DNA of 42,330 bases from positions 1-42,330 of the forward strand of contig JAKLKB010000084.1 of the NCBI GenBank assembly GCA_023150835.1. The letters run 5' to 3'. The stretch comes from Myxococcota bacterium (GTDB taxonomy: Bacteria > Myxococcota_C > UBA6777). Positions within the stretch are counted from its first letter, which is position 1. Every line of letters starts with the position of its first letter. Both the position numbers and the translations under genes were made by a program. Below are positions 1 through 42,330 of the stretch, piece by piece. Under the pieces are notes generated by a model. The model worked only from the letters and a program-made list of their open reading frames with translations. It was not told the DNA's origin and made no database searches.

Positions 1-134
1 CGCTTGAGGCTCTTTCCCTTGTCATCCGTAACAATTGTAAAATCAGTTCGCGTCGAAAACGACCGTCAACATGGCAACACAATACTCCCGATCCTCTTGT
101 TGTTTCCGATGTCATTGCTTAACCTGATGCCAAT

Positions 135-210
135 GGGGCAACCATGTGTGGTTGCCTACAAAACACCGTGTGATTTCCAACACGTAGGGGCAACCAGGTG
201 TGGTTGCCCT
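135..210. repeat. Two REP-like hairpins: GGGGCAACC-atgtgt-GGTTGCC at 135-156 and GTAGGGGCAACC-aggtgt-GGTTGCCC at 184-209
   Basis: Near-identical palindromes 51 bp apart, one preceded by GTAG. Same architecture as the GTAGGGGCAGCC...GGCTGCCC core of the dispersed MITE, but without its terminal repeats. Confidence 0.7.
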
Positions 211-646
211 GACTGAGAAGTGTTGCCTCTTGATACCTCTCTCATGGCGTTGGTCTTCTCATGTTTGAGCCTCCAAAACACTTCGTTCTTTCCGATGTTT
301 CGCTCGCTCGTCATTGGCTTGTCATGTAGCGAGACCGTCCTCAGGAAAGTACACTAAACAGACCTTTTCGCCCTAATTTCTCGATCAAGATCGGCACCGA
401 GGCGATCCAGCTTTTGGGGTTCGTTATAAAAAATCTTCTTGACACGCATTATTTCATGGAATACACTCCACATAATTACAGTAATTTGAATCAGTAAAGA
501 TGAGCGCGCAAGTGAAAATCGCTGGAATACATGAAGAGAAACGAGCGAAATGAGCAAAAAAGTCAGATGTCTACAGTTCACTCAAAGCATTTATTAAAAA
601 AATATCTTACAACGATCATACCAATTCACTAGAAGGAACCACAAAA

Positions 647-1726
647 ATGCTTTCCAACACAACAAGCCTGATGAAAGTCTCGGTCGAGCGTGGGACATAC
701 AAGGTATGTGACGCAAAAAAAGTCGCTGGTGGGCAATATCATACAAAAAGGCAGCAATGGCTTAAACAGCATATCGCTGAATTTATTCAACAAGCAAACG
801 CACAACACTACGTGGACCCCTTCGCAGGACACGGTGATCTCTTCCGAACATTGCTTCATTTGATCGGAGAAAAATCGACGATTGGTTACGATCTCGATCC
901 GACGCTTCATTGGCCAATCAATAACAGCCTCATCGAAATACCAAAGCACCCGAATTCAATCCTCGTTACGAATCCTCCATACTTGGCAAAACACAGCGCA
1001 AAACGTAAAGGAGTGGAGCATTCTGTTTGCGATTACTATAACGACAGCGGATTCGACGACCTTTATTTGATCGCGATGTCGAAATGTATAAAAAGCTACG
1101 ACAAATGTGTTTTTATCGTCCCAGAAACATACGTGAACTCGAATACTCAATTCGATGGGATTGTTTCAATAACAATTATACTTGAAAGTATTTTCGACGA
1201 CACGGATACTCCGGTATGCGTCGTCTGTTATGATAAATCTTTTCTGGGAGATGTTCAAATATTTATTGGCGATCATTTGATCGGGAGGATGGCACATTTG
1301 AATTCATTTCGATTGCGGCCAAAGAAAGATGTACCCATTCGGTTCAATGTTCCCGACGGACGTATCGGCCTACGTGCTGTCGATATGTTGGATTCATCCA
1401 AAAAAATCAAATTCATGCCAGCTTCGGAATTAAAATACAACGCAAAAAACATAAAAAACTCAAGTAGATTAATCACCTACATCGATTTAGACGGAGTACA
1501 AATCGAACAGATTCCGAAGATATGCGAGAAGGCGAATGAATTATTGATCAAAATTAGAGAAGCGACATACGATATAATTTTTTCGCCGTTCAAGGGAAAC
1601 GCAAAAGACGGTACGAGAAGAAGGCGGCTTGATTACGATCTGGCGAGAGCTGTACTAGAAAAAGCTTATAAGGAAACGGTACCGATGCCAAACACTCCAG
1701 CACAATTAAGAATGTTGCCGATATGA
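647..1726 (+). CDS. N6-adenine (amino) DNA methyltransferase, gamma-type motif order
   Basis: Motif X-like GQYHT, motif I DPFAGHGDL, motif II GYDLDP and motif IV NPPY followed by DLY. AT-rich relative to neighbours. Start could be ATG 647 or ATG 670. Confidence 0.8.
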   Translation: MLSNTTSLMKVSVERGTYKVCDAKKVAGGQYHTKRQQWLKQHIAEFIQQANAQHYVDPFAGHGDLFRTLLHLIGEKSTIGYDLDPTLHWPINNSLIEIPKHPNSILVTNPPYLAKHSAKRKGVEHSVCDYYNDSGFDDLYLIAMSKCIKSYDKCVFIVPETYVNSNTQFDGIVSITIILESIFDDTDTPVCVVCYDKSFLGDVQIFIGDHLIGRMAHLNSFRLRPKKDVPIRFNVPDGRIGLRAVDMLDSSKKIKFMPASELKYNAKNIKNSSRLITYIDLDGVQIEQIPKICEKANELLIKIREATYDIIFSPFKGNAKDGTRRRRLDYDLARAVLEKAYKETVPMPNTPAQLRMLPI

Positions 1727-1732
1727 CGGACA

Positions 1733-2731
1733 TCATTGAATGGTTTTGAAGACGCGATCCCAACGAATCCGTTGGACGAAAAGGCCGGGCTTCTCGCCTT
1801 GATCGGAGATCCAGATCAAAAAGGCTTTGCCCTTGATGTAATCCATCGGGACAAGGCCCCAATCGCGGCTGTCTGAGCTGTGATCGCGATTATCGCCCAT
1901 GACAAAGACATGGCCGGGCTTCACCACAGGCCCCCAAGGCCGCCGAGAAAGAGGGCCGTTGTCTTGGGAAGACCAGTTTTGAAATAGGCTTCCGTCTTGT
2001 TCATCCGCAAGTGTTTGATAACTCACACCATAGAGATTTTCTTGAAAGATACGCCCGACTTTCTTGTCCCATCGTTCTTCGTCGACAGGCTCGAAATAGG
2101 TGTGTTGTCCACCTTTGGCGCGAGAGATGGGTTTGTCGTTGATGTAAAGAACGTTTCCACGAACGGCGATGCGATCTCCGGGCAAGCCGACAACGCGCTT
2201 GATAAAGTCTTTTCGTTGGTCGATGATTCCCAAAAAGTTGGTGCGCTTTTCTGCGGGGTACACGAAGACGATCACATCGCCGCGTTGGGGTCCAGCGCCG
2301 ATTTGCAGCTTTTTGTTCACAAAGGGAATCCACAAGCCATAAGACATCTTGTTGACGAAGATATGATCGCCGATGGCGAGGGTGGGAACCATCGAACCAG
2401 AGGGGATCTTAAAGGGTTCGATCAAAAAAGTTCGTAAAAACAAAGCGATGGCGACAGCGATCAGGATCGAATCGGCATATTCTCGAAACACACTTTTTCG
2501 GAAGGGAGCAAGGATGCGTGCGGCGTCCTGTTCGAGCGCTTTGAGGGCTTTGCTGAGTTTTTCGGGTTCAGCGTTTTGTTGCGCGAGCAGCTCAGAAAGT
2601 GCCTTGATGTGTTCGTCGAGTTTGGCGAGATCGGCAGATTCGAACTTTTTGCTGTGTTTTTTGTGAAGCCGCTGGACCTCAAGGAGCAAGGATTGAGCGC
2701 GACGGCGCTCAAGAACAGCAGGAGTGGGCAT
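1733..2731 (-). CDS. lepB: Signal peptidase I with ~80-aa N-terminal helical extension
   Basis: EPFKIPSGSMVPTL (catalytic Ser), FIKRVVGLPGD (catalytic Lys), GDNRDHSSDSRDWG; directly downstream of lepA. Confidence 0.97.
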   Translation of the reverse strand: MPTPAVLERRRAQSLLLEVQRLHKKHSKKFESADLAKLDEHIKALSELLAQQNAEPEKLSKALKALEQDAARILAPFRKSVFREYADSILIAVAIALFLRTFLIEPFKIPSGSMVPTLAIGDHIFVNKMSYGLWIPFVNKKLQIGAGPQRGDVIVFVYPAEKRTNFLGIIDQRKDFIKRVVGLPGDRIAVRGNVLYINDKPISRAKGGQHTYFEPVDEERWDKKVGRIFQENLYGVSYQTLADEQDGSLFQNWSSQDNGPLSRRPWGPVVKPGHVFVMGDNRDHSSDSRDWGLVPMDYIKGKAFLIWISDQGEKPGLFVQRIRWDRVFKTIQ

Positions 2732-2793
2732 CGCTCTTTTTCGTCCTTTTTTCTTCGCGTGGTGTACAGGATAAACGCAATCACAGGGTAGAT

Positions 2794-4596
2794 TTATTCG
2801 TCATCCAAGCGCAAGACGGCCATGAAGGCGCTTTGTGGGATCTCGACGTTGCCGATCTGTTTCATGCGCTTTTTCCCGGCCTTTTGCTTTTCGAGCAGCT
2901 TGCGCTTTCGAGAGATATCGCCGCCGTAGCATTTGGCGATGACGTTTTTGCGCATCGCTTTTTGAGTGGTTCGTGCGATCACGCGATTTCCGATGGCGGC
3001 TTGGATCGCGACTTCAAAGAGTTGTCGGGGGATCACATCTTTGAGTTTTTGTGTGAGGGCTTGGCCACGATGGAAGGCTTTGTCGCGGTGCGTGATGATC
3101 GAAAGCGCATCGACGTTGTCGCCGTTGAGCAAGATATCCAGCCGCACGAGATTTCCGACGCGGTAGTCGAGGAAGTCGTAATCAAGCGAAGCATAGCCGC
3201 GAGAGACCGACTTGAGGCGATCAAAGAAATCAAACGCCACTTCCGCGAGAGGCAGATGATAACGAACCGCAGAGCGTTGGGTTCCAAGGTATTCGATGCC
3301 TTGTTGAAGGCCGCGTCGTTCTTCGCACAGTTTGATGATGGCCCCGATGTATTCGGTCGGGACGTAGATGGTGGCATTGATGTAAGGTTCTTCGATATGC
3401 TCGATCTCGACGGCATCAGGGAGTTTTGCGGGGTTGTCTACGTAGATCATCTCGCTTGATTTGAGGAAGCAATGGTAGATCACGGAGGGCGAAGTGGTGA
3501 TGAGATCGAGGTCATACTCGCGTTCGAGGCGTTCTTGAATGATCTCCATGTGGAGCAAGCCAAGAAACCCACAGCGAAAGCCAAAGCCGAGAGCTTGGGA
3601 GGTTTCAGGCTCAAAGGAAAAAGAAGCATCGTTGAGGCGGAGTTTTTCGAGGGCTTCGCGCAGATCTTCGTAGTCGGCGGATTCGACAGGGTAGAGGCCG
3701 CTAAAGACCATCGGTTTGACTTCTTTAAATCCGCGCAACGGCTCGATACAAGGGCGCTCCGCAAGCGTGATCGTGTCTCCGATTCGAGCCTCCGAGACAT
3801 TTTTGATACTGGCGGTGACAAAGCCGACCTCGCCGCACGAAAGCTGCGGTAGCCCACCCGGGCGAGGAAGAAACGCACCTAAGGTTTGGACTTCATAGGT
3901 TTTTCCTGTCGAGAAGATCTGGATCTTGTCGCCGACTTTGAGGCTGCCGTCCACCACACGGATCATCGAGGTCACACCGCGATACGAGTCATACCAGCAG
4001 TCAAAGATCAAAGCGCGCAAAGGAGCCTCAGGATCGCCTTTTGGGGGGGGGAGTTTTTCTGCGATCGCTTCAAGGACTTTTTCGATATGTAGCCCGGTTT
4101 TTGCGCTGACAAAGATCGCTTCCGAAGCTTCCAAGCCGATGATATCTTCGACTTCTTTGGCGATGCGCTCGGGTTCGGCGCTTGGCAGGTCGATCTTGTT
4201 GACAACTGTGACAAGTTCGAGATTCGAATCCAGCGCCATATAGACGTTCGAGAGCGTTTGAGCTTCGACGCCTTGGGCAGCATCGACGACCAACAAAGCT
4301 CCTTCGCAAGAGTCCAAGGCACGAGACACTTCGTACATAAAGTCCACATGGCCGGGGGTATCGATCAGGTTGTATTGGTAGACTTTGCCGTCTTTGTGTT
4401 TGTAGTGCAAACGCACCGCAGAAGCCTTGATCGTGATGCCGCGTTCCCGTTCGAGGTCCATATTGTCGAGAAGTTGCTCTGTTCTTTCGCGGTCATCCAC
4501 AGCCCCAACAGCGTCAAGGATACGATCCGCAAGGGTGGACTTGCCGTGATCGATATGAGCGATGATACAAAAATTACGGATATGTTCTTGTGACAT
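2794..4596 (-). CDS. lepA: Translation elongation factor 4 (LepA)
   Basis: [41 protein letters not shown] and the LepA C-terminal [18 protein letters not shown]. Confidence 0.99.
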
Positions 4597-4780
4597 GATC
4601 TACTTCTTGTGTAAGTCGCCGCACATCGGGCATTTTGGCATCCGAACCTTCGGTTCCAAAACGGTGCCTTGATGTGTTTGGCAGAAAGCATCGAGCGAAA
4701 GAAAACAAGCATCCACGGACGCTTTAGAAGCGTTGCATCCACCAACGCTGTGGACAAACCCAACAGCGTCGCTTATGGCA

Positions 4781-5725
4781 TCAACCGAGATATCGTCGGT
4801 AATAGGCGATGGTTTCGGCGAAACCTTCGCGTGGCGAATAGCGTGGCGACCATCCCAAGACTTGGCGGGCTCGGGAGATATCGGGACAACGGCGTTTTGG
4901 ATCGTCTTTGTGCGGCAGCGGCATATAGGTTAACGTGCTTTTGGATTCGGTGAGATCGATGATCAGCTCAGCGAATTCGCGCACCGTCATCTCATGTGGG
5001 TTGCCGATGTTGACGGGATCGTTGTAATCGCTCCAGAGCAAACGAACGATGCCTTCGACTTGATCAGCGACGTAGCAAAAAGAGCGCGTTTGACTACCAT
5101 CGCCAAAGATGGTGATCGGCTCGTTGCGAAGGGCTTGCATAATAAAGTTGGGGACAACACGCCCGTCGTCCGTGCGGTTGCGCGGGCCGTATGTGTTAAA
5201 GATCCGCACCACACGCACAGGGATATCCCATTTTCGGTGGTAGGTGTAGGTGATGGCTTCGGCGAAGCGCTTGGCTTCATCGTAGCAAGCGCGTGTACCG
5301 ATCGAACTGACGTGTCCGACGTAACTTTCGACTTGAGGATGGATCTCAGGGTCACCGTAGACTTCGGAAGTTGAACTCAGAAAGAATCGCGCCCCGCTGT
5401 GACGGGCGACTTCGAGCATATTTTCCGTTCCGTGAGAGCCAACACGCAGCGTTTCGATCGAATAACGCACGTAATCCACGGGACTGGCAGGGCTGGCGAG
5501 GTGCATCACGGCATCCCATCCACCATCGTACAGGTCGGATAAATCAAGCGATACATCGCGTTCGAGAAATTGAAATCTCGGATGTTCGGCGAGATGTTGA
5601 AGATTGATGCGTCTTCCCGTCAACAGGTTATCCAGAACGGTCACTTCGTGGCCGTCTTGCAACAAGCGATCGGTCAAATGTGACCCCAAAAACCCCGAAC
5701 CACCAGAGAGTAAGATCTTGCTCAT
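4781..5725 (-). CDS. UDP-glucuronic acid decarboxylase-like NAD-dependent epimerase/dehydratase (SDR)
   Basis: GGSGFLG Rossmann motif, [48 protein letters not shown]. Start moved to ATG 5725 (MSKILL). Confidence 0.92.
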
Positions 5726-6072
5726 AAAAAATCCTAAGAGAGAGAGAAAGAGAGAAAGAAACCTCCGCCTTCTTAGCAGGCCAACACAACGCACCAACAG
5801 AAGAGAGGTTGTTTTTGCGGCGATTTGAGTGGGATGAGTCGAAGGAGGGGTGACACGAAGTCTTTGCCTTGATTCTTTTTGATCGAGGCGTTATGCTCAC
5901 GCCGATCGTGTGTGGGTGTACCATCCCCGCACCAGCGATGTATAAGATGGCACATCCGCTTGTAGGAGAAGCTCTCGCAGGTAGGATGTTTTGGGTTGAC
6001 CCCTGCGATGGCCCGCTAAGTTACTGAGAGGTCGGCCCCTTGTCAACTCTTCTTTTGTTGGAGAACAAATCC

Positions 6073-6723
6073 ATGCGAGGGATGCTTTCCTCTGTTCGGT
6101 TTCTCGGTGCCTTGTGTTTTGTTTTTCTCGTAGGTTGCGGCCCCGCCAATCAAGACGCCAAGAAAAAAGACGAGAAAGAAGATCCGATCAAAGCTGCTTC
6201 TCAAGAACCTACCGTCCCTCAGCCGGGCGAAACCATGCAGCGCTTCGATCTCAACAAAGACAAAAAGCCCGATATGTGGAAGTTTTTCGTTGAAAAGCCT
6301 GATCCACGCGATGGCAGCAAAAAGATCCGAGAGCTTGTCCGTATCGAAGTCGATCTCAACGGCGACAACCGCGTCGATATCCAACGCTTCTACGAAAATG
6401 GTGTCAAAGTTCGAGAACGCTTTGATTTGGATTACGACGGAAAGTTTGATCTCGTCAACCACTACAGCCAAGGCTACCTGATCAAGCAAGAGATCTTCCA
6501 GCGCTCCCAAACCATCCCCGACCTTGTCAAACACTTCGAGATCATCGAAGAAAAAGGCAAAAAGAAGAAAAAAGTTCGCCTTGCCCGCAAAGAACGGGAT
6601 CAAAACCTCGACGGAAAGCCCGACTATTGGGAGTATTGGGAAAACGGGATGCTTGACCGCATTGGCCGAGACACCGACTTTGACGGAAAAGTGGACGTTT
6701 GGGAACGCCCACAAGCCAACTAA
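6073..6723 (+). CDS. Lipoprotein with repeated Dx[N/D]xDGKxD (EF-hand-like, probable Ca-binding) loops
   Basis: GGAGAA RBS before ATG 6073; hydrophobic stretch ending in lipobox LVGC; motifs DLNKDKKPD, DLNGDNRVD, DLDYDGKFD, DQNLDGKPD, DTDFDGKVD. Confidence 0.8.
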   Translation: MRGMLSSVRFLGALCFVFLVGCGPANQDAKKKDEKEDPIKAASQEPTVPQPGETMQRFDLNKDKKPDMWKFFVEKPDPRDGSKKIRELVRIEVDLNGDNRVDIQRFYENGVKVRERFDLDYDGKFDLVNHYSQGYLIKQEIFQRSQTIPDLVKHFEIIEEKGKKKKKVRLARKERDQNLDGKPDYWEYWENGMLDRIGRDTDFDGKVDVWERPQAN

Positions 6724-6828
6724 TACGAAATCCGCCCATTGTGTGATCGTAAAAATGTAGGGGCAGCCCCCTGTGGCTGCCCGACGACAGGGCGTCTACG
6801 TAGTCGTACACACCATTCGGATATCGTA
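6724..6828. mobile_element. MITE-like element, family A copy 1 (105 bp)
   Basis: Ends TACGAAATCCG and CGGATATCGTA are inverted repeats; internal GTAGGGGCAGCCCCCTGTGGCTGCCC hairpin and GGGCGTCTAC. Fills the whole gap between two convergent stop codons. Confidence 0.85.
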
Positions 6829-9800
6829 TTATTTGCAGAAACCAGCCGTACAAGCGACGTTGGAGGGAGCATCAGGGAGGGCGGAACACTGGGATGTTTG
6901 GGTACAAGTGGGTCGGCAAGCGTTGGTGTCGCAAGATTCACCGCTTGCGCAAGGCTTGCTGCAGTCGGGGTTTTGGACGTTCAGTTTAACTTCGGCGCTT
7001 TTTTCGGTGACGTTGCAGGAGGGATCTTTGCAACGCAACACATAAAGCGGGTACTGTCCGGCATATTTAATGTTGGAGAGATTCAGCGTGAAGCTAAAGG
7101 TGCTGGTTTTGGGTGTGGTTCCGGGGATGGGGTTGAGCAGGTTGTTGTTAAAGATCACGATATCGGTCGCGAGTAGATTGGTGCCTGTGATGTTCACCTG
7201 TTGAAAAGCAACGCCGCGATAGACGATGGGTGGGCTGACGCTGGTGGCGGTGGGAGCGGGAGGTGGCTTGATGGTAAAGATCACAGGGTTACTCTCTTCG
7301 CCTGTGGGGTTGGCGATGGTCATGATGTAATCACCCGCTTCAAGGCCGTTAAGGCTCAAGATGCCATCCGCGTACTCGTCGTCGATATACGACTCCCACT
7401 GCCAAGCCGAAGTGACGTCTTTCCCCTTGGGATCGATGATCTTGATGACAGGATCTTTCAAGCAATAATAGCCTGTTCCGATATCACACATCCGCTCGCC
7501 CGAAAAATAGATATCAACAGAAGTCTTGGAACCGAGTACAACGCTGGTGGGGGAGATGTAGTCGACAATTGGCGGAGGAACGGGCTTAACGAAGATCATA
7601 AACAAGTTGCTGGTCGTGGTTCCTTCGCGTGCTTGGAAGTAGTAGTTGCCCGTAGCAAGGCTGTTTGCATCGATCTTGGTCACTTCGATCAACAGAGCAT
7701 TGCTGAATGTGCTGGCGACGACTTGGTTTTGGAACAACATCTCTGTGTTGGTGGTAAAGCCTTTGCCGTTGGCTTTGATCGGGCCGTAGCTTTGGCCGCG
7801 TTGGAAGTTGTTGGGATCGAAGGCATCGATGGTCAACGTGGCGGATGCAGCAAGGATCGAATAGCGTATTTCGTTGGTTTTTTTGGAGTTTTGGTTGTCG
7901 ACCACAAACTTGATCTCGCCGGGTGTTGCGCCTGTAAAGTCCACAGGCAGCTTGGTTTCGATCTGTTTGTCCGAAACGAAGTTGGTGTCAACGGCTGTAC
8001 CATTCCACAAGAGCTTGTGTTTGGAACTGAAGTTTGCACCGTTGATGACGATCTTTGCCTTGTCACCGACCTTTGCATAAGGCGGAGAAACGGAAGAGAC
8101 GTAGGGATGGGGTGGTTCGAGAACGGCGAAGGTGGAGGTAGAACTTTTGGCACCACAAGGATTGACCACAGCGAGCGAGACTTTTCCGGGCGCGATGCCG
8201 TTGAGGTTGAGGCGCACAGAAAGCGTGGAGCAGTTGGTTGACGAAGAATAGCGGGAGCAGGTGGTCGATTGTGGAACCCCGTTCATCTCGACGATGGCTC
8301 CCGGTCGCCAAAGCCCTTCGGAACCCGAGGAATAATCCAACTCGATCTCTGCGATCGTATCGGCAGGAGCGGCGGACGGCGCAATGGAATCGATACTGCG
8401 CGTCGAGGTTTCCGAGTTGGCTTGAACGGCGAATTCTTGGGGAGCGGACTCTGCACCGGGGCCGTTAATTACCTTGACTTGGTAGGAGCCAGCGACAAGG
8501 TTGCTGCCTTTGACGCTGATGCGGAGTTCTTGGGCGGAAACGAAGGTGAGTTTGTTGGTAGTGCTGGTAGTGGTGTAAGACGTGTTGCCGAACATCAACT
8601 CGCTGGTAGCGACAAAGTTGCGCCCATAAACAACGACATCTGTATCGCACTTGGTGTTCCAGCCGTCAGGGGTAAGAGCGGTCACTTGGGGGGCGCGGTA
8701 AGTGACCGTCACGGTGAAGTTGTTGGATTTTTTACCCGTCGAGCTTTGGACATGGGCGTTGTAGTTTCCGGGTGTAAAGTTGTAGTCTTTGGGGTTCAGT
8801 TCTGCGACGAAAAAGAACGGGCTGATGCCCGATATCTTTGTGATCTCTTTGTTGTCGATGAAGAATTTGAGACCCGTACGGAAGCGTTGGCCGTTGACGT
8901 TTACTTTGTTCTCTTCGCCGATGTAGATATTGAACGGGATCACGCGATCGAGGATGGGGGCGGGATCGGTGTCTTCGACGTTGAATTTGAATTTGTTGGA
9001 TTCTTGTCCCGAGGGGTTCTTGACCCAAACATCGTATGCACCCGCCGCAACGTTTGTGAGATCGAGTTCAGGATCCGCTTGCACTTCGTCGCGCCGAGGA
9101 CGCACAGAAGGGATCTCTTTGCCGTTGAAGAAGAGCTTGACACCGACTTCAAAGCCGGTGCCGTGAACGCTGAAAGGCAGCTTGGTTCCAGCCGTTGCAA
9201 AAGGCGGATTGAGCAAGGATATCTGCGGGGGAGGACCGAGGACAAGCACGTCAAAGTTCACCGAGGCCGAACGACGGCCTCCGGGGTTCAGGACATAAAG
9301 CTTGTAGGTGCCTTTGAAGATCCCTTGGAGGTCGAGAGGCGCTTTGATCTGTGTGGAACTGATGTATGTCGTCGCAAGAGGGGTTGTTTCAAAGAGGATC
9401 TGAGAGTCTTGGATAAAGCCTTTGCCAGCGATCTGGATCTCCAGCTTTTGGCCTTCTCCCGCTCGATCGGGCGTGATCGATGTGATCTCTGGAAGAGGGA
9501 TATCGTTGACCTTGAACTGAAGGGCGTTTGAGCGTTTGTTGTTGATGTTGATCACACTCATATCGTAACTGCCCGCCCCAACGCCTCGAAGATCGAGCTT
9601 GATCTTGAGTTCGGTATCCGAGACATAGCGGGTTTCGAGACGACGGTTGCCAAAGTCAAGACGCGCTCCTGCGACAAATCCCGTCCCTTTGAGGACCAGA
9701 TCGACGGCGGACTCGGTGCTGGCTTCGGTGGGAGAAACGCTTGCGAGGGTGGGTTCTTTGTCGAATCCCAAGATCGCCGTGATGGTGAGGGTATCGGGCG

Positions 9801-10524
9801 CAGAAGCAAGACCACGCGCATCCGTGACCACCAAACTCACGATGTACTCGCCTTCTTTGTCAGGCGTCAATTCAGGTTGTGCGGTGTCCGCTTTATCGAG
9901 CTTGGGGTTGCTGCCATCGGGCTGTTTGGTGATCTTCCAAGAAAAAGTCAGGCCCGAAGCCTCTCCGTCAGGATCTTTGCTATTGCGACCATCGAGGACG
10001 GTCTTGAGGCTGGGGGCGGTTTTTTGATCAGGCCCTGCATCGGCGATCGGCGCATCGTTGGGGGCCTCTTTGACTTCGATCGCAAGGGGGGCTGCAAGCT
10101 GTGAGCGCGCTTTTCCGTCGCCGACCTCAAGGTTGACTTTGTACGTTCCAGCGATATCAGGCACAAAGCCTGTGCGGTTTTGTGTTGTGGTATCCAGTTT
10201 GGCTTTGCTTCCTGCGGGAGCTTCGAGTGTCCAGATGTAATCAAGCGCATCGTTGTCATCATCGCGGCTGCGAGAAGCATCAAGAAAGACTTTTTCGCCT
10301 GTTTGTGGGGAGGACGGGTTGAAACTGGCGATGGCTTGGGGCGGTTTGTTGGCAGGGATCGAGCGACAGATCCGACCGATGCAACGAAGCCCTTCTTTGC
10401 AGTCTTCGCCGACCTGACAGGAGTCTCCAAGTCCCCCTTTGGAAGGTTCGGGAGTGCAGGCTGGATAGGTTCCTGCAAACAGCAGGAACAACAAGATATA
10501 CAAAAAGATGCGATGGTGTCTCAT
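6829..10524 (-). CDS. Large exported or lipoprotein with Cys-rich termini, 2 PKD-like domains and ~10 IPT/TIG repeats
   Basis: GGAGG RBS before ATG 10524; signal ending YPAC; CxxxxDCxxGLxCxGxxC motif; PKD-like LDASRSRDDDND..YIW and ADAGPDQ..LDG.NS.DPDG..FSW; ten repeats starting P-x-[I/L/V]-x-x-[I/V/L]-x-P, several with I.G.GF and V.NP.G..S. Confidence 0.85.
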   Translation of the reverse strand: MRHHRIFLYILLFLLFAGTYPACTPEPSKGGLGDSCQVGEDCKEGLRCIGRICRSIPANKPPQAIASFNPSSPQTGEKVFLDASRSRDDDNDALDYIWTLEAPAGSKAKLDTTTQNRTGFVPDIAGTYKVNLEVGDGKARSQLAAPLAIEVKEAPNDAPIADAGPDQKTAPSLKTVLDGRNSKDPDGEASGLTFSWKITKQPDGSNPKLDKADTAQPELTPDKEGEYIVSLVVTDARGLASAPDTLTITAILGFDKEPTLASVSPTEASTESAVDLVLKGTGFVAGARLDFGNRRLETRYVSDTELKIKLDLRGVGAGSYDMSVININNKRSNALQFKVNDIPLPEITSITPDRAGEGQKLEIQIAGKGFIQDSQILFETTPLATTYISSTQIKAPLDLQGIFKGTYKLYVLNPGGRRSASVNFDVLVLGPPPQISLLNPPFATAGTKLPFSVHGTGFEVGVKLFFNGKEIPSVRPRRDEVQADPELDLTNVAAGAYDVWVKNPSGQESNKFKFNVEDTDPAPILDRVIPFNIYIGEENKVNVNGQRFRTGLKFFIDNKEITKISGISPFFFVAELNPKDYNFTPGNYNAHVQSSTGKKSNNFTVTVTYRAPQVTALTPDGWNTKCDTDVVVYGRNFVATSELMFGNTSYTTTSTTNKLTFVSAQELRISVKGSNLVAGSYQVKVINGPGAESAPQEFAVQANSETSTRSIDSIAPSAAPADTIAEIELDYSSGSEGLWRPGAIVEMNGVPQSTTCSRYSSSTNCSTLSVRLNLNGIAPGKVSLAVVNPCGAKSSTSTFAVLEPPHPYVSSVSPPYAKVGDKAKIVINGANFSSKHKLLWNGTAVDTNFVSDKQIETKLPVDFTGATPGEIKFVVDNQNSKKTNEIRYSILAASATLTIDAFDPNNFQRGQSYGPIKANGKGFTTNTEMLFQNQVVASTFSNALLIEVTKIDANSLATGNYYFQAREGTTTSNLFMIFVKPVPPPIVDYISPTSVVLGSKTSVDIYFSGERMCDIGTGYYCLKDPVIKIIDPKGKDVTSAWQWESYIDDEYADGILSLNGLEAGDYIMTIANPTGEESNPVIFTIKPPPAPTATSVSPPIVYRGVAFQQVNITGTNLLATDIVIFNNNLLNPIPGTTPKTSTFSFTLNLSNIKYAGQYPLYVLRCKDPSCNVTEKSAEVKLNVQNPDCSKPCASGESCDTNACRPTCTQTSQCSALPDAPSNVACTAGFCK

Positions 10525-10795
10525 CAAAAAAACCTCCAACGGCGGTGGGCTCTTGCGGCACGCCCTTTTGAGATGAAGGGGCCGAAATCATGGACTTTAA
10601 CGAGTTTGCGTTTGCATTGCAACGGCCACGATCTGTTTCGGGCTGGAGATTTTTTATCGCGGGTTTTAGATCGCATCAACCAGAGCGGCGTAGAAAAGCA
10701 AGTCACGCAGAAACACCCCGCGCCAACACGCGCAGGCGCACGATCTCGATCAGTGCTTTTCTGCGCTTTTTTATTCAACGCAAGGAGGATCTCAG

Positions 10796-13105
10796 ATGAA
10801 GCTCCGTCTCGTTTCCCATGTGAGGCGTGTGGCCTGTTGGCTTGGCTTGGCCTTGTTGTGCGGTGTTCCTCAACACGCCTACGCCCAAGGCTTTTTGATC
10901 CCAACCCAACAAGCGATCGCACCGTTGTCCCTTAAATCGCACCGCGTGATGGTCAAGATCCAAGGCCGTGCCGCAAAAACAGACGTCACACAGGTCTTTG
11001 TCAACCACACCGATCAGCTTTTGGAAGCGACCTTTTTGTTCCCACTGCCCAAAGATGCGACCTTTTCCAACTTTGTGCTGTACATCAACGGCAAGCCCAC
11101 CCAAGGAACGGTATTGGTCAAAGAAAAAGCCCACGCGATCTATTCGTCGATTGTTCGGACGATGCAAGATCCCGGATTGATCGATTATTTGGGCGGGAAC
11201 CTTTTTCGCGCACGTGTATTCCCTATCCCCCGACGCGGCGAGCAAAAGATCCGCATCTCCTTTACACAGATCATCCCGTATGAAGGCGGTTTGCACCGTT
11301 TTGTGTACCCGCTCAAAACCCCTCGTCGTGTTTGGCGCACCGATCAGGATTTTACGATGGCCGTCCAATTGCACAGCAGCGCGCCGATCAAAAACATCTA
11401 TTCCCCAACGCACAAAGTCTCCATCCGCCGCAAAACCGATCGTCACGCGATCGTCGGATTCGAAGAAGACAAAGTTGCGCTAGATCGGGACTTTGTGATG
11501 TACTACTCGGTCTCCCCCAAAGATGTCGGGATCGATGTTCTTGTGCATCGAACGGGCGAACAAGACGGCTATTTCTTGTTGATGGCCACCCCGAAGACCA
11601 CGTTTGCCGCCAAAGAACTCAGCGGCAAAAACATCACCTTTGTTCTCGATACATCGGGTTCGATGCGTGGTGAAAAGATGAAATGGGCCAAAGTCGCCTT
11701 GGTGCGCTGCTTGAAAAAGTTAAATCCCAAAGATCACTTTAACGTCGTGCGCTTTTCGACGGATGTCGAAGGCTTGTTTGGTGAGTTGCAGATCGCAAGC
11801 GAAGCCCATATCCAACAAGCCGTCAGCTTTGTAGAAAAAATGGAAGCCGCAGGCGCGACCGCCATCGAAGAAGCGATGGCAAAAGCCTTGGAGCAAAAGC
11901 CCCGTGGAGACGGGATTAGCTTGATCGTCTTCATCACAGACGGCCATCCCACCGTCGGCGAAACCTCCCCTGAGATCTTGGTCAAACAAGCCAACGAGCG
12001 CAACAAATGGAAGTCACGCATCTTCACCTTCGGTATCGGTACCGACATCAACATCAAATTGCTCGATCAGATCGCACAAAGTAGCGGAGCCACGGGCGAT
12101 TATGTTGAACCCAACAAAGAGATCGCCACACGCATCGACACCTTTTATGACAAAGTACGCTACCCTGTGTTGAGCGATATCCAATTAACCACCAGCGGAG
12201 CCGTACGTTTGCGCGAGATCTATCCGCTGCGTTTGCCTGATCTCTTCCGTGGTGGGCAGCTTTTGGTGATGGGCCGTTATCGTGGAACGGGACACGCCGC
12301 GATCAAGCTGGCAGGAAAAGTCAACGGTGCGGCCCGTCAATTCGTGTACGAAGCAGCCTTTGCGAAAGAAAGCAAAGAAAACGATTTCATCTCGCGCTTG
12401 TGGGCGCATCGCAAAGTCGCTTATCTGCTCGATGCGATCCGCATGAAAGGTGAACTTCCCGAACTCAAACAAGAAGTCATCCATCTCGCCAAGCAATTCG
12501 GCATCGTCACTCCCTATACCTCTTATCTCGTCGTCGAAGAAAAAGACCGATGGCGACTCGGTGAGGATGCACAGCCCCAAGCCACGGGTACGCCCTCTCC
12601 CACCACGCCCTCGATCGCAACGCCAAAAACCGCTTGGAATCAACGCTCTCGAAGAGGATGGGGAGGCCGAGGTGCTGCAAGCGACGCAGAGCGCGGACCC
12701 AGCGGAGGAGCCCCCGCCCGCGAACCTGCCGCAGCACCGATGAAAAGCGAATCGCTCGCCAAGACCGATGGGGACGAAGCCGTCCGTGTCAGCCGCCAAC
12801 TGCGAAAGATGAAAGAAAGCAAAGTCGCTCAAAAAGGCGGTAGCGTCCGGCTGATCCAAGGCGTTCGCTTTGTTTGGCAAAGCCATCAATGGGTCGATGC
12901 CCGCTACAAGAGCGAGATGAAGACGCTCAAGATCAAGTATCTCAGCGATCTATACTTCCAAGTCTTGGCCCTCCGACCTGATCTGCGCCGCGCTTTCACC
13001 TTGGGCGCACGCCTTGTAGTGGTCGTCGGTAAAAATCGCGCCCTTGTGATCGGCACCGAAGAAGACGCCTCCACCCCCACACTTCGCAGCTTTTTGCGCA
13101 AGTGA
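10796..13105 (+). CDS. Secreted VIT + vWA domain protein (inter-alpha-trypsin inhibitor-like)
   Basis: AGGAGG RBS; signal peptide ending AYA; VIT-type TQVFVN..LEATFLFPLP; MIDAS DTSGS, FITDG, FTFGIG; IVTPYTSYLVVE. Confidence 0.9.
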   Translation: MKLRLVSHVRRVACWLGLALLCGVPQHAYAQGFLIPTQQAIAPLSLKSHRVMVKIQGRAAKTDVTQVFVNHTDQLLEATFLFPLPKDATFSNFVLYINGKPTQGTVLVKEKAHAIYSSIVRTMQDPGLIDYLGGNLFRARVFPIPRRGEQKIRISFTQIIPYEGGLHRFVYPLKTPRRVWRTDQDFTMAVQLHSSAPIKNIYSPTHKVSIRRKTDRHAIVGFEEDKVALDRDFVMYYSVSPKDVGIDVLVHRTGEQDGYFLLMATPKTTFAAKELSGKNITFVLDTSGSMRGEKMKWAKVALVRCLKKLNPKDHFNVVRFSTDVEGLFGELQIASEAHIQQAVSFVEKMEAAGATAIEEAMAKALEQKPRGDGISLIVFITDGHPTVGETSPEILVKQANERNKWKSRIFTFGIGTDINIKLLDQIAQSSGATGDYVEPNKEIATRIDTFYDKVRYPVLSDIQLTTSGAVRLREIYPLRLPDLFRGGQLLVMGRYRGTGHAAIKLAGKVNGAARQFVYEAAFAKESKENDFISRLWAHRKVAYLLDAIRMKGELPELKQEVIHLAKQFGIVTPYTSYLVVEEKDRWRLGEDAQPQATGTPSPTTPSIATPKTAWNQRSRRGWGGRGAASDAERGPSGGAPAREPAAAPMKSESLAKTDGDEAVRVSRQLRKMKESKVAQKGGSVRLIQGVRFVWQSHQWVDARYKSEMKTLKIKYLSDLYFQVLALRPDLRRAFTLGARLVVVVGKNRALVIGTEEDASTPTLRSFLRK

Positions 13106-13177
13106 TACGAAATCCGAGAGATGTATACACAAAGGGGAGTATGTAGACGCCCGACTGTTGGGCAGCTACAGGGGGCA
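13106..13177. mobile_element. Family A MITE copy 2, truncated at the GGGGGC palindrome
   Basis: TACGAAATCCG starts immediately after the TGA stop; colinear with copy 34876-34988 up to CAGGGGGC, then similarity stops. Confidence 0.7.
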
Positions 13178-13191
13178 TTTGATCCAACGAA

Positions 13192-13508
13192 TACGATATC
13201 CGAGTGATCTGTGATCGAAGGAGAGCGCGAAGACGCCCGATTGTTGGGCAGTCACAGGGGGCTGCCCCCATAGGCGTTAGGTTAAGCGCTTGTTGGCCCC
13301 CCACCCCAGCCCTCCCCCGTGAACAGGGGAGGGAGCGAAAGTCGGAAGCAGCGGGGATGTTGTTTTTTCGTGACGCACGCTGTATGCACGAGACGCAGAC
13401 GCTACCCAAAACGGCGATCATCCTCGACCCTCCGGTGTTTCCACCTTAACAAGGCGCGTATGGGGGCTGCCCCTATGTTTTGCGATCACACACCCTGCGG
13501 ATTTCGTA
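13192..13508. mobile_element. Family A MITE copy 3, interrupted by a family B MITE
   Basis: Removing 13269-13462 and one GGGGCTGCCCC copy leaves a 112-bp element colinear with 36963-37074. Confidence 0.88.
13269..13462. mobile_element. Family B MITE (194 bp) with IS231-group/IS4-family-like ends and 11-bp target duplication
   Basis: Ends CATAGGCGTTAGGTTAAG and CTTAACAAGGCGCGTATG; flanked by direct repeats GGGGCTGCCCC (13258-13268, 13463-13473); body highly similar to 42101-42330. Confidence 0.85.
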
Positions 13509-13566
13509 GGATACCTTCCCCCCTGCCCCGCTGCTCCTGAGAGGCAACGCAGCAAAAGCTCCTTGC

Positions 13567-13851
13567 TCAGCCCCCCAAAAACATCCCACCACCCGCCATC
13601 AAACCACCCACCAACATCAAGATCCAAGCGATCGAGTCATCCATTCCCCCGATCAGCGGGATCCAATCGGGGATCAAGTCCCACGAACCCAACATCTTGT
13701 ACAACACACCAAGCAGAAGCAACGAGCCACCCGTCATCACAAGAATGCCCTTGACGCCCAGTTTCAAGTTCGTGATGCCCCAATACCACAAGACAGGGAT
13801 GGCGATCATCAACGCAATGATCACAGTAAAACGAAAGAGTTTTTGTAGCAT
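13567..13851 (-). CDS. Small membrane protein, YkvA/DUF1232-like
   Basis: Three hydrophobic segments and the DLIPDWIPLIGGMDD signature; AGGAG RBS upstream. Confidence 0.8.
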   Translation of the reverse strand: MLQKLFRFTVIIALMIAIPVLWYWGITNLKLGVKGILVMTGGSLLLLGVLYKMLGSWDLIPDWIPLIGGMDDSIAWILMLVGGLMAGGGMFLGG

Positions 13852-14036
13852 ACTCTGTTCTCCTTGTTGTCAATGCCCACCTGATTCATCGAATCGACGG
13901 GCATCTTGGATTGATCTTCCGAAACGCGCCGAAACAAGATAACGCGCCTTCATGCAAATGTCGATGCAGCGCAATTGATCAAAATGAAGGTTGACGCGGT
14001 GGGTTTTGGAAGGGGCTTGGGAGGCCCGAGTGGGGG

Positions 14037-14606
14037 TTATTTGGAAGGCTTGACTGTGGGGGTTGGGGCTTTTTGAAGCGTGACAAAGTGAGCGGTAAAA
14101 GCGACGACTTTTTGAGGTTTGTACACTTTGCGGATCGCGCTCTTGTCACCGCTTTCTTCTGCGTAGTGCTTGACGATCTTGGCGGGGAGGATCGCTTCAC
14201 GCGCCGAACCGACGACGGTAGCGAGATACCCTTTGCAGTTGGTGGGGATAAAAAACTTGTAGCCCTTGAAGCGGATACGCATCATGTTTTCGCCTTCTTG
14301 CAACATCATCCAACAACCTTTGCGCTGGCAAACATCGCGGATCTTTGCGGTCACAGCGACAAGACGACCTGCGTATTTTTTGGGATCTTTGTTCAAAACG
14401 GTCAGGCTGACGGTTTCTGTAGAGACTTTCACGGGAGTCCCGTAGGTTCCAGAGCAATCTTGGCGCGGCGACCAAGGATACACGACCTTACCGCCTTGTT
14501 TGGCGACAGGTTTGGTCTTGCCATGATCGTGGCCGTCGTGTGCTTGGGCGTTTGAGAAGCCACCGACAAAAACGAAAAACAAAAACATCATCGTACGCAA
14601 AGACAT
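14037..14606 (-). CDS. Exported DUF4920-like protein with His-rich N-terminus
   Basis: AGGAG RBS before ATG 14606; signal ending AQA then HDGHDHG; VCQRKGCWM and IRFKGYKFFIP motifs. Confidence 0.8.
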   Translation of the reverse strand: MSLRTMMFLFFVFVGGFSNAQAHDGHDHGKTKPVAKQGGKVVYPWSPRQDCSGTYGTPVKVSTETVSLTVLNKDPKKYAGRLVAVTAKIRDVCQRKGCWMMLQEGENMMRIRFKGYKFFIPTNCKGYLATVVGSAREAILPAKIVKHYAEESGDKSAIRKVYKPQKVVAFTAHFVTLQKAPTPTVKPSK

Positions 14607-14813
14607 GAAAAGACGCTCCTTTTTGTGTGGATAACACGTTTCCGAAGTGCGGCGGCGGTACATTAGATGCAGAACCCAGATTCCGCAAGTCGATCCAAAC
14701 GCCAAACTCGCCAAACCATCCATCCCATCGGAGGATCGAACTTCAACCCAACACCAGCGAAAATCTAACGATGAAAGAAAGCCGAGGCAGCGCCAACCTC
14801 GAAGCGCGATCGA

Positions 14814-17800
14814 TCAAGAGGCCGAAGAATCGGAGGATTGCACAGGTATCACGATCTCAGGGTGTGGGGCTTTTTTCGTAACCAGCCGAGCGGCGAGTCC
14901 CATCCAATGAAGCCGAAGATCATCAAAGAACGTGTAGAACAGAGGAACCACGAACAACGACAAGATCACAGAGGCCGTCAATCCGCCCATCACCGAGATC
15001 CCAAGCGCAGCGTACGAGATACCGATGGCTGCCGTTTGGCCCATCGCCATCGGGATCAAGCCACAGATCGTTGTGAGCGCGGTCATCAAGATCGGGCGCA
15101 AACGCTGCGTCGAAGCATCAAGGATCGCTTGTAGACGAGGGACCCCTTCGGTCCGCAATTGATTGATGCGATCGATCATCACGATGGCATGGTTCACCAC
15201 GATACCGATCAGCATCACAAGGCCGATACCGCCCATCATATCAAGCGCAGTATCGGTCAAGTAGAGCAGCCAATACACCCCAAGAAACGCCAGCGGGATA
15301 CTCAACACAACGGAAAAAGGCAACAAAAAGGACTCAAACAAGATCCCCATCAACAGAAACACAAACGTGATACTCAAGAGCAATGCAAAGTTCCTCGAAG
15401 CATCGGCCTCTTGGAGATCGCGAAAGTCCATCCCTTTGGCCCAAGTGTACCCCGAAGGCAACGGAAAACGGCTCATGATCGTGTCGAGCTGCGCGTACAT
15501 CTGGGTCATGTTGTCGTTCTCGACGCTGATCTTGAGCTTGAGATAGGTCTTGCGATCCACATGACGGATCACCCGCGGCCCCACCGCATAACGCGAACTG
15601 ATCACCTGATTAAGCGGAACGGCGTTGTTGGTCGCACGCTGAATCAACGGAAGCTGCTGGAGTTTTTGAAAGGTATCGCGATCTTTTTCTTGGACTTGGA
15701 TCCGCACAGGTACATCTCTTCCGCCGATCTGCATATTGCGGAGTCTGCGACCGCTTAATGCGTAATACACGTTCCCACCGACTTGTTGGGCCGCAAACTG
15801 ATAACGAAAAGCCCACGATCGATCGATTTGAAGCTGGATTTCAGGCAGTTGATCGCGATCGATCTCTGCTTCGGCCTGCTTAAAGTCCGGGTAACGCTGG
15901 AGATGCTCTTCGAGCCGAAGGGCCAGATCTTCGAGGGTCTTGGAATCCGCACCGTAAAGATGAAGACTGATCGACGCTTCGGTACTCCCCACCGCTCGCC
16001 ATCCCACCCGCCTCGTGACACCGGGGGCCATCGGTAGCGACTGCCCCACGCTCTCGATCAACGTGCGCCGATTGATCTCTAGCTTGCGTTTGCCCGGTCG
16101 CAAAAACACGATCACTTCGGCATGTTGGCCGCGTCGGTTGAGTTTGGTTCCGACGTGGCTGACGCCCCACTCTTCTTTTTTGTCGTGCAACAATTTCTCT
16201 ACTCGCCGAAGATAGGCATCTTTGGCCGCAAAGGGATAACTTTGCGTGAACGTAAAGCGCAAGCCAAAAGAAGTCCGACCGGGTTGGCCTTGATACGTCT
16301 GTTTGAGCCGATTCATCGGATAAAAGATCGTCAAAAACAGCAAGACGCTCCACAACGCCGCATCGAAGCGGTGCAGCATCACCCATTCCAACACGTCGCG
16401 ATAATACAACGTCACGCGATCAAAAAGCGGCCAAGGCTTCGGAGGATGCTCGCCGAGCGTCTTGTACGCGCCGAGCGGGATCACCACCAAGGCCACCAGC
16501 AAGCTCGCAAGCAACGCAACCGACACAGGAAAACCGAGCTTTCCCATGTAAAAGCGAAACATCTTTGAGCCGCTCATCAAGATCAGCGGCAAAAACACGA
16601 CGATGGTGGTGGATGTCGCAAGCGAGATCGCCAAAGCCACCTCGCTTGCGCCTTCTTCGGCGGCTTGGGCTGGATCTCTCCCTTCCATCCGCAGGCGTGA
16701 GATATTTTCAACCACAACGATCGCGTTATCCACCACCATCCCCACGCTCAACATCAACCCCATCAGGCTCAACATATTGAGGCTTTCGCCAAACATGTAC
16801 ATACACGCAAGCGTCAACAGCAGCGAAAGCGGGATCGCCGTCAACACCAGCAACGTCATCTGCGTGTGTCGCAAAAAGATCCACAAGATGATCATCGCAA
16901 ACAGCGCTCCCCACAAAGCAGACTGCTGAAGCTGCCACAACGCATCTTCGATCATCGTCCCCTGATTCACGAAGATGTGTTGCGCGAACCCTTTCATCTC
17001 TGGCCGCTGAAAGGCCGAATCCAACAGCTTTTGGATGCGATTGCACAGATCAATGGTGTTCGCTTCCGACTCTTTGAACACAGAAAGAAAAACCCCTTCA
17101 CGCCCGTTGATCCGAAATATCTTTGGATCTGGATCTTGGCCGTAAGTGACTTTCGCCACCTCACCCAAGCGAATCCCCGAGGCCATCGGATAATCCCGCA
17201 ACGCTTCCACGCTATTGAGTCGATTGTCACTGCGCAAAAAGAAGCGGCGCTTTCCGTCGTTGATTTGTCCCGAAGGCATCGAAAAGTTGTCTTGACGCAG
17301 TACGTTGGTGATGCTCCAAACGCTCAAACGATGGCTGCGTGCGCGTTCACGATCCAAATCGATGCGGATCTCTGGTTGATCGAGTCCTTGGGTATCGAGG
17401 CGGCTCACCCCGGGAAGCCGCTGGATCTTTAGAAAGATCGACTGATCGAGGATGCGATAACTGTCTGCGTCGATCTTGTCTGCGGATATCCCAAACGACA
17501 GGATCGGCTGATCGTCAGGATTCCATTTCCAGATGAAGTAGCGCTCGACATCTTCGGGCAGTGTCGGCATCAAACGCTCCAAACGATCGCGCACTTGGTT
17601 GTAGATCGTTGTCATCGAAGCGTTGTCGTTGAACTTCATCCAAAAAGAGCCGTGGTCTCCGTTGGCCCACGAGCGCATCCGCCTCAGTCCTTCGAGCGTT
17701 GCAAACATCTCTTCCGCAGGCCGAACGATCTGATCCTCCACTTCTTTCGGGGTTGAGTTCGGGTAGACGATGCGTACATACAAATTGGGGGCTGTATAAC

Positions 17801-17930
17801 CCGAAGGAAAAAGCTGAACAGGAATATGCACATACGCGATCACCCCCAAAAGCACCATCGCGATCATCATCATCACGACCGTCACAGGCCGACGCAAACT
17901 AAAACGCGGCAAAAAAGAACCCGAAGCCAT
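14814..17930 (-). CDS. RND efflux permease (AcrB/MdtBC-like)
   Basis: 1038 aa; RRPV N-terminus, AIPLSLL, GMVVDNAIVVVENI, GIVVNHAIVMID, RLRPILMTALTT; twofold TM/periplasmic architecture. Confidence 0.95.
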   Translation of the reverse strand: MASGSFLPRFSLRRPVTVVMMMIAMVLLGVIAYVHIPVQLFPSGYTAPNLYVRIVYPNSTPKEVEDQIVRPAEEMFATLEGLRRMRSWANGDHGSFWMKFNDNASMTTIYNQVRDRLERLMPTLPEDVERYFIWKWNPDDQPILSFGISADKIDADSYRILDQSIFLKIQRLPGVSRLDTQGLDQPEIRIDLDRERARSHRLSVWSITNVLRQDNFSMPSGQINDGKRRFFLRSDNRLNSVEALRDYPMASGIRLGEVAKVTYGQDPDPKIFRINGREGVFLSVFKESEANTIDLCNRIQKLLDSAFQRPEMKGFAQHIFVNQGTMIEDALWQLQQSALWGALFAMIILWIFLRHTQMTLLVLTAIPLSLLLTLACMYMFGESLNMLSLMGLMLSVGMVVDNAIVVVENISRLRMEGRDPAQAAEEGASEVALAISLATSTTIVVFLPLILMSGSKMFRFYMGKLGFPVSVALLASLLVALVVIPLGAYKTLGEHPPKPWPLFDRVTLYYRDVLEWVMLHRFDAALWSVLLFLTIFYPMNRLKQTYQGQPGRTSFGLRFTFTQSYPFAAKDAYLRRVEKLLHDKKEEWGVSHVGTKLNRRGQHAEVIVFLRPGKRKLEINRRTLIESVGQSLPMAPGVTRRVGWRAVGSTEASISLHLYGADSKTLEDLALRLEEHLQRYPDFKQAEAEIDRDQLPEIQLQIDRSWAFRYQFAAQQVGGNVYYALSGRRLRNMQIGGRDVPVRIQVQEKDRDTFQKLQQLPLIQRATNNAVPLNQVISSRYAVGPRVIRHVDRKTYLKLKISVENDNMTQMYAQLDTIMSRFPLPSGYTWAKGMDFRDLQEADASRNFALLLSITFVFLLMGILFESFLLPFSVVLSIPLAFLGVYWLLYLTDTALDMMGGIGLVMLIGIVVNHAIVMIDRINQLRTEGVPRLQAILDASTQRLRPILMTALTTICGLIPMAMGQTAAIGISYAALGISVMGGLTASVILSLFVVPLFYTFFDDLRLHWMGLAARLVTKKAPHPEIVIPVQSSDSSAS

Positions 17931-18088
17931 CGAGGTATCCTTTGCATCAAGACAAACGCTTGTGTTGTGGTGTCGTACGTTGCGAGAAAAGCAACCTCAA
18001 GAAAACGCCCCATACCACCAAGCCGCTAGGTTCGTGCGCTTCGCATACCCCGTCAAGGCACCCCCCCCACGACATTGGATGGTTTTTT

Positions 18089-18137
18089 ATGGGGCTTTGC
18101 CCCAAACCCCACAAGGGAGCTTTGCCCCCTTGACCCC
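18089..18137. repeat. GC-rich double-hairpin intergenic element (GGGGCTTTGCCCC-AAACCCC-ACAAGGGAGCTTTGCCCCCTTGACCCC)
   Basis: Two adjacent palindromes in the 450-bp ftsZ-RND gap; only one copy in this window. Confidence 0.45.
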
Positions 18138-18380
18138 GTATTGGCGGAGCGAATTGTGGTTTTTCAAACAGGCCGCTGCTCCGCTTGAAGCGACGTGAAC
18201 CCGAGGTTTTCGGTCCACAGCACAGCCCTCTTTCTTGATGGTTAGAAGAGAAGGCCAGAAAGAAGAATTCTGAGAAGAGGGAATGTGTTGAAAGGAAGAG
18301 GGTGGAGGGAAGGCGATGGAGAAGAAAAGGAAGCAAGAAGAATGTTGGGGAGTGACACGAGATCGTGAGATCGGGAGATC

Positions 18381-19694
18381 TTAGCTGCGGCGCAAGAAGG
18401 TGGGGATGTCGATGTCGTTGTCGTCGATGCCGGAGAGGTCGAAGAATTCGCGATCTTTGGCAGCGGGAGGCTTGTTTTGTCGAGGCACAGGCGTTTTCAA
18501 CTCACGCTGGGCTTGGACAGTGGGTGCGGGGGTTTGATGACGCGGGACGGGCGTTTGTGCTGGGTGGCGAAACGCGGGCGTGCTTTGTGGTGGCGTCATG
18601 CTTTGCATGGCAAAGCGGCTGCTCGGAGCGTTGGGGATGCCGGGTTGTGCAAAGCCTTGTGGCGAGCGTCGAGAAGCGGTGCTTTGCGGTGCTTCGTAGA
18701 GCAGATCTTCGGAAGGAGCTTGCGGTTCAAAGCCTGTGGCGATGACTGTGATCTTGATCTCGTTGTTCATCTCGGGATCGAACGCTGCACCGAAGATGAT
18801 GTTGGCGTCTTCATCGGCTTCTTCTTCGATCAAGCTTGCGGCTTCTTGAACTTCGGCAAGCGTCATATCCTCGCTACCAGTCACGTTGATCAAGATGCCC
18901 GTAGCGCCTTTGATCGAGATATCTTCGAGCAAGGGGCTTTCAATGGCTTGGCGTGCTGCGTTGATCGCACGATTTTCGCCCGTAGCGCGGCCCGTTCCCA
19001 TCAAAGCCATGCCCATGTTCGACATAATCGCCCGAACATCGGCAAAGTCCACGTTAATGAAGCCTTTCACCGTGATCAGTTCGGAGACACCGCGAACGGC
19101 GTTTAGCAAGACGCTATCGGCCATATAAAAGGCTTGATGGAGTCCTGTGGTTTCACCGACCACCGAAAGCAGCCGCTGGTTGGGGATCACGATCAACGTG
19201 TCGACTTGCTCTTTCATCGCTTCGATGCCGAGTTCGGCTTGGCGGCGGCGGCGTTTGCCTTCAAAATTGAAGGGGCGCGTAACTACGCCAACGGTCAAAG
19301 CTCCGACAGAACGGGCGATGCGAGCCACTTCTGGGGCGGCTCCTGTACCTGTACCGCCACCCATGCCCGCCGTCACGAAGACCATATCGGCCCCTGCAAG
19401 GGCTTCTGCGATACGGGCCTCATCTTCGAGCGCGGAGTTACGGCCCACTTCAGGGTTTCCACCCGCTCCTAGCCCTTTGGTCAAACGGGGCCCAAGCTGA
19501 ATGCGCGATGCGGATTCGCTTTTGATCAACGCCTGCATATCGGTATTTGCGACGAAATATTCAACGCCTCGAAAATCCGACTTGATCATCGTATTGACGG
19601 CATTTCCTCCGCCTCCCCCTACACCGATCACCTTGATAATCGCAGCGCGTGGTTCTTGCTCAGCCATCGTATTTGTCATCGTCTTGTGCATCAT
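18381..19694 (-). CDS. ftsZ: Cell division protein FtsZ
   Basis: [26 protein letters not shown], tubulin signature [17 protein letters not shown]-rich linker and C-terminal [16 protein letters not shown]. Confidence 0.99.
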
Positions 19695-19962
19695 CGAAAA
19701 CCTCCTTGCTTCTTCCTTCCATCCGAAACATACCCAAGCAAACCACGCCCATGATCAAGATCGCAATTTTTCGACACGAAGTTCCTTGAACACATTGGCA
19801 AGATTTTGATTTTGATGCACTTTTTGATTCAAGAAACGCACCGTGCGATCGACGCATAATGATCGCGGCGATCATGCCGAACGCAGCGATGGATATCGCC
19901 GCTCTTTGGTTTGTGTGATCGCGCCAAAGAGCAGCCCACAACGAAAGCAAACAAAGTGCTTG

Positions 19963-20070
19963 TACAAAATCCGCCCACCGTGCGATCGTAAAAATGCAGA
20001 GGAAGCCCCGTGACTGCCCAATCATAGGGCATCTACGTACTCTCCTTTGTGTACCCACTCGGATATCGTA
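19963..20070. mobile_element. Family A MITE copy 4 (degenerate, 108 bp)
   Basis: Ends TACAAAATCCG and CGGATATCGTA; eroded core (GCAGAGGAAGCCCCGTGACTGCCC...GGGCATCTAC). Confidence 0.75.
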
Positions 20071-20110
20071 TGAGGGGAGATCGTGGGGAATAGAGGCGAG
20101 AGGTGGGAGG

Positions 20111-20476
20111 TTATGCGTGGGGCTTGGTGTGGGTGACTTCGACGATGGTTTTGATCCCACCGCGCACATAAAAATCCCCGATGACGGTGATCTTGCGCGG
20201 CGAGACTGCGGCGACGAGATCGTCGAGGATGCGGTTGGTGATCGCTTCGTGAAACGCCCCTTCGTTGCGGTAAGACCAGAGGTACAACTTCAACGACTTG
20301 AGTTCGACACAAAGCTGATCAGGAACGTAATGGATCGAGATCGTCGCAAAGTCGGGCTGCCCTGTTTTGGGGCAAACGCAGGTGAACTCGGGGCACTCAA
20401 AACGGATCGTGTAGTCGCGTTCTGGCTTGGGGTTCGAAAAAGTATCCAAGATCTTGGACGGTTGGGTGGACATCAT
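20111..20476 (-). CDS. queF: preQ1 synthase (NADPH-dependent 7-cyano-7-deazaguanine reductase), short type
   Basis: [32 protein letters not shown]. Start ATG 20476 or 20473 after a GAGG RBS. Confidence 0.96.
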
Positions 20477-20655
20477 CACCTCGTAACGACAAAATATGCC
20501 GAAGGAACGGAGCATACAACGCTCTCCAAAACAGGCTATTAGCGTATCGCGATACAAAGATCAAGCAAGCGGTTCAACTTGACAGGCCATGAATGCCTGC
20601 TTAAAGAATCACGCTGCCAAAGCAAGCACGAAGCGATTACCCAAAGGAAGCAAAG

Positions 20656-21648
20656 ATGACAGAAAGCCGAACCACACGCGATATCCAAGAACAAATCCGA
20701 GAAAAAAGTGAGTTCGTTCAGCGGCTCCGCCAAGCCATCGGCGAAGTGATCGTCGGTCAACAAGACCTCGTCGAACGCTTGCTTGTGGGTCTCCTTGCCA
20801 ACGGGCATGTCCTCGTCGAAGGTGTCCCCGGACTGGCCAAAACCACCGTTGTCAAGGCCCTTGCGGATGCTCTTGATGCCAGCTTTCAGCGGCTCCAGTT
20901 CACTCCCGATATGCTGCCTTCGGATATCCTTGGAACAGAGATCTACGAACAGCAAAAAGGTACTTTTTCGGTTAAAAAAGGACCGATCTTTGCGAACATC
21001 ATCCTCGCAGACGAGATCAACCGCGCTCCCTCCAAAGTCCAATCCGCCCTGCTCGAAGCCATGCAAGAGCGACAAGTGACGATCGGGCACGAAACCTTTG
21101 CTCTCCCCGCTCCATTTCTTGTGATGGCGACACAAAACCCCATCGAACAAGAAGGCACCTATCCCCTCCCTGAGGCCCAAGTCGACCGCTTTATGCTCAA
21201 GCTCAACGTCACCTACCCCTCCAAAGAGGACGAAAAAGCGATCATGCGGCGGATTGCACGCACCACCCCCAAAGCCACCGGATCCGTCGTACGCCCCGAA
21301 GAGATCCTTGCGGCCCGCGAGCTGCTCAAAGAGATCCGCCTCGAAGATCGTCTCGAAGATTACATCGTCGATCTGATCGTGGCGACCCGTTCGCCCCAAG
21401 AATACGGACTCAACCTTGGGCGTTATATCCAGTACGGCGCTTCGCCGCGTGGAACGATCTTTTTGCACCAAGCCGCCCGTGCGATGGCCTTTTTACGCGG
21501 TCGTGACTACGTCATCCCTCAAGATGTCAAATCGATCGCGCCCGATATCTTGCGCCACCGCCTCTTGCTTTCCTACGAAGCCGAAGCCGAAGACATTAAG
21601 GCTGACGATATCATCCGCGAACTTCTCGAACAGATCGAGGTTCCCTGA
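20656..21648 (+). CDS. moxR: MoxR-family AAA+ ATPase
   Basis: EGVPGLAKT (Walker A), RLQFTPDMLPSD, ADEINRAP, ATQNPIEQEGTYPLPEAQVDRF, YGASPR. Confidence 0.96.
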   Translation: MTESRTTRDIQEQIREKSEFVQRLRQAIGEVIVGQQDLVERLLVGLLANGHVLVEGVPGLAKTTVVKALADALDASFQRLQFTPDMLPSDILGTEIYEQQKGTFSVKKGPIFANIILADEINRAPSKVQSALLEAMQERQVTIGHETFALPAPFLVMATQNPIEQEGTYPLPEAQVDRFMLKLNVTYPSKEDEKAIMRRIARTTPKATGSVVRPEEILAARELLKEIRLEDRLEDYIVDLIVATRSPQEYGLNLGRYIQYGASPRGTIFLHQAARAMAFLRGRDYVIPQDVKSIAPDILRHRLLLSYEAEAEDIKADDIIRELLEQIEVP

Positions 21649-22532
21649 TGCTTTCCGAAGAACTCAAACAACAGATCAAACAGATCCACATCTACACCTC
21701 TTACCTCGTCAATGAGGCGATGGCAGGCGAGTATGCGTCGGCTTTTAAAGGGCGTGGGATGGAGTTTGAAGAGGTGCGCGATTATCGCCCGGGCGATGAT
21801 ATCCGCACGATCGATTGGAAAGTGACGGCCCGAACAGGCGCTGCCTACGTCAAAGAACACCGCGAAGAACGCGAACTCACGATCTTTTTGATGGTCGATA
21901 TGTCAGCGTCAGGTCGGTTTGGTTCGGGAAACAAGCTCAAGACCGAAGTGATGGCGGAGTTGGCGGCTGTGATGGCCTATCTTGCGAGCCGAAACAACGA
22001 CCGTGTCGGCATGATGCTGTTCACCACAGAAGTCGAACGCTTTGTTCCCCCCAAAAAAGGCCGCGCCCATATCTGGCGGCTGATCCAAGAGATCCTCACC
22101 TTTCAACCCAAACACCAAGGCACAGATCTAGGCGGCGCACTCGAATATGCAGGACACCTTCTGCGCAAAAAAACGGTGCTGTTCCTCATATCCGACTTTC
22201 TCGACACACGCTACGAACACGCCCTCTCTCTTGCAAGCAAGCGCCACGATATCACCGCGTTGCACGTCAGCGATCCCCGAGAGAGCGAACTGCCCAACAT
22301 CGGGCTACTTGAACTCGAAGACGCAGAAACAGGAGAAGTGATGCTTGTGGATACTGCGGATGCTCGGGTTCGTGCGTATTTTCGGGATCAAGCCAACACA
22401 CAACGCCAACACACCCAAGCGATCTTACGGCGGTTGGGCGTCGACGAAGTCCCTATCGAGACCACGCAATCTTTTGTCTTGCCGTTGATGCGGTACTTAC
22501 GACAACGCGAGCGTCGACGTGCGCGCAGTTAG
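21648..22532 (+). CDS. DUF58 family protein (vWA-like, MoxR-associated)
   Basis: GMEFEEVRDYRPGDDIRTIDWKVTAR, EERE, DMSAS, ISDF; TGATG overlap with moxR. Confidence 0.93.
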   Translation: MLSEELKQQIKQIHIYTSYLVNEAMAGEYASAFKGRGMEFEEVRDYRPGDDIRTIDWKVTARTGAAYVKEHREERELTIFLMVDMSASGRFGSGNKLKTEVMAELAAVMAYLASRNNDRVGMMLFTTEVERFVPPKKGRAHIWRLIQEILTFQPKHQGTDLGGALEYAGHLLRKKTVLFLISDFLDTRYEHALSLASKRHDITALHVSDPRESELPNIGLLELEDAETGEVMLVDTADARVRAYFRDQANTQRQHTQAILRRLGVDEVPIETTQSFVLPLMRYLRQRERRRARS

Positions 22533-22594
22533 TCAGATCGCGCAGATCTTCATTCGGTAGGCGTAACGCAGTTGCAAACGGAGCGAGAATCGCG

Positions 22595-23779
22595 ATGTGG
22601 ATCACCCTGTTTTATTTGCTTTTTGTCTCGCTTTTGGGCGTCTCGTTTGGCGCGATCTTCGCGTGGTGGGCGGGTGGACTTTTTGCGTCTGTGGCGCTGC
22701 TCTTGGCGCTTCCGCTCGAACGGGCCTTGCGGATCTCTTTGCGCATCGGAAGGCTGCCCATCGCTGCGCTGATCCCGATGGTTTGGCTTGGCCTTGTGAT
22801 CGGAACGGGCCTCTACGAAGCCCAAGAGGCCCAAGTGACGGCCCGCCAACGCACAGAAGTTCCCTTGCGCGCCCCCCTCGAAGCCTCGGCTTGGGTCGAT
22901 CGCACCACGCTTCGCGTGGAAAAAGACACCTTGCGTTACACCGTCTCAATACGCCACGCCAAAACACTCAAACCGCGCCTGCCCAAGATCACCGAACATC
23001 CGACCTTTCACGGCCCTTTTTTGATGCCCGCCGAACATCCACCAAAGAGCACACAAACTCCTGAATCTGACGGCACGATCACGCACCGTTGGATCGTTAC
23101 GCTGATGGCTGTTGCAACAGGACCGCTCGATACACCCCGATTCACCGTCCATTACAACCACAACGGCAAACCCCATGAAGTGATCATCCCCTCGATCGCC
23201 ATCGAAGTCACCGAGCTTGAAAAGCCCAACGTTCTGCTCGCGGGTTTACGCCCAGCCAAGCCCCCGACTCTCCCCGAAAAGCCCGACACCCAAGTCTCTT
23301 GGACATGGCTGGGCGGAACGGGCGGTGGATTGCTTGCGCTGTTGCTTTTGGGCCTGTGGTTTCGCCAACGCAGCCTTCGCCCTGAACCGCCCCGCCCACC
23401 GCACGAATGGTTTGCTCAGGCTTTTCAATCCCTCCAAACCCAACAACTTCTCGAACAAGGAAAAGAAAAAGCCTATTACTTCGCACTTTCCGAGCTTTTT
23501 CGTGGATACATCGAGCGCCGTTTCGACTTTCCCGCCCTCGAAAGCACCACCGAAGAGATCGTCTTGTGGGGCAAGGCCAACGATGCCCTTTCCCAAGAAA
23601 CCTACAAAGATATCCGACGCCTTTTGCAATGGATGGATCAGATCAAGTTTGCAGGTGCCACCGCTTCGCCCGAAGAACGCGAAGACATGGATCACCGTAT
23701 GCACAGCGTCATCCGCCGAACTCTCCCAAGCCCCGAAACTACGGCTCCTTCCACCACTCCCTCTCGTGCGGATGCTTAA
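22595..23779 (+). CDS. Membrane protein with BatD-like Ig domain and DUF4381-like C-terminal helical region
   Basis: N-terminal TM helices, beta-rich domain (ATGPLDTPRFTVHY), TM, then LSELFRGYIERRF..ALESTTEE..DQIKFA; occupies the usual position between DUF58 and batA. Confidence 0.75.
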   Translation: MWITLFYLLFVSLLGVSFGAIFAWWAGGLFASVALLLALPLERALRISLRIGRLPIAALIPMVWLGLVIGTGLYEAQEAQVTARQRTEVPLRAPLEASAWVDRTTLRVEKDTLRYTVSIRHAKTLKPRLPKITEHPTFHGPFLMPAEHPPKSTQTPESDGTITHRWIVTLMAVATGPLDTPRFTVHYNHNGKPHEVIIPSIAIEVTELEKPNVLLAGLRPAKPPTLPEKPDTQVSWTWLGGTGGGLLALLLLGLWFRQRSLRPEPPRPPHEWFAQAFQSLQTQQLLEQGKEKAYYFALSELFRGYIERRFDFPALESTTEEIVLWGKANDALSQETYKDIRRLLQWMDQIKFAGATASPEEREDMDHRMHSVIRRTLPSPETTAPSTTPSRADA

Positions 23780-23794
23780 CGCGGAGATTTTGTT

Positions 23795-25057
23795 TTGATG
23801 AACGGCTTTCGATTTGCTTACCCTTGGATCTTTGCACTTCTCCCGATCTGGCTGATGCTGTTGTGGTGGATACATCGCCAACATCGCAAACGTGTAAGCC
23901 TACGCTTTTCTTCTCTGCACGCCCTCCAAGGCGCCCCCGTCGGGCTACGCGCTCGACTGGCTCGCATCCTCCCCACAACGTTGCGTGGAATGGCCCTTCT
24001 ACTCGGCTTGATCGCGTTGGCCCGTCCCCAAAGCGTGGTGCGCAAACAATGGTTTGAATCCACAGGTGTCGATATCGTTCTATCGCTCGATACTTCGGGC
24101 AGTATGAAGATCATCGATATGGATACACGCGGCGGACTCGTCCAAGATCTTCACCGACAACTCACCAACCAAGGTGTCCTCGACTTTGGTACGGCACGCG
24201 CCGATGCGATGGATCGCCTTGATGTGGTCAAAACGGTCGCCCAAGAATTCATCCGAAAACGCAAAGGTGATCGCCTCTCCCTTGTGATCTTTGGAACCGA
24301 AGCCCGCACTCTTTGTCCCCTTACACACGATCTCAGCGCAGCCTCCAGCCTTTTAACGGATATCCAGATCGGCATCGTTGGCGAGATGACCGACCTCCAA
24401 AAAGGCATCGAGTTTGGACTCAAGCGCCTCGTCGGTCTGACGGTTGAAGATGTCCTAGAGATGGCCAAAACCCGCTCAAAAGACTACATCCTCGAACAGA
24501 TCCGCACCCGCAAAGCCTCCTTCCTTTTTGATGCCAAAACCGAAGCCCTACTCCAACAAGCCAAGCTCGACAAAACCGTCCTTGATGCGATGCGCGCCCG
24601 CAAACCCCGCTCTCAGATCCTTATCCTACTCACCGACGGAAAGCACACCGCCAAAGAAGGCTCCGAAGGCCGCGAAGATGTCTTGCGCGCCGCCCGCGAA
24701 GCCGCCCTCTACAAGGTCAAGATCTACACCATCGGTATCGGTAGCAAACAAGCCTACACCTTCTTGCGCATCAAACGCAGCGGACGCGACAACGTCGTCC
24801 GCTTTCCGAGCGACTCCTACGACGAGGACTTGATGCAAGAGATCGCCAAGCTCACAGGCGGACGCTTCTTTGCCGCGCAAGATCGCAACGCACTCCAACA
24901 GGTGTACAACGATATCAACAAGCTCGAACCCAACCGCTTTAAGGTCCATCAATGGGACGAAACCCAAGAACGCTATCTGTGGTTTCTTCTGCCCTTGCTC
25001 GGCCTGCTCGCTCTCGAACTCCTGCTCGGCGCAACGCTGCTGCGACGTATCCCTTAA
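23795..25057 (+). CDS. batA: BatA-like vWA domain membrane protein
   Basis: FRFAYPW..LLP N-terminus, ALARPQ, MIDAS DTSGS, LLTDG, KIYTIGIG, IAKLTGGRFF, INKLEP, C-terminal TM. Confidence 0.88.
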   Translation: MMNGFRFAYPWIFALLPIWLMLLWWIHRQHRKRVSLRFSSLHALQGAPVGLRARLARILPTTLRGMALLLGLIALARPQSVVRKQWFESTGVDIVLSLDTSGSMKIIDMDTRGGLVQDLHRQLTNQGVLDFGTARADAMDRLDVVKTVAQEFIRKRKGDRLSLVIFGTEARTLCPLTHDLSAASSLLTDIQIGIVGEMTDLQKGIEFGLKRLVGLTVEDVLEMAKTRSKDYILEQIRTRKASFLFDAKTEALLQQAKLDKTVLDAMRARKPRSQILILLTDGKHTAKEGSEGREDVLRAAREAALYKVKIYTIGIGSKQAYTFLRIKRSGRDNVVRFPSDSYDEDLMQEIAKLTGGRFFAAQDRNALQQVYNDINKLEPNRFKVHQWDETQERYLWFLLPLLGLLALELLLGATLLRRIP

Positions 25058-25075
25058 AGCGGAAAGGATGCCCTG

Positions 25076-26257
25076 ATGACGCAACACAAACTCCATCACA
25101 CACCCACAAAACCTCCGACATCGCCCGTCCTTGCGCCCTCTGCAACGTGGGTGATGATCGGTGTTTTGTTTGCCTTGCTTTGTCCGCTCAGTTTGCTGCT
25201 CGACTTCCATACACAGGTCGCCCGTTTTCTGTTGCCAGAGATCCATCTTGCCCGCGCTTGGGTGCTTGCGCTGCTTTGGTTGCTCCCTGCCATCGGCCTG
25301 TTTTTGCAGCAAGCCCGCCGCGCACGTATGCAGCGCCTCTCTCAAATGGCGAGTCCGCTCACTCTCCAAAGTCTGCTTCGCCATTACAGCCCCGGGCGCA
25401 TCCGCTTGAAGGGATGGCTACTTGCGATGGGTTCGGCCTTCTTCCTCATCGCATGGGCAGGCCCACAATGGGGAACCCGCGTCCGACTGATCCAACGCAA
25501 AGGGATCGATGTCGTCGTTGCCATCGACGTTTCCGAAAGTATGCTTGCTCGCGATATCCCCTCTGCCACAGGACAGCGCAAACAGCGCCGTCTCGATCTC
25601 GCCCGTCGCAAGGTCCGCTACCTGATGGATGCCCTCGCGGGCGAACGCATCGGCATCGTCGCCTTTTCTGGAAAACCCGTCACACTTTGCCCGCTCACCA
25701 GCGATTACAACACCTGCGCACTTTGGCTCGACGACTTTGACCCCAGCCTGATCCCCTACAGCGGAACCGCCCTCGCAAGCAGCCTCCAGCACGCCATCCC
25801 CATGTTTGCCACCAGCGGCATGAATTCCCGCGCCCTCTTCTTGATCACCGACGGCGATGATCACGAAAAAAATACCCTACAAGCCGCCAAAGAAGCCAAA
25901 AAGCAAGGCATCCGCATCTACGCCCTTGGCATCGGCTCCACCGAAGAAGTGACACTCGACCCCCGCGACCTTCCCCCACCTCCCGCAGGTCAAGCCCCCG
26001 ATCCGCGCCCGATCGTCACCCGACTCAACGAAAAACTCTTGCAGCAGATCGCCCAAGAAACCACCGGCCTATACCGGCACGCCGAGGCCAGCCAACGCGA
26101 TATCCGCCAACTGTTCGAACACGCCACCCAAACCCTCGAAGCCCGCACACAAAAAAGCCGCCGCCAAGTCTTTCGCGAAGAACGTTTCCCTCTTTTTCTC
26201 GGCTTGGGACTGCTTTTGCTCCTCGTCGACATCAGTCTGCGCGAACGGAGAAGTTAA
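25076..26257 (+). CDS. batB: BatB-like vWA domain membrane protein
   Basis: AGPQWG, GIDVVVAIDVSESM, CPLTSDY, ITDGDDHE, IYALGIG, TRLNEKLLQQIA, C-terminal TM. Confidence 0.88.
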   Translation: MTQHKLHHTPTKPPTSPVLAPSATWVMIGVLFALLCPLSLLLDFHTQVARFLLPEIHLARAWVLALLWLLPAIGLFLQQARRARMQRLSQMASPLTLQSLLRHYSPGRIRLKGWLLAMGSAFFLIAWAGPQWGTRVRLIQRKGIDVVVAIDVSESMLARDIPSATGQRKQRRLDLARRKVRYLMDALAGERIGIVAFSGKPVTLCPLTSDYNTCALWLDDFDPSLIPYSGTALASSLQHAIPMFATSGMNSRALFLITDGDDHEKNTLQAAKEAKKQGIRIYALGIGSTEEVTLDPRDLPPPPAGQAPDPRPIVTRLNEKLLQQIAQETTGLYRHAEASQRDIRQLFEHATQTLEARTQKSRRQVFREERFPLFLGLGLLLLLVDISLRERRS

Positions 26258-26259
26258 CC

Positions 26260-29200
26260 ATGCCTTCGATCCAACCCCGCCCCATCGCTCTTTTGACGCG
26301 CACTCTCCGCCTATTTCGCTCTGCACCTCTTTTGACGCGCACTCTCCGCCTGTGCGAAACCACCCTACCGCCCCAACCACCGAACAAACAACGACTTTTC
26401 ACGTACACGCTCCGCCTGTGTGGGTTGCTTTCGGCGTTGTTCTTTCTTCCTGCTTGTGAGCAGTTTCCTTGGACCCAACAAAATCAACAAAACGAGCGTT
26501 TCTTGCGCCATCAAGAAGGGCTTCAATCTTACAAAGAAGGCCGATTTATCGAGGCACAACGCCTCTTTCTCGATCTTCAAAGCAAACAACCCGAAAGCCG
26601 CTTGCTGATGTTCAACCTTGGTGCGGTGTACTTGCAGATCGCCAAGCAAGAGAAAAAAGCCGAAGCACGCCAGCCTTTGCTCGAAAAATCCGAAAAAATG
26701 CTCAAGGCGGCCCTCGATAAAAGCAGCGCAGATATCCGTCAAAAAGCACACTACAACCTCGGCCTGCTCTACACAGAAAAGAAACAATACGAAGAAGCCC
26801 TCTTCCATTTTTCAAGCGCCAACCAACTCGCACGCAAGATCCTCAAACAACCCGATGCAGACGCCGAAAAAAATCAAGAGATCCTATCGATGTTGCTCCG
26901 GCAGCGCAAACGCGAACAACAAAAACTCAGCAGCAGCCGCGTCTTCCGCTATGAAGAAAAAGTCTTCACCTTGCGCGCCAAGCAACCCACCACCGATCCA
27001 CATCTCCACATCGCACTCCAAGGCGTATTCGTCCACGAAACCACCCAAACACGCGTGATCCTTTCGGGCTATCCGACTTCTGAACAACAATGGCAACTGC
27101 GCTTTGTTCCCGTCCATTCGGGCAAATGGCGCTACACCATCCAAACCATCCAACAAAAACGTCCCGATGGTTCGACCACACGCCTCGACACCTCGCTCCA
27201 CGATCAAGGTCTCTTTCAAGTCTTGCCTTCTGCTCGACCCGGCCAACTGATCGTCGCCACCGACAACCCCGCACGTTTCGCATGGAAAAAGCCCGAAGAA
27301 GCCAAAGATCTCACCAAAAAGAAAAAAACCGCCCCCTCCACCAACAACCCCAACCCCTCGGCCTCTCCAAACAGCCCCAAACCACCAACACCGAACAAAG
27401 ACGCCGCTTCGGGCAAAGAGGCGGACAAAAAACAGCCGCAGATCGCCAAAGATGAGCGCATCCTTGTCTGGCGTGGCCTTGCGGTGGAAAACTTGTTCTC
27501 TCCGACACTTCAAGACAAAGACTTTGACGCACACCTGCGACTCTTTGAAGCCCTTCAACTCAACGGCATCTTACTTTCCATCGATATCGACAACCTTTTT
27601 GTCGTCTCCCAAGGACAAGTACGCCCCGAGCAAGCCGCTTGGCAACGTTTGCAAAAGCGCCTTACCGAGATGCAAAAAAATCCCATCCACACATGGGCTT
27701 TTGTCTTCAATCTCCGCACACGTCACGCCCATTCCTCCGCGATCTGGAGCGCGATCTTGTCGCACACCCACGCTCGCCTCGCCCACACCCACGCCATCTG
27801 GTCCTTGCGCGATCTGCCGCCCTCCCTCCAAACGCAAACCCACGCATGGCTCGTCACCCACGATCCCTACGCCCAGCCCATCGCATGGCCGCGCTTTCCC
27901 AAAGAACTCCTCTCCAAACTGATCGCGCTCCATACTCCCAAAGCCCCCACCACTCGGACTTCTCCACAACCCAACCGCACCACCTCCCCCCTCACCCAAC
28001 CTTCCCCACAGCCCAACAGCACCAAAGATCCGAAATCACCGACCCAACCACGCCTTCGCGATGTCCTCCACACCCACGAACAAGGCGAGATGGCGATGAT
28101 GATGCGCCCACAAGTGATGACGCCTTGGCTCGCCGAACTCCCCATCCACGAAAAACTCGATCCCAAGGCATTTTTGCAGACGTGGTGGCGCCGTTATCTC
28201 ACAGGCATCCACATCACCCTGCGCTTTCCTCGCCCCCTTCACAAAAACGAGATCGACACCCTCCACACGTGGCTCCAAAAAGCCGCCACCCAAGAAGAAC
28301 TCCCCCCTCATCCCGATGCCTCCACAGCATCCGCCACTTCCAAGCCTACGGCCCAAGCCTCCACAGCATCCGCCACTTCCAAGCCTACGGCCCAAGCCTC
28401 CACAGCATCCGCCACTTCCAAGCCTACGGCTCAAGCCTCTACAGCATCCGCCGCTTCCAAGCCTACGGCTCAAGCCTCTACAGCATCCGCCACTTCCAAG
28501 CCCGTCTCTCAGCCTGTTTTCGCCAAAGGCGATCTCTCAAGGCCCTTCCTCCATGCACACCTCTTGCGGATGCGATGGGAGCGATTTCTTGCCACCATCG
28601 ACCTCCACGAGTATCTGCGCCCCGACCCGATCTCGGTGCGTGTCCCCGATTATGCGGCTTTGGCGAAGCGCCCTCCCCAGCAGATCAACGCCTCATCGAT
28701 CCCTTGGCGCACCGTCCCGATGTACGGTTATGTCGCCACCAACGGACTGACCACGTTGTATATGCCCCCTCCCCAACGCACCGAAAAACCGCCCAAGATC
28801 CAATGGAAACAATACAAACTCGACCTCGACTTTGTTTGGTACAACGCCCAAACAGGAAAGTTTTTGGAGACCCAAAAACTTCGCCAAGTGACGGGGCTTG
28901 AGATCACCCACCCCAAAGAAGAAGCGCACATCGCCAAAGTGATGATCGCCGATCATCCCGCACACACCGCATACACCGTCCATCTTCCGCACAAACCGCT
29001 GCACCTCGAATCGCCCACCCCGCTGCATCTCCAAGCATGGGAGATCGTGATCACTCCACCCAAGCGACCGGCCTTTCGCGTTCCCTTCTTGCGGACTTCT
29101 CACGGTTGGGAAGCGCGCTTTCGCCCTGATCAACCCGGATTATGGACGTTTCAGATCCATCACCAAAACAAACCACCCCAAGGCGATCTCGGCCTGATCA

Positions 29201-30783
29201 GCCGCTTGAAAGTGATGCCCTCTCCCCTTCCTGCCGCGATCTCTCCGCACCCGAAAGCGCCGCGTTTTCTTGTCGCAGGAGAAGCACCCTTTTTCTTTTA
29301 CGCTCGCCGCGAAGATGCCCTGCTCACCCGCCCCGAAAGCCTCGCCGCCTTCAAGCAGCGCATCCAACAGATCCGTCAAAGCGATCCTGCCCTCACCGTC
29401 GTGATCACACAGCTTCCCTCGTTTGCTTGGTCGCCCGCCTCCACCGACCGCGCTCTCTCTCAAACCGCCCCCTCGCTCTCTCTCAAACCGCGCCATCGAC
29501 CGACCTCTGCGCCGACTTCGACGCCCCCATCGCCCATTCTGGCCTCTTCTCCCGAACTCTTGCGCCAACTCGATCAGATCGAAGCCAAGATCGAGATCTT
29601 GCACAAAGCGGGTCTTCACGTCGCCTTGCAGATCGATCGCCGCAGATGGAGCGCGTGGAACCCACTCGAACGCATCCAACGTGCGATCTACTTGATCGAT
29701 CGCCTGCATCCGATCGCGCCGCTGTTGTGGGTCGCTGATCTTTCTGGCAAAGACGACACGCAAAAACATCGGTGGTTTCCGCAGATGCTTCAAACATGGA
29801 CCATGCTTCGCTTGATCGATCCGCAAGCACTCCAAGCCTACCAAAAAGATCCGAAAAAAGCCCAACCCCCTCCGCTCTTGGCTGCGCCGCCTCTTTCTCT
29901 TGCCTATCTCGGAAAGCCCCAGTCTACCGCTCGCTTAGAACAAGCAGAAAAATCCTTTGCGATGCTGTGGCTAGAAACCCAAGCCTTGGAACGCGAGATC
30001 AGAGACTTCAAACTACTTGAGCGCAAACGCCCGATCGTTCTCTCTTGGGCCGATCTACCGAAAAAAGCAGACGACCTCTCACCTGCCGATCCCAAATCTC
30101 CCAATCCACCGAAGATATCTCTACGATGGGCCGCCTTTCTCTGGCGCTCCCATCTGCTCGGCTTTCACCACACAGGCCCGTCTCTACCCACCCGATGGCC
30201 CGAAAGCACCCCTGCACCCGCCTCTCCAGAACAAGTCCCCCTCGCCCAACGCATCCCGTTGCTCATGCGGGGCTTTTTCCAATCTTTTGATTGGACGCAG
30301 CTTCAACCCGCGATGCACAGCCTACGTCTGCGCGAACATCAAGCCTTTGGCGCAGAAACCCCCGCCCCACGACAAGCCCAACAACCCCACCATGCGGTCG
30401 TTTGGGTGCGTGACAGCGTGCGCGGCAAACTTGAGTTCGAACGCCTCAAGGATCTCTCCAAACACCGCTACACTTGGCTCGATCCGATACGTGGACAACA
30501 GCCCATCCAACCGCAACTTCTACCGCCCGCTCCAAAACGCGGTCAACCCGAGACATTTCAACTTCCCTTTCGCCCTGCTGTCTTGTACCTCTTTCGTCGC
30601 CCGCCCCAAAAAGGCGATAAAAAACAACAGCCTCAACCCCAACCCAGCCCAAAACAAGATCGCGTCTCACAACGCCAGCAGATCCGCAATCGTCTCAAAC
30701 GCCTCCAAGAAGATCGCCGCGATCTCTTGCGTAAGATGCTCCAAAAACAAAAACCAACCTCGCTTTCCGACAAACGCGGTTAG
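26260..30783 (+). CDS. Giant BatC-like TPR protein with a ~1200-aa inserted region
   Basis: Position after batB; TPR motifs FNLGAVY, AHYNLG, DAEKNQE; Q/P/K-rich linker and terminal charged helix. Two internal modules with W..RF.P...G.W.[Y/F] motifs. Confidence 0.75.
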   Translation: MPSIQPRPIALLTRTLRLFRSAPLLTRTLRLCETTLPPQPPNKQRLFTYTLRLCGLLSALFFLPACEQFPWTQQNQQNERFLRHQEGLQSYKEGRFIEAQRLFLDLQSKQPESRLLMFNLGAVYLQIAKQEKKAEARQPLLEKSEKMLKAALDKSSADIRQKAHYNLGLLYTEKKQYEEALFHFSSANQLARKILKQPDADAEKNQEILSMLLRQRKREQQKLSSSRVFRYEEKVFTLRAKQPTTDPHLHIALQGVFVHETTQTRVILSGYPTSEQQWQLRFVPVHSGKWRYTIQTIQQKRPDGSTTRLDTSLHDQGLFQVLPSARPGQLIVATDNPARFAWKKPEEAKDLTKKKKTAPSTNNPNPSASPNSPKPPTPNKDAASGKEADKKQPQIAKDERILVWRGLAVENLFSPTLQDKDFDAHLRLFEALQLNGILLSIDIDNLFVVSQGQVRPEQAAWQRLQKRLTEMQKNPIHTWAFVFNLRTRHAHSSAIWSAILSHTHARLAHTHAIWSLRDLPPSLQTQTHAWLVTHDPYAQPIAWPRFPKELLSKLIALHTPKAPTTRTSPQPNRTTSPLTQPSPQPNSTKDPKSPTQPRLRDVLHTHEQGEMAMMMRPQVMTPWLAELPIHEKLDPKAFLQTWWRRYLTGIHITLRFPRPLHKNEIDTLHTWLQKAATQEELPPHPDASTASATSKPTAQASTASATSKPTAQASTASATSKPTAQASTASAASKPTAQASTASATSKPVSQPVFAKGDLSRPFLHAHLLRMRWERFLATIDLHEYLRPDPISVRVPDYAALAKRPPQQINASSIPWRTVPMYGYVATNGLTTLYMPPPQRTEKPPKIQWKQYKLDLDFVWYNAQTGKFLETQKLRQVTGLEITHPKEEAHIAKVMIADHPAHTAYTVHLPHKPLHLESPTPLHLQAWEIVITPPKRPAFRVPFLRTSHGWEARFRPDQPGLWTFQIHHQNKPPQGDLGLISRLKVMPSPLPAAISPHPKAPRFLVAGEAPFFFYARREDALLTRPESLAAFKQRIQQIRQSDPALTVVITQLPSFAWSPASTDRALSQTAPSLSLKPRHRPTSAPTSTPPSPILASSPELLRQLDQIEAKIEILHKAGLHVALQIDRRRWSAWNPLERIQRAIYLIDRLHPIAPLLWVADLSGKDDTQKHRWFPQMLQTWTMLRLIDPQALQAYQKDPKKAQPPPLLAAPPLSLAYLGKPQSTARLEQAEKSFAMLWLETQALEREIRDFKLLERKRPIVLSWADLPKKADDLSPADPKSPNPPKISLRWAAFLWRSHLLGFHHTGPSLPTRWPESTPAPASPEQVPLAQRIPLLMRGFFQSFDWTQLQPAMHSLRLREHQAFGAETPAPRQAQQPHHAVVWVRDSVRGKLEFERLKDLSKHRYTWLDPIRGQQPIQPQLLPPAPKRGQPETFQLPFRPAVLYLFRRPPQKGDKKQQPQPQPSPKQDRVSQRQQIRNRLKRLQEDRRDLLRKMLQKQKPTSLSDKRG
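28318..28502 (+). repeat. In-frame 39-bp tandem repeat, ~4.7 copies (ASTASATSKPTAQ)
   Basis: Unit GCCTCCACAGCATCCGCCACTTCCAAGCCTACGGCCCAA starts at 28318, 28357, 28396, 28435 and 28474 (last partial). Confidence 0.95.
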
Positions 30784-30827
30784 CCTTCCCATCCAAACGA
30801 AACGCGGTTCGCCTTCCCACCCAAACG
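30772..30827. repeat. 28-bp tandem duplication spanning the batC stop codon
   Basis: AAACGCGGTTAGCCTTCCCATCCAAACG followed by AAACGCGGTTCGCCTTCCCACCCAAACG (2 mismatches). Confidence 0.85.
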
Positions 30828-30840
30828 AAAGGATCACGCG

Positions 30841-33800
30841 ATGTCGCCGCACCAAGCCCCTCTTCGGATCGCCTCTTCTGCGCGTTGCGGCCTGTTTTTG
30901 CTCGCTCTCTGGGCCTTGACGCTGTGTTCTCCCGATGCCCACGCACAAACCGACCGAATCCTGCTACTCTCGCAGAGCCAACATTACCAACCGGGCGAAC
31001 GCATCGCAGTTTATGCTTTCTTTTTTCGGATGCCTGAGCAGTTTTCCTTCTTTCGTGTATGGGAACGCGCCTTACAAAGCAACCAAGACTTCACGCTACG
31101 AAAAACCGAACGCCTCTCGATCGTTCAAGAATACGGACGGGACCCCAACGGCTTCCCCAGCGAGTCTTACAACGTCCTGTACCGCCTTGAGATCGAACCC
31201 AAGCGCCACCAAGGAACCCTTCAATACGGCCCCTTGCGCCTCCAATCTCTCATCAGCAACACTCTGCGCTTCACCCCTCAAAGCGCCACGCCGCGCTCTT
31301 CGATCCAAAGCGAAGCCAGTATCCTCACCCCCACCCGCCAACAAGGAACCCCCCTCCAGATCCGCTATCGCTTCCGTTGCCCCCTTGCGCTGTGCAACTA
31401 CGATCAACTCGACCAAAATGACCTACTCCAACACCTTCGCCAAAAAGCCCGACTCTCCGACATCGAAGGCTTATGGCCCGCCCAAACCAACGTCACCCCC
31501 GAAGTCCTTACGGCCACCTCACACCTTACCCTCCAATACACCTTCACTTTTTACCCCACCCGCAGCGGCTCCCTCCAAGCCCCACGCCTGCGCGTCCCGA
31601 TCCCCACCCTCCAAGCCCTCGACGTTCGGCCCATCCAACACCGCATCACCCAATGGCTCCAATCCACGCACAACATCCCCGCCCCAAACGCCCAACGCTA
31701 CATCCAGATCGAGCGCAACAACCCCAACCGCATCCAACTCCAAACCGAGATCACCCCGCCTCTCTCCTTGGAGATCGCCCCCGTCCTCGGCTGCCCCGGC
31801 CAATGGAAGCTCCACAGCCGTCTCGTCACCCCCGAAAAAAGCAACGCCGTCTATTGGGAGATATCCCTTCGCGGCGATGGCTTCCTTCTACTCGCGCTCC
31901 CTGCGCTGCGCCGCGCCCTTCAAGACACCCTCACCCAACACAAACTCTCCCAAACTCTCGAACTCGCCCACGCCATCTGGCGCGCCCCCCAACAAGATCT
32001 CCACCAACAAATCGAGATCGCTTACTACTTTGCCCTCCCCGCCCAACGCCCTGCACTTCCCGCGATATCCATGTCTTTCCTCAACGCCCAAAACCAACCC
32101 TACACCCAACAAACCCCTGCCATCGACCGCAACGCCCGCGTCACGCCACTCAACGAAACCTTTGCTCCCGCCCCCAACGAACGGCGCATCTATCTTTATT
32201 ACGATCGCGCCCCAACCACCGAACAATCCGAACAAGCAGAGATCTGGGCCTACCAACTTCCCGAAGGCTTTCCACTCCCCACACTTATGTCGCAACGCTG
32301 GTCACTCAAACAGCCCCCACAGATCAAACACGAAAGAAAAGTACGCAACATCACCCGCCGCCATCAAACACGCGGAATGTTCGGCATGATGACACAAGTC
32401 GTCACCCAAGGCGTCCCCATCGATGTCCACACCGCACAAACCGAAGCCATGTTGCGCTCTGATCCTCTAGCGCGTGTTTTTCCCACCGTCTATTGGGGTT
32501 CGCAGCGACTTTCCATCCAAGAAGAAACGGGCAGCGGCCTCACCCTTTCCGCTCAGACTTCCCAAAAACGCTACTTTGTCGGCGAAGATATCGAATACAA
32601 GGCTGATCTGCAATGTCCACCCAACGAATGCACCCCCAAAACACCCGGCTTTTACAAACAAATCTTTCAAAAACATCTCAAGATCCCAAGCTTTGACCGT
32701 TTCAGCGGTTGGCAAAAATTAGACGACTTCACTCGCCGCGATCTGCCCGATGGACGGGCGATCTTTACCTATCGCGTCCGTTTCAAAACCAACCAAAGCG
32801 GCCCACTCTCTCTGCCCTCCGCCTCTCTTCGCCTCCCCGAACAAGTCTTACAATCCCTCCAAGCCGAACACCAAGTCTGTTTCTTTCGTGGAGGACGCGC
32901 CGAAGAACGCCTTGCAAGCGCGATCATGCGCGATCACATGAACCTCAAAGGCGAACAAGAATGTGCCACAGGCACCCAAGAGATCGAAACCACCCCCCTC
33001 CAGATCTCCATCGAAACGCTCCCCGCCGAAGCCCGTGATATCAAACTGGTCGGGATCTTCCGCCTCCAAGCCACCCTCTCTCAACTCAACTTCCCCACCA
33101 AACAAGCCACCGTCACCGACAAACCCTTTTATCTCCTGATCGATATCTCTGGCGATGGCGACCTCAAAACCGCCCAACAGATGATCCAAGATCAACTGGC
33201 TCAGATCACCCGCGACTTGCGAAAAAAAGACGTCACCGCTTACACCGAGATCCCTCCAGACGAGCAAAAACCCGATCGCTTGCGCGTCCAACTCCAACTG
33301 ATCGCCGAACAACCCACCACCCTCCTCCTGCCCTCTCTCTCCCTTCGCTACTACCACCGCGAAGAAGGCGTACTCACCGCCCAAACCCTCCCCCTGTCCG
33401 TTCGCATCGAACCCCGCGATGGTATCGGCGGCGTCGTGACACCTCGCAAAGCCGAGCCATCCCCCACCCCCAAAGAAACCACCTCACTGCTCCAAGAGAC
33501 CGATCTGCGGCCCAATATCGTCCTCTCTCAACAACAAGCCCTTGTCGATCAGTCCTTTTCCCCTTGGGACGGGATGTATCTTTCGCTGCTTGCTGCTTGT
33601 CCCTTGTTGCTGCTGCTGTTTGCGGGGTGGCAACGTCAACTACGCTTGCGCGCAGCCGATCCCACAAAACAGATCCAACAAAAAGCCCTCCAACACGCAC
33701 GCCAAGCCCTCAAACAAGCCCAACAACAGGATGCTTGGGAACGCGCCACCCTGCTCGCTCTCCAAACCTATCTCACAGAACGCCTCAGCCTCCGCCAAAA

Positions 33801-34005
33801 ACACCCCACCAGCGACGAGATCAAGCAGATCCTCACACGCCGATGGCCCGAATACACCCGCCACGATTGCGCCACACATCTCCTCTCCCACCTCCAAACG
33901 CTCGAAGATGCCCTCTACGGCGGAAGCCAGCCCCTCGACGCCAAAACGCGACAACCTTCGATCGAACAAGCCATCAAGGACTTTGACCGCCAATGCCCCC
34001 GATAA
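30841..34005 (+). CDS. BatD-like multi-domain exported/membrane protein (divergent, 1054 aa)
   Basis: Signal ending AHA; repeated beta modules (FYPTRSGSLQAP, GPLSLPSASL, LVGIFRLQA..ISGDGDL, LLLPSLSLRYY); TM near C-terminus, then helical tail with YLTERL..ALYGG; position between batC and batE. Confidence 0.72.
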   Translation: MSPHQAPLRIASSARCGLFLLALWALTLCSPDAHAQTDRILLLSQSQHYQPGERIAVYAFFFRMPEQFSFFRVWERALQSNQDFTLRKTERLSIVQEYGRDPNGFPSESYNVLYRLEIEPKRHQGTLQYGPLRLQSLISNTLRFTPQSATPRSSIQSEASILTPTRQQGTPLQIRYRFRCPLALCNYDQLDQNDLLQHLRQKARLSDIEGLWPAQTNVTPEVLTATSHLTLQYTFTFYPTRSGSLQAPRLRVPIPTLQALDVRPIQHRITQWLQSTHNIPAPNAQRYIQIERNNPNRIQLQTEITPPLSLEIAPVLGCPGQWKLHSRLVTPEKSNAVYWEISLRGDGFLLLALPALRRALQDTLTQHKLSQTLELAHAIWRAPQQDLHQQIEIAYYFALPAQRPALPAISMSFLNAQNQPYTQQTPAIDRNARVTPLNETFAPAPNERRIYLYYDRAPTTEQSEQAEIWAYQLPEGFPLPTLMSQRWSLKQPPQIKHERKVRNITRRHQTRGMFGMMTQVVTQGVPIDVHTAQTEAMLRSDPLARVFPTVYWGSQRLSIQEETGSGLTLSAQTSQKRYFVGEDIEYKADLQCPPNECTPKTPGFYKQIFQKHLKIPSFDRFSGWQKLDDFTRRDLPDGRAIFTYRVRFKTNQSGPLSLPSASLRLPEQVLQSLQAEHQVCFFRGGRAEERLASAIMRDHMNLKGEQECATGTQEIETTPLQISIETLPAEARDIKLVGIFRLQATLSQLNFPTKQATVTDKPFYLLIDISGDGDLKTAQQMIQDQLAQITRDLRKKDVTAYTEIPPDEQKPDRLRVQLQLIAEQPTTLLLPSLSLRYYHREEGVLTAQTLPLSVRIEPRDGIGGVVTPRKAEPSPTPKETTSLLQETDLRPNIVLSQQQALVDQSFSPWDGMYLSLLAACPLLLLLFAGWQRQLRLRAADPTKQIQQKALQHARQALKQAQQQDAWERATLLALQTYLTERLSLRQKHPTSDEIKQILTRRWPEYTRHDCATHLLSHLQTLEDALYGGSQPLDAKTRQPSIEQAIKDFDRQCPR

Positions 34006-34040
34006 TCCGCCCCCACCATCTTTACCCCAAGAGGTCTATC

Positions 34041-34856
34041 ATGCGCCGTACCTCTGCCCTTGGCTTGCTCTCGTGGTTTGCTTTCTTTGTTTGCGCTGCT
34101 TTTTCTTCGGAGGCTTCTTCAAAACCCCGTCCAGCCGATGTCTCTGCATCTGCCGTCTTCATGCAAGCCAACCAGCACTATCACGCCCAACATTACGCAA
34201 AAGCCGTCGAGATCCTCGAAAACTTGCGCACCAAGCGCCATCTCAACCACTTTGCGATCCACTACAACCTCGGCAATGCCTACTTCCGCCTCCGTCGCTA
34301 CGGACACGCGCTCGCCTCCTATCGCCGCGCTCAGCGCCTCCACCCCAACCACGAAGATCTCTTACACAATCTCCAACTCCTCTACCAGCGCACAGGACAA
34401 GCAGACCCCGACAACAATCTCCGCCAACGTGCGCTGTTTTGGTATCGCCTCTTGACGCTGCGCCAGATCTTTTGGCTGACCTTGGCTTGTCTTGCCCTTG
34501 CTTGCTTGCTTTGGGGCGTCTTCTTGCACCGAAACGCCCAAGGGCACAAAGGTATGCGCTGGTGGGCGGCATCCTTCACCTTGATCGCCCTGTTGCTTGG
34601 TGGAAGTCTGACCGCCAAGTTTTACAACGAACAACTCGTCACAACAGGCGTGATCATCGCCCCCAAGATCACCGCACGTTCGGGGTACGGCGAAAACTTC
34701 GAGGCACTGTTCACGCTCCAAGAAGCCGAAGAAGTGACGGTCCGAGAACGCACCGCTGGATGGTTTCGGATCGAAGTCTGGCAAGAAGACACCAAACAAA
34801 AACGCCGATACCTTCGATCAGGTTGGCTGCCCGAACAAACCCTTACCACTCTCTAA
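34041..34856 (+). CDS. batE: BatE-like TPR / TM / SH3-like protein
   Basis: GAGG RBS before ATG 34041; ANQHY, HYNLGNAYFRL...ASYRRAQRLHP...HNL; two TMs; LFTLQEAEEV....GWFRI....GWLP. Confidence 0.85.
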   Translation: MRRTSALGLLSWFAFFVCAAFSSEASSKPRPADVSASAVFMQANQHYHAQHYAKAVEILENLRTKRHLNHFAIHYNLGNAYFRLRRYGHALASYRRAQRLHPNHEDLLHNLQLLYQRTGQADPDNNLRQRALFWYRLLTLRQIFWLTLACLALACLLWGVFLHRNAQGHKGMRWWAASFTLIALLLGGSLTAKFYNEQLVTTGVIIAPKITARSGYGENFEALFTLQEAEEVTVRERTAGWFRIEVWQEDTKQKRRYLRSGWLPEQTLTTL

Positions 34857-34875
34857 TTCGCAGATGTTCGGCTTA

Positions 34876-34988
34876 TACGAGATCCGAGTGATGTATACAC
34901 AAAGGCATCGTACACAGATGCCCTGTAATAGGGCAGCCACAGGGGGCTGCCCCTACGTTTTACGACCAAACCACGGGCGGATTTCGTA
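34876..34988. mobile_element. Family A MITE copy 5 (113 bp)
   Basis: TACGAGATCCG...GGGCAGCCACAGGGGGCTGCCCCTAC...CGGATTTCGTA; flanked by TTA and TCA. Confidence 0.85.
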
Positions 34989-35006
34989 TCATCCCCACTC
35001 AAAGCG

Positions 35007-36140
35007 ATGGAATCCACGATGCGTACAATTTTTTTCTTCAGAACAAGTCGGCTCTTACTCGCTTGGTTCGGCCTTTTGGGGGCCTTGTGCTCGCCATCCG
35101 TCCATGCAGGTCTGCCCCATCCGTATTTTTCGCGCTTCCCCAAAGCCGAAAAAGAACTCGAAGCGCTACTCCAACGCGCTCAGATCCAGCCGCTCGAACC
35201 CCAACCTGCCGATCTGTCGCTCAAGCTCCTTGATGCCCGAGAGTCGAGGCTTTACAACGTCGCTCGCCACCGCGGCCAACTGATCGTCCTGTCCCGATGG
35301 GCCACATGGTGTTCGGCTTGCAAAGCAGAACTCCCTTCCAAACTGGCGATGCACAAACAACTCCAAGACACACGCCTCGCACTGATCGGGGTTTCCGAAG
35401 AAGATCGTGAGACCGTCCGTACATACGAACAAAAAGCCGCAGAGCGCTATCCGATCAGCTTGCTTGATTCCTCGGGCATCGTGCAAAAATTTTTCCCAAG
35501 CAGCGGACTCCCCACCACGATCTTGATCGATGCGTGGGGATGGGTGGTGGGGATGCGTGTCGGCGGCCTTGCATGGGACTCCACAGACACCCTCGCCCTG
35601 ATGCGTTATCTGTTGTCGATGCGCCCCGCACAGCCTTTGCGTGATCAAGCCCCCGCCCCCCAAGCCGAATTTACCCGCCGATGGCGCGTTCGCATCGGCC
35701 AAACCTTCGCTGTACCCGTCACCCTTCGCTGGAACGGAGAAGCCGACAAATACGCCCGTATCGCCTTCCGCCTCCCACAAGATCCCGCCTTCTCCAACGA
35801 AGGTCTCGAAACATCGGGCATCACCTCCAACGACCAAGGCAACCAACGCACCTACACGCTCAAACTCAAACTCTTGCGCACAGGGCGCTTTGAACTCAAA
35901 CCCCTCTTGCTCAACTACTGGCTCAAAGATTACGACCAGCACTTCCAAGCCGACCTCGGCAGCCTCACCGCCCAAGCCAGCGCACTCGCCCCACTCCACA
36001 CTGTCCCACCTTGGACCCTCTGGACCAGTTTGGCCGCTGTTCTCGCTTTCTTGCTCTTCCTTGGCTTCGCCATCCAACGCAGCAGTCAACGCGATCAAAA
36101 TGACCACAACGCCACCCCTCCCCCACGAAAAAAGGCATAA
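35007..36140 (+). CDS. TlpA/ResA-like thioredoxin fused to a BatD-like Ig domain and C-terminal TM anchor
   Basis: Signal ending VHA; WATWCSACKAELP (CxxC), GLPTTILID; then VRIGQTFAVPVTLRW..RTYTLKLKLLRTGRFELKP; hydrophobic C-terminal segment. Confidence 0.85.
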   Translation: MESTMRTIFFFRTSRLLLAWFGLLGALCSPSVHAGLPHPYFSRFPKAEKELEALLQRAQIQPLEPQPADLSLKLLDARESRLYNVARHRGQLIVLSRWATWCSACKAELPSKLAMHKQLQDTRLALIGVSEEDRETVRTYEQKAAERYPISLLDSSGIVQKFFPSSGLPTTILIDAWGWVVGMRVGGLAWDSTDTLALMRYLLSMRPAQPLRDQAPAPQAEFTRRWRVRIGQTFAVPVTLRWNGEADKYARIAFRLPQDPAFSNEGLETSGITSNDQGNQRTYTLKLKLLRTGRFELKPLLLNYWLKDYDQHFQADLGSLTAQASALAPLHTVPPWTLWTSLAAVLAFLLFLGFAIQRSSQRDQNDHNATPPPRKKA

Positions 36141-36240
36141 TACGAGATCCGCCCATAGTGCTACCGTAACGGTGTAGGGGCAGCCCAAGAATCGGGCGTC
36201 TACGCAATATCTTACGATCACACATCGCTCGGATATCGTA
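36141..36240. mobile_element. Family A MITE copy 6 (100 bp, 13-bp deletion in the hairpin)
   Basis: TAA-TACGAGATCCG...CGGATATCGTA-TAA; left TAA is the stop codon of the thioredoxin gene. Confidence 0.85.
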
Positions 36241-36243
36241 TAA

Positions 36244-36356
36244 TACGAGATCCGCCCGTTGCGTGATCGTGACGAGGTAGGGGCTGCCCCCCGTGGCTGC
36301 CCGATGGCAGGGCGTCTACGCACGATCCTTCGATCACACATCTTGCGGATATCGTA
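36244..36356. mobile_element. Family A MITE copy 7 (113 bp), head-to-tail with copy 6
   Basis: TAA-TACGAGATCCG...GTAGGGGCTGCCCCCCGTGGCTGCCC...CGGATATCGTA-TAA. Confidence 0.88.
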
Positions 36357-36497
36357 TAAGTCCGCTGTTGAGGCTTCTATTTGATATACATCACGACAAC
36401 AAAGCTCGCTTGTGCTACACCACAAGACCAGAGTGTCGGCTGTTCGTCAAAGCCATCTGCCACCGCGCTCAAAGCGCCAACGTAGGGAGATTTTTGC

Positions 36498-36962
36498 ATG
36501 AAGCTCCAAAAGATCCTCGTCGCAACCGACTTTTCGACTTGTTCCCAAAAAGCCCTTGATTACGCCAAAGATCTGGGCGCAGCTTTTGGAGCCAAGATCT
36601 TTTTGCTCCATGTCATCGACGTTCCCGCAGAGTTATCGACCGAAGCGATGATCCGCGCAGGCCAAGAAGGCCCCTTGATCAGCCTCGAAGACTATCTGCG
36701 CGAAAGCTGCCGACAAAGCCTCGATGACTTCGCAAACCAAGTCACCAGCGCAGGGCTGGACGTCGAAGAGATCGTCGAAGCGGGTCTCCCCTACCGTGTG
36801 ATCCTTCACAAAGCCGAACACCTCGGCATCGACCTGATCGTCATGGGAACCCAAGGCCGCACAGGGCTCAAACACCTCTTCCTTGGTAGCACCGCTGAAC
36901 GTGTCGTTCGCCAAGCAACTTGCCCCGTCCTCACCCTCCGTTCCTCCGATACTTCCGCGTAA
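36498..36962 (+). CDS. Universal stress protein (UspA family)
   Basis: KILVATDFS, LLHVI, DLIVMGTQGRTGLKHLFLGSTAERVVRQATCPVL; GGGAG RBS. Confidence 0.96.
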   Translation: MKLQKILVATDFSTCSQKALDYAKDLGAAFGAKIFLLHVIDVPAELSTEAMIRAGQEGPLISLEDYLRESCRQSLDDFANQVTSAGLDVEEIVEAGLPYRVILHKAEHLGIDLIVMGTQGRTGLKHLFLGSTAERVVRQATCPVLTLRSSDTSA

Positions 36963-37074
36963 TACGATATCCGAGTGATCTATGATCGAAGGATAGCGCG
37001 AGGACGCCCTATCCTTGGGCAGCCACAGGGGGCTGCCCCTACGTTTTACGATCACGCTCCCTGCGGATTTCGTG
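36963..37074. mobile_element. Family A MITE copy 8 (112 bp)
   Basis: TAA-TACGATATCCG...CGGATTTCGTG-TAA; left TAA is the USP stop codon. Confidence 0.88.
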
Positions 37075-37178
37075 TAAGTACCTCCCCAAATATCCCCCGA
37101 AATATCTCCAAAAAATCCCCCAACAAGCCGCTGCTGTCGAGCAAAATGTCTTTTTAGACCCGCCCAAAGCAACGGCGT

Positions 37179-40100
37179 TTATGGAAGTGTGACACGAAGG
37201 AAGAGGCGGTCGGTGCCGACACCTGCGCCAAAGTTGCCAAGAACATCAAGACCATAGAGACTATTTCCAAGAGAGGGAGAAAAGGTGTGCCACTCTTGCC
37301 CGTCCGAAGAGGCGACGACCACGCCTGCGCTGTCTGCGGCGAGATAGCGGCCATTTCCGACAGAGACGACAGTATAGAGGGTGTTGGTGGTTGGGCTAGT
37401 GAGGGGAGTCCACGACACACCGCCGTTTCCGCTCCACAAGATCCGACCCAATGAACCCACCGCCACCGCACTTGTCGCGGAGTATTGGGCGACAGCGTAC
37501 AGCGTGTCGGTGTTGGGGTTGGTCGAGCGGCTCCAAACATTGGCGGTGCTATCGGTGGAAAGCACGATGGTTCCGCTCGAACCGACAGCCAAACAACGGG
37601 TCGAAAGACAATGTACGCCGTTGAGCGTGTTGGTCACACCCGAAGTGCGTGTGGACCAAGAGACGCCATTGTTGCTGCTATAATGGATCGTTCCTGAGGC
37701 TCCGACGGTGACAAACCCGCTGGTGCTTTGGGCTGAGACGGCATAGAGGCTCGATGTCGTCGGCGCTGTCACCGAAGACCACGTTGCACCGCTGTCAGTC
37801 GAACGATGGATCAAGCCCGATGTTCCGACGGCGATCAACGTTGCGGGAGTGCCATCGCTTGCATCGATCCCATAAAACGTGCTGCCCGTCGTCGAAGCGT
37901 CCGTCCACGAAACGCCGTTGTCGTTGCTGCGCACAAGATTGCTTGCAAACCCCGCAGCAGCAAAGTTGTTGCTGCCGCTTTGTGTGACGGAGCGCAAGGT
38001 GCCGATCGAAGGCGAAGCGACCGTCCATGTCGCCCCATAATCGGCGGTGCGCAGGCTCAGACCATATTCTCCCACAGCGATATAGTTGGATGTCGCATAG
38101 TTACGAAACACACCGTAGAGCCAAGTGCTTGCGGGCGTGGGATTGGGGACGACCGACCATGTGCTGCCGCTATCTCCCGAACGAAGGATGGTTCCTGATG
38201 TGCCGACCGCAACGGCCCCACCAAAGTCGATCGACACAGCGCGCAACGTGCTGGTGGTGGGTGTGGTGACGTTGGTCCATGAACTTCCCCCATTGCTCGA
38301 ACGGATCACACTCCCGAGAGATCCGACGGCGATCGCGGTGCTGCCGATATCATAGAGATAGACTCCGTACAGCGTGGAGGTCGCTGGACTCGATACAGTC
38401 GCCCACGAAGTCCCCGTTGTCGTCGAGCGGATCACCACGCCTCCCGAACCGACCGCGATCGCCGTCGAGCTTTTAAGCGAGACCGCATAAAGCAGCGAAG
38501 TGGTGGGACTCGATACGGACACCCACGTAGCCCCGTTGTCGGTCGAGCGCAAGATCGTTCCCCCCGATCCCACCGCGATCGCCGTGTAAGTACTCGTCCC
38601 TGTTTCGTACACAGACACACCGTACAGCGTGTTGGCGGTCGGGCTGGTCACGGCGGTCCAAGAGATCCCACCATCCGAGGAGCGCAAGATCGTGCCGCTT
38701 GAACCGACGGCCACCGCGACGTTATCCGCAAGGCTGATCGCATAAAGCGTGTTGGTGGTTGGGGTGGGGACAGTGGTCCATGTCGTGCCGCTATTTACAG
38801 ACCGCATAATCACGCCGTAGCTTCCGGCAGAAAGAGCGATCGATCCGCCGTAGCCGTTGTCGTAAGTGGTACCGTAGAGCGTCACGCTGCGGCTTTTGGA
38901 AACAAATTGGATCGGACCTTCGCCGACAGCGCCTGCGCCCGAACGGATCGCCAAAAGTGCGGTGGGGCTGCGCAACGCGATTGCCGTGTAGCTCCCGCTG
39001 CTTCCAAGCGGGCGCTTGGTAAAACTCACGCCATGATCTTGGCTGAGGTAGTAGTCGCTGCTTCCACTTGCAGCGATCGCCAGCGTCCCACCTCCGGGCG
39101 AAATGGCATGCGCCAACGTCACCGTGTCCGCAAAGGTGATCCGCCCCCAGACACCGCCACTATCGCTGCTACGCACCACCGTTCCGCTGACGCCCACGGC
39201 CACCACATCGCTAAAGCCGGTCCAAGCCACCGCCCGCAAGTGGTTGGTGGTGGGCGAAGTCTGCGAAGTCCACGAAACACCGCTGTCGGTGGAACGTACG
39301 ATGCTACCGTTGTTTCCAACAGCCACCACCGTCCCCGAAGTCTCGGAGCGACTCGATATGCCAAAGAGAGCTTGTCCGCTGGCTTGTGTACTCGTCGTCC
39401 ACGTCGTACCTCCATCTCGCGAGACGACCACCGTGCCGCCATCGCCGACCGCAATAAAGTTGCCTGTGGTGTATGTCACGGCACGCAAGGTCGCGGTGGT
39501 TCCGCTGCTGAATTTGCTAAAGGACGCGCCCTTATCGCGTGACAACAAGATCTCACCGCTGCCACCGACGATCACCAACAAACCAGCGGTCGAAGAAGCC
39601 GCTGCAAGGAGGTTGTTGGCGCTATTGCTCGAAACGGTCGCCCACACACCTCCGCTGTTGACGGTGCGCCAAATATTCCCGTTGTTTCCGAAGGCAACGC
39701 CGATCTGAGGATCGACAAACGCGGCCCCTTGCGTCCCTGTCGGAAACGACAGGCCATTCCAATTGTTGTAAAGGCACGCACCGTTGTTGTCGATCTTTCC
39801 GTCGCAATCGTTGTCATTCCAGTCGCAAGACTCGATTACTGGGCCGACTTGCCCGTTGCAGGTGCCCGACCAGCGCCCTGCCACACAACCTTCGCTACCT
39901 GTGCGACAAGCGCCTGCACATTGGTAATTGGCCCCCACCAAGACGCACCCCGATCCGCCCGTATAACAAGCGCGAGTCTGGCCGACGTTGCACTCTCGAC
40001 ATTCGTCCACTTGTCCGTTGCAATCGTCGTCTGCGTTGTTTGCACAATCCTCCGTTCGCGGTAAGGTCTGACCGATACAGCTTCCCCATGTTCCGCTGCT

Positions 40101-41909
40101 ACAGGTCTGTGTGCCTGCTCGACAGATGCCGATATTCGCGGTCCCCGACGGTCCCGTATAACAAGACCGCGATACGCCTTGATCGACCGTCCCGTCGCAA
40201 TCGTTGTCGATGTTGTCGCAGCTTACTTCGGTGGCTTCGTATGCTGGATTGTTGGCTTTGTACTGGGCCTCGGTGCAATCGCGCCATCCAGCGGCCCCTG
40301 CACAGATCTGACGCGCTCCCGCACAAGCCCCTGTCGTCTTGCTGCACGGTGGCCCAAGGAGACCGTCATCGATCTTGCCGTTGCAATCGTCGTCTTGGCC
40401 GTTGCAGACCTCCGCAACAGGCTTGATCGCACCTTGGCAAACGCCCCATGTTCCGATGCTTACGCAGGTCTGGTCACCTTCTTTGCAAAGCCCGATGCCT
40501 TGGGTGTTTGCGGGGCCATCGTAGCACTTGCGCGTCTGGCCGGGTACGCAAAGGCAGTTGTTGTCGACTTGCCCGTCACAGTCGTCATCTTTTTGGTTGC
40601 AAAGCTCTCGATCAGGCAACACTTCACCCGCACAAGTCCCCCAACGTCCCGCCGTACACGTCTGCGTACCCGCAGCGCAAACACCTTCGCATTGGTACGT
40701 GTTCCCTTGCAGTCGACAGCCCCCTGTCCCCGAATAACACGACCGACGGAGGTTTTCATCGATCTGACCGTCGCAGTTGTTGTCAAGATTGTCGCACTTG
40801 GTCTCCGTCTCTTCGTAGTTCGGGTCGGTTTTTTGATATGCAACAGCGTCACAAGCCGCCCAACCTTGCGCACCTTTGCATTCTTTTTTGCTCCCTGCAC
40901 AGACGCCTTGTTGCTTGTCGCAAGGAGGCGCTTGCATACCGTTGTCGATCTGACCGTCGCAATCGTCGTCTTTGCCGTTGCATTCTTCGGGTATGGGTTT
41001 GATCTCCCCATCACAAGGGCTCCATTTCCCGCCTGTGTCGCAAGTGCGAGAACCTTTCTTACACAGGCCTTTTCCGCCTGTTCCATCAGGCCCTGTGTAA
41101 CATTCTTCTTTCTGCCCCGGGATACAATCGCACTTGTTGTCGACCACTCCATCGCAATCATCGTCTTTTCCGTTGCAATCTTCGCCTGATGGCGGTATCG
41201 CATCGAGGCAAGCTCCCCACGTTCCGTCGGCTTGGCAAGTCATCGTTCCCTTTTTACAGACGCCGATCCCTGCGGTCTTTTCAGGCCCCGTATAACAAGG
41301 CGCGGTCTGGCTCTCTTTGCAAGCACAAGCCGCGATATCATCGATCTTTCCGTTGCAATCGTCGTCGATGCCGTTGCAGGTTTCCTTGGTCGGCAAGCTC
41401 GCACCTTCGCAGTTTTTGTCCCATGTTCCGTCACTTTGGCATCGTTGTACCCCTGCCTTGCAGGGGAGATTGGCGCGTGTCTCGGTCGGCCCGGGATAAC
41501 ACGGCTGCGCTTCGCCTTGTTTACAAGCGCATCCCTCGTCGACAAGGCCGTTGCAGTTGTCGTCGAGCTGGTTGCATTCTTCGGTCTTGGGCAAGGACTC
41601 ACCTTCGCAAGCCCCCCATTTTCCGCTTTGACAGCGCTGTCGCCCGCCCTTGCAAGGTCCGACACCCTCCGTCCCTTCGGGGCCAGTATAGCAACGGCGA
41701 AAGTTTCCGTCTTGGCATTCGGTCGGATTCGTCTCAGGAATTACCTCGCTCGCATCTGGCGTGGAAGGTTTCACGCACTTCCCGTTTTCGCAAAGGCTGT
41801 TTGCACCGACACAATCACCGTCGAATTTGCACTCAGGATCCCCGCAAGCCGCCAACCCCATCACCCACAACAAGACCACCATTCCACACAAACTGATCAA
41901 ACGACGCAT
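37179..41909 (-). CDS. Giant lipoprotein: 10 Cys/Asp-rich (MopE-like putative metal-binding) repeats plus a BNR/Ycf48-like beta-propeller region
   Basis: Start moved to ATG 41909 (MRRLISLCG..GLAAC lipobox); ten E.C[N/D]..D[D/N][D/N]C[D/N]G..D motifs; ~19 VG..G.I.RS.D.G..W Asp-box repeats. Confidence 0.88.
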   Translation of the reverse strand: MRRLISLCGMVVLLWVMGLAACGDPECKFDGDCVGANSLCENGKCVKPSTPDASEVIPETNPTECQDGNFRRCYTGPEGTEGVGPCKGGRQRCQSGKWGACEGESLPKTEECNQLDDNCNGLVDEGCACKQGEAQPCYPGPTETRANLPCKAGVQRCQSDGTWDKNCEGASLPTKETCNGIDDDCNGKIDDIAACACKESQTAPCYTGPEKTAGIGVCKKGTMTCQADGTWGACLDAIPPSGEDCNGKDDDCDGVVDNKCDCIPGQKEECYTGPDGTGGKGLCKKGSRTCDTGGKWSPCDGEIKPIPEECNGKDDDCDGQIDNGMQAPPCDKQQGVCAGSKKECKGAQGWAACDAVAYQKTDPNYEETETKCDNLDNNCDGQIDENLRRSCYSGTGGCRLQGNTYQCEGVCAAGTQTCTAGRWGTCAGEVLPDRELCNQKDDDCDGQVDNNCLCVPGQTRKCYDGPANTQGIGLCKEGDQTCVSIGTWGVCQGAIKPVAEVCNGQDDDCNGKIDDGLLGPPCSKTTGACAGARQICAGAAGWRDCTEAQYKANNPAYEATEVSCDNIDNDCDGTVDQGVSRSCYTGPSGTANIGICRAGTQTCSSGTWGSCIGQTLPRTEDCANNADDDCNGQVDECRECNVGQTRACYTGGSGCVLVGANYQCAGACRTGSEGCVAGRWSGTCNGQVGPVIESCDWNDNDCDGKIDNNGACLYNNWNGLSFPTGTQGAAFVDPQIGVAFGNNGNIWRTVNSGGVWATVSSNSANNLLAAASSTAGLLVIVGGSGEILLSRDKGASFSKFSSGTTATLRAVTYTTGNFIAVGDGGTVVVSRDGGTTWTTSTQASGQALFGISSRSETSGTVVAVGNNGSIVRSTDSGVSWTSQTSPTTNHLRAVAWTGFSDVVAVGVSGTVVRSSDSGGVWGRITFADTVTLAHAISPGGGTLAIAASGSSDYYLSQDHGVSFTKRPLGSSGSYTAIALRSPTALLAIRSGAGAVGEGPIQFVSKSRSVTLYGTTYDNGYGGSIALSAGSYGVIMRSVNSGTTWTTVPTPTTNTLYAISLADNVAVAVGSSGTILRSSDGGISWTAVTSPTANTLYGVSVYETGTSTYTAIAVGSGGTILRSTDNGATWVSVSSPTTSLLYAVSLKSSTAIAVGSGGVVIRSTTTGTSWATVSSPATSTLYGVYLYDIGSTAIAVGSLGSVIRSSNGGSSWTNVTTPTTSTLRAVSIDFGGAVAVGTSGTILRSGDSGSTWSVVPNPTPASTWLYGVFRNYATSNYIAVGEYGLSLRTADYGATWTVASPSIGTLRSVTQSGSNNFAAAGFASNLVRSNDNGVSWTDASTTGSTFYGIDASDGTPATLIAVGTSGLIHRSTDSGATWSSVTAPTTSSLYAVSAQSTSGFVTVGASGTIHYSSNNGVSWSTRTSGVTNTLNGVHCLSTRCLAVGSSGTIVLSTDSTANVWSRSTNPNTDTLYAVAQYSATSAVAVGSLGRILWSGNGGVSWTPLTSPTTNTLYTVVSVGNGRYLAADSAGVVVASSDGQEWHTFSPSLGNSLYGLDVLGNFGAGVGTDRLFLRVTLP

Positions 41910-42053
41910 GAAACCACGCTCCACACAGCGACAAAACCCAACAAATGCCGACGGCACGACCCTTCCTTGGACATGACGAACGCACAAAACTTGATTGTCT
42001 TTCCCCCACAAGGGTTTGTAAATAGGACAAAACCAAGCGACACGCAAAACGGA

Positions 42054-42100
42054 TACGAAATCCGCCCATTGTGTGACCGTAACGGTGTAGGGGCTGCCCC
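42054..42100. mobile_element. Family A MITE copy 9 (left part), interrupted by a family B MITE
   Basis: TACGAAATCCGCCCATTGTGTGA..GTAGGGGCTGCCCC, matching the start of copies 1 and 6. Confidence 0.85.
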
Positions 42101-42330
42101 CATACGCGCCTTGTTAAGCGGAGGAAAGCCCCCCACCCCGCCCTCCCCCGTGAACAGGGGAGGGAGCGAAAGTCGGAAGCATCGGGGATGTTGTTTTTTC
42201 ATGACGCACGCTGTATGCACGAAATGCAGACGCTGCCCGTTCCAACTTCCCCCCGTTGGCCGGGGGGATTGAGGGGGGGAGAAAAAAAAAGGCGATCAAG
42301 ACCGACTCTACGAGGTTTCCACCTTAACAA
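42101..42330. mobile_element. Family B MITE copy 2 (right end cut by the window edge)
   Basis: Starts CATACGCGCCTTGTTAAG, the exact reverse complement of 13445-13462, directly after GGGGCTGCCCC; the window ends in ..CCACCTTAACAA, inside the right terminal repeat. Confidence 0.85.

Follow-up and report, generated by a model that had tools for sequence, protein, structure and literature searches.

The IS231 subgroup of IS4 family insertion sequences is recognized by ends of the form CAT-------AA--TAA--- and by direct repeats of 10-12 bp. In the subgroup descriptions of PMC2266710, from which this signature is taken, the subgroup is almost exclusive to the Bacillus cereus group; target specificity is noted there for IS231 and none for ISH8, which has CAT ends and 10-bp repeats, and repeats of 10-13 bp are given for IS4. 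IS231A produces an 11-bp duplication at the target GGGNNNNNCCC, as stated in a passage of PMC2577343 citing Hallet 1994, and an IS231 copy located within the inverted repeat of Tn4430 is mentioned in PMC5604178, citing Mahillon 1987. Gene-less MIC231 cassettes, mobilized in trans by IS231 transposase, are described in PMC6199540, where a 'CA region' is placed beside their left end. Insertion into abundant palindromic repeats is known from further insertion sequences: ISPsy8, ISPa11, ISPpu9, ISPpu10, ISRm19 and ISRm22 are listed as targeting REPs (Tobes and Pareja 2006, PMC1525189), and ISRm22 is assigned to the IS4 family in PMC2266710.

Here we describe a MITE that is inserted into the palindromes of other MITEs. 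The window, i.e. the whole stretch of DNA analysed, comprises 42,330 nucleotides and belongs to the genome of an uncultured lineage labelled Myxococcota. The guest MITE is named B, the two host MITE families A and C, and a further repeat D; the source genome is designated G000 and a congeneric genome G001. The G000 assembly amounts to 7.56 Mb in 239 contigs (55.2% G+C, smallest contig 2,391 bp, 93% complete). We consider it probable that B is a transposase-less derivative of an IS4 family insertion sequence of the IS231 type, which inserted into older MITE hairpins. Features of the window are collected in Table 1.

Table 1. Features of the nested locus and related repeats in the window.
Feature	Position	Strand	Remarks
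MITE B copy	13269..13462	+	194-bp, non-coding; internal-deletion derivative of ~242-bp family
Left terminal inverted repeat of B, CATAGGCGTTAGGTTAAG	13269..13286	+	sequence reading, repeat finder, end-pattern search
Right terminal inverted repeat of B, outside-in CATACGCGCCTTGTTAAG	13445..13462	-	sequence reading, repeat finder, end-pattern search
Target-site duplication, copy 1, GGGGCTGCCCC	13258..13268	.	matches GGG-N5-CCC
Target-site duplication, copy 2, GGGGCTGCCCC	13463..13473	.	sequence reading, repeat finder
Host family A MITE, left part including left target duplication	13192..13268	+	positions 1-77 of empty copy, 90.9%
Host family A MITE, right part	13474..13508	+	13462-13507 equals positions 66-111 of empty copy, 91.3%
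Empty (paralogous) family A comparator copy	36963..37074	+	one among 313 near-full A copies
Truncated family A copy, left half, stops within its palindrome	13105..13176	+	78% identical in register to 13191-13262
15-bp end remnant of family D, adjoining truncated A palindrome	13177..13191	+	13 genome matches to D end
Target copy GGGGCTGCCCC of second B insertion, within another A copy	42090..42100	.	
Further MITE B copy of the canonical long form, truncated at the window/contig end	42101..42330	+	
			

The initial annotation, made from the letters of the window alone, described an element with CAT...TTAAG ends between 11-bp direct repeats, whose removal restores a 112-bp family A repeat colinear with an empty copy elsewhere in the window. 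This nested arrangement is confirmed base for base. The duplications are perfect, and both halves of the interrupted A repeat align with the empty copy at about 91%; the duplicated 11 bp are all that these alignments have in common, hence the halves are colinear. As in all our empty-site comparisons in families A and C, the empty copy is a paralogous one. Ends of B are inverted repeats with the outer form CATAGGCG...TTAAG. Read from outside inwards, the left and right ends of the window copy agree at 13 of 18 positions, and with the duplications included the repeat finder reports arms of 29 nt that are 79% complementary.

The nesting is no artefact of the source assembly, as contigs from two other public runs span the A/B junction: the contig of run X2 covers 13209-13282 with 0 differences and that of run X10 covers 13209-13276 with 1 difference. 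In run X4, one joint skips 13257-13461 (205 nt, corresponding to B plus one duplication) with 47 nt on its shorter side. This joint could represent either an empty allele or another A copy and was left uncounted. The locus lies next to the 3' end of a 769-aa ORF at 13105, with minus-strand ORFs further downstream. A scan of the whole window against Rfam returned no family at gathering score.

B is a repeat family of considerable size. BLAST of G000 with the window insert found 115 left and 127 right ends, and a degenerate 18-mer end pattern gave 192 matches, against 0 for the reversed control, a difference well outside chance. The motif-based census counted 314 B ends and 69 complete elements, which range from 140-661 bp and have their mode at 239-244 bp. 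Perfect duplications of 11 bp flank 48 of these 69 elements and a single mismatch is present in 5 more, the copies lacking a perfect duplication being 21 in total. Some copies have near-perfect 18-bp inverted repeats, and three internal forms (242-bp, ~340-bp and 661-bp) occur between the ends. No transposase gene is apparent in B; to judge by the size of the elements and by inspection of their sequences, B is non-coding, the 333-661-bp forms included. With inverted ends, 11-bp duplications, short multi-copy elements and empty sites all present, B is a MITE.

Unpaired ends of B cluster at contig ends: 45 of the 59 left and 50 of the 71 right ones lie within 300 nt of a contig terminus. Contig-end copies that run far enough are all colinear with the short element when read by eye. 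B thus breaks the assembly at about 95 of 478 contig ends, which makes it a main cause of assembly fragmentation and a warning for binning and synteny analysis; the true copy number is accordingly put at ~110-150.

The family is young, as judged from a median nearest-neighbour identity of 98.3%, with 42 of 66 copies having a neighbour at 98% or above. In family A, identity to the query copy is no more than ~78%, so B is younger than its hosts. Alignment of the family shows that the window copy is without 48 bp that contain the second of two GC-rich hairpins, and the window copy is therefore a deletion derivative of the ~242-bp form. Over shared columns it is 100% identical to G000:C10:6988-7166 (179 bp) and G000:C202:43586-43811 (226 bp). 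These three copies differ from each other by internal deletions, all situated around the second GC-rich hairpin, which suggests a recurrent, hairpin-associated deletion in B.

At three copies (G000:C123:10597-10764, C181:3633-3873 and C56:12430-12670) there are 3 mismatches between the 11-mers on either side. Two of the copies, C123 and C181, have 11-mers whose five middle bases are mutually reverse-complementary (GGGCGCTGCCC versus GGGCAGCGCCC), which looks like a flipped hairpin loop or like recombination between copies in opposite orientation.

Target choice of B is strict. The motif GGG-N5-CCC adjoins 277 of 313 B ends having enough flank in G000, while the 3,112 sites of this kind in the genome represent 0.04% of positions; among complete copies, 63 of 69 fit the motif. 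The position table widens the target consensus to GTG-GGG-Y-NNN-R-CCC, which is a palindrome. After in silico removal of B, 43 of the 69 sites fall into family C, 14 into family A and 12 remain unassigned, several of the latter being truncated A or C copies. The main target of B is thus the family C hairpin GTGGGGC-NNN-GCCCCAC, and family A, where the target core reads GGGGC(T/A)GCCCC, is a minor one. Orientation of B is random in both hosts (21 plus and 22 minus in C, 9 plus and 5 minus in A).

The same preference is apparent when all GGG-N5-CCC sites of G000 are considered by class: B adjoins 194 of 709 sites in C (27%), 36 of 1,170 in A (3%) and 44 of 1,233 others. Judging by their TTTTGTGGGG flanks, many of the 44 occupied 'other' sites probably belong to the unalignable 5' side of C. 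The motif is used almost only at the tip of a GC-rich palindrome. Self-complementarity over 17 positions averages 12.1 at occupied sites versus 8.5 at unused 'other' sites. In four cases two B elements are directly adjacent, spaced by exactly one 11-nt GGG-N5-CCC target copy; the duplicated target is thus reused, which agrees with the proposal in the initial annotation that the target is renewable.

Both hosts are abundant repeats in their own right. Family A has 313 near-full empty copies in G000. The three bases outside its ends read TNA in 248 copies on the left and in 246 on the right, and the two triplets are the same in 141 copies, compared with 49.7 +/- 6.4 (maximum 70) in 1,000 shuffles; given this excess of matching flanks, family A is a MITE that duplicates 3 bp (TNA) of its target. 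The repeats of family C measure ~170 bp, and at least 191 of them are intact (empty); an example is L031:1519-1690 (G000:C6). It contains the hairpins GTGGGGYNNNRCCCCAC and CAAGGGA-N6-TCCCTTG, and its 3' part is T-rich with the tail ...CGAACACGGGGTTTTTT. Stems of these hairpins vary with compensation, and such changes could reflect selection on DNA or RNA structure. In a subset of 20 C copies of ~170 bp with both ends recognizable, inverted ends of the TAGGACTTACGCAGTTG type and apparent 5-6-bp duplications were seen by eye.

The end of family D (ATTTGATCCAACGAATTCATTTCGAGTTC...) is found at 13177-13191 and in 12 further places in G000. In at least 6 places it adjoins A palindromes cut at CACAGGGGGC and continues into a longer conserved element, from which it follows that a second kind of element also inserts in the A palindrome.

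When compared with the published consensus ends of IS231, B shares CAT and TAA (positions 15-17) in both termini, while positions 11-12 are AG on the left and TT on the right instead of AA. A stretch of 50 kb of a Bacillus thuringiensis plasmid, taken for the same comparison, held no IS231 copy. The 11-bp duplication and the target GGG-N5-CCC are further traits common to B and IS231A. The earlier view of B as a non-autonomous IS231-like MITE thus stands as regards the missing gene, the CAT and TAA bases, the duplication length and the target rule, and falls short at positions 11-12. Like MIC231, B is gene-less and modular, with differing cargo between the same ends; a C-rich tract lies just inside its left end and may be set beside the 'CA region' of MIC231. 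Elements of the B family measure ~240 bp, whereas MIC231 cassettes extend from about 700 bp to 3 kb. The position of B in A and C hairpins resembles that of IS231 in the Tn4430 inverted repeat.

The differences from IS231 concern the host, which is an uncultured lineage labelled Myxococcota and not Bacillus, the copy number above 100 and the two deviating end positions. Since the IS231 subgroup is almost confined to the Bacillus cereus group, membership of B would mean a large taxonomic jump. With the REP-targeting insertion sequences B shares an abundant intergenic palindromic repeat as preferred landing site, but those guests are autonomous and their hosts are REPs, while B is a MITE inserted into further MITEs that have inverted ends and duplications of their own. 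B also resembles bacterial MITEs such as Correia, ERIC, RUP, Nezha and Chunjie in being short, non-coding and intergenic, with inverted ends, duplications and tens to hundreds of copies. Against the MITE examples covered in PMC10969869 and PMC3184786, its 11-bp duplication and strict palindromic target are unusual. The term 'nested' is absent from these two reviews, and the literature consulted on nested bacterial MITEs and IS231-type MITEs, with most subscription journals and ISfinder outside it, contained no account of the B family.

The transposition of B can be envisaged as follows. A DDE transposase supplied in trans would bind the CAT...TTAAG ends and excise B, which would then be joined to its target by cuts staggered by 11 bp and centred on GGG-N5-CCC. 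The palindromes offering this motif are supplied by two older MITE families, C as the main target and A as the target at the present locus. Repair of the staggered cuts would duplicate the 11 bp, each insertion leaving two fresh target copies; the window copy has since lost 48 bp internally.

Searches for the transposase covered several collections. The initial annotation had proposed to look for a full-length IS4 family element bounded by the same ends; none was found in G000, its relatives, or the metagenome, viral and run contigs searched. The PF01609 profile located 5 places in G000, none with B ends within 5 kb and none with CAT...TTAAG inverted repeats. Three of them were typed by NCBIfam, as IS982, as an IS4_2-type element with unrelated 15-bp inverted repeats, and as a weak IS1182/IS5-like protein. 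With the profiles NF033592 and NF033590, nothing further emerged from G000 than three contig ends bearing the 3' tail of another insertion sequence, which is unassembled and has an unrelated terminus. In six genomes of the phylum, PF01609 gave 13 new loci, none with B-like ends at up to 6 substitutions. A right-end pattern search of genome_contigs revealed no transposase-bearing B-ended element among the at least 54 loci listed; 28 of these, from unrelated taxa and lacking the flank motif, were set aside as chance matches. The 5 loci with B ends in metagenome_contigs are all non-coding, cut by contig ends and without transposase. Both matches in viral_contigs were due to chance, leaving no B-ended transposase element there, and Logan contigs of four public runs on the locus showed no longer B form among the loose ends listed.

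This negative result is weak evidence of absence, as the assembly holds no contigs below 2.4 kb and a collapsed insertion sequence of 1.5-2 kb would have been dropped from it. Such dropping is visible in G000, where the IS4_3-type multi-copy insertion sequence is missing from the assembly likewise. The transposase of B is either encoded on unassembled DNA or lost. The tail left by the dropped insertion sequence comprises ~30 codons from the 3' end of an IS4_3-type transposase gene and a common terminus (L063:1-140, L064:1-140 and L062, the end of G000:C161); in C169 it adjoins a family C copy. An apparently intact 1.2-kb IS4 family element without relation to B was also encountered at L002:1284-2506 (G000:C103); it has a 355-aa ORF (NF033591, 169 bits) and its 15-bp inverted repeats are perfect.

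The mode of B is best explained by an enzyme of the IS231 type, B itself being a candidate member of the subgroup. Among the competing explanations, the one to be taken most seriously, though we regard it as unlikely, is that B is moved by some other DDE transposase, from ISH8, IS4 or an undescribed group, and acquired its IS231-like traits by convergence. No transposase was found in the searched collections, positions 11-12 of the ends deviate from the IS231 signature, and the Bacillus cereus group is only distantly related to the host; moreover, as described in PMC2266710, CAT ends with 10-bp repeats and repeats of 10-13 bp are within the range of ISH8 and IS4, respectively. Convergence would, however, have to account for three independent traits of IS231 or IS231A at once (CAT plus TAA, 11 bp and GGG-N5-CCC), and for ISH8 the same source records no observed target specificity.

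Much less probable is the arrangement favoured by the initial annotation, in which B is dedicated to the family A palindrome as its safe harbour and a REP core, MITE A and MITE B form three layers. Both B copies of the window do lie in A, but genome-wide A receives 14 of the 69 complete copies against 43 in C, and the proportion of sites adjoining B is 3% in A versus 27% in C. The palindrome is internal to MITE A, being part of its own hairpin, and a search of G000 for RAYT transposases (Y1, PF01797) gave only two borderline fragments, at 23.8 and 22.9 bits, which leaves the REP layer without support. We attach practically no credence to the last explanation, that A and B constitute a fixed composite or a product of recombination between repeats instead of nested transposition. 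Spacers in these genomes are mosaics of several repeat families that differ wholesale between congeneric genomes, and a few B copies have mismatched or inverted flanking 11-mers. Yet 313 A and 191 C copies are empty, either host contains B in either orientation, and the direct duplication is perfect and exactly 11 bp long at 48 of 69 copies. The annotation had named random flanks, missing duplications and a composite of one orientation as outcomes adverse to its model; what prevails genome-wide is GGG-N5-CCC with 11-bp duplications, in either orientation.

Elements with the ends of B extend beyond G000. The exact end pattern occurs 47 times in the congeneric genome (control 0), with the same flank motif; the four remaining genomes of the phylum gave 0 matches. 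A MAG labelled Myxococcota contributes at least 26 B-end loci in genome_contigs, each either a short form or interrupted by a contig end, and metagenome contigs with B ends number 5. The locus itself is present in runs of 8 studies, all activated sludge, sludge, wastewater or aquatic metagenomes. In a relative, 567-bp forms (L099:1028-1595 and L095:1218-1784) combine B ends and GGG-N5-CCC duplications with a different non-coding cargo. This cargo itself holds GGGCGGTTCGCGAACCGCCC palindromes.

Genes flanking the compared loci are ~90-95% identical in G000 and G001. The G001 spacer corresponding to the present locus, L121:2314-2368 (G001:C37:20728-20782), measures ~55 bp, versus 418 bp in G000 (window 13105-13526), and contains no A, D or B repeats at all; the same holds for two other loci. 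Turnover of intergenic repeat content between the two species is complete. In 3 of 4 loci the spacer with all its repeats is either absent or rearranged, and those loci are therefore uninformative on B alone. At the fourth, the syntenic position of the B insertion of G000 is taken in G001 by a C hairpin without interruption; this C copy is a probable orthologue, with a differing loop sequence. A fifth G001 query returned flanks only, on different contigs.

The data suggest that an uncultured activated-sludge lineage unrelated to Bacillus shares the target rule of IS231A. A bolder extension, which we offer tentatively, is that IS231 targeting is old and conserved far beyond Bacillus, and that the gene-less B is a specialized and recently active parasite of MITE hairpin tips. 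Should this be true, the transposase would come from an unassembled or extrachromosomal element or would be too diverged for recognition, and the palindrome or hairpin itself would be recognized, since B hardly ever occupies the ~1,200 GGG-N5-CCC sites outside A and C. The family also provides a natural data set on target choice of IS4-type elements, with more than 300 ends, nearly 90% of them in one symmetric 11-bp motif. What it adds to the picture of MITEs is layers parasitizing each other; no new kind of mobility is involved.

Tandem arrays of 9-10-bp units were observed beside B or D remnants. The unit GTACGGAAA is repeated at the contig end of G000:C139 and at C129:~10260, and an array of CATTCCGTA, with a unit of about 10 bp, lies at C235:~173010.
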